This document shows positions 1 to 63,118 of a stretch of DNA of 63,118 bases, one piece after another (position 1 is the first letter of the stretch; each line of letters opens with the position of its first letter). A program made the position numbers and the translations under genes. The stretch lies in NCBI GenBank assembly GCA_043806755.1, contig JAZDGS010000013.1:1-63118 (forward strand), read 5' to 3'. The notes beneath the pieces were generated by a model. The model did not search any database. It had not been told where the DNA came from and saw only the letters and a list, made by a program, of their open reading frames with translations. This DNA comes from Pseudomonadota bacterium (GTDB taxonomy: Bacteria > Desulfobacterota > Desulfobacteria > Desulfobacterales > UBA2156).

Positions 1-4
1 TTTC

Positions 5-33
5 TTGACTTGACTATGACGTAGCTGTAATGT
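5..33 (+). promoter_or_regulatory. candidate sigma70-type promoter upstream of iorA
   Basis: TTGACT (5-10), 17-nt spacer, TAATGT (28-33). Read by eye, unscored. Confidence 0.25.
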
Positions 34-172
34 AGCTTCAGTTTCGTTTAAACGGGTCAACTTTTGGCCCCTCAAGCCCTCTGGGATGAAGAAACGTAAC
101 CGAATCCATCGTCCTTTGCAATGATTTAAAACAGGTTTTTGCAATACGATAACCGACACTGAGGAAAACATC

Positions 173-2032
173 ATGCACAAATTACTCACGGATCAGGTAG
201 GTGAAAAAATGCTGCTTCTCGGCAACGAAGCCATCGCCCGGGGAGCCATCGAAGCAGGAGTTGCCTTTACCAGCACGTATCCCGGGACGCCTTCTTCGGA
301 AATATCGCTCAATTTTTTCCAGATTTCTCAGGAAAGCGATCTCTATTTTGAATACAGCATCAATGAAAAGGTGGCGATGGAAATGGCGGCGGCGGCGGCC
401 AATTGCGGGCTCCGTAGCATGGTCGTCATGAAGCATGTGGGAGTAAATGTTGCCGCCGATGTCCTGATGACCCTTGCCTATGTCGGTGTCAAGGGAGGGA
501 TGGTGGTTCTGACCGCCGACGACCCGTCCATGTTTTCAAGTCAAAACGAACAGGACAATCGATACTACGGAAAATTGTCGGGCCTGCCGGTGATAGAACC
601 CTCTTCCGTTGAGGAAGCAAAGGAAATGGTTCCTTATGCGTTTGAGATTTCCGAAACGCTCAAAGAACCCGTTATCATGAGGACCACCACCCGTATCAAC
701 CATTCCAATGCGATCGTGACCTTGGGTCCGATCAGACCCCGCATCACCATTGGGGATTTTCAGAAAGACCCGTTCAATCTGGTACCCATACCTGCGGTCT
801 CAAGAAAGCTTCATGCCAAACTTCTCGGTAACATCGAAAAAGCAGCCGAGTTGTCCGAGCATTCCCCGTATAATTTCATTTCGGGAAACGGCCCGTGGGG
901 GATCATCTGCAACGGAGTGAGCTACAACTACGTCGACGATGCCGTTACCGATCTCGGGATCCGCAATAAGGCAAGGATCCTTCGTATCGGGTTCTCCCAT
1001 CCGATGCCGACCGATCGCATCACATCCTTTCTGAAAGGATGTGAAAAAGTGCTGGTCGTGGAAGAAGGCGAGCCGTTTATGGAAGAAGCCGTCAGGTCAA
1101 TCGCGCAGGAGGATGGGGTTACCATTCCGATTAAAGGGAAAGCCAAGGGCCTTTTTTCAAGGCTATTTGAACTTGATCCGGGTCAGGTGCGAAAGGGGAT
1201 CGCCTCCTTTTTCAGCGTACCCTATACGCCGCCGGTGTTGCCCGTCCTTTCGGATATTCCGGAAATCCCCCAGCGACCGCCCAACCTCTGTGCCGGATGT
1301 TCACACCGTGCCACCTATTATGCGGTTAAAAAGGCGGCGGAGGGGATGGAGACCATTTACCCCACCGATATCGGCTGCTATACGCTGGGCGTGCTCCCAC
1401 CCCTCTCCATGGCGGATTTCCTGTTGTGCATGGGTTCATCGGTGGACACTTCCGGAGGATTTTCGAAAGTCACGAATAAAAAAGTCATCTCTTTCATCGG
1501 AGACTCCACCTTTTTCCATTCAGGAATTCCGGGGCTTGTGAATGCCATTTTCAACAATCACAATTTCACACTGGTGATCCTGGATAACGGCATTACGGCA
1601 ATGACCGGCCATCAACCCCATCCCGGAGTGGACATGACCCTGTTGAACCTGCAGGGATACGGAAGGGTCTCCATAGAAGATGTAGTCAAAGGGATCGGCG
1701 TCAAACATGTGACCAAAATCAAACCGTACAAGGTCAAAAAAAGCATTGAAGCTATAAAGGAAGCATTACATTTCAAGGGAGTTTCAGTCGTCATCTCTGA
1801 AGAGATGTGCGTTCTATATGCTAAAAGCCTCAAATTGGCCAAGGGTAAACCGTTCCGGGTGAGTGATAAATGCGCCAACCACCGGACCTGTTTGAGCATT
1901 GCATGCCCTGCATTTTATGTATGGAAGGATCGGGTGAACATCGACCCTGATCTTTGCACAGGATGTTCGGTGTGCGCCCAAATCTGCCCGGAGAATGCCA
2001 TTCTGCCGTTGAAAGACAAAAAAAGCGGCTAA
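173..2032 (+). CDS. iorA: indolepyruvate (arylpyruvate):ferredoxin oxidoreductase, alpha subunit
   Basis: 619-aa ORF. 2-oxoacid:ferredoxin oxidoreductase-type N-terminus (GNEAIARGAIEAGV, TSTYPGTPSSE), TPP-binding region (GDSTFFHSG...DNGITAMTGHQ) and C-terminal 4Fe-4S motif CTGCSVCAQICP. Followed directly by iorB. Confidence 0.85.
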   Translation: MHKLLTDQVGEKMLLLGNEAIARGAIEAGVAFTSTYPGTPSSEISLNFFQISQESDLYFEYSINEKVAMEMAAAAANCGLRSMVVMKHVGVNVAADVLMTLAYVGVKGGMVVLTADDPSMFSSQNEQDNRYYGKLSGLPVIEPSSVEEAKEMVPYAFEISETLKEPVIMRTTTRINHSNAIVTLGPIRPRITIGDFQKDPFNLVPIPAVSRKLHAKLLGNIEKAAELSEHSPYNFISGNGPWGIICNGVSYNYVDDAVTDLGIRNKARILRIGFSHPMPTDRITSFLKGCEKVLVVEEGEPFMEEAVRSIAQEDGVTIPIKGKAKGLFSRLFELDPGQVRKGIASFFSVPYTPPVLPVLSDIPEIPQRPPNLCAGCSHRATYYAVKKAAEGMETIYPTDIGCYTLGVLPPLSMADFLLCMGSSVDTSGGFSKVTNKKVISFIGDSTFFHSGIPGLVNAIFNNHNFTLVILDNGITAMTGHQPHPGVDMTLLNLQGYGRVSIEDVVKGIGVKHVTKIKPYKVKKSIEAIKEALHFKGVSVVISEEMCVLYAKSLKLAKGKPFRVSDKCANHRTCLSIACPAFYVWKDRVNIDPDLCTGCSVCAQICPENAILPLKDKKSG

Positions 2033-2095
2033 GTCGTCGGAACATTTTTCCGTTATTTTATCGACGGACTATTAACGCATACAGGATAAAAACAG

Positions 2096-2689
2096 ATGAA
2101 CACAACCAGATTGATCATCGTCGCGGTCGGCGGGCAAGGGAACCTGCTCACATCCCGGGTTCTAGGAGAAGCAGCGCTTTTAGCCAACCTCCCGGTTCGA
2201 ATGAGTGAAATCCACGGCATGGCCCAGAGGGGAGGCGTTGTGGAATCGGCGATTGTATTTGGAGATGCCAAAAGTACTATCATATCGGATGGCGAGGCGG
2301 ATGTGCTGATGGGCTTCGAGCCTTCGGAAACGCTCAGAGCCATAAACAAATGCAATTCAAACACCACTGTAATCACAAACCTGTCTCCGCTCATGCCCTT
2401 TACCGTCAACATCGGGAGAGGGATTTACCCGGATCTGGGGGAAATGCAGGATCTGATCCGCAAAAAAACGGCTAAACTGATCGCGTTCAATGCAACAGCT
2501 CTGGCAAAAGAGGCAGGGAATACGATGGCCGTCAATATGGTCCTTTTGGGTGCTCTGATTCAGACCAAAACCATCCCGCTGAGCGTCGAAAACGTCAAAG
2601 AGGCCATGAAAACGACGACCAAAAAGGCATTTTTAGACATCAACTTGAAGGCTTTTGATCTGGGCTTCTCAGCAGCTGCAGCCGGCTAG
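2096..2689 (+). CDS. iorB: indolepyruvate:ferredoxin oxidoreductase, beta subunit
   Basis: 197-aa ORF 64 nt after iorA. N-terminal IIVAVGGQGNLL loop. Size and position typical of IorB (POR gamma-like domain). Confidence 0.8.
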   Translation: MNTTRLIIVAVGGQGNLLTSRVLGEAALLANLPVRMSEIHGMAQRGGVVESAIVFGDAKSTIISDGEADVLMGFEPSETLRAINKCNSNTTVITNLSPLMPFTVNIGRGIYPDLGEMQDLIRKKTAKLIAFNATALAKEAGNTMAVNMVLLGALIQTKTIPLSVENVKEAMKTTTKKAFLDINLKAFDLGFSAAAAG

Positions 2690-2726
2690 CACATAATTTT
2701 GACATTACCCGAAAAGGAGGAAAGCA

Positions 2727-4028
2727 ATGCCCTGGGATGATGAATTTGAATGTATGCCCCTTGAGAAACTTCAACGGTTTCAGCTTAAAAAATTCAAGGA
2801 AACTCTGGCCTGGGTTTATGAAAAGATCCCGTTCTATCGGAAGAAATTTGATGAAAAAGGGGTCGGGCCTCAAGATATCAAACATCTGGAGGATATCCAC
2901 AAACTCCCGATGACCATCAAAAACGATTTAAGAGACAACTATCCGTTCGGACTGTGTGCGGTTCCGATGAATCAGGTCGTCCGGATTCATGCCTCATCAG
3001 GTACGACCGGGAAACCGATCACCGGCCCTTATACGAAAGAAGATCTGGAACAATGGACCGAGTGTATGGCAAGAAATCTTTTTTCGGCCGGCATCCGTCC
3101 GGGTGATATGGTTCAGAATGCCTATGGACACGGGCTTTTTACCGGAGGGCTGGGATTTCATCAGGGGGCCACACGGCTGGGATGCACCGTCGTCCCGACG
3201 GGTTCGGGCATGACCGAGCGGCAGATCACCTTATTAAAGGACTTCGGAGCAAAAGCCTTGTTCTGCACACCCAGCTACGCTCTTACCATCGCCGAACGGT
3301 CAGAAGAGATGAAAGCGGATATCCGTTCCCTTCCGGTCTCGATCGGCGTGTTTGGCGCCGAACCCTGGACCATCGGCATTCGGGATGAGATCGAACACCG
3401 GATGGGAATCAAGGCCATGGAGGCATACGGACTGACTGAGCTGAGCGGTCCGGGCGTTGCTTTTGATTGCGAGGCTCAGGACGGGCTTCACATCAACGAA
3501 GATCATTTTCTGGCTGAAATCGTGGATCCGGTCACATTGGAACCGCTTCCGTTGGGAGAAAAAGGGGAGCTTATCTTTACTTCCCTTCAACGCCGAGCCA
3601 TGCCCATGATCCGTTACAGGACCAAGGATATCACCCGATTTAGACGGGAAACGTGTGATTGCGGACGAACGTTCCTTAAAATGGATAAAATATTCGGACG
3701 CTCGGACGACATGCTCATTATCAGCGGGGTCAATGTCTTCCCGTCTCAGATCGAAGCGCTCCTGCTCGATATTCAGGAAGTGGAACCTCAATATGTATTG
3801 GTGGTCGGGAAAAAAGGTCACCTTGACCATCTTGCCGTTAAAGTGGAGGCAAAGCCAGGAGTCATCGAAGCGGGCGAGCAAAAAAAAGCCGAGGTTGAAA
3901 AAAAGATATCCAACCATATCCGCGGAATGATGGGAATCGGAGTTAAAATCGAGCTGGTGGCACCAAAAACCATAACCCGCAGCGAAGGAAAAGCGATGCG
4001 CGTGATTGATCAAAGGCCAAAGGGTTGA
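2727..4028 (+). CDS. paaK: phenylacetate-CoA ligase family (aryl-acetate CoA ligase)
   Basis: 433 aa. SSGTTGKP adenylation motif, PaaK-like length and N-terminus. The iorAB-paaK arrangement is known from anaerobes. Confidence 0.85.
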   Translation: MPWDDEFECMPLEKLQRFQLKKFKETLAWVYEKIPFYRKKFDEKGVGPQDIKHLEDIHKLPMTIKNDLRDNYPFGLCAVPMNQVVRIHASSGTTGKPITGPYTKEDLEQWTECMARNLFSAGIRPGDMVQNAYGHGLFTGGLGFHQGATRLGCTVVPTGSGMTERQITLLKDFGAKALFCTPSYALTIAERSEEMKADIRSLPVSIGVFGAEPWTIGIRDEIEHRMGIKAMEAYGLTELSGPGVAFDCEAQDGLHINEDHFLAEIVDPVTLEPLPLGEKGELIFTSLQRRAMPMIRYRTKDITRFRRETCDCGRTFLKMDKIFGRSDDMLIISGVNVFPSQIEALLLDIQEVEPQYVLVVGKKGHLDHLAVKVEAKPGVIEAGEQKKAEVEKKISNHIRGMMGIGVKIELVAPKTITRSEGKAMRVIDQRPKG

Positions 4029-4077
4029 TATAAAACCGTTCTTTGGAAATACCGTATCCATAAATGATCGACGACAA

Positions 4078-4111
4078 ATGGCCGGCCTTAAAGAGTCGGC
4101 CATTGTTTTTT
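4078..4111 (+). terminator. rho-independent terminator after paaK
   Basis: ATGGCCG (4078-4084) pairs with CGGCCAT (4097-4103) across a 12-nt loop, followed by TGTTTTTT. It overlaps the first ATG of the next ORF, arguing for a later start. Confidence 0.6.
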
Positions 4112-4226
4112 GCAAAAGATCTTGTACAAAGGATTGAAAAGCGGATATAAAATAAGATTTGAAGGATTGGTTCCACTTGGTTCCGGCTTCATGTTCAGCG
4201 AAAGCGCAGGACTGGTAAGACAGAAA

Positions 4227-6203
4227 ATGGCATCTCAAAAACCCATACGAGCCGGCCGGTTAAGGGATCTTACTGAAAAACGCCAAAACAGTAAAAGCAA
4301 AGCCCTGCCGTCCAAAGCAGACGACCTCAAGTTTTATAGTGAACGATATCGGGTCTTCATCGAGGATGTGGCAGACGGGTTTTATGAAACCGACCTGAAG
4401 GGTAATTTCACCTTTTTCAACAACGCCTTGTGCCGTATTTTCGGTTATGGTCCCGAAGAAATTCAAAACCGGAACTTCAGGAAGTTCATGGATGAAAAAA
4501 ATGCCAAATCCGCCTATGAGAACATAAACAAGGTTTATCGTACCGGAAAGGGAATTACCGATATCATCTGGGAAATCATCCGGAAGGACGGCGAAACCCG
4601 AATCCTTGAAATCTCCTCCAACCTGATCCGTAATGAAAACTGGAAAAAAATCGGCTTTAGGGGAATCGCACGGGATGTCACAGCGGAAAAGAAAGCGGCC
4701 CGATCCAATCAGGCCCTTTACCAAATCGCCGTAGCCCTTCAACGATCCCGGATGCTGGATGAACGGCTCGAGTACATCGTTCAGAAAATCCGGGAACTCC
4801 TCGGTGTCGAGGGCGCTTCGGTAATACTGATTGACAAAGAAAAAAAGGAATTCTACTTTCGAGTCGCCGATTATGAGGACATGGAAACCGGCCGGAAAAT
4901 GGAAGAGATCCGGTTCCCCCTCAATAAGGGGGTGGCCGGCAGCGTCTATCGTTCCGGGAAACCGGTGATCGTTCCGGATACGTCCAGAAACCCTGACTTT
5001 TTCAATGTCGTGGATCAGCAATCCGGCTATCAAACGAAAAACATGCTGGATGTCCCCATTTGGGTTCAGGACCGGATGATCGGGGTTTTGTGCGCGGTCA
5101 ACAAAAAGGACGGAAGTTTTACCCGCCGGGATATCGAACTCCTGAGCACCATCGGCAACACCGTGGCCTTTCCTATCGAAAACGCCAGAATCAACGAAGA
5201 GCTGAAACGATCGTATGAAGAAGTCAAAAGCCTCAATAATGCCAAAGACAACATCATTCACCACCTCTCGCACGAACTGAAAACTCCGGTCTCAATCCTG
5301 AGCGCATCCTTGAGTCTGTTGCAAAAAAAAATCGATCCGATCGAGGATAAAAGCCGGGAACGGATCATGGAGCGGGCACAGCGGAATTTGAATCGGATCC
5401 TGGAGATGCAATATGAAATCGAAGACATCCTCCAGGATAAGGAATACAAGGCCCATTTCATGCTCTCAACCCTTCTGGAAGCCTGCACGGATGAACTGGA
5501 AGCCCTCATCGAATCCGAGCATTTCGACATTCGGAATGCTTCTTCTAAAAAGACGAGTACCGGAATGGACTCTCTGATTCTTCGATTGCGGCGCCGTATC
5601 GAAGAGCTTTTTGGACCCCGTCAATCGACTCCGGAAAAGATATACCTGAATCAGTTTGTAAAAGAGTTGATCAAGAAACTGCGCCCTAAGTTCACCCACC
5701 GTAAATGCCGTCTGGTCGCCCGTTATGAAACCGTAGCGCCCGTATGGATACCGGCGGACGTGCTGACCAAGACGGTAGAGGGGATCATCCGCAATGCCGT
5801 GGAAAATACACCTGATGGAAGCCGCATCGAAATTGCGGTTCGCAGCCGGGAAAAAGGCCCAGAACTTTCAGTGAAAGACCATGGCGTTGGAATGACGACG
5901 GAAAAACAGCGACTCGTCTTTCAAAACCACTTTGTGACGTACAACACCCAACAGTATTCAACCCGGAAGCCGTACGATTTCAACGCCGGCGGAAAAGGGT
6001 TTGATCTGCTCAGGATGAAAATTTTCTCGGAGCGCTACCATTTTACATTGAACGCGACTTCCGAGCGTTGCCGTTTTATCCCTCTTGACTCCGATATCTG
6101 CCCCGGCAACGTGAAGAACTGCATCTATTGCAAAAGCGATAAGGACTGTCTTGGTTCCGGAGGAACGACGATAACCATTCAATTTGCACCGATGAGTCAC
6201 TGA
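4227..6203 (+). CDS. sensor histidine kinase with PAS and GAF domains and a Cys-rich insert in the ATPase domain
   Basis: ORF 4110-6203. PAS-like region (FYETDLKGNFTFFNNALCRIFGY), GAF-like region, H-box HHLSHELKTPVS, N-box RNAVENTPDG, G1 DHGVGM. Start is uncertain (4191 or 4227) because the terminator overlaps 4110. Confidence 0.8.
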   Translation: MASQKPIRAGRLRDLTEKRQNSKSKALPSKADDLKFYSERYRVFIEDVADGFYETDLKGNFTFFNNALCRIFGYGPEEIQNRNFRKFMDEKNAKSAYENINKVYRTGKGITDIIWEIIRKDGETRILEISSNLIRNENWKKIGFRGIARDVTAEKKAARSNQALYQIAVALQRSRMLDERLEYIVQKIRELLGVEGASVILIDKEKKEFYFRVADYEDMETGRKMEEIRFPLNKGVAGSVYRSGKPVIVPDTSRNPDFFNVVDQQSGYQTKNMLDVPIWVQDRMIGVLCAVNKKDGSFTRRDIELLSTIGNTVAFPIENARINEELKRSYEEVKSLNNAKDNIIHHLSHELKTPVSILSASLSLLQKKIDPIEDKSRERIMERAQRNLNRILEMQYEIEDILQDKEYKAHFMLSTLLEACTDELEALIESEHFDIRNASSKKTSTGMDSLILRLRRRIEELFGPRQSTPEKIYLNQFVKELIKKLRPKFTHRKCRLVARYETVAPVWIPADVLTKTVEGIIRNAVENTPDGSRIEIAVRSREKGPELSVKDHGVGMTTEKQRLVFQNHFVTYNTQQYSTRKPYDFNAGGKGFDLLRMKIFSERYHFTLNATSERCRFIPLDSDICPGNVKNCIYCKSDKDCLGSGGTTITIQFAPMSH

Positions 6204-6222
6204 TGACATCTTTCACAAACAC

Positions 6223-7086
6223 ATGATCAATCAATTAAAATGGATTGCGGCGATGAACGACAAACAACACAACCATGAACAGCCAAACAAACGGTTTGAG
6301 ATTTCTCAGCCTTTCTTTCGGGAAATCGAAATTCAATTTCTCATTCATGAAATGAAAGACCCGATTTCCATCATCGAAACCGGGTTAAGAACCGTTCTCG
6401 ACCGAAAGGATAAATTCGGCTCCCTTTCCGTCCAGCAGGAAAAGACCCTAAAGCGGACTCTGAGGAACACGGTCAAGGCGCGAGAAATGTTAAATGGACT
6501 TCTCGAAATCGGACGATCCGAGTCAGGCGTCTGCTTTTCCTGTCAGTTCGATCCCGCCAAAACAATTTTACAGGTGCTTGCGGATGCTTTGGAAACCCAG
6601 GCCGATATTTCTTTCGGGGATTTCAACACGGCCGGAAATCAGGAGAGGCTGATTCGAATTCTCGAAACAAATGGAATTACAATTTCTATTTCTCCTCAGA
6701 TCGGTCAAATGGAAATGTGCCAGGACGAAAACCGGTTCAAACAAATATTCGGCAACCTGATCAAAAACGCCCTCTACCACCGAAAAAAATCGATTCACAT
6801 CCAGATCAACCGGGCCGATGACTCGCTTCAACTGGAAGTAACGGACGACGGGCCCGGTATCGACCCCCAGCACCATGAACTTGTTTTTCGTCGCTACGCT
6901 CAGATCATGGACTCAACCGTCGGAATGCCTCGAAAAGGGCATGGTTTGGGGCTTGCCGGCGCACTCATCATGGCACGGTCGCTGGGAGGCGATATCCACC
7001 TTCGAAGCAAGCTGGGATGCGGCGCCACCTTTGTACTAGTACTCCCCATGACACTGAAAAACGGTTCTCAAACCCCATTGGATTAA
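6223..7086 (+). CDS. soluble histidine kinase (HisKA + HATPase only)
   Basis: 287 aa. H-box IHEMKDPISIIE, N-box NLIKNALYH, G1 DDGPGI, G2 GHGLGLAG. No transmembrane or sensor domain visible. Confidence 0.75.
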   Translation: MINQLKWIAAMNDKQHNHEQPNKRFEISQPFFREIEIQFLIHEMKDPISIIETGLRTVLDRKDKFGSLSVQQEKTLKRTLRNTVKAREMLNGLLEIGRSESGVCFSCQFDPAKTILQVLADALETQADISFGDFNTAGNQERLIRILETNGITISISPQIGQMEMCQDENRFKQIFGNLIKNALYHRKKSIHIQINRADDSLQLEVTDDGPGIDPQHHELVFRRYAQIMDSTVGMPRKGHGLGLAGALIMARSLGGDIHLRSKLGCGATFVLVLPMTLKNGSQTPLD

Positions 7087-7125
7087 GGACCCCGGATCCA
7101 GCAATTTCTAAACCGAGCGATTCTC

Positions 7126-8985
7126 ATGCCTGAAACAGAACCTATTCCGGAAAACGGAAATCCGCTCTTCGCAGCTCCGGTCGTTGAAGTCCGGCGTAAC
7201 TCAAATGGCGGCATGAAGCTATGCTCTCCCCAGACCTTAAACCCCTATCCGCGCCATCTCCTTGAAAGGCTTTATGGTTGGGCGAAAGAGACGCCGGATC
7301 GGACCTTTATCGCCGAAAGAGGTTCAGACGGAAAATGGAACCGCATCACTTATCACCAAACGCTGCAAATCGTCAGATCCATTTCGCAAGCCCTGCTGGA
7401 CCGGCAACTGACCCCTCAAACACCTGTAGCCATTCTTTCGGAAAACAGCGTCGATCACGCCCTATTGCTGCTCGGATGCATGCAGATCGGTGTTCCGCCG
7501 GCCCCTATCTCTCCCGCCTACTCATTGGTTTCCAAAGACTTCGAAAAGCTTAAAGCCGTTTTTCAGGCCCTTTCTCCGGCAGTCGTATTCGCTTCCGACG
7601 GGAAACGGTTTGAAACCGCCCTGTCGGTTTTGGATTTGAAAAAAGCGGAGATCATTTTAAGTAAAAATCCGATCAGCGTAATGAAAGCCACTCCTTTTTC
7701 GGATTTGACTAAAACTCCGGATACCTCTTCGGTGGACGACGCGTTTATGCGATTGGCACCGGAAAGCGTAGCCAAAATCCTGTTTACTTCCGGATCCACG
7801 GGGATCCCCAAAGGCGTGATCAATACTCAACGGATGATTTGCTCCAACCAGCAGGCCATTCTTCAGGTATGGCCGTTTCTGTCCGAACGGGCTCCCGTCA
7901 TCGTCGATTGGCTCCCTTGGAGCCATACGTTCGGAGGGAATCAAAACTTCAACATGGTTCTTTTTAACGGCGGAACCCTATACATCGATGACGGGAAACC
8001 GGTTCCGGGGCTCATTGAACGGACCGTCGAAAATCTCATAGACATCCACCCCACCCTTTATTTCAATGTCCCCCGGGGGTTTGACGCCCTGCTCCCTTTT
8101 CTGGAAAAAAACGATCCCCTTCGAAAACGATTTTTCAAGAATTTGGATCTCATTTTTTACGCCGGGGCCGCACTTCCCCAGCATCTCTGGGAGCGCCTTG
8201 AAACGCTTTCCATAAAAACGCGGGGTAAAAAAATCCCGATCCTTTCAGGGTGGGGGGCTACCGAAACAGCACCGATGGTCACCATCGGACATTTTTTCAG
8301 CAACAGGGCCGGTCTGATCGGCCTCCCCGGACCCGGATCCACCCTGAAGATGGTTCCAAACGGCGATAAGCTTGAAATGCGGATCAAAGGACCGAATGTG
8401 ACGCCCGGATACTGGGGGAACCCCGAACTGACCCGGCTCGCTTTCGACGAAGAGGGTTTTTATTGCACCGGAGATGCCGGAAGGCTGGTTGACCCCGATC
8501 ATCCGGAAAAGGGGATCCTTTTCGACGGCCGAGTCGCAGAGGATTTCAAATTGTTGACCGGCACCTGGGTCCATGCCGGAATCCTACGCCTGGCTGTCAT
8601 CGCCGCCTTGAGCCCGGTAGTTTCGGATGTGGTGATCACCGGTCACGATGCCGATACGATCGGCGCGCTCCTGTTTCCCAACATCGACGGATGCCAAACG
8701 GTATTCCGGAAAAAGATCAAAGCCCGTCATCCATCGGACCTGATCCGCCTTCCGGAACTCAGCGAATATGTGAAAATTCGCATCCGGGCCTACAACGCCC
8801 AACATCCCGCCGGCAGCACCCGGATATCCCGATTGCTCTTTCTATCCGAGCCGCCGGACATCGACGCCGATGAAATCACGGACAAAGGATACATCAATCA
8901 ACGAGCGGTGCTGACACGCCGGGCCGAATTCGTCAATCGCATGTATAACGCCGGGCCGGATGACCAGGATGTCATCGTCCCTTAA
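7126..8985 (+). CDS. AMP-dependent acyl-CoA synthetase (feruloyl-CoA-synthase-like long form)
   Basis: 619 aa. [15 protein letters not shown]-binding motif, GWGATET, TGD...GRxxEDFKL pattern. Confidence 0.75.
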
Positions 8986-9014
8986 ACGCCGAATACCAAT
9001 TTCGCCATGATTGT

Positions 9015-9044
9015 GAAGCTCCCCGCTCTAAAGAGCGGGGCTTC
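9015..9044. repeat. REP-like GC-rich hairpin (family copy 1)
   Basis: GAAGCTCCCCGCTC-TAAA-GAGCGGGGCTTC. Related to the copy at 49735-49762 in the opposite orientation. Confidence 0.6.
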
Positions 9045-9073
9045 CCGGTAAGGAAAATATCTATTTCAGATAG

Positions 9074-9114
9074 CTTCCCTTGACCCCGCCTGAAAAGGCG
9101 GGGCTTGCGGGAAG
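9074..9114. repeat. REP-like nested hairpin
   Basis: CTTCCC..CCCCGCC-TGAAAA-GGCGGGG..GGGAAG nested inverted repeats between convergent genes. May also act as a terminator. Confidence 0.55.
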
Positions 9115-9168
9115 CGGGCCGGTCAATACGGCATCGGCCTTGAACTCAATTTGACCGCCTAGTTTTTG

Positions 9169-10053
9169 CTAAAGGGTGAATCTCGATGGCTGAGTTCGAA
9201 AGGTTTCTAAGGAGATATGTTTTCCTTCGATCTGGGCGGCTGCTGCAATAGAGGCAATTTCGGCGGATGATCCGATATTTTTTCCCTTAAAAAACCTGTG
9301 GAACAGATACATCGAGAAAAAAACATCCCCGGCCCCGGTCGGATCCCCCGGCTTTATGGCCTGCTTTGCTCTGAATCGGACCTCTTCCCCGCTCTTGTTC
9401 CTGACATACCCCCCATCGGCTCCTGAGGTGACCACCACTTCGTCAATATCGAATTTCTCCACCAGCTCATTAAGGTTGAAGCCGAAAAATTCGAGCACCA
9501 GTTGAATTTCATCCCGGTCTCCCTTAATGATTGATGAAATAAAAAGAGCATCCGCGATCAGATCCGAAACCCTTGGAAAAATCCTGTTTCCGATTTTTTT
9601 CCGCACATATCCCGGAATAACCAATACCGTACAAAACTCATTTTCCTTAAGATAGGTCAGAACGCGGGGATCGACATCGCGGGGATGAAGCGGGCCAAGA
9701 TGTATCAAATCAGCCTTATCAGGGATCCCTGAAATCTGAGAGGCCCCGATGGGTCGGGCGGTTGATGAGACGACTTGCGTCCGTTCTTCACCTTCGATCC
9801 GGTTGACAAAGCAGGTGGTTTGAGGGGTCTTGTTGCTGCAAACAAAAATCCCTTCCTTTTCCAGTTGTTCAATGATCCGGCGGTCACTCCACGCCACATT
9901 GGTGGCCACCCAAACGTTAAGTCCACATCTCTTATAAGTCACGCCCGCATAGGCGGTCACCCCTCCTAATTTATGGATGCATTTGTTACCGATCCGGATT
10001 TCATCCATTGTCGTCGAACCGACGACGATAACGGTTGAATGGTTTAAACTCAT
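9169..10053 (-). CDS. PfkB-family carbohydrate/nucleoside kinase
   Basis: 294 aa. C-terminal DPTGAGDVF motif typical of the ribokinase/PfkB fold. Confidence 0.75.
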   Translation of the reverse strand: MSLNHSTVIVVGSTTMDEIRIGNKCIHKLGGVTAYAGVTYKRCGLNVWVATNVAWSDRRIIEQLEKEGIFVCSNKTPQTTCFVNRIEGEERTQVVSSTARPIGASQISGIPDKADLIHLGPLHPRDVDPRVLTYLKENEFCTVLVIPGYVRKKIGNRIFPRVSDLIADALFISSIIKGDRDEIQLVLEFFGFNLNELVEKFDIDEVVVTSGADGGYVRNKSGEEVRFRAKQAIKPGDPTGAGDVFFSMYLFHRFFKGKNIGSSAEIASIAAAAQIEGKHISLETFRTQPSRFTL

Positions 10054-10055
10054 CG

Positions 10056-10715
10056 TTATTTCAGCGCTTTCATTCTGTTAATCCCATCTGATTTTCCCAG
10101 CAGCATCAAGATATCGCTGTCTTTTACGACAAAATCAGGATGCGGCACCAACACGAAATTGTCCGGCACCAATTCTTTTACGGCAATGACATTGATATGG
10201 TATTTGGCCCTTAAGTTCAATTCCCTGAGGCTTTTCCCGATAAAAGATCGCGGAGGATCCACCTGGACGAGGCTGTAATCCTCTGCAAGCGGAATGAAAT
10301 CCAAAATATTCGGAGTGGATAAACCCCTCGCAATCCGGGCAGCCATGTCTTTTTCCGGAAATACCGTATCCGTTGCACCGACTTTTTTTAAGATTTTGGC
10401 GTGATTTAGATCCACGGCCTTTGCAACGATTTTCTTTACTCCAATTTCCTGAAGAAACAGACAAATGAGAATGCTGTTGCTGATCTGAGTGCCGGTCGAA
10501 ACCACGACGGCATCCATGGTTTCAAGCCCCATCGCACTAAGATTCTCCTTATCCGTGGCATCCATGACAATCGCTTCGCTGCATTTTGAATTAACGGCCT
10601 GCACGCGATGCTTATCCGAATCAATGGCGATCACTTCATGACCGTCTTCAAAAAGGATTTTTGCCATATGAAAGCCGAACTTCCCTAAACCGATGACTGC
10701 AAATCGTTTCATCAT
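10056..10715 (-). CDS. trkA: Trk/Ktr potassium uptake system, NAD-binding subunit
   Basis: 219 aa. Rossmann motif VIGLGKFG, RCK_N + RCK_C layout. Sits immediately downstream of trkH. Confidence 0.85.
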   Translation of the reverse strand: MMKRFAVIGLGKFGFHMAKILFEDGHEVIAIDSDKHRVQAVNSKCSEAIVMDATDKENLSAMGLETMDAVVVSTGTQISNSILICLFLQEIGVKKIVAKAVDLNHAKILKKVGATDTVFPEKDMAARIARGLSTPNILDFIPLAEDYSLVQVDPPRSFIGKSLRELNLRAKYHINVIAVKELVPDNFVLVPHPDFVVKDSDILMLLGKSDGINRMKALK

Positions 10716-10723
10716 TTCCTCCG

Positions 10724-12100
10724 TTATCCGATCATGATATTTTCTTCAGCATACTCGATCCCCTTCTCCCTGACCGGTCCTGCAAGAGCGTAGGAAAACG
10801 CTAAGACCCCCACCCTTCCGATCAGCATCATGACGGTAATCCAGAATTTTCCCGTTCCGGTTAACCCGGAAGTCGCTCCCATTGAAAGCCCGACGGTTCC
10901 AAAGGCTGAAACGGTTTCGAAAAGATAAACTAAAAAGCAGTTGGGATACCCGTTTTGAATTCCGGTTGAATCGGGGATGCTGATCAGTACGAGGAAAAAA
11001 ATGGCCGCCACCAGCCCAAGCGAGATGAGGATAAGGGAAGTGCTTCTTGCAATCGTTTCATTTGGGATGCTTTTCCTGAAGAGATGAACCCGGATATCTC
11101 CCTTCATCCGGCTCCAGGCAAACGATCCGATCACGGCCAGGGTTGTCGTCTTGACTCCTCCGCCGCAGGATCCTGGAGAGGCTCCGAAAAACATCAGGAA
11201 AATCATTACGGCAAGGGTCGCCATCTGCAGCGATCCGATATCCACGGTATTGAACCCTGCGGTTCTGCAGGTGACAGACTGAAATACGGATATCAGGATC
11301 CCCTCCGAAAGGGATCTTCCCTTAAGAATGAAATTTCGTTCCAGATAAAAGAAAAAAACCGCGCCTGAAACAATCAACAGGGCGCTTGTCGCCAGAACGG
11401 TCTTTGTCTGGATCGACAATCGGACCTTTCGCTCACTCCGGCCGATCCCTGCATGAAACAGATCATAAAGCACCGGGAATCCGATTCCTCCCAACACAAT
11501 GAGAACGGAAACCGTGATGTTCACCAGTCGGTCGGCCCGATACTCCATCATGTTGTTTGAAAATAAAGAAAACCCTGCATTGCAAAACGCTGAAACGGAA
11601 TGAAACAAAGAGAGATAAAGCGCTTGAGTTGCCGGATACTCTCCGGACCAGCGGATAAACAGCACAGAGGCTCCGAAAAGCTCAATTATACCGGTAATCA
11701 GGAAAATCATCTTAACCAAGCCCAGAATGTCCTTCTTCGGCGTATGGGTGAAGATGTCCTGTATGATCAATCGTTGCTTAAACGATATGTTTTTCCCGAC
11801 AAGGCGAAAAACGGTTACCGAAACGGTCATGACGCCGAGTCCGCCGATCTGAATTAAAAAGAGTATGACGATCTGCCCAAAAACCGTATAATAACTCCCC
11901 GTATCCACCACTGTAAGACCGGTAACGCAGACTGCCGAAGTCGCCGTAAAGAGGGCATCGATAAAAAGGATCTCTCCTGAAACCGTCGCTGCCGGGAGCA
12001 TGAGAAGACACGTCCCGGTGCCGATTGCCGCGACAAAACTGAAAACGAGAACGGTTGCCGAGTCCATTCTCCGTATTTTTCCGGCCAAATATCCCATCAT
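10724..12100 (-). CDS. trkH: Trk/Ktr potassium uptake system, membrane subunit
   Basis: 458 aa, polytopic, with repeated selectivity-filter-like motifs (CVTGLTV, NAGFSL, RTAGFNT, TVGLSMG). Confidence 0.85.
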   Translation of the reverse strand: MMGYLAGKIRRMDSATVLVFSFVAAIGTGTCLLMLPAATVSGEILFIDALFTATSAVCVTGLTVVDTGSYYTVFGQIVILFLIQIGGLGVMTVSVTVFRLVGKNISFKQRLIIQDIFTHTPKKDILGLVKMIFLITGIIELFGASVLFIRWSGEYPATQALYLSLFHSVSAFCNAGFSLFSNNMMEYRADRLVNITVSVLIVLGGIGFPVLYDLFHAGIGRSERKVRLSIQTKTVLATSALLIVSGAVFFFYLERNFILKGRSLSEGILISVFQSVTCRTAGFNTVDIGSLQMATLAVMIFLMFFGASPGSCGGGVKTTTLAVIGSFAWSRMKGDIRVHLFRKSIPNETIARSTSLILISLGLVAAIFFLVLISIPDSTGIQNGYPNCFLVYLFETVSAFGTVGLSMGATSGLTGTGKFWITVMMLIGRVGVLAFSYALAGPVREKGIEYAEENIMIG

Positions 12101-12124
12101 CCCCCACTACCCTGAACAATCCTT

Positions 12125-12156
12125 TTTATAACAGATCCGATTTATAACAGATCCGG
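12125..12156. repeat. 16-bp tandem duplication
   Basis: TTTATAACAGATCCGA / TTTATAACAGATCCGG, directly adjacent, at the 3' edge of the activator fragment. Confidence 0.85.
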
Positions 12157-12265
12157 CCAACGGTAAGCAAATCCGAAGGAGCAAGCTGTTCACTTCCGCA
12201 CAGGATAACGCCGCGTTCGATCACATTCACCAGTTCGCGAACGTTTCCGGGCCAGCAATTGAAGA
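12126..12265 (-). pseudogene. fragment of a sigma54-dependent (NtrC-family) transcriptional activator
   Basis: Minus-strand translation gives ...[34 protein letters not shown]... That is the [18 protein letters not shown] signature of the AAA+ domain C-terminus. There is no Walker region upstream and no HTH downstream. The open frame is only about 58 codons. Confidence 0.55.
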
Positions 12266-12311
12266 AAGTGTAAAAATTTTGCCTGAACCGATCGGCCGCT
12301 CAAAGCCGGCA

Positions 12312-12965
12312 CTATCCATCAGGAAAAGTGTCAGCCGACAGACATAACCCGCCGGCAAGTCTTGCTCCGATGATGGCCAGGCATTCGGGGTCTAAATAGG
12401 CCTCCGAGCGCTTCTCAAACAAGACCGAGCAATGCGCCTGAAATTCATCATCGGCATCGTTAAAAAGCATCAGGAGCCGAATCTTTGGAAGCGCATCAAA
12501 CCGGGCTGAAAATAGATACGGAAACTCATTTTCAGGTGGATACCCCTGAAGACGCTCCGCTGCTTTTTTTAACGCGTTAAGCTTTCCTGAAAACCGTTTT
12601 GAGATGACCTTTTCCACTTCGTTTGAAAAATATCCGATCAACGGGACGGCCCCCTTGATTTCCCTGAACGCCACCCATCTTTTATCTGTGGGCGGATCTT
12701 TTGGGCACAACATCAGATATTTCAAGAGAATGACGCTGATATCAAAAGGAGCCTTTTTCCCATCCATATCGGCGACTCCGTTTTTATTGATGTGGTATTT
12801 CCGGTTAAAAAAAGGGATCATCGCCGTTCTTTCTTCTATCCTGATTCCGAGCCTCTTTTCGACGAAAGCAAAATCAATTCCGGCCAGCTCTGCAAGATAA
12901 TGATGGTATGTTTTTTCGAATACCGGTGATAAATTAAATACTTTTAGAGTCATTCGATTTGACAA
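12312..12965 (-). CDS. hypothetical protein, DUF3786-like (recalled similarity only)
   Basis: 217-aa ORF with coherent coding look. The family assignment is from memory of DUF3786-type sequences and is unverified. Confidence 0.4.
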   Translation of the reverse strand: MSNRMTLKVFNLSPVFEKTYHHYLAELAGIDFAFVEKRLGIRIEERTAMIPFFNRKYHINKNGVADMDGKKAPFDISVILLKYLMLCPKDPPTDKRWVAFREIKGAVPLIGYFSNEVEKVISKRFSGKLNALKKAAERLQGYPPENEFPYLFSARFDALPKIRLLMLFNDADDEFQAHCSVLFEKRSEAYLDPECLAIIGARLAGGLCLSADTFPDG

Positions 12966-13258
12966 AAACCCGGTAATTATTTATACGTTACGACTATGTT
13001 GGTTTTTCACCAATGAATGAGAAAAACCTATACATGCCTGTCGATGAAATTTTTATTTAAAACACATTATCCCATCCGATGCAAGTGCTGTCCGGATCGG
13101 TCAGGTTCGGCAAACGATGCTTCTGTAGCGACTCCGGCCTTCGAAGAAATCATATCCCCAAAAGGGGTGAAGAAGGTCTCCCGACATGGTGAGACCGTTC
13201 CATCGGAGACCCATAAACCATTGAAACGTCTAAAAGAAGGGATACGAAAAAGGAAAGG

Positions 13259-14341
13259 ATGGAAATCATGATCCATAAAAAGGAGGAACCCCTATCCCCG
13301 AAGCCGGGGCCATCTCCGGAAAATCCTGTTTCCATTCACAACCAGAAGGTCAATGAATATATCAGGCAAGGCGATAAAGAATCGGCCGTCAAATTGTTAT
13401 TCGAGCTGATCGTGCATTATGCTGGGCAAAACCAATTCGATAAAGCGGAAGCATTTAGCGAAAAACTGATGGAAGTCGACCCGATGGCGTTAAACGAAAT
13501 TTATAAATCAAATGAAATCATCCAAGCGGCAAAAACCGCTTCCCAAGACCGGGATCATCTCTCAAGCTGGGCTGAGTTGTATGGTACACTGACAACAGAA
13601 GAAACCAATGCCCTCTATTACGCACTGCACAAAAACTCCATCGAAGGGGATAAAACCCTGATGAAACAAGGTGAGAAGAATGATCGGCTTTATCTTATCA
13701 ATCAGGGGCAGGTAAAAATAACCTTTGACAAAAAAGAAGAGAAACTCCTCATCAAAACCTTAAACCCCGGAGATATCGCCGGAGCCGAATCTTTCTTTTT
13801 ACCATCGGTCAATACCACATCGGCCGTAACGCTCATACCTTCCAAATTCAGCATTTTAAAGAAAGAAGTGATGGAAAAATGGAAAACCCATGTACCGGCA
13901 CTTCAACATAAACTGCAGGGGTTCTGCCTTAAAAAAGACGATATTTCAGAGCTGATTAAAAATAAAAAAATGGAAAGAAGAGCCGAGCAACGATTCAGAG
14001 CACAAGGAAGGATCGTCCTCCAGCTACGGAACCCTTCGGGCAATTCAGTAGGGAAAGCATTCAGGGGAGAACTTTCCGATGTTTCAGCACATGGATTGTC
14101 TTTTTTCATCAAGTTGGCAAATCAAGAAATCGCCCAACGGCTGCTTGGGCGCACCCTGTCGGTTCAACTCATCCCTCAATCCACCGGCACAGAACACCCT
14201 CCTGATGTCGTGGGAACCGTTGTTGCGATCCATTATCAGCTCATAACGGATTATTCCATTCATATCAAGTTAAAGAAAGAATTGGATATTCAATCAATCC
14301 GGCAACTCGGTCTTTTAAACACGACGTCACCGGTTGAGTGA
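13259..14341 (+). CDS. cyclic-nucleotide-binding-like domain + PilZ domain protein
   Basis: 360 aa. TPR-like N-terminus, CAP/cNMP-type beta-roll (DRLYLINQGQVKITF...LNPGDIAGAESFF), C-terminal PilZ motifs RAEQR ... DVSAHG. Confidence 0.7.
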   Translation: MEIMIHKKEEPLSPKPGPSPENPVSIHNQKVNEYIRQGDKESAVKLLFELIVHYAGQNQFDKAEAFSEKLMEVDPMALNEIYKSNEIIQAAKTASQDRDHLSSWAELYGTLTTEETNALYYALHKNSIEGDKTLMKQGEKNDRLYLINQGQVKITFDKKEEKLLIKTLNPGDIAGAESFFLPSVNTTSAVTLIPSKFSILKKEVMEKWKTHVPALQHKLQGFCLKKDDISELIKNKKMERRAEQRFRAQGRIVLQLRNPSGNSVGKAFRGELSDVSAHGLSFFIKLANQEIAQRLLGRTLSVQLIPQSTGTEHPPDVVGTVVAIHYQLITDYSIHIKLKKELDIQSIRQLGLLNTTSPVE

Positions 14342-14348
14342 ATGCCGT

Positions 14349-14394
14349 CATCCCGGGCTTGACCGGGCCATCCCCGCACATCATACGGGGGGAT
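14349..14394 (+). terminator. two GC hairpins after the PilZ gene (possible terminator or repeat)
   Basis: CCCGG-GCTTGA-CCGGG, then ATCCCCG-N9-CGGGGGGAT, followed by a T-rich CCGGTATTTTTCCGG. Confidence 0.35.
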
Positions 14395-14510
14395 CCGGTA
14401 TTTTTCCGGTCAATCTGTAAATACGCAAAACGTCTTAGATGATCGCAAAGGATTTGACAATTTCTCAATCAAGGAGTATTTGTTAACTTGGAAACTGTGG
14501 AGTCATTACG

Positions 14511-14801
14511 ATGTCCGATTATCTGAATAATTTAAAACCCAAAGAAAAACGAAGGGATATCCGCCATTCCCTAAAGAAACCGATTGAAGTCCTTCTTCGC
14601 GGACATTCCTATATGGGAGATCTGATCAATCGAAGCCGAAGCGGTATTTCTATTCGGATAAAAGGGCCATTTAAAGTCGGTGAAGAAGTATTCGTGATTG
14701 AAGCTCTTCCCATCGGAGAGGCCCAGAAGAGAAAAGCCAAAATTATCCGCATCACTGCTAACGGGATCGCCATTGGGTTCGACCGGCCGGGATATTTTTA
14801 A
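14511..14801 (+). CDS. single-domain PilZ protein
   Basis: 96 aa. RRDIR (RxxxR) and NRSRSG (D/NxSxxG) motifs. Confidence 0.7.
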   Translation: MSDYLNNLKPKEKRRDIRHSLKKPIEVLLRGHSYMGDLINRSRSGISIRIKGPFKVGEEVFVIEALPIGEAQKRKAKIIRITANGIAIGFDRPGYF

Positions 14802-14939
14802 ATAGATCCCCTTCCTACTGCATTTGCCCAATAAAATATTTTAAAACCCATGGAGATCATGAGGCGAGCCTTTTGCCTGCGACGTTTAGCATCTGGGGTA
14901 AAAAACGCCATCTGAGTCTGAGCAGCATCCGATTCATTA

Positions 14940-15818
14940 TCAGGAAGTCCGAATCCTGATATTTAAGAGTTTGATGTACTCGTTTTGATACACCAGATCC
15001 CTGAGGCTTCCGATAGAAACGGGTTCCTTAGGGGAAAGCGAAACCATGATCTTGTTCGGTTTATTGATAAACTTCTTAACCGCCTCTATGGATTGGGTTA
15101 CAAGCGGATCATTTGCCCTGGCGATCTCCTCATCCATTTTTACAGTCAGTTGCCGGATAGTCTCATCGACTGTTTTTCCTTCTTTCCTTGCATAAAAATT
15201 GAGCAGCCGCCTCACCAGTGAATCATCGGTGTAGCTCAGTTCGGCTTCATTAATTTCAATCAGGGGAAAAGTAAAGAGCATCAGTGCCATTTTTTCAGGG
15301 TCCAATTCGATATTGGTCAAGCGAAACGAAAAATCGATATCCCCGATTTCTTTTGCGCCAAGGCGAAGGGTATTCAAGCGGAATTCCCTTTTCCGGTCAT
15401 CATACTCATAATCGACCTCCATGTCCGCCTTGATGTTCTGATATCCCAAATCTCTGACGGTGTCATGATCTTCGATCAGTTGATCGGCATGCACACTGAT
15501 TCCGTTTAAGGCAATATGAACGTCAAGCGATTTATCCTTCCCTGCCCTGGCTTTATATACGGTAATCTCGTCGATTTGTATTCCTTCTTTTTCCCCTGTG
15601 GCTTTAACCGTCACATCTTTCACGTGGGTATTTAGTCCGATCAGATTGACGCTCACCTTCCGATAATCGATTTCCATTAAACCGGAGGTTTTCGAAATGA
15701 CCTCTTCGACTTTCTGCCTGGCGATCTTCTCCAGATGAAATTTGACACCGAAATATCCAGCCATGATGACGCCGGCCGCAATCGCCGCGGCTGCGATAAA
15801 GCGTCTTTTTCGACCCAT
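14940..15818 (-). CDS. membrane-anchored hypothetical protein
   Basis: ORF 14940-15932. The first 38 codons overlap efp, so the likely start is MGRKRRF (15818), followed by one transmembrane helix (IAAAAIAAGVIMAGYF). Confidence 0.55.
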   Translation of the reverse strand: MGRKRRFIAAAAIAAGVIMAGYFGVKFHLEKIARQKVEEVISKTSGLMEIDYRKVSVNLIGLNTHVKDVTVKATGEKEGIQIDEITVYKARAGKDKSLDVHIALNGISVHADQLIEDHDTVRDLGYQNIKADMEVDYEYDDRKREFRLNTLRLGAKEIGDIDFSFRLTNIELDPEKMALMLFTFPLIEINEAELSYTDDSLVRRLLNFYARKEGKTVDETIRQLTVKMDEEIARANDPLVTQSIEAVKKFINKPNKIMVSLSPKEPVSIGSLRDLVYQNEYIKLLNIRIRTS

Positions 15819-15840
15819 TATTTTCTTCTCCTTATCCCTT

Positions 15841-16410
15841 TTAACCCTTAACCCGCTCCACATACTGTCCGGTCCGGGTATCGATGCGAATCCGCTCCCC
15901 TTCTTCAATAAAAGGCGGCACCTGAACCACATAACCAGTTTCCAACGTTGCCGGCTTGGTGCTTCCGGCTGCGGTATCCCCTTTCACCCACGGATCGGCC
16001 TGAGTTACCCTTAAAGCAACAAAATTGGGGAGAGTAATTCCGATCGGTTTCCGGTTATGGAAAAGCATGCTGCAGACCGTGTTCTCCTTAATAAGGCTTC
16101 TGGCTTCTCCCATCTGTTCGAGGGTAAGAAATTCCTGTTCAAAGTTGGACGTATTCATGAAACAATACCGTTCACCGTCAAAATAGAGATACTCCATTTG
16201 CGCTTCTTCGAGATTGGCCTCGCCGAACTTATCGCCGGATCTAAAGGTCCGATCGAACTGTGTGCCGGTAATCATGTTCTTAAGCCGACACTTGTAAAGG
16301 GCCTGTCCTTTTCCAGGTTTGACAAAATCAAACTGGACGACCACATACGGGTCACCGTCAATCTCCAGCTTTATTCCTTTTTTTAAATCGCCGCTTTCAA
16401 TCATATTCAA
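15841..16410 (-). CDS. efp: elongation factor P
   Basis: 189 aa. VKPGKGQA loop with the conserved Lys. Full-length EF-P pattern. Confidence 0.95.
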   Translation of the reverse strand: MNMIESGDLKKGIKLEIDGDPYVVVQFDFVKPGKGQALYKCRLKNMITGTQFDRTFRSGDKFGEANLEEAQMEYLYFDGERYCFMNTSNFEQEFLTLEQMGEARSLIKENTVCSMLFHNRKPIGITLPNFVALRVTQADPWVKGDTAAGSTKPATLETGYVVQVPPFIEEGERIRIDTRTGQYVERVKG

Positions 16411-16533
16411 GAGACTCCTTCAATTGCATTTTGCATCCATTACCTTAAACGCTTCCTTCGACTCAAGCGATTTCTTATTTCTTTCGTTATATTCGCTTCA
16501 CCCCTCCAAACTTCGCTGATCAATGTTTTAATT

Positions 16534-17214
16534 TTATTGAAATCCTTTTGAAATCGGATGGGGCGTCCATCGGCCCCCTGCACGTTGGTCCCTGTACAAC
16601 TTGTCCACACCGGCAGGTCTGACGCGGATGACCGCATCAAAGGCGTTTTCAGGGGTAATCCCGCCGGCAAGGATCACCGGAATCGAGCAGGATCGGACAA
16701 GCGATGCGGCCATGCTCCAGTCACATGTCTGGCCGGTAATGCCGATGAATCCGTTTACCGGTTGGCTTAAAACACGGGTATCGGTTAAGAAATAATCGCT
16801 CATCGGCTCAAATTGTCTGGCCAACTCCAGGAAATTTAAAACTGCAGGCTCTCCTTTTTTCGGCAGCGGGATTGAGCGCATGATTCCAAGTTCGGGAAAT
16901 TTCGATTTCAATTCTCCCTGGGAAAAAATAAAACCCCGGACGGCGTCCTGATCCGAATCATGAACATCTTCGCAAAAATGGATGATATCGGGCTGATAAT
17001 AATCTGCCGCGCGGCATACGGCATCCAGGTCGCTGAAAAGAGGAATAAGTGTGGATCTGCCCCCTTTTTCCTGAACCCTCCTGACGGTTTCCTTTATAGC
17101 CGGATCCTTCCAGTCTTTCCGGGAAAGGATGACGCTTCCGACATGATCCACACCCATATCGACTAAGAGTTCCGCATCATGGGGATTCTGAATCTCATAA
17201 ATTTGGATGATCAT
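16534..17214 (-). CDS. phosphoribosylanthranilate-isomerase-like (TrpF family) TIM-barrel protein, apparent frameshift near 16600
   Basis: GITGQTCDW and ILAGGITPEN match the PRAI pattern GGTGxxFDW / LAGGLxPxN. The expected C-terminal VDxSSGxE...KDxxKI continues in another frame (ORF 16440-16670: SCTGTN...KDFNKIKTLI). Confidence 0.6.
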   Translation of the reverse strand: MIIQIYEIQNPHDAELLVDMGVDHVGSVILSRKDWKDPAIKETVRRVQEKGGRSTLIPLFSDLDAVCRAADYYQPDIIHFCEDVHDSDQDAVRGFIFSQGELKSKFPELGIMRSIPLPKKGEPAVLNFLELARQFEPMSDYFLTDTRVLSQPVNGFIGITGQTCDWSMAASLVRSCSIPVILAGGITPENAFDAVIRVRPAGVDKLYRDQRAGGRWTPHPISKGFQ

Positions 17215-17421
17215 CGCTTACTGCATTATCTCCTTGTTGACCCGTCCCCAGCGGGATAGATGATAAGCTGGCGAAGATTTGTCCAACTCCTGCGGAGGCG
17301 GGTTGAGAGTCAAAGCCGGCTAAAAACATCAGAATCGGGTTGACATTTGCCGCCGTCTCTAACATAGTTAATCCGTTTTCTCAAACTGTAAAATGCCCTC
17401 AGCCCAAAGAGAGCGGCCGTT

Positions 17422-18951
17422 ATGATTCTTGTTATCGATTTTGGTGCCCAATACAATCAGTTGATTGCCAGGCGGGTTCGGGAACTCCACGTGTTTTGCC
17501 GGATCGAACCTCCTTCAATACCTGTTGAAACCATCCGCCGGATGGATCCGAAGGGGATCATCCTTTCAGGAGGGCCATCCAGCATCTATGAAAAAGGAAG
17601 CCCCAGAGTTGATCGCACCGTCTTCGATCTCGGGATTCCGATCCTTGGTATTTGCTACGGAATGCAATTTATGGTGGATGCGTTCGGCGGGAGTGTCGAT
17701 AGAGCCGGGAAACGGGAATACGGTTTCGCCGCTTTGAAGATTCTGAAACATGATGGTTTATTTAAGGGGCTTGAGCAGGAAACCCGATCCTGGATGAGCC
17801 ACGGGGATTCCGTATCAACCCTTCCTCCGGGATTCCGGTTGACCGGTTCTACGGATAACACGGCAATCGCGGCAATGGACGACTCGAAACGAAAACTGTA
17901 CGGCCTTCAATTCCATCCTGAGGTTCATCATACCACCGCCGGAAGCAAGATGCTTCGCAATTTCCTTTTCGATATCTGCGGATGCCGGCCGTCATGGACC
18001 ATGGCCTCCTTTGCCAAAGATACGATTCACCGCATCCGGGAAACGGTGGGGGATAAGAAAGCCATTCTGGGCCTAAGCGGCGGGGTGGATTCTTCGGTGA
18101 CCGCCGTACTGGTTCACAAGGCGATAGGGCCGAACCTGACCTGCATCTTTGTCGATAACGGCCTTTTAAGAAAAGACGAAGCCAAAAAATTAAGAACGGT
18201 TTTCAAGGAACACCTCAATATCAACGTCCGGTTTGTCAACGCAGGAAGCCGGTTCCTCAAGGCCCTGTCCGATATCACGGATCCGGAGAAAAAACGGAAA
18301 ATCATCGGACGCGTTTTCATAGAGGTTTTTGAATTCGAGGCCGGAAGGATCAAAGGCGCGGAATTTCTAGCCCAGGGAACCCTCTATCCGGATGTGATCG
18401 AATCCATATCCGCTTTCGGAGGACCAACGGCGGTCATCAAATCCCATCACAACGTCGGCGGGCTTCCCAAAAAGATGAAACTGAAACTGATCGAGCCTCT
18501 CAGATATCTTTTTAAAGACGAAGTCCGGATACTGGGGAAAAAATTGGGACTTCCCGACGACATGGTCCGGCGGCACCCCTTTCCAGGCCCTGGACTCGCC
18601 ATACGCATCATCGGGACCATAACGCCCAGACGGCTTTCCGTCCTGCGGGAAGTGGATGATATTCTGATCGATGAGATCAAAAAGAACGGCTATTATAAGA
18701 AGCTGTGGCAGTCCTTTGCCGTCCTTCTGCCCATCAAGAGCGTCGGCATCATGGGAGACCATCGGACCTATGAAAATATCGCCGCCATCCGCGCCGTCAC
18801 CAGCAAAGACGCCATGACGGCGGATTGGGCCAGGCTTCCCTACCGCCTCATGGGAATCATTTCAACCCGGATTATCAATGAAGTCAGAGGCGTCAACCGG
18901 GTGGTTTACGACATCAGCTCCAAGCCACCCAGCACTATCGAATGGGAATAA
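17422..18951 (+). CDS. guaA: GMP synthase (glutamine-hydrolysing)
   Basis: 509 aa. GATase (ILGICYGMQ), PP-loop SGGVDSSV, C-terminal dimerisation domain ending IEWE. Confidence 0.95.
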   Translation: MILVIDFGAQYNQLIARRVRELHVFCRIEPPSIPVETIRRMDPKGIILSGGPSSIYEKGSPRVDRTVFDLGIPILGICYGMQFMVDAFGGSVDRAGKREYGFAALKILKHDGLFKGLEQETRSWMSHGDSVSTLPPGFRLTGSTDNTAIAAMDDSKRKLYGLQFHPEVHHTTAGSKMLRNFLFDICGCRPSWTMASFAKDTIHRIRETVGDKKAILGLSGGVDSSVTAVLVHKAIGPNLTCIFVDNGLLRKDEAKKLRTVFKEHLNINVRFVNAGSRFLKALSDITDPEKKRKIIGRVFIEVFEFEAGRIKGAEFLAQGTLYPDVIESISAFGGPTAVIKSHHNVGGLPKKMKLKLIEPLRYLFKDEVRILGKKLGLPDDMVRRHPFPGPGLAIRIIGTITPRRLSVLREVDDILIDEIKKNGYYKKLWQSFAVLLPIKSVGIMGDHRTYENIAAIRAVTSKDAMTADWARLPYRLMGIISTRIINEVRGVNRVVYDISSKPPSTIEWE

Positions 18952-18956
18952 TCGCT

Positions 18957-19802
18957 ATGGATGAAAAAGAACACTCGCGTTTTCGGATTTGTATCGAAGA
19001 GGAGGACCGGCCAGAAACCGGATCTTTGGACAAGGTCTTAGAAAAGAAGATTAAAAAAGCCAGATCTCCTGTTCCTTATGTGGCCATCGCTCTGTTTTGC
19101 ATATTGGGAGGTCTAATCGGATTCGGTTATTTCGATTTGAAAAAACGGTTTGACCGGATGAACACTACCGGCGCCGTGGAGTTTGACTCCCTTTCAAAAA
19201 AGCTTGAGCAAACACTTATTTCCCATTCGGAAAATAAACAAGCCATCAGGGGGACCCTTTCTGAAAAATTTACTTCAATCGGAAAAAAGATCAACGATCT
19301 CAGAGAAACCCTTCAGGTGGTTGAAAAAAAGATGAGTGCCCTTGAAACCGCAAAACCGGATAAAAAAGAAATAGAGGGCGAATTCGCGAAAATGAATCAG
19401 GCCGTCTCCTTGGTTCAGAAAGAACTGGCTACCGCGACGAGAGAAATTTCAGCCAATATCAAAAAATCGGATCTTGAGCTTGCCAAAATGGCCGGAAACA
19501 TCGGAAAAATGAATAATGGAATGGGTCAGATTCATAGCAGTCTGGATAACCTCTCTTCTCAAAAGGTGGATAAACGGATACTCGATATTCAATTCAACGG
19601 CGAATTGAGATCGTACCGTCTTGCTCTGAAAGAGGCGATCACAAAGATGGATGCCAAAATCCAGGCTGTTGAAAACAAACTCGAATCCCTTGAAAAGGGA
19701 GTGGGCCATACGGGTCAAAAACCGTCGGTCCGGCAGGCTGGCCTCCCCGACACATCTCCTGCAAAACCCGGTAAAATTGTGGAACAGGACATCAAAGACT
19801 AA
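18957..19802 (+). CDS. coiled-coil membrane protein, hypothetical
   Basis: ORF 18942-19802. Start MDEKEH avoids overlap with guaA. One transmembrane helix (VAIALFCILGGLIGFGYF), then a long heptad-like region. Confidence 0.5.
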   Translation: MDEKEHSRFRICIEEEDRPETGSLDKVLEKKIKKARSPVPYVAIALFCILGGLIGFGYFDLKKRFDRMNTTGAVEFDSLSKKLEQTLISHSENKQAIRGTLSEKFTSIGKKINDLRETLQVVEKKMSALETAKPDKKEIEGEFAKMNQAVSLVQKELATATREISANIKKSDLELAKMAGNIGKMNNGMGQIHSSLDNLSSQKVDKRILDIQFNGELRSYRLALKEAITKMDAKIQAVENKLESLEKGVGHTGQKPSVRQAGLPDTSPAKPGKIVEQDIKD

Positions 19803-20577
19803 TCGATCGGTCCTTTCGAAGCAGTTTTTCGATCCGGATGATATCTTCCGGCTGATCCACTTCCGGTGAATCATGAGGAGTGACGACCACGCGGATCCGG
19901 TGACCATGTTCCAGGGCCCGAAGCTGCTCCAGCTTTTCGATCCGTTCCAAATCTCCTTCAGGCAAATTTCTGAAGATATCTAAAAACCGCCGGGTATAAG
20001 CATAGATCCCGAGGTGCTTATACGTGGTGAAGAGGGCCCCGGGGTCTCTCCCGCAGGGGATCGGCGAGCGCGAAAAATAAAGTGCATATCCGTCCCGGTC
20101 AAAAACGACCTTGACGTCTTTCGGATTGGCGATCTCATTTGGTTCAACGATAGCAAGGGCCAGGGTGGACATGACCACTTCCGGATCCGTAAAAAGCGGG
20201 TCGCTCGCCTCTTCCAGGCAGCCGGGATGGATCATGGGCTGGTCGCCCTGAACGTTGATAACGATATCCTCGGGCCCGAGGGAGAGAGTGGCCGCCGCCT
20301 CTGCAGCACGGTCCGTTCCCGAGCGATTTTCGGGCGAAGTCATCACCGCTTTCCCTCCAAACCGCAAAACCGCATCGGCAATCCGCCTATCATCGGTGGC
20401 GACAAGCACATCCGACAGGATGTTACACGCCCCCACCCGCTCGCAGACCCATTGAATCATCGGTTTACCCAGGATCATCGCAAGCGGCTTTCCTTCAAAT
20501 CGCGTGGAGGCGTATCGCGAAGGGATGACGGCAACGACCTTTCTTTCCAGCTTTTTTTTTGATTGACTATTTTCCAT
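19792..20577 (-). CDS. kdsB: 3-deoxy-manno-octulosonate cytidylyltransferase
   Basis: 261 aa. N-terminal AVIPSRYASTRFEGKPL and overall KdsB pattern. Confidence 0.9.
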   Translation of the reverse strand: MENSQSKKKLERKVVAVIPSRYASTRFEGKPLAMILGKPMIQWVCERVGACNILSDVLVATDDRRIADAVLRFGGKAVMTSPENRSGTDRAAEAAATLSLGPEDIVINVQGDQPMIHPGCLEEASDPLFTDPEVVMSTLALAIVEPNEIANPKDVKVVFDRDGYALYFSRSPIPCGRDPGALFTTYKHLGIYAYTRRFLDIFRNLPEGDLERIEKLEQLRALEHGHRIRVVVTPHDSPEVDQPEDIIRIEKLLRKDRSISL

Positions 20578-20675
20578 AAACGGTCTTTACTTCATTCGTG
20601 AGGTATTCGGATTGGAGTCATCTTCGTTAAATCGTCCATAATCCATCCATAGCCCCTTGTAAAGGAGAATTTGTT

Positions 20676-21425
20676 TTGAATCTCGAGCGGTTGCACACAA
20701 TCCTCCGATCCGTTGCCAAGGGAGAAACATCCGTTGAATCGGCGGCTGGGACACTTTCAAACCTCTCCTTTGAGGATATCGCATATGCGCATATCGATCA
20801 TAACCGTTCCCTGAGAAAAGGATTTCCGGAAGTGATATTCGGCCAGGGGAAGACGGCGGATCAGATCATCGGCATTATGAAACGGATGAAATCCCAGGAA
20901 AACATCGTTATCGTAACCCGCATAGACGAAGCAAAGGCCCACCGAATCGTCGATCAGTTCAAGGATGTGGAATACCACGCCGATGCCGGAATGATCATCT
21001 GGAAAATAACCGATCTTCCCCTCCTTGGGAAAGGCGTCATCTGGGTCATTTCGGCAGGGACGTCGGATATACCGGTTGCCAGAGAGGCGTTTCTCACGGC
21101 CCAGGCCATGGGAAACCGTGTGGAATCGATTTTCGACGTGGGAGTGGCCGGGATTCATCGGCTGATGGATCATCGAGCCGAATTCGACAAGGCGGCCGTT
21201 CTTATCGTCGTCGCCGGAATGGAGGGGGCACTTCCTTCGGTGGTTGCCGGAATGGTGGGACGGCCGGTCATCGCGGTTCCCACCAGTATCGGATATGGCG
21301 TCAGCCTGGGTGGGCTCACACCCCTTTTTGCCATGCTCAACAGTTGCAGCTCGAACATCGCCGTTGTCAATATCGACAACGGTTTCGGCGCCGGGTACAT
21401 GGCCTCGGTAATCAATCGAATCTGA
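20676..21425 (+). CDS. larB: LarB-type (AIR-carboxylase-like) nickel-pincer cofactor biosynthesis protein
   Basis: 249 aa, TTG start with AAGGAG upstream. N-terminal extension plus PurE-like core (VISAGTSDIPVA...VVAGMEGALPSVVAG). Confidence 0.75.
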   Translation: MNLERLHTILRSVAKGETSVESAAGTLSNLSFEDIAYAHIDHNRSLRKGFPEVIFGQGKTADQIIGIMKRMKSQENIVIVTRIDEAKAHRIVDQFKDVEYHADAGMIIWKITDLPLLGKGVIWVISAGTSDIPVAREAFLTAQAMGNRVESIFDVGVAGIHRLMDHRAEFDKAAVLIVVAGMEGALPSVVAGMVGRPVIAVPTSIGYGVSLGGLTPLFAMLNSCSSNIAVVNIDNGFGAGYMASVINRI

Positions 21426-21454
21426 TATGGCGAATCCGTTTATCGTTTTTTCTT

Positions 21455-21512
21455 TTGACAGACCAATCATTCTTGAGGTATATCGGCCTTAAAATAAATC
21501 GACATATACCTC
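21455..21512 (+). promoter_or_regulatory. candidate promoter with overlapping 9-bp inverted repeat upstream of the activase fusion gene
   Basis: TTGACA (21455-21460), 18 nt, TATATC. GAGGTATAT (21475-21483) pairs with ATATACCTC (21504-21512) across 20 nt. Confidence 0.35.
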
Positions 21513-21551
21513 ATTTAACCCAACCGGTTCCAATATCATCTCGAATTCCCC

Positions 21552-24500
21552 ATGAAAAACAATATGATTTCAAATACGTCTGTATCAAATCGGGTAGAGG
21601 GCCGGATTGTTAAAACGCTTGGCATCTGCCTGGGGGCATCCACCATTTCGGTGGTTTGGCTTGAAGGCGACGGCCAACATCCGAATCATCCCCGGATTGT
21701 CGGACATCGGGTTCATTCCCATGAAGGAAATCCGAAGGAAACGCTCTTACGCACCCTGAAAGGGATCGATCTGAACTCCTTCGATCGGATCGCCGTCACC
21801 GGCCGGCGGTTTAAGCGATATGTCAATCTCACCTCGATTCCCGAGCCGGAAGCCGTGGAATATGCTTATCGCTTTGTCAAACCTCAGGATGTTTCATGCC
21901 CGGCCGTAGTCTCCGCCGGCGGCGAGACGTTCATGGTCTATATCCTAAACAATCGCGGGCAAATATCGAATGTCCTGACCGGGAACAAATGCGCGTCCGG
22001 GACTGGGGAATTTTTTCTTCAGCAGCTCCGGCGGATGGACGTTACCCTTGAAGAGGCCGCTCAGTGGGCCGCCTCCCAGGAGCCTCACCATGTATCGGGC
22101 CGCTGCAGCGTTTTCTGCAAATCCGACTGCACCCATGCCACGAACAAGGGTGTCCCCCGCTCCAAGGTTACGGCAGGACTTTGCAAAATGATGGCCCACA
22201 AGATCCTGGAGCTGCTCAAGCGGGTGGAAAAGAAAAACATCATGATCACCGGTGGAACCGCAAAAAACAAGATGATGATCGAATATCTCAAGCAGGAAAT
22301 CCCCGGCCTGATCGTCCCCCAGGAAGCCCCTTATTTCGAAGCCCTCGGGGCGGCTCTCTGGGCCCTTGATCACGATACGATTCCGTATCCGGACGCTTCT
22401 CTCTTAAAAGAAGAAATCGCCGCCTTTGACACGCTCCCTCCTCTTGTCCATTTCAGGGATCAGGTGGAATTCAAATCCGTGGAAATGGGCCGGGTTCGCG
22501 CCGGGGATGCATGCATCCTCGGTCTTGATGTGGGCTCCACCACCACCAAAGCGGTCCTTCTGAGAAAACAGGATGACGCCATCCTGGCCTCCATCTACCT
22601 GAGAACCGGGGGCGATCCGGTCGGCGCCTCCCGGAAGTGTTACCGCCATATCCTGGAACAGGTCAAGGAAACCGTCGACCCGTCGGAGATCACTATCGAG
22701 GGATTAGGCGTTTGCGGGAGCGGACGCCAGATTGCCGGGCTTCACGCGTTGACGGACGGCGTCATCAATGAAATCATCGCCCATGCGACCGCGGCCGTCT
22801 ATTTCGATAATGACGTGGATACCATTTTTGAGATCGGCGGACAGGATGCCAAATACACGTATATCACCAACGGTGTTCCTTCGGATTATGCGATGAACGA
22901 AGCCTGTTCGGCGGGAACCGGATCCTTTTTAGAGGAATCGGCTCTTGAAACACTTGGCGTTCAAATGACGGAGATCGCCGATATCGCCCTTCTGGGGGAA
23001 CACCCTCCCAATTTCAATGATCAGTGCGCCGCATTCATTGCTTCAGACATAAAAAATGCGATCCATGAAGGAGTTAAGCACGAAGATATCATCGCCGGAC
23101 TTGTCTATTCCATCTGCATGAATTACACCAACCGGGTCAAAGGGAACCGTCCGGTGGGGGAAAAGGTTTTCATGCAGGGAGGGGTCTGTTACAACCATGC
23201 CGTTCCGCTCGCCATGGCCTCCCTTGTCGGAAAGCCGATAATCGTCCCGCCTGAACCCGGCCTGATGGGTGCGTTCGGCGTTGCTCTCGAAGTCAAGAAA
23301 CGGATCGATAGGGGTCTTTTGAAAAAGGAACGATTTGATCTCACCACACTCGTGAATCGGGAAGCCCTTTACCGGAAACCCTTCACCTGTAAAGGTGGAA
23401 AGGAGAAGTGCGACCGGAAGTGTGAAATCGCCGTGATCGAGCTGGAAGGGAAGAGATATCCCTTCGGCGGAGCCTGCAACCGGTATTACAACCTCAGGCA
23501 CAACATCCGGTATGATGCGGAGAAACTGGATCTCGTCCGGATCCGTCAGCATCTGGTTTTCGAAACATACGCGCCTGAAGCCAAACGCGGAAAGCCGAGC
23601 CCCCGAAGAGGGAGGATCGGCTTCAACCGGAGCTTTCTGGTCAATACCTATTATCCTCTCTATTCCAACTTCTTTACCAGACTCGGATTCGAACCGCTTA
23701 TCCCCGAGGTTTCTTCGCAGGAAGGGATCGATTTGAGAGAAGCTCCTTTTTGCTACCCCGTGGAGCTGGCCCATGGTTTTTTTTATTCCCTCATCACCAT
23801 GCAAGATCCACCCGAATACATCTTTCTCCCCCATTTTAAAGCGGTCCCGCTTCTGGACGACAACCTCGCTTCCCAGGTCTGCCCGCTCGTTCAGGGAGAA
23901 ACCTACTATCTGCGCACCACGTTTAAGACAGGCCTTGATGCGCTAAAGAAAAAGGGGATCCCCCTGTTGACCCCGGTGATCGATCTCACCGGAGGGATCG
24001 AAACGGCCCAAGGACCATTGATCCGGACCGCAATCCGGATGGGCGCTAAAAAGGAAGAGGCCAAAGCGGCGTTTGCATTCGCTTTAGCACGACAACGCGA
24101 TTGTATCAGCGAGATGAAACGGATTGGACGAGAGGCGTTAAAGACCCTGGAATCGGATCCGGAAAAGATCGCCGTGGTCATATTCGCAAGGTCCTACAAT
24201 GGATTTGTCGAAGAAGCGCATATGGGGATTCCTCACAAAATCGCTTCCAGGGGAGTGATGGTCATCCCCATGGATTTTCTCCCCCATGAAACGGAAACGT
24301 CGAAACATCACATGTACTGGGGTATTGGGCAGCTCATCCTGAAAACGGCCCGCTTTGTTCAAAAACACCCGCAGCTCTTCGGAACCTACATCACCAACTT
24401 CTCATGCGGCCCGGATTCCTTTGTCATCGGCTATTTCAGGGAGATCATGGGCCGAAAACCATCGCTGACGCTGGAACTTGACAACCATACCGCCGACGCC

Positions 24501-25949
24501 GGTTTGGAGACCAGGATCGAAGCCTTCCTTGACATCGTATCGGCATACCGCCGGCTGATGAAACAACAGAAACGGCTGCAAACGCCGAAGGCGTTCATTG
24601 AATCGCGCGTCATGATCAGCAATGGAATCCCCATGGTGTCAACCTCCGATGGAAAGACGATCCCCATGACGGACCCCAAAGTCTGCATGCTCTTCCCATC
24701 CATGGGAAATCTGGCCTCCGAATCGATCACAGCCATTTTCAGAGGAAGCGGATATCATGCGAAGGCTCACCCACCCTCGGATGAGGCCGTGTTGAAGATC
24801 GGACGCGCCAACACGTCCTGCAAGGAATGCCTTCCCCTGATCCTGACGACCGGAACGCTCCTGAATTACATCCGCAACGAAAAGAAAGATGACGAAATTC
24901 TGGTTTATTTTATGCCGACCGGATCAGGCCCATGCCGGTTCGGTCAATATGCAGTCTTCATGGAGGATTTGATTCGAAGGCTTAAAATCCCGAATGTTGC
25001 CGTGATGTCGTTAACCTCCGACAACTCCTACCTGGGCCTTGGGAACGGGTTTCAAAAAAAAGGATGGTGGTCGGTACTGATATCCGACACCATGGAAGAT
25101 ATCCGATCGGTGCTTTTGGCCAATGCCATCCATCCGGATAAAGCCATTCAGATCTTTGGTGAAGAGTGGCAGAATATTCTGACCCAGATGGAAACCGGTG
25201 AATACAGCCGGATCAGGGACCAGCTTAAAAAAACAGCCCTGCGATTGAGCCGCATCCCGCTCAAGGAGCCCGTGGATCAAATCCCGACAATAGCCCTGGT
25301 GGGTGAGATTTTCGTCCGGAGGGACGATTTATCCCGGCAATTTATCACGGAAACGCTTGCTGAAAAAGGGTTTGCGACCATCTGTTCGCCCATTGCCGAA
25401 TGGATGCGGTATTCCGATTATACGGTGAAAAAAGGGCTGAGCAACTTCACATTGAATCTGAAGGGAAAAATCGGATTTCTCATCAAAGAGATACATATGG
25501 GGCACTATGAGAAAGACATCAAATCGATTCTATCTCAATCCGGTCTCGTTCATGCAGAGCCGTTGAATATTGACGCCATCATCCGAAACGCCGCTCCGTT
25601 TATTTCTCCGGATCTGGCCGGTGAAGCCATCCTCACCGTTGGGAGCGCCTTAACGGAAGTCGTCACCCATGCGTGCGGGGTTATCTCCATCGGTCCCTTC
25701 GGCTGCATGCCGAACCGCCTTTCCGAAGCCATTCTCTCCCGGGCCATGAATCGGGACGTAAAGCTGGCCACGGATCCGAAAAACCCCTTTCTGAAAGCGG
25801 TATTGACGGAAGTGGAAGATCTTCCCTTTTTGGCCATCGAGAGCGACGGATCCCCCTTCCCTCAGCTCATCAACGCCAAACTGGAGACGTTCTGCCTTAG
25901 GGCGAAACGGTTGCATGGACGCATGATGGATGTGAAAAAATTGGCTTAA
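21552..25949 (+). CDS. fused double BcrAD/BadFG/HgdC-type ATPase (activase) + 2-hydroxyacyl-CoA-dehydratase-related/DUF2229-like domains
   Basis: 1465 aa. Two actin-fold ATPase repeats (LGICLGASTISV..., LGLDVGSTTTKAV...) each with Cys-containing cluster-bridging regions, then a long C-terminal region like those of the roughly 1400-aa 'CoA-substrate-specific enzyme activase' proteins. Confidence 0.8.
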   Translation: MKNNMISNTSVSNRVEGRIVKTLGICLGASTISVVWLEGDGQHPNHPRIVGHRVHSHEGNPKETLLRTLKGIDLNSFDRIAVTGRRFKRYVNLTSIPEPEAVEYAYRFVKPQDVSCPAVVSAGGETFMVYILNNRGQISNVLTGNKCASGTGEFFLQQLRRMDVTLEEAAQWAASQEPHHVSGRCSVFCKSDCTHATNKGVPRSKVTAGLCKMMAHKILELLKRVEKKNIMITGGTAKNKMMIEYLKQEIPGLIVPQEAPYFEALGAALWALDHDTIPYPDASLLKEEIAAFDTLPPLVHFRDQVEFKSVEMGRVRAGDACILGLDVGSTTTKAVLLRKQDDAILASIYLRTGGDPVGASRKCYRHILEQVKETVDPSEITIEGLGVCGSGRQIAGLHALTDGVINEIIAHATAAVYFDNDVDTIFEIGGQDAKYTYITNGVPSDYAMNEACSAGTGSFLEESALETLGVQMTEIADIALLGEHPPNFNDQCAAFIASDIKNAIHEGVKHEDIIAGLVYSICMNYTNRVKGNRPVGEKVFMQGGVCYNHAVPLAMASLVGKPIIVPPEPGLMGAFGVALEVKKRIDRGLLKKERFDLTTLVNREALYRKPFTCKGGKEKCDRKCEIAVIELEGKRYPFGGACNRYYNLRHNIRYDAEKLDLVRIRQHLVFETYAPEAKRGKPSPRRGRIGFNRSFLVNTYYPLYSNFFTRLGFEPLIPEVSSQEGIDLREAPFCYPVELAHGFFYSLITMQDPPEYIFLPHFKAVPLLDDNLASQVCPLVQGETYYLRTTFKTGLDALKKKGIPLLTPVIDLTGGIETAQGPLIRTAIRMGAKKEEAKAAFAFALARQRDCISEMKRIGREALKTLESDPEKIAVVIFARSYNGFVEEAHMGIPHKIASRGVMVIPMDFLPHETETSKHHMYWGIGQLILKTARFVQKHPQLFGTYITNFSCGPDSFVIGYFREIMGRKPSLTLELDNHTADAGLETRIEAFLDIVSAYRRLMKQQKRLQTPKAFIESRVMISNGIPMVSTSDGKTIPMTDPKVCMLFPSMGNLASESITAIFRGSGYHAKAHPPSDEAVLKIGRANTSCKECLPLILTTGTLLNYIRNEKKDDEILVYFMPTGSGPCRFGQYAVFMEDLIRRLKIPNVAVMSLTSDNSYLGLGNGFQKKGWWSVLISDTMEDIRSVLLANAIHPDKAIQIFGEEWQNILTQMETGEYSRIRDQLKKTALRLSRIPLKEPVDQIPTIALVGEIFVRRDDLSRQFITETLAEKGFATICSPIAEWMRYSDYTVKKGLSNFTLNLKGKIGFLIKEIHMGHYEKDIKSILSQSGLVHAEPLNIDAIIRNAAPFISPDLAGEAILTVGSALTEVVTHACGVISIGPFGCMPNRLSEAILSRAMNRDVKLATDPKNPFLKAVLTEVEDLPFLAIESDGSPFPQLINAKLETFCLRAKRLHGRMMDVKKLA

Positions 25950-26656
25950 ATGGATCGTTCCGGATTCATTTCCGAATCGTATTCCCATTTGCTTGTGATG
26001 GTCGGCAATTCCATCGCTTTTTGAAGCAGGGATAAAAATAGGCTCCTGGGAACGTGCCGGGCACCCATCCTTACCAGATGCCGGGTTGTAGTCTGGCAGT
26101 CGATCATGATAAACGATTTTGTCATCAGATATTGGGCCAGGCAGACCAGTGCGACTTTTGAAGCGTTTCCGGTGCGTGAAAACATGGATTCGCCGAAGAA
26201 ACATCCTCCGAGAGAAACCCCGTAGAGCCCCCCGCACAATTCACCGTCCTGCCGGATTTCAACGCTGTGGGCATAACCGCCTTCATGCAAAATGCAGTAG
26301 GCCTCGATCATGTTCCCGTCGATCCATGTCCCTTGTCCGTTTTCCAGCCGGATCTGGGCACAGGACGTGATCACCCCCCGGAAGTCCGAATCCATCGTGA
26401 TGTGAAACATCCGCTTTTTTAGCACCCGGCTCAATTTTTTTGAGATGTGGATTCTGGAAGGAAATAAAACCAGACGGGGGTCCGGAGACCACCATAAAAT
26501 CGGCTCGTTTTCAGAATACCACGGAAATATCCCCATCCGGTAGGCAAGGAGGAGCCGTTCCATGCTCAAATCCCCGCCGATGGCCAGCAACCCGTTTTCT
26601 CCGGCAAAAAAGGGGCTTGGAAAAACGATCTCATCGGAAAGAAGAAAAACAGGCAT
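25946..26656 (-). CDS. aat: leucyl/phenylalanyl-tRNA--protein transferase
   Basis: 236 aa. LLAYRMGIFPWYSE...PILWWSPDPR signature. Sits downstream of clpS-clpA. Confidence 0.9.
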   Translation of the reverse strand: MPVFLLSDEIVFPSPFFAGENGLLAIGGDLSMERLLLAYRMGIFPWYSENEPILWWSPDPRLVLFPSRIHISKKLSRVLKKRMFHITMDSDFRGVITSCAQIRLENGQGTWIDGNMIEAYCILHEGGYAHSVEIRQDGELCGGLYGVSLGGCFFGESMFSRTGNASKVALVCLAQYLMTKSFIMIDCQTTTRHLVRMGARHVPRSLFLSLLQKAMELPTITSKWEYDSEMNPERSI

Positions 26657-26690
26657 GGAGGTATCCGAGCGCGATTAGCTCCCGGGTCGG

Positions 26691-28931
26691 TTATTCGTAG
26701 GTAAAGATGAATCGTTCATTCTCAATGCCGACGGTGACCTTCCCCCCTTTTTCAAGTCTGCCGAAAAGAATCTCTTCGGAGATGACGTCCTTGATGTCAT
26801 TTTGGATGACCCTGGCAAGGGGCCGCGCGCCATAAGTGGGATCATACCCTTTTCTGGCCAGGGAACTTCGTACCTGAGACGAAATGGTGAGGGACACCTT
26901 TTTGGAAACAAGCTGAACGTTGAGCTCGTCCACAAACTTGTCCACAATCCGCTCCATGATGTCGAGAGAGAGCGAATTGAAATGAATGATACCATCCAGG
27001 CGATTTCTGAACTCCGGGCTGAAAAATCGCTCAACGGCCTGCTTCCCTTTTGATTTGATGTCGCTTTTCGGATCCCCGAACCCAATAGTAAGGGAAGTCA
27101 TCTCCCTGGCGCCGGCATTGGAAGTCATCACAATGATGACATTTCGAAAATCGGCTTTCTTTCCATTGTTGTCCGTCAGGGTGGCATGGTCCAGAACCTG
27201 AAGAAGAATGTTGAAAAGATCCGGGTGCGCCTTTTCGATTTCATCAAAAAGGAGAACGGAATGCGGGTGCTTCCGGATGCCGTCCGTTAAAAGCCCTCCC
27301 TGATCGAACCCGATATATCCCGGAGGAGCACCGATCAATCGGGCGACGGCATGTTTTTCCATATATTCGCTCATATCAAAGCGGAGGAACTGAACTCCCA
27401 AATTCATGGAAATCTGCCTGGCGACTTCGGTTTTTCCGACGCCGGTAGGCCCGGTAAAGAGAAACGAGCCGATAGGTTTTTCCGGCGTTCTCAATCCTGC
27501 CCTGGAGCGCTTGATGGACATTACAATGGAACGGATGGCGCCGTCCTGTCCAAAGACCTTTTCCTTGAGGCGTTCTTCAAGCGTCCCTAGGCGGGCTTTA
27601 TCGCCGGCGGATACGGAAACGGTCGGGATTTTCGCCATCTTGGCCACAATTTTTTCAATATCGGCAGGATGGATCTTTCTTCGCGACGGCGAGCCGGACA
27701 ACCGGATAAAGGCTCCGGCCTCATCGATCACATCGATGGCCTTATCCGGCAGATACCGGTCGTTGATGTATTTGGCGCTCAGCTCCACCGCAGCTTTCAG
27801 GGCCGCTTCGGTATACACGATTCCATGATGCTTTTCATACGTTGATTTAAGGCCTTTTAAAATTTTAATGGTTTCGGGTACGGGCGGCTCGCTGACCTCA
27901 ATTTTTTCGAACCGTCGGGACATGGCCCGATCTTTCTCAAAATGATTTTTATATTCTTCATAGGTGGTGGATCCGATGCACCGAAGCTCTCCGCCGGCAA
28001 AGACGGGTTTGAGGATATTGGATGCATCCATGGAGCCGCTGCTGGTCGCACCTGCCCCCACGATGGTATGAATTTCATCGATAAACAGGATGGCGTTCTT
28101 CTTTTTCTTAAGCTCCGAAATCACCCCTTTAAGGCGCTGCTCAAAGTCTCCCCGAAACTTGGTTCCGGCCAGTAATGCTCCCATATCGAGTGCATAGACG
28201 CGAACATCCTTGAGGAGATCCGGAACATCGCCGGAATGGATTTTCCGCACCAGCCCTTCGGCAAGGGCGGTTTTACCGACCCCCGGGTCTCCGACAAAAA
28301 CCGGATTGTTTTTCCGCCTTCTGCAGAGCACCTGCATGGTGCGTTCCAGTTCCCGCTTCCGTCCGATAAGGGGGTCCAGCTTCCCCTGAGACGCCATTTC
28401 AATGAGATCGATGGTGAACATCTCCAGGGGATCCGACTTCTTTTTTTCCTTATCGGTCTTATGGTTCTTAACGAATCCTCCGATCACATCGGCGAAAGGG
28501 TCTTTGGATACGCTGTGGGAAACATAGTTGAGAACATCGAGTCTGGATACCCCTTCCTCATTGAGAAAATAGGCGGCATAGGAGTCGGATTCCAGGAAAA
28601 TGGAAGCCAGCACATCGCTGATTTCGACCTCCTGTTTTTCAGCGGACCGGATATGGTTGACCGCTCTTTGGATCACCCGCTGAAAACCGAGGGTCTGCTG
28701 GAGGATGTACTCGTTATCCTCCGCGACCGTTTCCATCTTGTGAGAGAAAAAATCCTCGAGGGTCTTTTTGAGATTCTCCACGTCTCCTCCGCAATTTTCA
28801 ATGATTTCCTTTCCGAATTCATCGTGAAGGATTGCAAAGAGGATGTGTTCAATGGATACATATTCGTGCCGCCGTTTCTTGGCTTCACTGACCGCAAAAC
28901 CGAGCGTCGTGCTGAGATCCTTGCTGATCAT
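26691..28931 (-). CDS. clpA: ATP-dependent Clp protease ATP-binding subunit ClpA
   Basis: 746 aa. Two AAA+ modules ([16 protein letters not shown]), Clp_N domain, no middle coiled-coil. Confidence 0.95.
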
Positions 28932-28935
28932 GGGG

Positions 28936-29250
28936 TTATTCTCTTTCCAACGTACATTTCAGCGGAAACCCGTGCTCCTTGGCCAGGGATTGTACGGTTT
29001 TCACCTTGGTTTCAGCCACTTCATACGGGTAGATGCCGCAGACTCCGATACCGGTATTGTGGACATTAAGCATGATCCGTGTTGATTCTTCAACCGATTT
29101 TTTAAAGACGTGCATCAGAACCGCCACAACGAATTCCATGGTCGTGTAATCGTCGTTGTGGAGGAGCACCCGATACATGGAGGGCTCCTCCACTTCAATA
29201 TCGGTTTCAGAAGCCAGCCCTTCTTCCATTTCCGGATCGTAGATGCCCAT
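28936..29250 (-). CDS. clpS: Clp protease adaptor ClpS
   Basis: 104 aa. YRVLLHNDDYTTMEFVV motif. Confidence 0.9.
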   Translation of the reverse strand: MGIYDPEMEEGLASETDIEVEEPSMYRVLLHNDDYTTMEFVVAVLMHVFKKSVEESTRIMLNVHNTGIGVCGIYPYEVAETKVKTVQSLAKEHGFPLKCTLERE

Positions 29251-29293
29251 GTCCAGGCCTATCCCTATAAAATAAGTCCTAAACAGCCGTTGG

Positions 29294-31819
29294 TCACTGC
29301 CCGCAACATTTTTTATATTTTTTTCCGCTTCCGCACGGGCAGGGAGCGTTTCTTCCGATCTTTTTTTGTTCCTTTTTTACCGGCTCTCTTTTTTGCAACG
29401 CATCACCCGAACCTGAAAAAAACAATTCCTGTTCTTTCGGCTGCCTTAGGTCGTCGATCCGCTCCGGCTGCGCGATCTGGATGCGATAGAGGATCCCCAG
29501 GGTTTCTTCCTTGACTCTGGCAATCATATCGGAAAACATTTGAAACCCTTCTTTTTTATAAACGATCAGGGGATCCTGCTGGGCATACCCTCTAAGGCCG
29601 ATCCCCTCTTTCAGATGATCCATGCTCAGAAGATGGTCCTTCCACAGGTTGTCCACGGTTTGGAGCATCACGATACGCTCCAGTTCACGGCATTGCATTT
29701 CTCCGATTACCTTTTCCCGCTCGTCAAACACCTCCAACGCTTTTTTTCGGATAAACTCCGCCAGGTCGGATTTTTCCCATCCGTCTGATATTTCACCGTT
29801 CAGGTTCAGATAAAAGTTGAACTGCTTGAAGACCGCCTCTTTCAACCCTTTCAGATCCCATTCCTCGGGCACCGATTTTCCATCGGCAATCGCTTGTGCC
29901 ATTTCGTCGGATTTTTCTCCGATCATCGCTTCGATGGACCCCTTCAGGCTCTTTCCGCTCAACGCCTCCCGGCGCTGCCGGTAGATGACCTCCCGCTGCT
30001 GGTTCATCACATCGTCATACTCCAGAAGCTGTTTCCGGATTTCAAAGTTATGGCCTTCCACCTTTCGTTGGGCATTCTCGATCGCTTTGGAGATGAGATT
30101 GTGTTCGATCGGTTCCCCTTCCTGCATTCCCAGTCTTTCCATGAAGTTACCCATCCGTTCGCCGCCGAAAATCCTTAAAAGATCATCTTCAAGGGCCAGA
30201 TAGAATCGTGAAGAGCCGGGATCCCCCTGCCTTCCCGAGCGGCCCCTCAATTGATTATCGATTCGCCGACTTTCGTGTCGCTCCGTGCCGAGGATATGAA
30301 GGCCCCCGACATCCGTAACCCCTTCCCCGAGAACGATATCGGTTCCGCGGCCGGCCATATTGGTGGAGATGGTCACCGCCCCCCGCTGCCCGGCCATGGC
30401 GACGATTTCCGCTTCCTTTTTGTGGTTCTTGGCGTTAAGGACGGAATGCTTGACCCCACGCTTGGCCAGCTTTTCGCTCAAACTCTCGGAAACATCGATG
30501 GAGATGGTCCCCACGAGAACCGGCTGCCCTTTCCGGTGAAGCTCAACGATCTCATCCAAAGCCGCCTCGTACTTCTCTTTTTTGGTTTTGTAAATGACGT
30601 CCGGATGATCGGTTCGGATCATCGGCATATGGGTCGGGATGACCATGACATCGAGGTTATAAATTTTCTTGAATTCAGGAGCCTCGGTGTCTGCGGTTCC
30701 GGTCATGCCGGCAAGCTTGTCGTACATTCTAAAATAATTTTGAAAGGTAATGGTGGCCAGCGTCTGGTTTTCATTTTCGATTTTGACGTTTTCTTTGGCC
30801 TCCAGGGCCTGGTGCAACCCTTCACTATAGCGTCGTCCGGGCATCAGCCGCCCGGTGAATTCATCAACAATAACGACTTCTCCGTCTTTGACGATATAGT
30901 CCACGTCGAGTTTAAAAAGGGTATGGGCTTTAAGGGCCTGTTGGATATGGTGCAACAGTTCAATGTATTTTGGGTCATACAGGTTGTCCACCTTCAGGAT
31001 CTGCTCGGCATTGGCAACCCCTTCTTCGGTCAGGGTCACCGAGCGGGCTTTTTCGTCTATGGAAAAATCGCGATCCTTCTTCAGTCTGGGAATAACGCCG
31101 TTCACCTGGTAATAGAGATGAGTCGACTTTTCAGCCGGGCCTGAGATGATGAGCGGTGTCCTGGCCTCATCGACCAGGATGCTGTCCACCTCGTCCACGA
31201 TGGCATAATGCAGGTCCCGTTGCACCAGGGTGGCCAGGTCGAATTTCATATTGTCTCTCAAATAGTCAAAACCGAATTCGTTGTTGGTTCCATAGGTGAT
31301 GTCGTATCGATAGGCGGCCTTCCGTTCCGTATCGTTTAGGCCGTGAATGATGGTCCCCACCGGCACGCCGAGAAAATGATAGATATTCCCCATCCACTCG
31401 GTATCCCGTTTTGCCAGGTAATCGTTTACAGTGACGATATGAACCCCTTTCCCGGTTAACGCATTGAGATAGGCGGGGAGCGTCGCCGCAAGGGTCTTTC
31501 CTTCACCGGTTTTCATTTCGGCTATTTTTCCATGATGCAATACCATTCCGCCGACCAGTTGAACATCAAAATGCCTCATCTTCAATGTTCGAACCGATGC
31601 TTCTCTCACCACGGCAAAGGCTTCGGGGAGGAGGTCGTCGAGCGGCTCTCCCTTTGCGAGCCGCTCCTTAAATCCGGAGGTTTGCGACCTGAGTTCATCA
31701 TCGGTCATCTGCCTGATTCCGGGTTCCAGAGTGTTTATCCGATCCACCAGCGGGTTCAGTTTGTTCAACTCACGCTCGTTTTTACTTCCAAACACTTTTG
31801 TTAAAAAACCGAAAGCCAT
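29294..31819 (-). CDS. secA: preprotein translocase ATPase SecA
   Basis: 841 aa. MKTGEGKTL Walker [13 protein letters not shown]-terminal zinc motif [14 protein letters not shown]. Confidence 0.97.
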
Positions 31820-31857
31820 AGTACTATCCGACCTCGTCGTATTAATGTTGATAAATC

Positions 31858-31995
31858 CGTAAAAAGTCGAAATTGGGATGGCAAAGTAAAAAGCTTCAGA
31901 TGCAAGGCACGCAAATCCTGAGGAATGAGGCGTACTTACAAGGTACGCCGCAATGACGAAGGATGCAGCGCAACGCAGCAGGTGGACTTTTTACG
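31858..31995. repeat. 138-bp element bounded by perfect 11-bp inverted repeats (MITE- or sRNA-like)
   Basis: CGTAAAAAGTC (31858-31868) pairs with GACTTTTTACG (31985-31995). Internal hairpin GGCGTAC-TTACAAG-GTACGCC (31929-31949). Confidence 0.5.
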
Positions 31996-32115
31996 AAGCC
32001 ATCAATGTTATGATGCAGATATTTCTGTTACCCATCATGCCATACACGATCCTCTTCCTACGCCTTGGAAAAACCTCTGCACGAAAGGATCTGGAGCGGT
32101 TTCGCTTCAGTCTGT

Positions 32116-32853
32116 CTAGGATTGGCTGGGCAAGTATTTATCGGGATTGACCGGAACGCCGTTGATCCGAATTTCGTAGTGGAGATGCGGGCCTGTGCTC
32201 CTTCCTGAATTTCCCACAAGGGCGATCTTTTCCCCGGCTTTAACCCGGTCTCCCGCATGTTTCAGGGCTTTTTCAATATGAGCATACCGGCTGATCATCC
32301 CCTGTCCATGATCGATTACAAGGACATTTCCAAGATCTCCTTCCCCTTGTGAAACGGTCACAACTCCATCGATCGCAGCCAGAACAGGCGTCCCTGGCGG
32401 TGCCCCGATATCGATCCCTTTATGAAACTCATATTCTCCGGTAAAGGGCGATTTGCGATAACCGAACGGAGAGGTGATTAATCCATCGGCCAATTTGATG
32501 CAGGAAGTCCGGAGCGCCGGAAATGTTTCCGATCGTTTATCCGGATGGACGAAATAGGGATTGGGCGCCATCATTTGTTCATGTGCATCGTGAAGAGCGG
32601 CTATATTAAAGTCGGAGATCCCGAAGCTCGGATCCACGTCCTCCGGCATGGATCCGCCGATCCCGAATACGTTTTCTTGGGAATACCGATGATCCGCTTT
32701 ATAATCGATATAAACAAAAAAACCGAAAGCCACGCAAAAACCCACAATCACGGAGATTAAAAATCCCGGTGCGTATTGTAACGGAAATATCCTTCTGATG
32801 AGATTCAGGATATGCTCCGGCAAACGAAAATCGATCTTTTTTCCCATGCGCAT
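32116..32853 (-). CDS. M23-family metallopeptidase, membrane anchored
   Basis: 245 aa. HKGIDIGAPPGTPV and GNSGRSTGPHLHYEI motifs. N-terminal transmembrane helix. Confidence 0.85.
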   Translation of the reverse strand: MRMGKKIDFRLPEHILNLIRRIFPLQYAPGFLISVIVGFCVAFGFFVYIDYKADHRYSQENVFGIGGSMPEDVDPSFGISDFNIAALHDAHEQMMAPNPYFVHPDKRSETFPALRTSCIKLADGLITSPFGYRKSPFTGEYEFHKGIDIGAPPGTPVLAAIDGVVTVSQGEGDLGNVLVIDHGQGMISRYAHIEKALKHAGDRVKAGEKIALVGNSGRSTGPHLHYEIRINGVPVNPDKYLPSQS

Positions 32854-32882
32854 TCGTTCCTCGGAAGTCTCGGCTATTCGAA

Positions 32883-33791
32883 TTAGGAGATCCCCAGTTT
32901 GAATTTAAGGGACTTCAGTGTATTTTTCATCAGCATGGTGATGGTCATGGGTCCTACGCCTCCGGGGACGGGAGTAATCCATCCGGCGATCTCTTTCGCC
33001 TTGTCGAAATCCACATCTCCTTTGAGGATCGCCACCTTTTTCCCGGTTTTTTCATTGATTTTTTCCCCAACCCGGTTGACGCCCACGTCGATGACGCATG
33101 CACCGGGTTTAATCCACTCGGGTTTCACCAATCCGGGCACTCCGGCGGCCACAATGAGGATATCGGCCCGTTTGCAATGAGCATCCAGGTGCTTTGTTGC
33201 GGTATGCACGATGGTTACGGTGGAATTGGCGCCTTTCCCTTTCTGGAGCATCATGTTGGCGATCGGTTTCCCGACAATGTTCGATCTTCCGACCACCACG
33301 ACTTCGGCACCTGAGGTTTCCACACCTGAACGGACGATCAGTTCCTGTATCCCTGCCGGGGTGCAGGGAGCAAACCTCACTTCGCTTCCCCCGATCATCA
33401 ATCGTCCGACATTGACCGGATGGAATCCATCCACATCCTTGTCCGGATCGATGGCGGTTAAGATCTTTTTTTCATTGATGTGCTTGGGAAGTGGGAGTTG
33501 GACCAGTATGCCGTTAATGGAGTCATCGGCATTATACTTGGCGATAAGGCCTAATAGATCCGCTTCGGAAATAGACACCGGCTGGCTGTCCTGTACCTCT
33601 TTAAACCCCACCCGGTGAGCGGTTTGGATCTTTAAAGTGACATAGGAAATGGAGGCCGGATTTTCACCCACCAGTATGGTGACAAGTCCCGGAACGACCC
33701 CGTATTTCTTTTTAATCTGAGCTGTTTCCGCGGTAAGTTCCTCAAGAATCTCCTCTCGAATCTCGGTTCCTTTGATCAGCTTTGCTGGCAT
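32883..33791 (-). CDS. folD: bifunctional methylenetetrahydrofolate dehydrogenase/cyclohydrolase
   Basis: ORF extends to 33911, but the FolD pattern starts at MPAKLIKGTEI (33791). VGRSNIVGKPIA and PGGVGPMT motifs. Confidence 0.9.
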   Translation of the reverse strand: MPAKLIKGTEIREEILEELTAETAQIKKKYGVVPGLVTILVGENPASISYVTLKIQTAHRVGFKEVQDSQPVSISEADLLGLIAKYNADDSINGILVQLPLPKHINEKKILTAIDPDKDVDGFHPVNVGRLMIGGSEVRFAPCTPAGIQELIVRSGVETSGAEVVVVGRSNIVGKPIANMMLQKGKGANSTVTIVHTATKHLDAHCKRADILIVAAGVPGLVKPEWIKPGACVIDVGVNRVGEKINEKTGKKVAILKGDVDFDKAKEIAGWITPVPGGVGPMTITMLMKNTLKSLKFKLGIS

Positions 33792-33965
33792 TCCTGTCCT
33801 CCTTTTGACGTATTGATGATACCCCTGATCGGGTTTTATTCCAATGTTGCTGAAAAGAATCTGAACGATGACCGCTCGGCAAAATGTACCGCTTTTGTAT
33901 TGAAAAATCATCAGGATGTCAAGTCACACTCGATTTCACAAAGCGAACTTTGGGAATTTGAGGAT

Positions 33966-35003
33966 TTAAATCGGATAGGGGACATGCAGAAGACCGGCGG
34001 TCTCTTTGAGATCCATCATGATATTCATGTTCTGAACCGCCTGGCCGGCCGCACCCTTAACCAGATTGTCAATCGCCGACAGTAAAATGATCCGATGATT
34101 GTGCCGATCCACCTTGAATCCGATATCGCAATAATTCGTTCCCCTGACGTGAAGCGTGTCTGGCGGCTGTCCGTCATCCCGCAGCCGGATAAACGGCTTG
34201 TCGCCGTAATAATCGGAAAAACACTTCCGGACCAACTCCGGCAAGACATCTTTCCTCAAAGTCGCATAGCTGGTCGTCAACATCCCCCTGGACATGGGAA
34301 CCAGGTGGGGGACAAATGTGATGTGAACCGGGGTTCCAAACTCGAAACCCAATATCTCCTCCATTTCCGGTGCGTGTCGGTGACGCCCGATATTGTACGC
34401 CTTAAACGATTCGGCGACTTCACAGATATGGGATTTCACCGATGGAGAACGTCCGGCACCACTGACTCCGGACTTGGAATCGATCACGATTGTTTCGGGA
34501 TCGATAAACCCTTCTTTAATCAATGGAATCAGAGGAAGAAGGGCGCTTGTCGGATAGCACCCCGGATTTCCAATCAGGTGCGCGGACCTGATCCGGTCGG
34601 CATAAATTTCGCAAAGGCCGTATACCGATTCCTTAAGCAATTCCCTGGCCGAATGCTCCTGGTAGGCCGATTCATAGGCTTCCGGATTTTTAAACCGGAA
34701 ATCGGCGGATAGGTCGATCACTCTTTTCCCTTTTTTCAGGATATCCGGCACGATTTTCATTGGAAGTTTGTGTGGGAGCGACACAAAAATCACGTCGGTC
34801 TTGTTGCAGACCTCTTCCAATACAAATTCAGTGCACACGATATCCACAGATCCGGTCATCGACGGATAGACCTTGTCGAAAGGGATCCCCACATACTGGC
34901 TGGATGTCAGTACCTCCAATGTCACATCCGGATGTCCGGCAAGAATCCGGACCAGCTCGGCACCGGCATAACCGGTAGCCCCTACGATTCCCGCTCGAAT
35001 CAT
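33966..35003 (-). CDS. argC: N-acetyl-gamma-glutamyl-phosphate reductase
   Basis: ORF extends to 35129. The ArgC pattern starts at MIRAGIVGATGYAG (35003). Active-site GNPGCYPT. Confidence 0.9.
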   Translation of the reverse strand: MIRAGIVGATGYAGAELVRILAGHPDVTLEVLTSSQYVGIPFDKVYPSMTGSVDIVCTEFVLEEVCNKTDVIFVSLPHKLPMKIVPDILKKGKRVIDLSADFRFKNPEAYESAYQEHSARELLKESVYGLCEIYADRIRSAHLIGNPGCYPTSALLPLIPLIKEGFIDPETIVIDSKSGVSGAGRSPSVKSHICEVAESFKAYNIGRHRHAPEMEEILGFEFGTPVHITFVPHLVPMSRGMLTTSYATLRKDVLPELVRKCFSDYYGDKPFIRLRDDGQPPDTLHVRGTNYCDIGFKVDRHNHRIILLSAIDNLVKGAAGQAVQNMNIMMDLKETAGLLHVPYPI

Positions 35004-35197
35004 ATCTCCTCCAAAAAGAGTATCCCTCTTAAGACGAAACGTTTTGATGAGGTGCGCTGATGTTTCGCGCATTAAAGTCTTGATATCAGAGTTTGTGAAA
35101 AATTCAAGACAAACCTGATGATGGCACAAACCTGAATTTGACTTTTTCTTCCACTTTTTTTAAGTAGTCGATAACCAAGGAGTTTGAGGGATAATGC

Positions 35198-35749
35198 ATG
35201 GATCCGGGCGATGAGATAGTCATGATTGTGGATGAGCGCAACCTTCCCATCGGCGCTGAAAAGCGCTCGAACATGCGGTTGATGAAGCGTTTTCATCGTG
35301 CGGTCTATATTCTGGTATTCAATTCCAGGGGAGAATTGTTTCGCCATAAGCGGACGGCCACCAAGGATATTTATCCGGGGTATTACGATGTTGCCGCCGG
35401 CGGGGTCGTCCTGGCTCATGAATCTGTTGAAGCGGCAGCAGCGCGGGAGCTCGAAGAGGAACTCGGGATAAAGGACGTCGTATTGAGCTCTTTATTCGAC
35501 TTTTATTATGAAGATGCCGGGAACCGCGTTTTCGGAAAGGCTTATGCTTGCATGTTCGACGGTGCCCTCCGGCTTCAAAAAGAGGAGATCGAATCCGGTG
35601 GTTTTTCCTCTATCGGGGAGATTTTCTCCTCGATGGACAATGAGCCGTACACGCCCGACGGCATTTATGTGTTAAAACGCTATCTGGAAGAAAAAACAGC
35701 ACGACCGGTCAGCCGCCCAGATACGCTTTCTTCACCTCCGGATTATTGA
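35198..35749 (+). CDS. NUDIX hydrolase
   Basis: 183 aa. Nudix box GGVVLAHESVEAAAARELEEELGI. Confidence 0.75.
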   Translation: MDPGDEIVMIVDERNLPIGAEKRSNMRLMKRFHRAVYILVFNSRGELFRHKRTATKDIYPGYYDVAAGGVVLAHESVEAAAARELEEELGIKDVVLSSLFDFYYEDAGNRVFGKAYACMFDGALRLQKEEIESGGFSSIGEIFSSMDNEPYTPDGIYVLKRYLEEKTARPVSRPDTLSSPPDY

Positions 35750-36233
35750 GCAGATCCGCCGATCGCCCCTCTAAAACAAGGGAGCCGTTTTCGAGAACAT
35801 AACCTCGGCTTGCAAACTGAAGAGCCATCCTCGCATTCTGTTCGACCAGAAGAATGGTCGTCCCTTCCTGATTGATCTCTTTTAGGGCATTGAACACGCT
35901 CATCATGAGAAGAGGTGCAAGCCCCATCGACGGTTCATCCAGCAGCATCAGCCGGCGTCCGCTCATAAACGCCCTCCCGATGGCAAGCATCTGCTGCTCG
36001 CCGCCGGAAAGAGTTCCGGATTTTTGATCCGCCCGTTCCTCGAGGCGCGGGAAAATGGAAAATACACGGCGGAGGTCTTTCTGAACCTGCTGATGATCTT
36101 TTCTCATAAACGCGGCCAGCTTGAGATTTTCCATTACCGTGAGGTTTCCAAAAAGACGGCGTCCTTCGGGGACATGGGAGATGCCCAGTTTACTCACCAC
36201 TTTGTCAAATGGGTGCTTTCCAACCCAGTTCAT
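35709..36233 (-). pseudogene. 5'-truncated LivF-type branched-chain amino acid ABC transporter ATPase
   Basis: Has LSGGEQQMLAIGRAF signature, Walker B LLDEPS, the H-loop region and a ...KKAYLGG end. About 60 N-terminal residues, including Walker A, are absent. Confidence 0.7.
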
Positions 36234-36737
36234 GCGCCTGTTGAACGATAAGTGCGACCTCGTTGTAATATTGAGGGGTGAAGATGAATTCAGCGCCGGA
36301 CTTCTTGATTTTGGTCAACTGGGAGCTGAAGTCTGTATCTTTGGTAGTAAAGCTTTCGTAGGCGACAACGGATCCCGGTCCCTGTAACTGTTCCCATGCC
36401 TTTTTAAAATATTCGGCCAGCCCCTTGGGGTAGTCGCTCGCCACGTCGTACAGAATAGCAGCCTTTTTAAACTTGTATTCCTGTTTAACGAAATTGGCCA
36501 TAACCGGCCCCTGGAACGGGTCAAGAAAGCACGACCTGAACACAAAGGGGCGGTCCTTGGTGGTAGCAGGGTTTGTCGACCAAGGGCTGATCATCGGTGT
36601 CTTGTAATTATTTGCCACTTCACCCGCCGGAATCGCCTGCTTGGAAGCCTGAGGCCCGACCATGACAAGAATCTCGTCTTCGGTGATCATTTTCGTGGCG
36701 ACCTTTACCGCCGATTCAGCCTTTGTAATAAGGCTTT
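36205..36737 (-). pseudogene. internal fragment of a LivK-type periplasmic amino-acid-binding protein
   Basis: Reading frame opens right after the stop of the upstream small gene (TKAESAVKVATKMITEDEILVMVGPQAS...). It has neither signal peptide nor C-terminal lobe and abuts the LivF fragment. Confidence 0.65.
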
Positions 36738-36743
36738 ATGGTT

Positions 36744-36950
36744 TTATTCCTTGAGATCGCCGATCATCTCCTTGAGGATCGCAAGGACGTTTTTTCCCCT
36801 CCGCGCTGCAATCTTATGGGCATCATCCACAAACCTGGCGGCAGACTCCTCTATTTGCTTATCATCCGGCATGGCGGTTTTCGCCTTTTGATACCGCCGG
36901 ATCAATAGCCGTTTGGCCAGTTGCACTTCCTGATGCCTGAAAAACCCCAT
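36744..36950 (-). CDS. small helical hypothetical protein (68 aa)
   Basis: ORF only. No recognisable motif. Confidence 0.35.
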   Translation of the reverse strand: MGFFRHQEVQLAKRLLIRRYQKAKTAMPDDKQIEESAARFVDDAHKIAARRGKNVLAILKEMIGDLKE

Positions 36951-37032
36951 AAACCCTTATGCCGACGCTGTTTGCTGTTCTTTCGTGCCGCTCAGATTCG
37001 TAGGTTCCGCAACATTTGCTCCCGAATCTTGT

Positions 37033-38439
37033 TCACAATTGCCTGACCTGAAGCATGTTCGTTGTCCCGGCAACCCATAAGGGATGCCCGGCGGTAAAGA
37101 CCACCCGATCTCCTGTTTTCACATATCCTGACGTCAATGCGATCTTTGCCGCCTTTTCAATCATCTCATCCATATCCTCTCCCCGATCAACGGTCAACGG
37201 AATGCATCCCCAGCAAAGGGCCAGCCGCCGATACACATTCGGATCGGGCGTGACCGCGATAATCTTCGTTTTGGGCCGGAAACGGGATATCTGTCCTGCC
37301 GTCGAACCCGAGTGGGTGGAAGCGATGATTGCGGCGGCATCGAGATCTCCCGCCAGCACGCATGCCGCATGAGCGACCGATTGGGAGATCCCCTGCTTGG
37401 GTAAAACCTCCAGGTGCCGTTCATGAGGGAATCCGGCTTCGGCGCTTTGGGCGATCCGCGCCATATACCGGAGGGCTTCTAACGGGTATTTTCCCACCGC
37501 CGTTTCCTCCGAGAGCATGACAGCATCTGCTCCGTCAAGGACTCCGTTGGCCACATCCGCGGCTTCGGCACGCGTCGGCCTCGGAGAATCCACCATGGAT
37601 CGGAGCATCTGGGTGGCAATGATCACCGGTTTTCCCAAGCGGTTGGACTGATGGATGAGCCGCTTCTGCAGAATCGGAACCTGTTCGAGGGGAAGCTCCA
37701 CCCCCAGATCTCCCCGTGCCACCATGATGCCGTCAGCCGCACCGAAAATCTCATCAATGTGGTCGATCGCTTCATGTTTTTCAATCTTTGCGATGACGGG
37801 GGTGGTTTTGCTGTTTTCGGCAATGATCTGTTTCACCTTGAGGATATCTTGCGCTTCCCTGACAAACGACAATGCGATGAAATCCACGTCATGACGAAGC
37901 CCGAAAAGCAGGTCATTATGATCCTTTTCGGTCAAGGAAGGAAGGGAGATTCTCCCCGTCGGCACATTAACCCCTTTATTGGAAGTGAGAAGTCCTCCGC
38001 TTAAAACCATGCAATGGATTTCATCGGGTGTGGTATGAATGACCTGGAGTTCCATCATGCCGTCCGCTAAAAGGATCCGGTCATTTTTTTTAACATCTCC
38101 CGGAAGATCGGCATACGAGACCGAAACACGGTTTTTGTTTCCGATCACCGGCTCAGAGGTCAGAATGAAGGATTGGCCCGCTTCCAGGCGGATTCCTTCC
38201 TCCGGCACCCTCCCTACCCGGATTTTCGGGCCGCACAGGTCCTGAAGGATCGCCACCGGTTTCCCGGCCTCTTCGGAAATCGTACGGATCGAGTCGATGA
38301 TCGCTTTGTGCCCGCCGTGGGTTCCGTGGGAAAAATTCAACCGGGCGACGTTCATCCCGTTTAAAATCAGATCCCTGATCATCTCCGGACGGTCACTCGA
38401 GGGTCCGATAGTGCAAACGATTTTGATTTTTAGATTCAT
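37033..38439 (-). CDS. pyk: pyruvate kinase
   Basis: KIVCTIGPSS, MNVARLNFSHG, MVARGDLGVE motifs. The start at MNLKIK gives an ATGA overlap with the holA stop (38436-38439). Confidence 0.92.
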   Translation of the reverse strand: MNLKIKIVCTIGPSSDRPEMIRDLILNGMNVARLNFSHGTHGGHKAIIDSIRTISEEAGKPVAILQDLCGPKIRVGRVPEEGIRLEAGQSFILTSEPVIGNKNRVSVSYADLPGDVKKNDRILLADGMMELQVIHTTPDEIHCMVLSGGLLTSNKGVNVPTGRISLPSLTEKDHNDLLFGLRHDVDFIALSFVREAQDILKVKQIIAENSKTTPVIAKIEKHEAIDHIDEIFGAADGIMVARGDLGVELPLEQVPILQKRLIHQSNRLGKPVIIATQMLRSMVDSPRPTRAEAADVANGVLDGADAVMLSEETAVGKYPLEALRYMARIAQSAEAGFPHERHLEVLPKQGISQSVAHAACVLAGDLDAAAIIASTHSGSTAGQISRFRPKTKIIAVTPDPNVYRRLALCWGCIPLTVDRGEDMDEMIEKAAKIALTSGYVKTGDRVVFTAGHPLWVAGTTNMLQVRQL

Positions 38440-39905
38440 CGGATTTCTTTCCGGCAAATCCCCAAGATCACCCTTTCAAGGACGAATCTCGGGTTTCGGC
38501 TCGTGGTTTTCAGTTGCCGGTCAGCCTCCCTTAGACTTTCGAGCGCTTCGAAAAGCATCTCTCTTGTGAACTTATCCGCGGCCTTAAACAGCATATATAC
38601 CGGATAGGGGTTTTGGGGATTCCGGATGATTCCCAAATCCGAAACCGGATTTTTTCCGGATTTGCCTTTTTTCCCGAAGCCGGAACCTGCCGGCAATGTC
38701 GTTATACCCCATTCCATAACGGATTCGGCAATTTTTTTATCGTAATTCAGGATATCGGGAATGACGCGCTCTTGAAAATAGGCAAAGTCGCAGCCGGAGC
38801 GCCAGGTTTTCCCTTCGCTGCCGGAGGTAAAATCGTTGACGACAATAAGCTTCCGGATTTGATTGACGATGGCGGAAAGGATCTGCATGGGATGAAAGTC
38901 GATTTTCAGGAGAGCATCCAGAAAAAAGAGGGCATTAAAGCTGTTTTTCTCCAGAATGGAATTTGTTAGTGAATAAATGGGGTCCTGCCTGGTTCGGGAA
39001 AGGACCGCCTCAACATCGGTAACCGTGATTTCAGGCCGGCTCCCCGAATAATAGATCAGCTTTTCGAGGCTTTGTTTTACAGTTTTCAGATCAAATCCGG
39101 TCATGTCACACAAGGCGGCAAACGCCTCCTTCCCGATGGTTTTGTTGGCAGGGGTCAACACCGAATTCAACACGTCCTTTAGAACCGCTTCTCGTTGCGT
39201 TTTTTCAGCATACCGCTCTCCCAAGGGGATGGTGCAGTCAATAACCGTCCCGTTTTGAAGGATGGTTTTAAAAAGCCCGGTGCGTTTATCCGCCCTTCCG
39301 GCGGTGATGATGAGGTGGTTTCCAGGTGGAAACCCGTTTTGGATGGCCCCTTCCAAAACCCTGGCGTCATTTTCGATTTCAGGGATCTTCAGATTGTTTT
39401 CCAGGCAGTAATCGATCAATGAATCGATCCAAGCGCCGTTTTCGGATCCTGCCAGATCGATCTTGACGGCTTTCCGGCGGCTCTCATCGCGGATATCTTC
39501 AAAAGAAATCCGGCTCACCGACATCCATTCCAGAAAGGATCCGGCTGCTGCTTTCATGTCGTTCGCATCAAAGGCGTCCTTTGCCTTCCGGATCGATGGT
39601 TCATCGTCGGTTTTGGAGGAAAAAACATTCGAATCCAGGATGGCGACCACTTTTTCCCTGGAAAAAAGGGAATAGGTGTTTAGCTTGGCGATCGCCTCAC
39701 GGATATTTCCCGAAGACCCGTCCACAGGTTCATAGGAATAGTTCCGGGAAGCTTCTCCCGTTTCCGCAGCAAGCCGGTTTAAAACAGCATCCAGGGCGGT
39801 TTTGCAAAGAAATTCATCCCCGAATATCAGGTAAACCGGCGACAGGTCCGATTCTTTGAGATGTTCGAGATAGGGTTTCAGATCTTTATAACCGATCGAA
39901 GCCAT
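38436..39905 (-). CDS. holA: DNA polymerase III delta subunit-like (long form, 489 aa)
   Basis: N-terminal PVYLIFGDEFLCKTALDAVL resembles HolA. Longer than the typical ~340 aa. Confidence 0.6.
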   Translation of the reverse strand: MASIGYKDLKPYLEHLKESDLSPVYLIFGDEFLCKTALDAVLNRLAAETGEASRNYSYEPVDGSSGNIREAIAKLNTYSLFSREKVVAILDSNVFSSKTDDEPSIRKAKDAFDANDMKAAAGSFLEWMSVSRISFEDIRDESRRKAVKIDLAGSENGAWIDSLIDYCLENNLKIPEIENDARVLEGAIQNGFPPGNHLIITAGRADKRTGLFKTILQNGTVIDCTIPLGERYAEKTQREAVLKDVLNSVLTPANKTIGKEAFAALCDMTGFDLKTVKQSLEKLIYYSGSRPEITVTDVEAVLSRTRQDPIYSLTNSILEKNSFNALFFLDALLKIDFHPMQILSAIVNQIRKLIVVNDFTSGSEGKTWRSGCDFAYFQERVIPDILNYDKKIAESVMEWGITTLPAGSGFGKKGKSGKNPVSDLGIIRNPQNPYPVYMLFKAADKFTREMLFEALESLREADRQLKTTSRNPRFVLERVILGICRKEIR

Positions 39906-39942
39906 TCGTCTATTTGCAATCGGCCCATGGTTCGGGTTGCAT

Positions 39943-40437
39943 CTAAAAATCCGGCATCTTCTTTAGAATCATCTGAAAGACCAAAATCCCGCCGCCGATG
40001 GTGACGGCGCTATCGGCGACATTGAAGGCCGGCCAGTGAAGATTTCCAACATAGATATCTAAAAAATCCACCACCCTTCCGAACCGGATCCGATCAATCA
40101 TGTTCCCGAACGCCCCTCCAAGGATGAGGGAAATCCCGAAGGAAAGAAGACGGTTCCCATCCGGCACCTTCTGATAGAGATAAAGGAGCATGCAAACGGC
40201 AATCCCGGCTCCGGCCAAAAAGAAAACCGGCTTTAATCCAAAGTGATGGCCGGCTAGAAAACCAAAGGCCCCTCCGGGATTCTGAATATGAACGATGTTA
40301 AAAAAGCCGTCGATCACCGGAATCGAATGGTAAAGGGAAATATGGAACCGGATCAGCGCTTTTGAAACCTGATCCATAATGACGACGGAGCCCGAAACAG
40401 CGGCCATAAAAAGCCATCTGGAGTGGATCGCCTTCAT
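39943..40437 (-). CDS. lspA: lipoprotein signal peptidase II
   Basis: ORF extends to 40587 into ileS. The LspA pattern starts at MKAIHSRW (40437). NPGGAFG, NMIDR and FNVADS motifs. Confidence 0.9.
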   Translation of the reverse strand: MKAIHSRWLFMAAVSGSVVIMDQVSKALIRFHISLYHSIPVIDGFFNIVHIQNPGGAFGFLAGHHFGLKPVFFLAGAGIAVCMLLYLYQKVPDGNRLLSFGISLILGGAFGNMIDRIRFGRVVDFLDIYVGNLHWPAFNVADSAVTIGGGILVFQMILKKMPDF

Positions 40438-40441
40438 CGGA

Positions 40442-43261
40442 TCATCCTGAAACGGAGCTCTTGCCGCTGATTTCTTCCAGGGATTTAAGGCATCGATTGC
40501 ATATTCCCGGATGATCGGCATGGGAGCCCACCGAGGGATCGTGCACCCAGCACCGGTCGCATTTTTCTCCTTGCGCTTTTTCCACAAGGATAAACAGCCC
40601 TTCGGTATCGCCGCTCTGAAATCCCCCCCCTTCCGGCTTCCCGCGCTTCAGGATGGCGTTGGAGGTGATAAGAAGCGACCTTAAATCATCCCTGAAATCG
40701 CTTATGAAGTCGTATAATTCGTCGCCGGCAAAAAGGGTGACGGCGGCATCGAGCGGATGCCCGATGAGCTTCTTCCCCCTGGCCTCCTCGAGAGCTTTCA
40801 TGATCTCTCCCCGGATGTCAACAAGGCGGATCCATTTTTTTGCAAGCTCCGAATCGGTTAATTGTGCCTCGGGTTTCGGCAGCGCCAGAAAATGGATGCT
40901 TTCTGCTTTTTCATCATCCTTGGGCATATGCTTCCAGATTTCTTCAGCCGTAAAAGGCAATATGGGGGCCATCAATCTGGACATGGTGTCAAGGATCATG
41001 AACATGACGGTCTGGGCGCTCCTTCTGCCTTTGGATTTGGGCGGTAAGGTGTATAGCCGGTCTTTTAAAATATCCAGATACAGGGCGCTTAGATCCAGAG
41101 TGCAGTAGTTGTAGAGGGCATGATAAATCAAATGAAATTCATAGGTATTGTAAGCCTGATTGGCCTTTTCGATAAGCTCCTGGAGCCGATGGAGTTCAAA
41201 CCGGTCGATCCCCGGCATCTCCTTGTATGGGATGCGATCCGTTTTGGGGTCGAAATCGAAGAGGTTTCCCAGCATAAATCGGCTCGTGTTCCGGATCCGG
41301 CGGTATGCATCGGTAAGCTGGGTCAGGATGGTTTCCGATATCCGGATATCCTCCCGATAATCGGTCGCACTGACCCAAAGACGGAGGATCTCGGCTCCAT
41401 AGCGGTCGATGACCTCCCTTGGGGCAACGATGTTTCCAAGCGATTTTGACATTTTCCGACCTTCTGCGTCAACCACGAACCCATGGGTCAGAACAGCCCG
41501 GTATGGAGCTTCTCCTCGTGTCCCGACCGACGACAGAAGAGAGCTGTGGAACCATCCGCGATGCTGGTCGCTTCCCTCCAGGTAGAGATCCGCCGGCCAC
41601 CGGAGATAGGGGCGTTTCTCGAGAACCGCTGCGTGGCTGACACCCGAGTCGAACCAGACATCCAGGATATCGGTCTCCTTTACAAAGGAACTCCCGCCGC
41701 ATCCTTGGCAACGCGTCCCTTCGGGCAAGAATTCGGATATATCCTTTTCAAACCAGACATCCGCCCCGTGGACTTCAAAAAGATCATAGACGCGTTTCAT
41801 GATCGTCTCGTCCAAAAGGATCCGGTCACACTCCTTGCAATAAAAAACCGTGATGGGGACCCCCCACGCCCGCTGACGGGATACGCACCAGTCCGGACGG
41901 CTTTCGATCATTCCGAAGATCCGCTCCCTCCCCCAGTGAGGAATCCATTCGACCCGGTCGATCGCTTCGAGAGCCTTTTTTCTCAAGCCGGTCTTTTCCA
42001 TGGAAATAAACCACTGAGGGGTCGCCCGAAAGATCACCGGCTCCTTGCATCGCCAGCAATGGGGGTAGGAGTGGTTTATCTTTTCTTCTTTCAAAAGCGC
42101 ACCGAGATTCTTGAGTTTTTGATTAATCTCCCGGTTGGCGTCAAATACGAACTGCCCGTTGAAAAAATCCACTTCATTCGTGAACCGGCCGGCGTCGTCT
42201 ACGGGCGAAAATGGTTCGATCCCATACATCAGCCCCACCTCATAGTCCTCCCTCCCGTGCCCCGGCGCCGTGTGAACGCATCCGGTTCCGGCATCCAGGG
42301 TTACGTGTTTCCCCAGGACGATGATGGACGGGCGACCATAGATCGGGTGCCGGCAAGCCTTCCGCTCCAGCTGTTTGGGATCGATCTCGGCGATAATGGA
42401 AAAATTCGGATACCCGAATGTTTTCATGCAGGGTTCGGCCAATTCCTCGGCCAGGATAAAGGCCTCCCCCTTCCCTGTATCCGCAGCCACGTATTTGAAA
42501 TCCGGATGCAACGCGATGGCCAGATTCGCCGGAATGGTCCAGGGGGTGGTTGTCCAGATCACCACGGAAACCGCTTTTCCTGCAAGAGCGGGGGCGGCGT
42601 CGCTGATGTCGTCGATCATCGGAAACCTGACATAAATGGAAGGGGATGTTTCATCCTGATACTCGATCTCCGCTTCCGCCAGTGCGGTCTGACAGGTGCA
42701 GCACCAGTAGATCGGCTTTTTGCTTCTGAAAAGGCTTCCGTTTGTTGCGAACTTTCCGCATTCCCGTGCGATGGTCGCTTCATACCCATAGCTCATGGTG
42801 AGATACGGATCTTTCCAATTCCCCATGACGCCAAGACGTTTAAACTCCTCCCGCTGGATGTTCACGAAACGCTCGGCATAGGCGCGGCAAAGCTTCCGGA
42901 CCTGAGCCAGGGAGAGCTCTTTCTTTTTCTCCTTTAATTCCTTATCCACGTTATGCTCGATGGGAAGTCCGTGGCAGTCCCAACCCGGGACATAAACAGC
43001 ATCGAATCCCGACATCTGACGGGAGCGCACGATGATGTCCTTGAGTATCTTGTTCAATGCCGTTCCGATGTGAATGTATCCATTGGCGTACGGCGGCCCG
43101 TCATGAAGGATAAAGAGGTCCCTTCCCGCAGATCGTTTACGGATAAGGTCATAGAGGCGCATTTCTTCCCATGCCTTCAGCTGTTCCGGCTCGCGCTTGG
43201 AAAGGTTCGCCTTCATGGGGAATGCCGTTTGCGGCAAGTTCAGTGTGGTCTTATAATCCAT
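40442..43261 (-). CDS. ileS: isoleucyl-tRNA synthetase
   Basis: 939 aa. HIGTALNK (HIGH), KMSKS, C-terminal Zn-binding Cys pairs. Classic ileS-lspA order. Confidence 0.97.
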
Positions 43262-43572
43262 TCAGGTCCTCCATAATCAATTGGAATCAGTCTTAAAAAT
43301 GTATTCTTAAGCGTGGATATCTGTCAAGGAAATACGTTCGGCAAAAATCAGAAAAGGGCATGGTCATTCAGAAAAGCATCAGGCCGAAGATGGCTTCAGC
43401 TTGAGTGATACCATGCTCCGAAGGGGTCCTCATGAAGGGCCGGCTCAAGACGATAAAACACCGCCACCGACGATCAAGACGTCGCGGGTATTTTATTTCC
43501 CCATGATCGGTATGGATAAAATCGCCGGCTTAGCCGGTTGATTGCCTCGTGACAGGGCTTTTGTCAGGTATT

Positions 43573-44091
43573 TTACTTGATCGTTTTTCTGAAATAGACA
43601 ACCGGGTCAATCTCTTTGCTGTTGGTTTGGTTTTTCCCTGACCAGATCCAGTTGGCTTTTTCGCCGGTAAACTCCTTAACCCCCTTCCCCCAGGGGAGCT
43701 CTCCGTAGATTCCATAACCGGTCGCTTTTGCCCAGGCGGTATCGTTAAACTTCTTTTGATTCCAGTTCGGCAATTCTTTTCCGGTATAGACCTTCCATTC
43801 GGTATCTGAAATAAAATTAAAGGCCCCGGAAGCGTTTAACAAAAATCCGGCTTTATAACCCCTGTCTTTGGCAACCACTGCCAGCACATCCCCGCGGGTA
43901 ATTTTTACCTTTGCAATCCTGGCCTGTGCCCACCCGAAACCATCGAGGATCTGCTTTCCATTCAAATATAATTTGAACTCATCATCCGCCGTGGCCTGAA
44001 TCGTGGTCATGACATCCTTGGCGTCTGCGTTTCCAATAGTGATTCCTGCAAGAATCACACTCATTATCATCAACCGGATAATAATGCTCAT
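43573..44091 (-). CDS. secreted hypothetical protein, beta-sandwich-like
   Basis: 172 aa with signal peptide (IRLMIMSVILAGITIGNADA). No catalytic motif recognised. Confidence 0.55.
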   Translation of the reverse strand: MSIIIRLMIMSVILAGITIGNADAKDVMTTIQATADDEFKLYLNGKQILDGFGWAQARIAKVKITRGDVLAVVAKDRGYKAGFLLNASGAFNFISDTEWKVYTGKELPNWNQKKFNDTAWAKATGYGIYGELPWGKGVKEFTGEKANWIWSGKNQTNSKEIDPVVYFRKTIK

Positions 44092-44223
44092 TTCGACCTC
44101 CGTTATTTAAGAATTACTGAATTGTTCGACAAAACGGTGCGATCAATATCAAAGCACTCCCGATTTTTCAATATAAAAAAGATTAGGGGACGTTCTTGAA
44201 ATCTTGACATATTGAAAGAAAAG

Positions 44224-44297
44224 ACGAGTCACGAGTCACGAAGGACGATAAAGACCAGATGGACCAAATAGACCAGATGAACCAGGCAGACCAAAAT
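44224..44297. repeat. short tandem repeats: 2.4 x ACGAGTC, then 5 x 9-mer GACCARATR
   Basis: ACGAGTC ACGAGTC ACG (44224-44240). GACCAGATG GACCAAATA GACCAGATG AACCAGGCA GACCAAAAT (44253-44297). Confidence 0.85.
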
Positions 44298-44300
44298 AAT

Positions 44301-45845
44301 TCACAATTCAAGATGCGACCCCATTAGATGCTTGCGGATCTTCCCCAAAGAAGTTCGCGGAAAATCCGAACAAAACGTCACCCGGCTCGGCCATTTGAAT
44401 CGCGCCAGGCGTCCGTTGCAAAAGGAGATGATATCCGCTTCCGTGCAATTACTCCCGGGTTTCCGGATCGCAAATGCATGCCCCGTCTCTCCCCATATCT
44501 CATGCGGAACGCCGACAACCGCCACATCCTCGATCCCCGGATGCTCACGAAGGACCCATTCCACCTCAGCCGGATAGACGTTCTCCCCTCCGGAGATATA
44601 CATATCCCTGACCCTGTCCACCAGATAATAATACCCGTCTTCGTCTTTTCGGGCAAGGTCGCCGGTGTGAAGCCATCCATCCTTAATCGTCTCTTCCGTT
44701 CTCGCAGGATCCTGCCAGTACTCTTTCATCATAATGGAACCGCGCACCACGATCTCGCCCACCTCCCCGTCTTCCACGAGCCTCCCCTGCCGGTCCACGA
44801 GGTTCACCTCGGCATGGAACACAGGCCTTCCCACAGTCCCCGGTTTTCGCAAAGACTCTTCCTCGGAAGCCCACAACAGGATGGATGTTTCGGTCTGGCC
44901 CATAATCTGGCGGAGCAGAAACCCGGCTCTCATGCATTTGGCCAGCAGTTCAGGTGTAGTCTTTTCCCCGCCGATGGCACATACTTTTAAGGTCGAAAGG
45001 GTCCCCCTTTGATCAGGCGCGACACGCAGAAGGGTCCTGTAAACGGTCGGCACGCCGAGCAGCTTGGTTATTTTGAACCGCCCGATGTCCTGATATGTCT
45101 TAATAGGATCAAATTTGGGATGAATAACCATGGTTGCACCCTTATAGATAATGGGTGAGGCCTGGATGAAGAGTCCGCCTGAATGAAATAGCGGCAAAAT
45201 CACCAGCATAATGTCATCGAAGTGAAGCTTGAAAAAAATATCCGCATTCAGGCAGTTAAAAAAGGTCTTGCGGTGGGAAAGGACCGCCCCCTTGGGCTGA
45301 CCGGTGGTCCCGGAGGTATACATGATCACATGCGGTTCCTCGGGATCGGCAGGCCCGAGCGACTGGGTCAGAAAAGGCTTTTTCCCTTCAAACACTTGAA
45401 TTTCGGTCTGATAAGTCATGATTTCAGGAGATATGGCTTCGGATCCGGCGCAGGCCAGAAGCATAGGCGGCCTGCGGGAGTTTAAATGAAGCCCTCCCAC
45501 CAGGTTTGAGTATCCCTTTCCAAAAATAAAAAGCCTCGGCCTCGAATTTCTGATGATATAATCCAGTTCCGAACCGGCCAGCCGAAAGTTGACGGGCACG
45601 AATATAGCTCCCAGGCGCGCACAGGCTATATAGATCTCCATGAACTCAGGGCAGTTTTCCAGCATGACCGCCACCCTGTCTCCTTTTTCGATGCCGATCG
45701 ACTGAAACCAGCAGGCGGTTCGATCGGCCCGATGATTGAGATCCTCATAAGTGATTTCTCGTCCCTCATAAAGGATCGCGGGTTTTTGAGGATGAAGCTC
45801 GCTCCACCTCATGACCCACCAGGCGATGCTCATGGATTTGATCAT
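44301..45845 (-). CDS. AMP-dependent acyl-CoA ligase (class I adenylate-forming)
   Basis: 514 aa. YTSGTTGQPKGA, GQTE, TGDLARKDEDGYYYLVDR and SLGKIRK motifs. ATGA overlap with hyuB. Confidence 0.85.
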   Translation of the reverse strand: MIKSMSIAWWVMRWSELHPQKPAILYEGREITYEDLNHRADRTACWFQSIGIEKGDRVAVMLENCPEFMEIYIACARLGAIFVPVNFRLAGSELDYIIRNSRPRLFIFGKGYSNLVGGLHLNSRRPPMLLACAGSEAISPEIMTYQTEIQVFEGKKPFLTQSLGPADPEEPHVIMYTSGTTGQPKGAVLSHRKTFFNCLNADIFFKLHFDDIMLVILPLFHSGGLFIQASPIIYKGATMVIHPKFDPIKTYQDIGRFKITKLLGVPTVYRTLLRVAPDQRGTLSTLKVCAIGGEKTTPELLAKCMRAGFLLRQIMGQTETSILLWASEEESLRKPGTVGRPVFHAEVNLVDRQGRLVEDGEVGEIVVRGSIMMKEYWQDPARTEETIKDGWLHTGDLARKDEDGYYYLVDRVRDMYISGGENVYPAEVEWVLREHPGIEDVAVVGVPHEIWGETGHAFAIRKPGSNCTEADIISFCNGRLARFKWPSRVTFCSDFPRTSLGKIRKHLMGSHLEL

Positions 45846-47575
45846 CTTTCCCCTTCTTTTTTCAAAGCTGTCCGTAGTTGAACGGTCTTTCCCTTATCAA
45901 TGGTTAGATCCGTATTAAAAACAACGCCGTAATGTTCTTTTGCGGAATTGAGAGTGACCTTTCCGTTTAACACATCCCATCGAACTTGGCCCGGGTCCCG
46001 ATCCAACGGCGATCCAAAACCGCCGCTTCCTGGAAGGCGGATGCTGAGCACGTCTCCCGAGCGGATCTGATCCACCCCTTTGGATTTGCATTTTCGTTCC
46101 TGCAAAGTCCCAGGGTTCAGGATAAGGCTCCCCTTGCTTCCGGGCAGTCCTCCAAAAATCCCCTGAGGCGCGAACTTCTGCCTGTCCGAGTATCGAGCCC
46201 ATGTCACATCCGCAAGGAAACGGATGTCCCGCCGAAGTGAAAGGCCGCCCCGGAATCTTCCCGCCCCTCCGGAATCGGGGATAAATTCATATCGTTCGAT
46301 TAAAATGGGATTTTCAATCTCTGCCGCCTCCACCGGCGTATTCATGAACCGCCCAAGATGGAGATCCTGGCCGTCGGGGCCGTCTTTTTTCGGTCTTGCA
46401 CCGGCGCCGCCGCCTTGAATTTCGATGTAGGTGAATCGCTTTCCAGTGTCGGGGTGAATCCCCGAAAAGCTGTTCGTGCAGGCCTGCCCATGGCTCCCTG
46501 AAACCACGCGCCCGGGAACCACACGGCTCATAGCCTTTAGCATGGCTTCCACAACCTTCGTCATAGTCTGGCTTCTTGCAGTGACTCCGGCCGGAGGCAT
46601 GGGGTTCGTGACCAGACCCGGACGGCTCGTCACTTCAATGGGACGAAAGGAACCTGAATTGACAGCCATGTGAGGATCCACGATACCCACCATGGTATAG
46701 AACACTCCTCCCTGAGTGCAGGACCAGGGGGAATTGACGTTTCCTTTGGTCTGAGGGCTGCTCCCTTCGAAATCCACGCTCATCCGGTCCCCATGAATAT
46801 GGACGTTGACCTGCACCTGAACCGGCTGTTCGACGATCCCGTCATCATCGAGCTGATCAACGCCCGTATACGTGCCGTCCGGAAGGGAAGCGATAAAACG
46901 GCGCATCCGGTTCTCGCTGTAATCGAGAAGCATCCGGGTGCATTTCCGAAAAACATCAAGCCCGTATTTTTCCACCAGCGCCCTGACCTTCTTCACACCG
47001 ACGAAGGTCGTAGCCGCCTGGGCCTTGAAATCCTCCATGGTTTTTTCAGGGATCCGGATGTTGCTCGAAATCATATCGAATATCTGCTGATCTTCCCGCC
47101 CTTTCCGATACAGCTTCACAAAAGGGATCCTGAGCCCTTCCTGGTATATCTCCGTAAGCCCTCCGGCAACCCCCCCGGGAACCGCTCCGCCCATATCCAG
47201 TTGATGCGCGATATTGGCAACAATAGCGACCCGCTCGTTTTCGATATAAACCGGCGAAAAGAACTGCACATCAAGAAGATGCTGCCCTCCCAGATAGGGA
47301 TCGTTGCAGATGACCACATCCCCGTCGTTAAGGTGCTCAACACGTTTCAACATATTCGCGGCCGTCGTAGGAAGGCTGAACATCATGAGCGGGCACAGAT
47401 GCGCCTGGGCAAGAATCCCTCCCTCGGAATCGAGGACCGCACAATTGAGATCCATGATTTCCTTGACGATGGTTGTTCGTCCCATGTGCATGAGGCCGTA
47501 CCCCATCTCATCCGCTATGGCCTCGAGGCCGTAACGGATCACCTGCATGGTGATGGTATCGCCTCTATCATTCAT
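45842..47575 (-). CDS. hyuB: hydantoinase B/oxoprolinase family subunit
   Basis: 577 aa. N-terminal ITMQVIRYGLEAIADEMG and overall HyuB-family pattern. Start overlaps the hyuA stop. Confidence 0.85.
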   Translation of the reverse strand: MNDRGDTITMQVIRYGLEAIADEMGYGLMHMGRTTIVKEIMDLNCAVLDSEGGILAQAHLCPLMMFSLPTTAANMLKRVEHLNDGDVVICNDPYLGGQHLLDVQFFSPVYIENERVAIVANIAHQLDMGGAVPGGVAGGLTEIYQEGLRIPFVKLYRKGREDQQIFDMISSNIRIPEKTMEDFKAQAATTFVGVKKVRALVEKYGLDVFRKCTRMLLDYSENRMRRFIASLPDGTYTGVDQLDDDGIVEQPVQVQVNVHIHGDRMSVDFEGSSPQTKGNVNSPWSCTQGGVFYTMVGIVDPHMAVNSGSFRPIEVTSRPGLVTNPMPPAGVTARSQTMTKVVEAMLKAMSRVVPGRVVSGSHGQACTNSFSGIHPDTGKRFTYIEIQGGGAGARPKKDGPDGQDLHLGRFMNTPVEAAEIENPILIERYEFIPDSGGAGRFRGGLSLRRDIRFLADVTWARYSDRQKFAPQGIFGGLPGSKGSLILNPGTLQERKCKSKGVDQIRSGDVLSIRLPGSGGFGSPLDRDPGQVRWDVLNGKVTLNSAKEHYGVVFNTDLTIDKGKTVQLRTALKKEGER

Positions 47576-49692
47576 GTCCGCTCTTTCCTCCCTTCATCAG
47601 ATCCTTTCTTCAAAAGATCCTCACCCCGCACGTTCTCTTGAGGGATCGGAACAATAATATTTAAATAATCATCGACGGATCCGGCAAATCCGGGCGGAAT
47701 CAGGGTTGTGCAAATGGGCTCTTCGATCACGCAGGGCCCCTGAATCGTCGATCCGGCCGGGAATGAAGATCGTTCAAAAATCGGAATGGTTTGCCATCCG
47801 GCAGACTCGAAACAAACGTCGCGCTCCCCTTTTTTCATTCCCAAACCGGTTGTTTCGATCCGTTCTCCCCGGGGAAGCGAAACCCTCCGATTTGTTCCGG
47901 TCAGACGGACCCTCAGGTTGACAAATTCCACGACCTCTTTCGGCTCGGAGTATGAATATACCTGATGGTGAAGCCGGTGGAAACGATCGGAAATTCCATG
48001 AATATCCTCCCTGTCCAGCGTTTCAACCGGATCCAGCGGCACATTGAGTTCCCAGGATTGCCCTTCGTAGCGGAGATCTGCCGACCATGACACAATAATC
48101 TGTTCCCTGGGTACATGTTCGTTCATCAGCTCCCTTATTCCTTCTGCCTCCATAGCACCGAATGCCGCCCGCAACTCCGCGGGATCGATCAGGAGTTCTT
48201 TTTTGGCAAATGTTCTCACATAATCGCGCTGGATACCCGCCACGGCAAGTCCGATAGCGGAAAAATTTCCGCCCATGGCCGGCACAATCACTTTTGCCAT
48301 GTTCAATTCCATTGCTAGATCCACGGCATGAAGCGCAGCGGCCCCGCCCATGGCGATTAGGGCGAACTCCCTCAAGTCATACCCTTTTTCCACGGAATTC
48401 CCGCTGATCCCTTTGGCCATATTGGCATTGACAATGCGGATGATCCCAAGGGCCGCCTCTTCGATGGGCATCTTCATTTTATCCGCCACATTTTTTTTTA
48501 CGGCTTCACGTGCGAGATCCGGATAAAGCGAAAGCTTTCCTCCGAGGAAATAGCCGGGATTCAGGCGCCCTAACACCAGGTTGGCATCGGATACCGTCGG
48601 CAGGGTCCCGCCCCATCCATAACAGGCTGGCCCTGGACTTGACCCTGCACTTTGAGGCCCCACATGGAGAACCCCTCCTTCATCCACCCATGCGATGCTT
48701 CCGCCTCCCGCCCCGATCGTCTTCAAATCCACCATGGGCAATTTGATGGGATAATTCGTAATCCCTCCCCACGTGGTGGTTTTGGGCATGTTCTTGTCGA
48801 TAATGGAAATATCAAAAGTAGTCCCCCCCATATCCGCTCCGACCGCCATCTCATTTTCCGTTAGACGGCTGATCAATGCCGCGGCAATGGCCCCTCCCGC
48901 AGGTCCGGAATTGATGAGATGAGCCGCATGTGTTTTGGCAGCCTCAACCGTCATGGTTCCGCCGTTGCTCTGCATGATGTGAAGGGTCACGTCGCCGAAC
49001 TCTTGTTCCAAAACCTGCTGAAGATTATCCATATAACGTTCAATGACAGGGGACAGATAGCCGTTCATCACGGCGGTGCAGGTCCTTTCATATTCCCGGA
49101 ATTCCGGGCAGATCTCGGAAGAAAGGGAAACAGGGATCTTCGGGAGCATCTCCCGGCATATCCTTGCAACCTGCTGTTCATGCGCCGGATTGAGAAAGGA
49201 AAACAATAAGGTGATGACAATCGCCTCGACTTTTTGTTCTTCAAAGAATCGTATCACCCGCATGGCCGACGATCCATCGAGAGGTATCAGGACATCACCT
49301 TTGCTGTTGATCCGTTCGATGACGCCCTTGCGCAAATACTTCGGAACAAGGGGGGGAGGATTATCCGCCCCAAAATCGAATGCCGCTTCTTTCGGCCGTG
49401 CCACCCTTCTGATTTCCAGCACATCTTCAAAACCGGCCGTCGTGATCAATCCGACTCTTGCCCCTTTTCCTTCCACGATGGCATTCGTCCCGATAGTCGT
49501 TCCGTGAATAATATAATCGATCTCTTTGATGGAAGCCCCGGAAATCGCAAGGATCTCCCGAAGCGCGATGAGAACCCCGCGGGTCAAGTCATCGTGGGTG
49601 GTCGGTGTTTTGGTGCAGAAAAAGGCTTCTGTTTTTTCATCCGTTAGCACGGCATCTGTAAATGTGCCGCCAACATCAAGAGCTATCCTCAT
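47572..49692 (-). CDS. hyuA: hydantoinase A/oxoprolinase family subunit
   Basis: 706 aa. N-terminal MRIALDVGGTFTDAVL and a second actin-fold motif ADMGGTTFD. Confidence 0.85.
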   Translation of the reverse strand: MRIALDVGGTFTDAVLTDEKTEAFFCTKTPTTHDDLTRGVLIALREILAISGASIKEIDYIIHGTTIGTNAIVEGKGARVGLITTAGFEDVLEIRRVARPKEAAFDFGADNPPPLVPKYLRKGVIERINSKGDVLIPLDGSSAMRVIRFFEEQKVEAIVITLLFSFLNPAHEQQVARICREMLPKIPVSLSSEICPEFREYERTCTAVMNGYLSPVIERYMDNLQQVLEQEFGDVTLHIMQSNGGTMTVEAAKTHAAHLINSGPAGGAIAAALISRLTENEMAVGADMGGTTFDISIIDKNMPKTTTWGGITNYPIKLPMVDLKTIGAGGGSIAWVDEGGVLHVGPQSAGSSPGPACYGWGGTLPTVSDANLVLGRLNPGYFLGGKLSLYPDLAREAVKKNVADKMKMPIEEAALGIIRIVNANMAKGISGNSVEKGYDLREFALIAMGGAAALHAVDLAMELNMAKVIVPAMGGNFSAIGLAVAGIQRDYVRTFAKKELLIDPAELRAAFGAMEAEGIRELMNEHVPREQIIVSWSADLRYEGQSWELNVPLDPVETLDREDIHGISDRFHRLHHQVYSYSEPKEVVEFVNLRVRLTGTNRRVSLPRGERIETTGLGMKKGERDVCFESAGWQTIPIFERSSFPAGSTIQGPCVIEEPICTTLIPPGFAGSVDDYLNIIVPIPQENVRGEDLLKKGSDEGRKERT

Positions 49693-49734
49693 CGTCTCTC
49701 TTTCTCAACCATCTGAACCGAAACAGCGAGCGCA

Positions 49735-49762
49735 TTCCCCGCTGCTTGCAGCGGGGAGCTTC
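49735..49762. repeat. REP-like hairpin (same family as 9015-9044, opposite orientation)
   Basis: TTCCCCGCTGC-TT-GCAGCGGGGAGCTTC. The reverse complement shares TGAAGCTCCCCGCT...AGCGGGG with the 9015 copy. Confidence 0.55.
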
Positions 49763-49817
49763 AATATAATAGAAAATAGGAGACATCAAACTGTCCGCCG
49801 GCAACCGAAACACGGCA

Positions 49818-49829
49818 ATTGTATACAAT
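49818..49829. promoter_or_regulatory. candidate GntR-family operator, perfect 12-bp palindrome
   Basis: ATTGTATACAAT in the hyuA/gntR divergent region. Fits the GT-N-AC core typical of GntR/FadR-type operators. Confidence 0.5.
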
Positions 49830-49990
49830 ATTTGAATCATGTCAAACAGAATTTATAACGCTTTTTTTCAACGCGACCCTGTATTCAACAGAAACGCAAT
49901 TTAAAATAATATATAATGTTATCATATCGTTACATATAAAATAGGGATCTTGCCAACATAAGCCATTCCGATGACCACCCGATTTCTTTC

Positions 49991-50019
49991 TTGACATCCC
50001 GTTGACTGGTTGTATACAA
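49991..50019 (+). promoter_or_regulatory. candidate promoter of the gntR-TRAP operon with overlapping operator TTGTATACAA
   Basis: TTGACA (49991-49996), 16-17 nt, TATACA/ATACAA. The palindrome TTGTATACAA (50010-50019) covers the -10 and is flanked by TGGT...ACCA. A third half-site, TTGTATAT, lies at about 50042. Confidence 0.45.
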
Positions 50020-50102
50020 GACACCAGGTCGGTTTTGTTATGTTGTATATGGGAGTAAATGGGATAAGATAAAGGATTTTTGCATTGTTTTTTTAAGGTA
50101 AT

Positions 50103-50750
50103 ATGCGGGTTTCGTTAAAAGAAAAAACGATTACAAGGCTTAAAAACGCGATCCTCAAGGGGGAATATCAGCCGGGTGAACGCCTGACGGAAGAAGCCCT
50201 GTGCCGGCGCTTCATGGTCAGCCGGACGCCGGTGCGTGAAGCCCTGAATCAGTTGGAAAAAGAGGGATTCGTCCGAATTACCCCCGCTGCCGGAGCCCGT
50301 GTGATCGATCTTTCCAGGGATGAGATTTTTCATATCTATGATATCTTGATTATCCTCGAAGGGGCGGCCAGCCGGTTCGCCTCACTGAGAATAAATCCGG
50401 ATCAGCTCAACAAGCTGGAGGAGTACAATCTCCTTTTTGAAAAAGCCATGGAAGAAAAGAATTCCGAGCTCCTGTTTGACCTGAATACCCGATTCCATTG
50501 GCTGATTACCGAAGCCACGGCAAATCCTTATCTCATCGAGATTCGAAACAACTTCCGGAGGCTCGTGGACCGGATCGCGAGAATTTTTCCTTATATTCCC
50601 GGTCAGTGCGAAGTGAGTCTGGCCGAGCACAAGAAAATCATCGACGCCTTGAAGGGAAAAAATCCGTCCCTTGCCGAATTTATCATGAGGGAGCATCTTG
50701 AGAATGCGAAACGAAATCTTCACAGCCATTTTATGAAAAAGGAGGAATAA
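50103..50750 (+). CDS. GntR-family transcriptional regulator with FCD domain
   Basis: 215 aa. wHTH SRTPVREALNQLEKEGFV. FCD-like helical C-terminus with His residues. Confidence 0.85.
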   Translation: MRVSLKEKTITRLKNAILKGEYQPGERLTEEALCRRFMVSRTPVREALNQLEKEGFVRITPAAGARVIDLSRDEIFHIYDILIILEGAASRFASLRINPDQLNKLEEYNLLFEKAMEEKNSELLFDLNTRFHWLITEATANPYLIEIRNNFRRLVDRIARIFPYIPGQCEVSLAEHKKIIDALKGKNPSLAEFIMREHLENAKRNLHSHFMKKEE

Positions 50751-50754
50751 CATC

Positions 50755-51729
50755 ATGAAAAAGTTGCTCTATTGTACCCTGGTATTGGTCCTCTTAACGG
50801 GTTTCCATGGATCGGCTCTCTTTGCCGAAACCGTTGAACTCAAGGCCGTTTCCTTTTTGCCGAAGGACCACCGGCTATGTGCCATGATTCCGAAGTGGAT
50901 TGACGAGGTCAATACCCAGCTCAAGGATTCGGTGAAAGTCAACTGGGTCGGCGGCCCGGAAGTGATGCCGCCATTTGAGCAACCGGAAGCGGTTAAAAAA
51001 GGGATCTTTCAGATCGGTTTCCTCCCTGCCGCCTATTATGCAGGGATGCTTCCGGAAGCGGATGCCATTTCATTGTCCAAGTTCGACTTCAAGAAGGAAA
51101 GAGAAAAAGGAGGAGTCTATGATCATTTCATCGAGATGCACAAGAGGATCAACATGATGCTTCTCGGGACCTGGCTCTATGATCCTTTTTATCTTTATGT
51201 GAAAAAACCGGTGAAAGGCCTTGCCGACCTTAAAGGGTTGAAGATGAGAACCGCCTCCAAGTATGATAAGATGATGCTCAAGCTGGGGATGGTCCCGGTA
51301 ACCGTTCAGTTCGGTGAAACCTACACTGCCCTGCAACGAGGAGTGGTGGACGGCTTCGGCTGGCCGACCATCGGGCCCAAAGAATGGGGGTGGCTGGAAT
51401 ATTGCAAGTATGTCATCGATATTCCCTTTTATTCGAGACAGAACACGCTTATGCTGATGAACCTTGACACGTGGAACAAACTGGGCAAGCCGGTTCAGGA
51501 CAAACTAGTGGAGATCAGCACCAAATTCGAGACCGAAATGAAGGCCTATTTTGAAAAGAGCATTGAAAGTGAAAAAACCGAGATGACAAAAATCGGGGTC
51601 CAGCGGATCAAGTTCTCCAACGAAGAAACGAAAAATTATATCGATACGGCCAACAATGCGTTTCTGGAAGACCTGGAAAAGAAGGCCCCGGAACAGACAA
51701 AAATATTAAAAACGCTTTTGGGCTACTGA
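50755..51729 (+). CDS. TRAP transporter substrate-binding protein (DctP-type)
   Basis: 324 aa, signal peptide, DctP-family length. Immediately followed by small and large TRAP permeases. Confidence 0.8.
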   Translation: MKKLLYCTLVLVLLTGFHGSALFAETVELKAVSFLPKDHRLCAMIPKWIDEVNTQLKDSVKVNWVGGPEVMPPFEQPEAVKKGIFQIGFLPAAYYAGMLPEADAISLSKFDFKKEREKGGVYDHFIEMHKRINMMLLGTWLYDPFYLYVKKPVKGLADLKGLKMRTASKYDKMMLKLGMVPVTVQFGETYTALQRGVVDGFGWPTIGPKEWGWLEYCKYVIDIPFYSRQNTLMLMNLDTWNKLGKPVQDKLVEISTKFETEMKAYFEKSIESEKTEMTKIGVQRIKFSNEETKNYIDTANNAFLEDLEKKAPEQTKILKTLLGY

Positions 51730-51778
51730 AAACGCAAGGGGATGCTTCGGCATCCCTTTTGTTTTTTCCCGATTTGAC

Positions 51779-52285
51779 ATGCCGGATAACATTTTCACGG
51801 CTATCGACAGAATTACAGGAACCCTCAACCGGCTCTTCATCGGTATTGCATCTTTCATGATGGCCGGCCTGATGATGATCGTCTGCACGGATTTGGCGCT
51901 GCGGTATTTTTTTAACGCCCCCCTTATCTGGGCCACCGAGGTGACGGAGATTCTTTTGCTTTATATTACCTTTCTTGGCGCCGCCCAGGTGTTCAGGGAA
52001 GACTCGCACGTGGTGATCGATATTCTCCTGGTCATAAGCAATGTTAGGATACGGCGCATTCTCGGTATCTTGAGCAACACCCTCGTCGGGATCGTTTCCG
52101 TTGTTCTCATCTATTACGGCTTTATCGCCACATACGATCATTTTGTGAGGAATATCTTTAACCCCACGATTCTGGAGACCCCCATTGCCCTCATCATTGT
52201 CATCATCCCCATCGGGTGTATCCCGGTGCTCCTTGAGGTTCTGCTGAAAAGCAGGACGCCGTCCGCCCGGAAAGGGGGCCCGTAA
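51779..52285 (+). CDS. TRAP transporter small permease (DctQ-type)
   Basis: 168 aa, four predicted transmembrane helices. Position between the P and M components. Confidence 0.8.
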   Translation: MPDNIFTAIDRITGTLNRLFIGIASFMMAGLMMIVCTDLALRYFFNAPLIWATEVTEILLLYITFLGAAQVFREDSHVVIDILLVISNVRIRRILGILSNTLVGIVSVVLIYYGFIATYDHFVRNIFNPTILETPIALIIVIIPIGCIPVLLEVLLKSRTPSARKGGP

Positions 52286-52289
52286 CACC

Positions 52290-53603
52290 ATGGAATGGTG
52301 GCTGTCGTTTGTAATCATCCTCGGGATCCTGATCCTCCTCTTTTTTCTGGGGGTCCCGGTGGCGTTTTCCTTTCTCTTTGTAAACATCCTGTTTGCTTAT
52401 ATGCTATGGGGTGGTGGAGACGGCCTGACGCAGTTGGTCCTGAGCATCTCCCGGTCCATTACTTCCTTTTCCCTTCTTCCCATTCCACTTTTCCTGCTCA
52501 TGGGTGAAGTCATGTTTCTCTTCGGGATCGCCCAGAATATGATGGAGACGCTGGAAAAATGGATGGGAAAGATACCGGGCAGGTTAAGCCTTCTGGCCGT
52601 CGTCGGCGGCGTTCTTTTCGCCACCCTGTCCGGATCTTCCATGGCGGGATGCGCCATGCTGGGGCAGACGCTTCTCCCCGAGATGGAAAAGCGAGGGTAC
52701 AAGTACCCCATTACGATCGGTCCGATCATGGGGTGTGGAACATTGGCGGCAATGATTCCTCCGAGCGCCCTAGGGGTCCTTCTGGCCAGCCTCGCTCAGA
52801 TCTCCGTCGGCGATTTTCTTCTTTCCATCGTATTCCCCGGAATCCTTATGGCGGCTCTCTTTGCAATCTATATCATCATCCGCTGTCTGTTGAACCCGGA
52901 TCTCGCACCCGAATATCCCGTGAAACAGATACCGCTTCGCGAAAAGGTTGTTTTAAGCATCCGATATATCATGCCATTAGGACTTGTGATCTTTTCGGTC
53001 ATCGGTTTCATTATCCTCGGCATCGCCACCCCAACGGAATCCGCCGCGGCCGGAGCTTTCATCTGCTTCATCCTCGCCTTCATTTACAAAGGGATCCGGA
53101 AAGATATCGTGATTCAATCCTTTGTGAGAAGCGTGAAAGTGACATCCATGATGTTTATGATCCTCACCGGTGCGACCGCCTTTTCCCAGATCCTTGCGTT
53201 CACCGGCGCCACCTCTAATCTCGTCAACCTGGCCACACGGCTTCCCCTTCATCCCATCGCGGTGCTGATCATCATGCAATTCATTCTGGTGCTGCTCGGA
53301 ACCTTTATGGAGCCCCTCTCGATCCTGATGGTGGCGCTCCCGATTTATATGCCGATCGTTAGAAAACTGGGAATCGATCCGATCCCTTTTTGTGCGGTCA
53401 TTCTGATTAATATGGAAATGGCGACCATCTCCCCTCCGGACGGTCTTGTCCTTTACACCATGAAGGCCGTTGCCCCGCAATATACAATGGGGCAGATCTA
53501 CAAGGCCAGCATCCCCTTTGTCATCATCGATATCATTGCCATGGCACTGGTGATGATGTTCCCGCAACTGGCCCTTTACCTGCCGTCGATTACCAAGGGA
53601 TAG
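52290..53603 (+). CDS. TRAP transporter large permease (DctM-type)
   Basis: 437 aa, polytopic. DctM-like motifs (LLPIPLFLLMGEVM, GSSMAG). Confidence 0.9.
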   Translation: MEWWLSFVIILGILILLFFLGVPVAFSFLFVNILFAYMLWGGGDGLTQLVLSISRSITSFSLLPIPLFLLMGEVMFLFGIAQNMMETLEKWMGKIPGRLSLLAVVGGVLFATLSGSSMAGCAMLGQTLLPEMEKRGYKYPITIGPIMGCGTLAAMIPPSALGVLLASLAQISVGDFLLSIVFPGILMAALFAIYIIIRCLLNPDLAPEYPVKQIPLREKVVLSIRYIMPLGLVIFSVIGFIILGIATPTESAAAGAFICFILAFIYKGIRKDIVIQSFVRSVKVTSMMFMILTGATAFSQILAFTGATSNLVNLATRLPLHPIAVLIIMQFILVLLGTFMEPLSILMVALPIYMPIVRKLGIDPIPFCAVILINMEMATISPPDGLVLYTMKAVAPQYTMGQIYKASIPFVIIDIIAMALVMMFPQLALYLPSITKG

Positions 53604-53658
53604 CTTTGTTCGATACCCTAAAGGGATGCCTGAATCCTGTATGGAAATTGACGGGTGA

Positions 53659-54486
53659 TCAATCGGAAGACAATGGAACGGCCGGATGCCGTTCGTCGAG
53701 GAAATCCATAACAAGACGGGCAAATTCCTCCGGCATCTGTTCCGCCAGTGGAACCATCCCCCCCCGTATCTCAGCCGTTTTGCAGCCCCGGATACGTCCG
53801 GCCAGCTGTTTTAAGTGGGGATAAGCAAACGGATCATCCGTTGCCCCGATTAACAAGGTGGGAGCCTTGATGCGATCGATCTTTTCCTCCATTCGATACA
53901 TACCCACCGCCCGATGCCCTTCCTCCAGCCGATCCCAAACCTTGAGGGCATCCCGTACAAACCGGGTTAACAGATCCGGGCGGCTTTTCGGATAAAACGG
54001 CATCCTTTTTCGCCAAATATCGGTCAGGTGCGATCCGTCTTCCATGATGCGGTCTTCATCGACGGGCGGCCTGTTCTTCCTAAGCTCCCGTTCCGAAGCA
54101 TCGATAAACGGGGTAGACGAAAGGACGAGTTTATCCACGCGGTGAGGGAAAGACGCCGCCACTTCTAAAGCAATCACCCCGCCGGTGTGGTGTCCCACGA
54201 TGGATGTCTTCTCGATGCCCAACCGATCCATCAGGCCGATGACCGCTTTGGCATAACGCTCGATGGATCCGGGTTCTTTGGGCTTGAAAGAGTCGCCGAA
54301 TCCGATGGTATCCATGGCGACGGCCCGATATTTTCGGCCAATGATGGGAAGAACTTCCCTGTATTCATCCCAGCTCCGGGGCGTCTGGTGCAGCAGGATC
54401 ACCGGTTTCCCCTTCCCTGCCGTGACATAATGGATCTGCCCCAGCTCTGTATCTGCAAAAGCGCGGCGGATTGCAATGTCGCCCAT
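53659..54486 (-). CDS. alpha/beta-hydrolase-fold protein with non-canonical active-site positions
   Basis: 275 aa. Fold pattern PVILLHQTPRSW ... SIVGHHTGG ... The nucleophile-elbow position reads GHHTGG rather than GxSxG or GxDxG. Confidence 0.7.
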   Translation of the reverse strand: MGDIAIRRAFADTELGQIHYVTAGKGKPVILLHQTPRSWDEYREVLPIIGRKYRAVAMDTIGFGDSFKPKEPGSIERYAKAVIGLMDRLGIEKTSIVGHHTGGVIALEVAASFPHRVDKLVLSSTPFIDASERELRKNRPPVDEDRIMEDGSHLTDIWRKRMPFYPKSRPDLLTRFVRDALKVWDRLEEGHRAVGMYRMEEKIDRIKAPTLLIGATDDPFAYPHLKQLAGRIRGCKTAEIRGGMVPLAEQMPEEFARLVMDFLDERHPAVPLSSD

Positions 54487-54518
54487 ACGAGTCGCCCCTT
54501 ATTCGTTGTGAAGCAATT

Positions 54519-55049
54519 TCAGATATAATGGTTCCAAAACCGGGGATCGGATTTTTCCTTCCAATACTCTCCGAACTTTTTATCAAAGAACCCTTCAAGC
54601 CTTTCAAACCATCGGCTACGCCCTTTTTCACCCTTTTCCCGGGAGATCAGGACATCCTCGAGAAAGATATCGATATCACTGATCCGTTCCTTCGGGACAT
54701 ATGCATCAGCTCCCAATTTTAAAGACTGAGTCAGATCTTTTGGGCTTAAGGCGTTGGCCGTCAGCATGAGTGCTGGAATCCCTTTCTGAGTGGCGATCTC
54801 GAGCAACTCGTAGCCGTTAACCCCCATAATGTCGAGAATGGCAATATCGTATCGGTTTTTTTCAAGGAGTTCATGGGCCGAATCAAAATCAGAAGCTGAA
54901 TCGATCAGGCAGTCTTCCAGAATATCCTTAAGGCTTTCGATCACATCCGGTTCGTCGTCCACGATGAGAACATGTTTTCCTTTGAGCATCTTTTTCATTT
55001 TTGTTTCATCCGGCAGTTGATGGTTACTCAAATTCGAAACATCGGCCAC
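54519..55049 (-). CDS. stand-alone response-regulator receiver protein with short C-terminal tail
   Basis: VLIVDDEPD, ILDIMG (phospho-acceptor Asp), MLTANA, YVPKE. About 55 aa of tail with no recognisable output domain. Confidence 0.75.
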   Translation of the reverse strand: MADVSNLSNHQLPDETKMKKMLKGKHVLIVDDEPDVIESLKDILEDCLIDSASDFDSAHELLEKNRYDIAILDIMGVNGYELLEIATQKGIPALMLTANALSPKDLTQSLKLGADAYVPKERISDIDIFLEDVLISREKGEKGRSRWFERLEGFFDKKFGEYWKEKSDPRFWNHYI

Positions 55050-55117
55050 AAAAAGCCGATGTCTGATCTCAAAAGTTAATTCCTATCTGCTTTTTTTAAA
55101 GGGGTAAACCCTTGATA

Positions 55118-55843
55118 TTAAGATATCAATATATCAATACCCGTCCCCGAATGCCATGAGGCGATTGTTTCGGGCAGGTTGACGATGCTTGGGATGATGG
55201 CATCCGGGGACTCCTGTTTCAAAGCAACGTGGTCGTCAAAACCGGTCAAGACACCCACGGTCCTCATGCCGGCAGCCTTCCCGGCCCGGATATCCGCACC
55301 CATATCCCCCACATAAACGCTTCGGTTTGGATGCACACCAAGCCGTTTTGCGCATTCGATTAGCGGGTCGGCGCAAGGTTTTTTATTCTCCACATCATCT
55401 CCCGTGATGATGACTTCAAGCAACTGGTCAACATCCGCATTTTTGAGCGGATAGAATTTATGGACCATCCCCTCGGCCGGAGTCGAAGTGACGATGGCAA
55501 TTTTCAAATTCGATCGGGAAAGGCGATTCAAAACCGATGCGGCTCCCGGGATCAATGTCAGCCCCTTGCAAAACATCTCCGGATAGATTTCATATATGAT
55601 CTGCCTGGCCCGGCGGATCATCGTCTTTTTGGCTTCTCCGTCGTTTCCGGGCAATATCAGATCCCAGTCAAAATCTCCGTCTTTTGCGGCCTTGATGATC
55701 AGGCTTTTTTCGACCGGGGGGAGTTTCAATTTTTCAAAGGTAACATCCAGAATCGTGAAGTAGATGTCGATGGAATCGATGAGTGTGCCGTCCAAATCGA
55801 AAATGACGGCATCAAGGACCCGCTCTTTATCATGAGATTTCAC
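55118..55843 (-). CDS. HAD-superfamily hydrolase (phosphoglycolate-phosphatase-like)
   Basis: Motif I FDLDGTLIDS, motif II VTST, motif IV GDMGADI. ORF runs to 55981, but a GTG at 55843 preceded by GAAGGGGG fits the usual short N-terminus. Confidence 0.7.
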   Translation of the reverse strand: MKSHDKERVLDAVIFDLDGTLIDSIDIYFTILDVTFEKLKLPPVEKSLIIKAAKDGDFDWDLILPGNDGEAKKTMIRRARQIIYEIYPEMFCKGLTLIPGAASVLNRLSRSNLKIAIVTSTPAEGMVHKFYPLKNADVDQLLEVIITGDDVENKKPCADPLIECAKRLGVHPNRSVYVGDMGADIRAGKAAGMRTVGVLTGFDDHVALKQESPDAIIPSIVNLPETIASWHSGTGIDILIS

Positions 55844-56025
55844 ATGTACCCCCTTCTTTCCGCCCACCGGCTTCAAAACCGCTCCATCGTTGTAAACCGT
55901 CACCTCCTGAATCCCGCAAACGATACCATAATCCCCAAGTGCTGGACAGAAGAATAAAATATATGTTACCCTTCCCGGCATCAGGTCGTTAGGATCGCTA
56001 TCCCGTTTACCCGATTACATATACG

Positions 56026-57039
56026 ATGAATCCATTTTCATTCTTATTCCCCCAATCCTTTGATTGGATTCAGGTGGAAGTAACTTCGGCGTGCAATGCC
56101 GAGTGCGCATATTGCCCGCATACGGCCTACAGGGCTTTCTGGAAAAATCGATATCTTTCACTGGATCGTTTCAGGAAGCTGGAAGACGCTTTTACCCGGA
56201 CCCGACATGTCCACCTTCAGGGGTGGGGGGAACCGTTTCTTCATCCGAACTTTTTCGACATGGTTGCCATTGCAAAGAGGGCCGGATGCCGGGTCGGAAC
56301 AACGACAAACGGTATGTGCCTTGATGCCGATCACCTGGTTCGGATCATCGATAGCGGCTTGGACGTGATTGCCTTTTCACTCGCCGGGACGGATGAACGC
56401 AACGACATTATCCGGAAAGGAACCCGGTTGGACATGGTTCTGAACGGGATGAGGGGATTGAGTCGGGAAAAGGGAATCAGAAACTCAAAAACCCCAGAGA
56501 TTCATGTGGCCTACATGCTTTTGAAATCGGAGGTTGCCGGCCTTGAACACCTCCCTGCCCTGCTGTCTGATTCAGGTGCAGATCAGGCGGTCATTTCAAC
56601 CCTTGATTTTGTCCCTTCCAAAGAACTGCTGAGCCAAACCCTGATACCGAAAACCATGGCCGAATATGAGGAATGGGTTTCTCTCCTGAATGCTATGGCA
56701 CGGAGGGGCGAGCCGATGGGACTTCACATTCATCACTACCTGCTTCCTCCGGATCAAAAGAAATTGTTCTGCACGGAAAACGTTCAAAAGGCGGTCTGTG
56801 TCTCCTCCGACGGCGCCGTCACACCTTGCGTATTCACCAATCTGAATCCATCCGGAATCTCATACGTTTCAAAAACCGGCACCATGCCTTATGAAAGGCT
56901 GGTTTTTGGAACGATCGGTGAGGAATCCCTGTTCGAAATCCGGCGAAAGAAATCCTATGCGGCATTTTGCAGATCCTTTCAAAGCAAAACTCTTTTTGCC
57001 CAGTGCCGGGGGTGTCTGAAGCTGAAAGGATCTATTTAG
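56026..57039 (+). CDS. radical SAM protein with C-terminal SPASM/twitch-like Cys motifs
   Basis: 337 aa. CNAECAYC (CxxxCxxC), GWGEPFLHP, C-terminal CTENVQKAVCVSSDGAVTPC ... CRGC. Confidence 0.8.
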   Translation: MNPFSFLFPQSFDWIQVEVTSACNAECAYCPHTAYRAFWKNRYLSLDRFRKLEDAFTRTRHVHLQGWGEPFLHPNFFDMVAIAKRAGCRVGTTTNGMCLDADHLVRIIDSGLDVIAFSLAGTDERNDIIRKGTRLDMVLNGMRGLSREKGIRNSKTPEIHVAYMLLKSEVAGLEHLPALLSDSGADQAVISTLDFVPSKELLSQTLIPKTMAEYEEWVSLLNAMARRGEPMGLHIHHYLLPPDQKKLFCTENVQKAVCVSSDGAVTPCVFTNLNPSGISYVSKTGTMPYERLVFGTIGEESLFEIRRKKSYAAFCRSFQSKTLFAQCRGCLKLKGSI

Positions 57040-57338
57040 TGTCCATCTGCCCGGTTCCGTCCCGGTCCGTATTCAAGACTGTCACGGATGGATTCGGATG
57101 CCTCGGCACTCTCCTCTAAATCGGTATAGTAGATAGCGGTCGCCCTGAGATTCCGCTCATCGATCACCTCCCCCATCCGCTTTACTCCGGGGAGAAACCT
57201 GACCAGGTTCCCAAAGCCGAAAATAAATATCAGAATCAGGGCGATTCCGGCAATCAGCTTGAGCCATGGGCTGGTTTCTGCCTGCGGGCTTTCACCCCCA
57301 CAGGCAGGTGTGACAGCAATGTCGTTATTGGCATTCAT
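57036..57338 (-). CDS. small single-pass membrane protein, hypothetical
   Basis: ATG lies 8 nt after the stop of the upstream transporter gene. Transmembrane helix LKLIAGIALILIFIFGFGNLV. The longer ORF to 57416 overlaps that gene. Confidence 0.5.
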   Translation of the reverse strand: MNANNDIAVTPACGGESPQAETSPWLKLIAGIALILIFIFGFGNLVRFLPGVKRMGEVIDERNLRATAIYYTDLEESAEASESIRDSLEYGPGRNRADGH

Positions 57339-57346
57339 AACTTGTT

Positions 57347-59101
57347 TCAAATGCCTGCGGTAATCTCCGGGAACACCAGATAAAACATAATGTAGGCCAT
57401 CAGCAGCGTCAGGCACAGCTGAAATGTCTGCCCGAAGACGTAAAGGGTGATGGGTTTGCCGCCTTTGAAGTAGGGCTTGAATTCCCGGAAGTTGGTTTCA
57501 AGACCGATGGAAGTGAATGCCAGTGCGAAAAACCATTCGCGGGCGATCCGGGTGAAACCCCTCAACACCCCATGGTCGATCATGACCGTGCTCATATCCT
57601 TGCCGATCCCCTGATCAATGATGGAAAACACGATGGAGGCGATAATGAAGCCGAGGACGAACTTCGGGAAGCGGTACCAGACCTCCCACCAACTAACGCT
57701 CTGACCGGGCGCACATTCCACCCTGGCGCACCAGTAGACGGCAACGCCGAAGGCTGTAAGGCCGATGAGCACGTTCTGGATCATCTTGATGGTGGCCGCG
57801 ACGTAAAGCGCCTGCTCGCCGTAAAAAGCTCCGGCAGCCGCAACCGCACCCGTTGAATCGATGGTGCTCCCCATCCAGGCGCCGGCAAGAATCTGCGGCA
57901 TCCCGACCAGCCTGGCAAACGCAGGCTGCGCCACCATGCAAACAGCGGTAAATACCATGGACAATCCGATCGCCAGCGTCAACTCCTCTTTCTTGGCCCG
58001 ACAGGCGGCAGCCGTGGCAATCGCCGCGGAAACGCCGCAGACCGACATATCTGCCGAAATCGTGATGTTGAGCGTTTTGGAAGGCATTTTAATGATTTTC
58101 TGGCCAAACCAGAAGGTTAAAATCAGGGTGATGGGCGTGCAGATCCAGGCGACGAAGATGCCCGGCTTGCCGATGGCCAGGATCTTATTGAACAGGATTT
58201 CGGCGCCGAGCAGCACCAGACCGATCTTGATATAGTATTCGGTTGTGGCAGCGTACCTTACCCACTTCGGCGTTCCGATGGTGTTGCTGATGAGCATCCC
58301 GAAGATGATGGCCCACAGCGGGAATCCAAACCCCCAGTGGTTCATCAGGGATTGAGTTTCGGCCATGTAGGCAAGCACCGCCAGGAAAAAGACAAAGAAA
58401 AAACCCGGGAAAAACCGGCCGAAAGACCCGCCCATAATGGCCTTACCGATGCCGAAAAAGACGGCAAGAATAACGGCAAGCCCGATAAGATACGGGACCC
58501 GGTTGAAAGGTTTGTTGGATGCCTTCCCCTTGGCTTTGGATGCTTTTTCTTTTGCCGCCTGCCACTCCTTTATGCTCTTTTCGGCTGCTTCGTTCTGGGC
58601 AGTGTCTTTAAACCCTGCACCCGCTGCAATCTCCTGGGCTGCCTTGGCCTTTGCAAGCGCCGCTTCTTCGGCCGCTTTGGCCTTTTCAAAAGGCTCTTTG
58701 GCGGGCGCATTCAAAGCATCGGCAGCTTCCTGGCTCCGGTACAACGCATCAAGAGGATTGCCTGCCCAGTGGCTCGGAGCTGCCAGAAAGTTTTGGATCG
58801 TCTTGCCGAACTGCTGATCCCGTGCCCGAATCCCTTTTTTGGCCGATGATGCGTTATACCATTCGATTGTCTTAAATGGCGCCTTTGCCGCCTCTTCCTT
58901 CATGATGGCGTTATATTTCGGGATTTCAGCGGCTTTTTCCGGAGGACGCGGCAGATAGATCAGAAGCCCTACAATGAGCAATAAAAAGCCCATCCATATG
59001 GCCATCCAGTCCTCCTTGGTATATAGATCCTTTAACGTCGTTTTGCCGCTGTCGATGACGACATAATCCGATTCGCTCGTTTTTTTAATGTCATTTCCCA
59101 T
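57347..59101 (-). CDS. YeiH/UPF0324-family ('putative sulfate exporter') membrane protein with long N-terminal extension
   Basis: The C-terminal ~370 aa resemble UPF0324 (ADMSVCGVSAAIATAAA, LGLETNF-type motifs). The N-terminus has one transmembrane helix plus a ~170-aa Ala/Lys/Glu-rich hydrophilic region. Start MGNDIKK (59101) has GAAAGGAGGG upstream. Confidence 0.65.
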   Translation of the reverse strand: MGNDIKKTSESDYVVIDSGKTTLKDLYTKEDWMAIWMGFLLLIVGLLIYLPRPPEKAAEIPKYNAIMKEEAAKAPFKTIEWYNASSAKKGIRARDQQFGKTIQNFLAAPSHWAGNPLDALYRSQEAADALNAPAKEPFEKAKAAEEAALAKAKAAQEIAAGAGFKDTAQNEAAEKSIKEWQAAKEKASKAKGKASNKPFNRVPYLIGLAVILAVFFGIGKAIMGGSFGRFFPGFFFVFFLAVLAYMAETQSLMNHWGFGFPLWAIIFGMLISNTIGTPKWVRYAATTEYYIKIGLVLLGAEILFNKILAIGKPGIFVAWICTPITLILTFWFGQKIIKMPSKTLNITISADMSVCGVSAAIATAAACRAKKEELTLAIGLSMVFTAVCMVAQPAFARLVGMPQILAGAWMGSTIDSTGAVAAAGAFYGEQALYVAATIKMIQNVLIGLTAFGVAVYWCARVECAPGQSVSWWEVWYRFPKFVLGFIIASIVFSIIDQGIGKDMSTVMIDHGVLRGFTRIAREWFFALAFTSIGLETNFREFKPYFKGGKPITLYVFGQTFQLCLTLLMAYIMFYLVFPEITAGI

Positions 59102-59631
59102 AAACCCTCCTTTCAAATAACGGTTTTTCAGATTAAATGACAACTACCGCAAGCCGTTTATGACCTGCGACTAAAACCGGAAGAATAAGGAACCGAACGA
59201 AACCATTCATTGAAAAGCACCTCCATTCAGGAAGCACTCAATTTCGGACATGATTAAACCGGTTTTTGGACCAGCCTATCGAGTTTGATTTTTATAAACT
59301 ATTTCAGGGCAATAAGCAGAAGAGTATTTTTGGTATTTTTGGCATATCCTGAAAAAGTTGTCAATTCAAAAGCGCAGGTGTTGAGATGCCGGTAAACTAA
59401 GAGTGTGTCTGATAGCCAGCGGGTATATCAGGGCTGAAAATTTCAACAACCGGCCATTTTGTTGGTGTTGAAGGAGAGTTTACGTTTTATGTTTTTCAAA
59501 AAGGGTTTAAAGGAGAGCTCTCTTTTGGATTGACAAGCACTCGACCATAAAGATCCTGAAATTAAAAAGGCTCAAAGGAACCGTTAAAATCATAACATTA
59601 GTCTTAATAGGAAGGTTTAAAGCTAGGAATT

Positions 59632-59750
59632 CTTGCCAAAACGGCCGAAAATACCCTTTAAGGCGAAAACTGTATCATGAAAACAACATTCTCAACAATG
59701 CCTAAAACGGCAATGGTGTCGGTCCATAGCCGTAAGTTGCAGTTTTAATG
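59632..59750. repeat. copy A of a ~118-bp diverged direct repeat
   Basis: Shares four perfectly conserved blocks with copy B: CTTGCCAAAACG, AAAACTGTATCAT, ACATTCTCAACAAT, TCGGTCCATAGCCG. Confidence 0.8.
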
Positions 59751-60046
59751 AAGCCAGATTCAACGGATTTATGAAACGGACCCCGTTTATCCCCAGAATT
59801 TCAACTTATGAAAAAAGGCCGAGGTTGAACCGGTGATCTATGTTCAAATCGGCCGAAATTTCAACAAAATGCCCATTAAATTCCGATTGACAGCGCATTC
59901 TCATTCCGATAATTAAAACCCGTCGGTCATGAGAATTGCATACCCCCATATCTTGGGTCGCATATGATGCCAATATACAATTCATGTTTTCGCTTAATCC
60001 GCTTGGAAAAAAGCGACTTCTTATCATTTCATTAGGAGAAAAATTC

Positions 60047-61198
60047 GTGAAAACATCCAGAACGCGGGCCATTCTCTTCTGTGTTTCATCTTTTTTTGTC
60101 CTGGCTTTGGGGATCCGGACAGCCGCCGGATGGATGGCGGATTTCTACAACGGCATTCCGCTCCAGGCAAAAAAGAACATTTTCTTCGACGAATTCAAAG
60201 ACAACGCCAATGACTGGAAGTTCCTGACCGAGGGCGCGACCTTGGCCGGCCGGATCGAAAACGGCTGCCTTTACTGGGAGAGCAAAGACAAGTCGGCCTA
60301 CTTCGCTCAGAGGGAAATTGCCATCGATCAAAACGGAAATTTCGAAATCGAAGCGAAAATCAAATACGTCAAAGGGGGGAACCCGGCCACTGGATTCGGG
60401 TTGATTTGGGGTAAGAAGGAAGGCCGTTATTTTATTTTCCAGATCAACGCCAACGGTTCTTATTCCATAGATAAATACGAAGGCGGATGGCAGGCCATCA
60501 AGGATTGGACACGTTCCCCCGTCTTCAACACCCATGATTTTAACAAGCTGACCCTGAGGAAGATGGGCGGCGTCTTCACCTTTTTCCTCAATGAGGAACT
60601 CGTCTGCCGAACGCCCTTCATCCCATTCTTCGGCCCGCTGACCGGCGTCCTCACACCTTCCTATGCAACCATCCTGGTCGATGAATTCCGCGTCTCCGCA
60701 ATCGATAAAACATCAGCTCAAGCCGCGCGAGCGCCGGCAGAAGGCGAAGTTTTCGGCGGCTGGGGGGAGGGCGAAGTGGGAGATTGGATCGAGTATGACT
60801 ATCTTGTCTCGGGATTTGGTGAATACCTGAATTACTCGGCCGTCATGGAAGTCATCGCCGCGAACGACAAGGCTCTGACCATCAAAAAAAGGATCATCGA
60901 CGACAAATTCAAATCCAAATCAACGGAGAAGACCCAGCCGCGCTTCATTAAAAAAGAAGATTTTGAAAAATCTTTAGCGCAATACGGCCGGAAAGAAAAC
61001 ACGGCCATGGTGGAGGTCTCGGGCAAGAAACTCTTGTGTGATGTCTATAAGAAAACGATTAAAACAGAAGACGGAAGCCAAGTTAGCACCTGGACCCATC
61101 TTTGCTGGTATGTCCCCAACTGGCTGGTCCGTATCGTAGTGAACGGGACTGTGGCTTACGATCTCAAATCGTTCAAGAGCAAGCAGCTCAGCAACTAG
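60047..61198 (+). CDS. secreted hypothetical protein, N-terminal lectin/LamG-like (DUF1080-like) guess
   Basis: ORF 59936-61198. GTG at 60047 with AGGAG 8 nt upstream gives a signal peptide MKTSRTRAILFCVSSFFVLALG. The domain guess comes only from a beta-sandwich-like sequence pattern. Confidence 0.5.
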   Translation: MKTSRTRAILFCVSSFFVLALGIRTAAGWMADFYNGIPLQAKKNIFFDEFKDNANDWKFLTEGATLAGRIENGCLYWESKDKSAYFAQREIAIDQNGNFEIEAKIKYVKGGNPATGFGLIWGKKEGRYFIFQINANGSYSIDKYEGGWQAIKDWTRSPVFNTHDFNKLTLRKMGGVFTFFLNEELVCRTPFIPFFGPLTGVLTPSYATILVDEFRVSAIDKTSAQAARAPAEGEVFGGWGEGEVGDWIEYDYLVSGFGEYLNYSAVMEVIAANDKALTIKKRIIDDKFKSKSTEKTQPRFIKKEDFEKSLAQYGRKENTAMVEVSGKKLLCDVYKKTIKTEDGSQVSTWTHLCWYVPNWLVRIVVNGTVAYDLKSFKSKQLSN

Positions 61199-61243
61199 GA
61201 AGAAACGATAAATCGGCCCTAAGACATGCCGTCATGATTCTGT

Positions 61244-61513
61244 TCAGGTCCTTTTTTTCCAGCTGAAAGGCGACCTGAGCCGGGTTTCGACCCAGCGGCG
61301 GTCGATCCTCAAGTGATACTGGCTGTGTTCCATTGAACTTCCGGGATCATGATCGAGCGCCTTCAGATAGCTGGAGAGCGTCTCATCACGCCGGCCCAGG
61401 AGATCCAGGAGATGCCCTCTCCAGGTCCAAGCAGCGAAGAGGAAGATCGGGGAGGGATTCCCCGGCGACTGTTTTGTCGAAGGCATAGTTATGTGCTCTT
61501 TATGCTTCGCCAT
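61244..61513 (-). CDS. TPR-like fragment / hypothetical (possibly a gene remnant)
   Basis: 89 aa containing a single TPR-like unit (AWTWRGHLLDLLGRRDETLSSYLKALDHDPG). Overlaps the upstream gene by 14 nt. Confidence 0.3.
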   Translation of the reverse strand: MAKHKEHITMPSTKQSPGNPSPIFLFAAWTWRGHLLDLLGRRDETLSSYLKALDHDPGSSMEHSQYHLRIDRRWVETRLRSPFSWKKRT

Positions 61514-61907
61514 TTATGAGCAGACCAAAGAACTGGTTTTTCTCTGGATAATACTTCAGGTTAAAGAAACAAGTTCCTCCATCGAGCACGAAAACTATCT
61601 GTTTGTTCAATTTCCACCGTTTGTCATTAATACAGAAAGCATTTACAAAAACGATCTTCTTTCCGTTTTCTTCTTGGCCCTGGTATTGGAAAGTATAGGT
61701 TTTCCATTCTCGGAGTCTGCGACCATCGATCTTGACTTGATCTCTCAAAAACGACTCGATCTGTTCTTTGATTCTTGAGATTGTTTCGGTGTTTGGGACC
61801 CAACTACCTCCCTCAACCATAACCCAACGATTTTCAAGTTCAGCGTTTGCGCCGAAAACGAAGCTGAGCGCTAATGCAACCAAGAATGTTTGGGTGGCCA
61901 GTTTCAT
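61500..61907 (-). CDS. small secreted hypothetical protein
   Basis: 135 aa with signal peptide (FLVALALSFVFGANA). No motif recognised. Confidence 0.5.
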   Translation of the reverse strand: MKLATQTFLVALALSFVFGANAELENRWVMVEGGSWVPNTETISRIKEQIESFLRDQVKIDGRRLREWKTYTFQYQGQEENGKKIVFVNAFCINDKRWKLNKQIVFVLDGGTCFFNLKYYPEKNQFFGLLINGEA

Positions 61908-62034
61908 GAGAGCACATACCTTAATATATTATAGCGACTCATCTTTTTTGCCAAATCGGCCTATATTATTCTAATCATACCAGAGGAAAAAGATTATGCT
62001 ACAAAAATTGCAGCTTTTTGTGGTCATTTAAATG

Positions 62035-62062
62035 ATTATATAGAGTCAATAAAACTTGCCAA
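62035..62062 (-). promoter_or_regulatory. candidate sigma70 promoter reading toward the 135-aa gene
   Basis: On the minus strand: TTGGCA (62062-62057), 16 nt, TATAAT (62040-62035). The -35 lies in the first conserved block of repeat B. Confidence 0.4.
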
Positions 62063-62171
62063 AACGACCAGAATTTCCCCTTATAATCAAAACTGTATCA
62101 TAAAAACGACATTCTCAACAATACAGAAAATCCGGAATTATATCGGTCCATAGCCGGAAACTTCAATTTCA
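62055..62171. repeat. copy B of the ~118-bp diverged direct repeat
   Basis: Same orientation and same four conserved blocks as copy A (59632-59750). Confidence 0.8.
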
Positions 62172-62244
62172 GGTAATAGAAACATACATAATGTATTGTT
62201 GAATTTTAATGGCTGTCAAATGTTACGTTTAGGATAATGATACT

Positions 62245-62305
62245 TGAAAACGGATTTCTCAGGGGCGCGCGGTCTTTGCGCGTCCCTTGAAGAAAAATGT
62301 TATGC
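62245..62305 (-). mobile_element. attC-like imperfect palindrome at the 3' end of the GNAT gene
   Basis: Minus strand: GCATAAC (its TAA is the GNAT stop), then ATTTTTC..GGGACGCGC-AAAGACC-GCGCGCCCC..GAGAAAT, then GTTTTCA. Long bulged stem, 61 bp. Confidence 0.45.
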
Positions 62306-62815
62306 GCTGTCATCATTTCTCAATTCGAAATATTGTTCGTTTACTTCAGTACCCCATTGGATGCCGCTTTGTTGTTTAATGAGCTTAAACCCTACATCTT
62401 CGTATAAGTGTCTCGCTGCATTAAGCCCCTCGAAGGTCCAGAGATATATCTTTTTATAGCCTTTGCTTTTGCAAAAATGGATCGCTCTATTTATTAGTTG
62501 CCTACCCACTCCTTTTCCTCTCAAAGCATCGGATATAATGAACCATCGTAGATGGGCGCCTTCATTTGCGGCATGAATACCATCTATAATAACCGAACCT
62601 TCTGCACGACCATTCAAAGTGGCTATCCAAATTTCATCGCTTTTGTTATCATATCGCCTTAAAAACTCCGAAAGCTCGCTTGCAACTTTTGCCTCAAAAT
62701 AGAGCCCAAACCTCCAATGTCTGTTGTAGTAAGTACCATGAAGTTCAGAAATTCGACCAATTGAACCGGGGATATATCCTCTTTCTATCTTAATTTCTGG
62801 CACAATATCCATCAT
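62300..62815 (-). CDS. GNAT-family N-acetyltransferase
   Basis: 171 aa. Acetyl-CoA motif A LRGKGVGRQLINRAI and the YLWTFEGLNAARHLYEDVGF region. Confidence 0.85.
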   Translation of the reverse strand: MMDIVPEIKIERGYIPGSIGRISELHGTYYNRHWRFGLYFEAKVASELSEFLRRYDNKSDEIWIATLNGRAEGSVIIDGIHAANEGAHLRWFIISDALRGKGVGRQLINRAIHFCKSKGYKKIYLWTFEGLNAARHLYEDVGFKLIKQQSGIQWGTEVNEQYFELRNDDSA

Positions 62816-62827
62816 TAATTAATACCC

Positions 62828-62896
62828 CGCATAACGCCGGCCGTAACCGGTGCGCGGGCGCTTTTCCCGCGCATCCTTGTCCAGCCCGATGTTAGG
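62828..62896 (-). mobile_element. attC-like recombination site upstream of the GNAT gene
   Basis: Minus strand: GCCTAAC (canonical RYYYAAC), then a bulged stem with apex TGCGCGGG-AAAAGCG-CCCGCGCA, then GTTATGC, 12 nt before the GNAT ATG. 69 bp. Confidence 0.5.
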
Positions 62897-63118
62897 CGTC
62901 TTATTCATCTCAAGAAATTCGAAATTGAATCATAGGCCGTATCAAAATTGGAGTTAGTTATTTGAATAGGTTCGCCAAACTGCACTGTTATTCTGGAGGA
63001 TGGTATCGGTCACTTTCGTCGATCCCAATTCTGGATCTCAACGGAAGGTGAGCTTTCGAATCTCATTGGTAAAATCGGAACATTGCTTTGCATTGAAATA
63101 TGAAGAGCTCCTTTCTTC

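Follow-up and report, generated by a model that had tools for sequence, protein, structure and literature searches.

A GNAT gene cassette flanked by attC-type sites at the probable distal end of a chromosomal integron array in an environmental anaerobe

Introduction

The systems closest to the locus described here are the attC sites (59-base elements) of integron gene cassettes, the integrase-less attC clusters termed CALINs and the arrays of sedentary chromosomal integrons. Among the first, attCaadA7 has published extrahelical bases at positions 16 and 23 and VCR2 and the oxa2 attC carry theirs at positions 16, 20 and 24, with the limits of each cassette being set by the G/TT crossover rule (PMC5027507). 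CALINs are defined as two or more same-strand attC sites spaced by less than 4 kb in the absence of an integron integrase in the neighbourhood (Cury et al. 2016, PMC4889954); they are common, and most of them have no intI pseudogene in their vicinity (PMC4889954).

Here we analyse a 63,118-nt window that corresponds to a whole contig and consists, for most of its length, of core genes such as those for SecA, ClpA, IleS, GuaA and indolepyruvate ferredoxin oxidoreductase. Its last stretch, positions 62245-63118 read on the minus strand, very probably represents the distal end of a chromosomal integron cassette array, made up of the tail of a DUF374 cassette followed by a complete, promoterless cassette that encodes a GNAT acetyltransferase. 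The element is of a known type, an ordinary integron cassette array or CALIN, found in an environmental anaerobe. A sequence-only reading of the same DNA had proposed that the GNAT gene is an integron-type cassette bounded by attC-like sites, and both the covariance-model matches and the homology breakpoints reported below agree with it.

Results

Architecture of the contig end

All elements of the array read along the minus strand. First comes the 3' portion of an ORF of the DUF374 family (PF04028), which is recognized by its translation and by its homologue P0121, occupies positions 62905..63118 and is cut by the contig end. It is followed by the attC of the DUF374 cassette (62829-62897; covariance-model matches, homologous attC in locus L090), which opens with the R'' box GCCTAAC at 62897-62891, as had been noted, and closes with the R' box GTTATGC, both read directly from the letters. 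The latter box had been noticed at 62834-62828, which is one base off: it is present at 62835-62829, and the spacer that separates it from the downstream ATG measures 13 nt instead of 12. The 171-aa GNAT ORF (Pfam PF00583) extends from the ATG at 62815 to 62300 and runs into the R'' box GCATAAC (62305-62299), whose TAA serves as the stop codon of the gene. A second imperfect palindrome, which closes with the R' box GTTTTCA at 62251-62245, constitutes the attC of the GNAT cassette and the last attC of the array (62245-62305; covariance-model matches, bottom-strand fold).

With the inferred crossover of the upstream attC placed between G62835 and T62834, the GNAT gene cassette spans 584 nt (62251..62834, minus) and comprises TTATGC, the 13-nt leader (which includes GGGG), the ORF and the attC as far as the G of its R' box. 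Cleavage by an integrase at the G/TT of R' would explain why the first bases of the cassette, TTATGC, exactly complement its own R'' (GCATAAC). In keeping with this geometry, which the earlier reading had recognized, the 7-mers GTTATGC (62835-62829) and GCATAAC (62305-62299) are exact reverse complements, so that the complementarity between the R'' of the GNAT cassette and its own R' half is still perfect. Each of the two 7-mers occurs only 2-4 times per 63 kb, and the chance of finding such a 7-mer within about 30 nt of an ATG is roughly 0.002. AAC and GTT are present in both sites, and the degenerate positions of the R''/R' consensus (RYYYAAC / GTTRRRY) fit in part: the upstream R' (GTTATGC) has a T at a consensus-purine position, and the downstream R' (GTTTTCA) deviates from GTTRRRY. 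The surroundings are indeed AT-richer, as suspected from the letters, with a GC content of 0.36-0.43 across 61.5-63.1 kb vs about 0.50 in the rest of the window.

Covariance models single out the two attC sites

Three attC covariance models were built from other genomes only, leaving the window out. R1 was seeded with the aadA1 attC, verified by its presence at 100% identity in plasmid R100 and in about 2000 further plasmids, and with nine sites that passed a strict TAAC…GTTA single-hairpin filter in the GNAT-relative loci of other genomes; R2 (15 sites) and R3 (30 sites) were grown from further sites of the loci recovered by R1. A first hairpin filter, which combined YAAC...GTTR with folding energy, was dropped as too noisy in GC-rich loci.

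Searched with R1 at E<=10 on both strands, the window yields exactly two matches, 62245-62305 and 62829-62897, both on the minus strand and with the boundaries put forward in the sequence-only reading, and these sites are also the top two matches of all three models, on the strand of the gene. The downstream site scores 19.5 bits with R1, 30.5 bits with R2 (E 4.4e-5) and 38.2 bits with R3 (E 3.5e-7); the upstream site scores 18.7, 19.4 (E 0.029) and 20.3 bits (E 0.014), respectively, the E-values being rough as the models are home-made. Both sites are thus significant in a covariance-model search of the kind by which the cassette proposal was to be judged. With filters off, the third-best R3 match in the window (16.5 bits) falls inside a coding region near 3.3 kb, and no other match lies below E 0.1. 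In the strict TAAC...GTTA hairpin filter, the upstream site (62829-62897) is the sole passing site of the window. Rfam, searched in both gathering and E-value modes, gave no relevant match in the window and returned only chance hits to mir-724 and HOTAIR.

Specificity was gauged on the surroundings of relatives of a YeiH-like gene (L091-L170), unrelated loci that add up to 0.82 Mb and gave one match with both strands included. These loci lack shared synteny and contain neither an array nor an integrase, which makes them unfit for a presence/absence comparison, and they were used as a negative control for the model instead. Their single match (L115 6054-6113, minus; 25 bits) may be an isolated attC or a false positive. 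In the GNAT loci, by comparison, 28 of the 30 model matches lie on the strand of the gene and are arranged in arrays. The 30-site alignment has 80.5% paired cells vs 31-43% in slid controls and a covariation score of 0.406 vs at most 0.114, with structure being conserved without sequence, as is typical of attC. One locus, L171 (1-5000), carries the GNAT orthologue P0012 among small same-strand genes that include DUF302 and a MazE/PIN toxin-antitoxin pair; the attC model found no site in this array-like run, and it may thus miss some attC types.

Folding of the two sites

Both sites adopt an imperfect, bulged hairpin fold with a GC-rich apex, as had been described from the sequence, and in both of them the R'' arm exceeds the R' arm by 2 nt. 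Folded with DNA parameters, the bottom strand of the downstream site (62245-62305) exposes extrahelical A16 and T23, and that of the aadA1 attC exposes G16 and T23; many environmental sites have extrahelical bases at 16/17 and 23/24. For the downstream site, the bottom strand is also the more stable one (-14.9 vs -11.1 kcal/mol for the top strand), which is the usual direction for attC. At the upstream site (62829-62897), the minimum-energy fold of the bottom strand is branched, with no clean single hairpin, and the top-strand fold has bulges at 20-21 and 24. The expectation that bottom-strand folding would reveal conserved extrahelical bases was accordingly borne out at the downstream site, at the positions seen in aadA1. 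Shuffle z-scores of the two palindromes are modest (-1.8 to -3.5). A terminator scan picked up neither site, a T run being absent, and neither attC sequence is repeated elsewhere in the window.

The GNAT gene and its relatives

The GNAT ORF matches Pfam Acetyltransf_1 (PF00583) at 1.2e-15; it has no match at cut-off in NCBIfam, and a comparison with the PDB returned generic GNAT proteins only. Its homologues number 2511 at E<=1e-40, the closest being 84% identical, and relatives with 60-83% identity occur in MAGs labelled Desulfobacterales, Spirochaetota, Atribacterota, Rokubacteria, Nitrospirota, Chloroflexota and Gemmatimonadota, among others.

In the closest GNAT loci, the sequence common with the window begins at (G)TTATGC and ends with GCGCATAAC (GCATAAC), outside of which all loci differ. 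Homology among orthologues thus begins at TTATGC. The earlier argument that a cassette carries its own R' half at the 5' end holds. Matches to the attC model lie directly upstream and/or downstream of the GNAT gene in L001, L003, L005, L007, L028 and L173. In L173, home of the closest orthologue (84%), the gene is placed between two attC sites in a 3.7-kb stretch with six of them, whose cargo includes a HigB/HTH toxin-antitoxin, a methyltransferase and other small cassettes; nine attC sites precede the GNAT gene in L022, and attC arrays are also found in L005 and L002. The comparison with related genomes hence came out in favour of the cassette proposal: the closest orthologues occur in differing contexts and are flanked by attC, as opposed to occupying a single, conserved and palindrome-free place.

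Near its end (62305-62330, minus), the window gene has a 1-nt deletion, reading AATGA-TGA where all close orthologues have AATGAATGA. As a result, three codons are added and the stop moves from a TGA to the TAA inside R''.

Some relatives of the family are no longer cassettes. Two loci with 81%-identical GNAT homologues, L081 and L089, have no detectable attC; L004 and L081 (10001-10510) keep a TTATGCGGA remnant with the attC absent, and the context of L081 is conserved across >20 contigs. Loss of the cassette state also applies to L010, L014, L019 and L027. In more distant Desulfobacteraceae copies (68-75% identical), the upstream region is conserved, which suggests that they are fixed chromosomal versions of the family.

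The upstream cassette carries a DUF374 gene

Of the upstream ORF, the window contains the last 70 codons (63117-62908), followed by a stop codon at 62907-62905 (minus). Its sole database homologue is P0121, which is 83% identical and carries PF04028 (DUF374). An assignment to PlsC was rejected, as a Pfam search on the fragment gave no confirmation and the homologue belongs to DUF374. In L090, the metagenome contig that carries P0121, the DUF374 ORF is likewise followed by a homologous attC, with about 88% identity to the window through both ORF and attC and divergence immediately past the GTTAT of R'. Since homology ends at the R' crossover, the upstream attC belongs to the DUF374 cassette; by the same breakpoint, the GNAT cassette stands as a separate unit attached at the canonical crossover. 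Scanned for exact copies of the upstream attC, the metagenome collection yielded none.

The window copy of the DUF374 ORF has an in-frame TGA at 63012-63010 (minus), at a codon that is TGG (Trp) in P0121/L090. Judging from this substitution, the gene is apparently inactivated and would be a pseudogene, unless the TGA is a sequencing error. As for L090, the sequence that follows its DUF374 attC repeats that preceding the DUF374 ORF region (196-240 and 1083-1127), which points to a tandem or circularised cassette; this contig closes with Illumina adapter sequence at 1128-1143 (AGATCGGAAGAGCACA).

Extent of the array and search for an integrase

No attC was found between 57 kb and 62.2 kb (R3, filters off), so that the attC of the GNAT cassette marks the distal end of the array. 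The downstream site had been suspected of being the decayed end of an array on account of its poor R' (GTTTTCA). It is the last detectable attC and its R' is indeed poor, but it outscores the upstream site; moreover, the poor R' is not a matter of decay, because the six bases that follow the G are part of the adjoining downstream sequence.

A tblastn search with IntI1 detected no integrase gene or pseudogene in the 63-kb window, as the sequence-only reading had also concluded, and no integron integrase lies within 10 kb of any fetched GNAT homologue. The only integrase candidates in the loci, an XerD-like gene (L047) and an IS91-linked recombinase (L028), were rejected. The window breaks off within the DUF374 cassette, at the end where intI, attI and Pc are expected; as the cassette genes face away from the contig end, these elements, if existing, would lie beyond 63118. 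The contig formally meets the definition of a CALIN, with a pair of minus-strand attC sites spaced by 524 nt and no intI. Since it ends inside the array, a complete integron and a CALIN would look the same on this contig.

Between the array and the YeiH-like transporter gene lies an AT-rich accessory stretch that contains a 135-aa ORF with a signal-peptide-like N-terminus (61500-61907, minus) and a 420-aa ORF (59936-61198, plus). Neither belongs to a Pfam or NCBIfam family or has relatives in any fetched locus. These two ORFs and a TPR-like ORF are bracketed by a direct repeat of about 105 nt (62055-62159 and 59632-59735), the copies of which are 78% identical, 2423 nt apart and each located upstream of a minus-strand gene. 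A near-consensus promoter-like site, TTGGCA-16-TATAAT (62062-62035), overlaps copy 1. No other copies of the repeat were found in the window or the fetched loci, and it has neither an Rfam match nor a convincing conserved fold.

attC bodies and ORF similarity in the GNAT family

Comparison of GNAT cassettes from five other loci (L005 1095-1736, L007 2307-2945, L001 5317-5958, L002 10001-10616 and L173 2929-3570) indicates that the type of attC does not track ORF similarity. The ORFs of L005 and L007 are 97% identical at the nucleotide level up to R'', past which the attC sequences are unrelated, their 57% identity being that of background. The L005 attC is of the 131-nt type found in L001 and L173 (89% and 84% identical), despite the ORFs of the latter two being only 89% identical to that of L005; L002, whose ORF is 92-93% identical to those of L001 and L173, has a third attC type, and the 61-nt attC of the window cassette is a fourth. 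The family thus includes at least four attC body types, of 61, about 105, about 127 and 131 nt, and the 61-nt attC of the window resembles that of another cassette (L173 655-715) more than it does the attC of any orthologue. The breakpoint between ORF and attC maps to a stretch formed by the final, invariant 45 nt or so of the ORF together with R''.

One reading of this pattern, which we regard as unlikely, is that the exchangeable unit of the GNAT family would be TTATGC-ORF-GCATAAC, with the attC body not being co-inherited and some process re-pairing ORFs with attC at or near R''. The mismatched attC bodies could possibly stem from homologous recombination in the last roughly 45 nt plus R'', from site-specific exchange at R'' or from chimeric metagenome assembly, several of the MAGs coming from one study. 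Were re-pairing of ORFs and attC true, it would bear on the unsolved question of how cassettes acquire attC; near-identical ORFs with unrelated attC bodies, if confirmed, would be relevant to cassette origin.

Discussion

As judged from sequence, the contig end shows attC-type sequence and structure, cassette boundaries and recurrence of the same units in other arrays. By the established mechanism of integrons, the bottom strand of each attC (the plus strand of the window) would fold into an imperfect hairpin, whose extrahelical bases, together with the R and L boxes, would be recognized by an integron integrase. Cleavage would take place in the AAC triplet, corresponding to the G/TT of R' on the top strand, and the cassette would leave as a circle and re-insert at attI. 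Because the cassette has only a short leader, expression of the GNAT gene would rely on an upstream promoter.

That the palindromes are ordinary intergenic hairpins, such as intrinsic terminators or REP-like repeats, which resemble attC by accident, is very improbable. Such an origin would agree with their position directly 3' of ORFs, their GC-rich stems, shuffle z-scores of just -1.8 to -3.5 and the lack of an Rfam match, but the terminator scan misses both of them, no T run follows and neither sequence recurs in the window; terminators would also leave unexplained the AAC/GTT boxes, the 16/23 bulges, the strand-specific model matches and the homology breakpoints that fall exactly at R boxes in other genomes. 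Chance coincidence of the inverted 7-mers and the hairpins has a practically negligible probability: although 7-nt motifs are short and their consensus is loose, the model E-values (3.5e-7 and 0.014 over the whole window) and the 7-mer placement probability of about 0.002 speak against it, and the boundaries are reproduced independently in >6 other genomes.

More serious, albeit doubtful, is the possibility that the array is a fossil, be it a CALIN remnant in an integrase-free genome or a set of decayed sites, in which case the cassettes would be immobile and the hairpins would act at most as transcript ends. The premature TGA in the DUF374 gene, the weakness of the upstream attC (about 20 bits) and its poor bottom-strand fold fit such a state, as do the lack of an integrase in 63 kb, the frequency of CALINs, most of them devoid of a nearby intI pseudogene (PMC4889954), and the existence of GNAT family members (L004/L081) that have clearly lost their attC while keeping the TTATGCGGA remnant. 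Against it, the GNAT attC is high-scoring and canonical in shape (38 bits; extrahelical 16 and 23), the GNAT gene retains an intact ORF, perfect complementarity persists between its R'' and own R' half, and the contig stops inside the array, so that an integrase may be located just past its end.

Read as the distal end of a chromosomal cassette array, the locus places integron cassettes on the chromosome of an anaerobe and marks the distal boundary of their array. It adds to the environmental cassette pool a GNAT family that extends from Desulfobacterota MAGs to Spirochaetota, Rokubacteria and Atribacterota bins. The array also explains why the assembly breaks here and gives annotators reason to search another contig of the same genome for intI.

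Comparison with known systems

As in known attC sites (aadA1/aadA7, oxa2, VCR2), both sites of the window have an R'' that ends in AAC and an R' that begins with GTT, and form an imperfect hairpin, here of 61-69 nt, directly 3' of a promoterless ORF. The GNAT site further agrees with the attC of aadA1/aadA7 in that its R''/L'' arm carries extra bases, which fall at positions 16 and 23, and with known attC in the higher stability of its bottom strand and in the complementarity of the cassette 5' end to its own R''. It differs from aadA1 in the identity of extrahelical base 16, which is an A instead of a G, and from known attC in its R' (GTTTTCA); the upstream site also departs from these in its irregular internal loops. 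Unlike those of clinical class 1 cassettes, the window sites are of a GC-apex type (…GGACGCG-AAAAG-CGC…) common to the environmental sites used.

The locus has in common with CALINs (PMC4889954) a pair of same-strand attC sites separated by 524 nt, the lack of intI in 63 kb, a chromosomal setting and cassettes other than those for antibiotic resistance, but the cluster abuts that end of the contig beyond which intI would be expected, and absence of the integrase holds for the contig alone. With respect to sedentary chromosomal integrons, such as the Vibrio superintegron, the window shows two attC sites only, and no integrase, attI or Pc promoter is seen. It nonetheless resembles these integrons and the environmental arrays of L022 and L173 in being chromosomal, in its small one-way cassettes of accessory or unknown function and in having two attC sites of similar type; environmental arrays with an orthologous GNAT cassette carry toxin-antitoxin cassettes as well.
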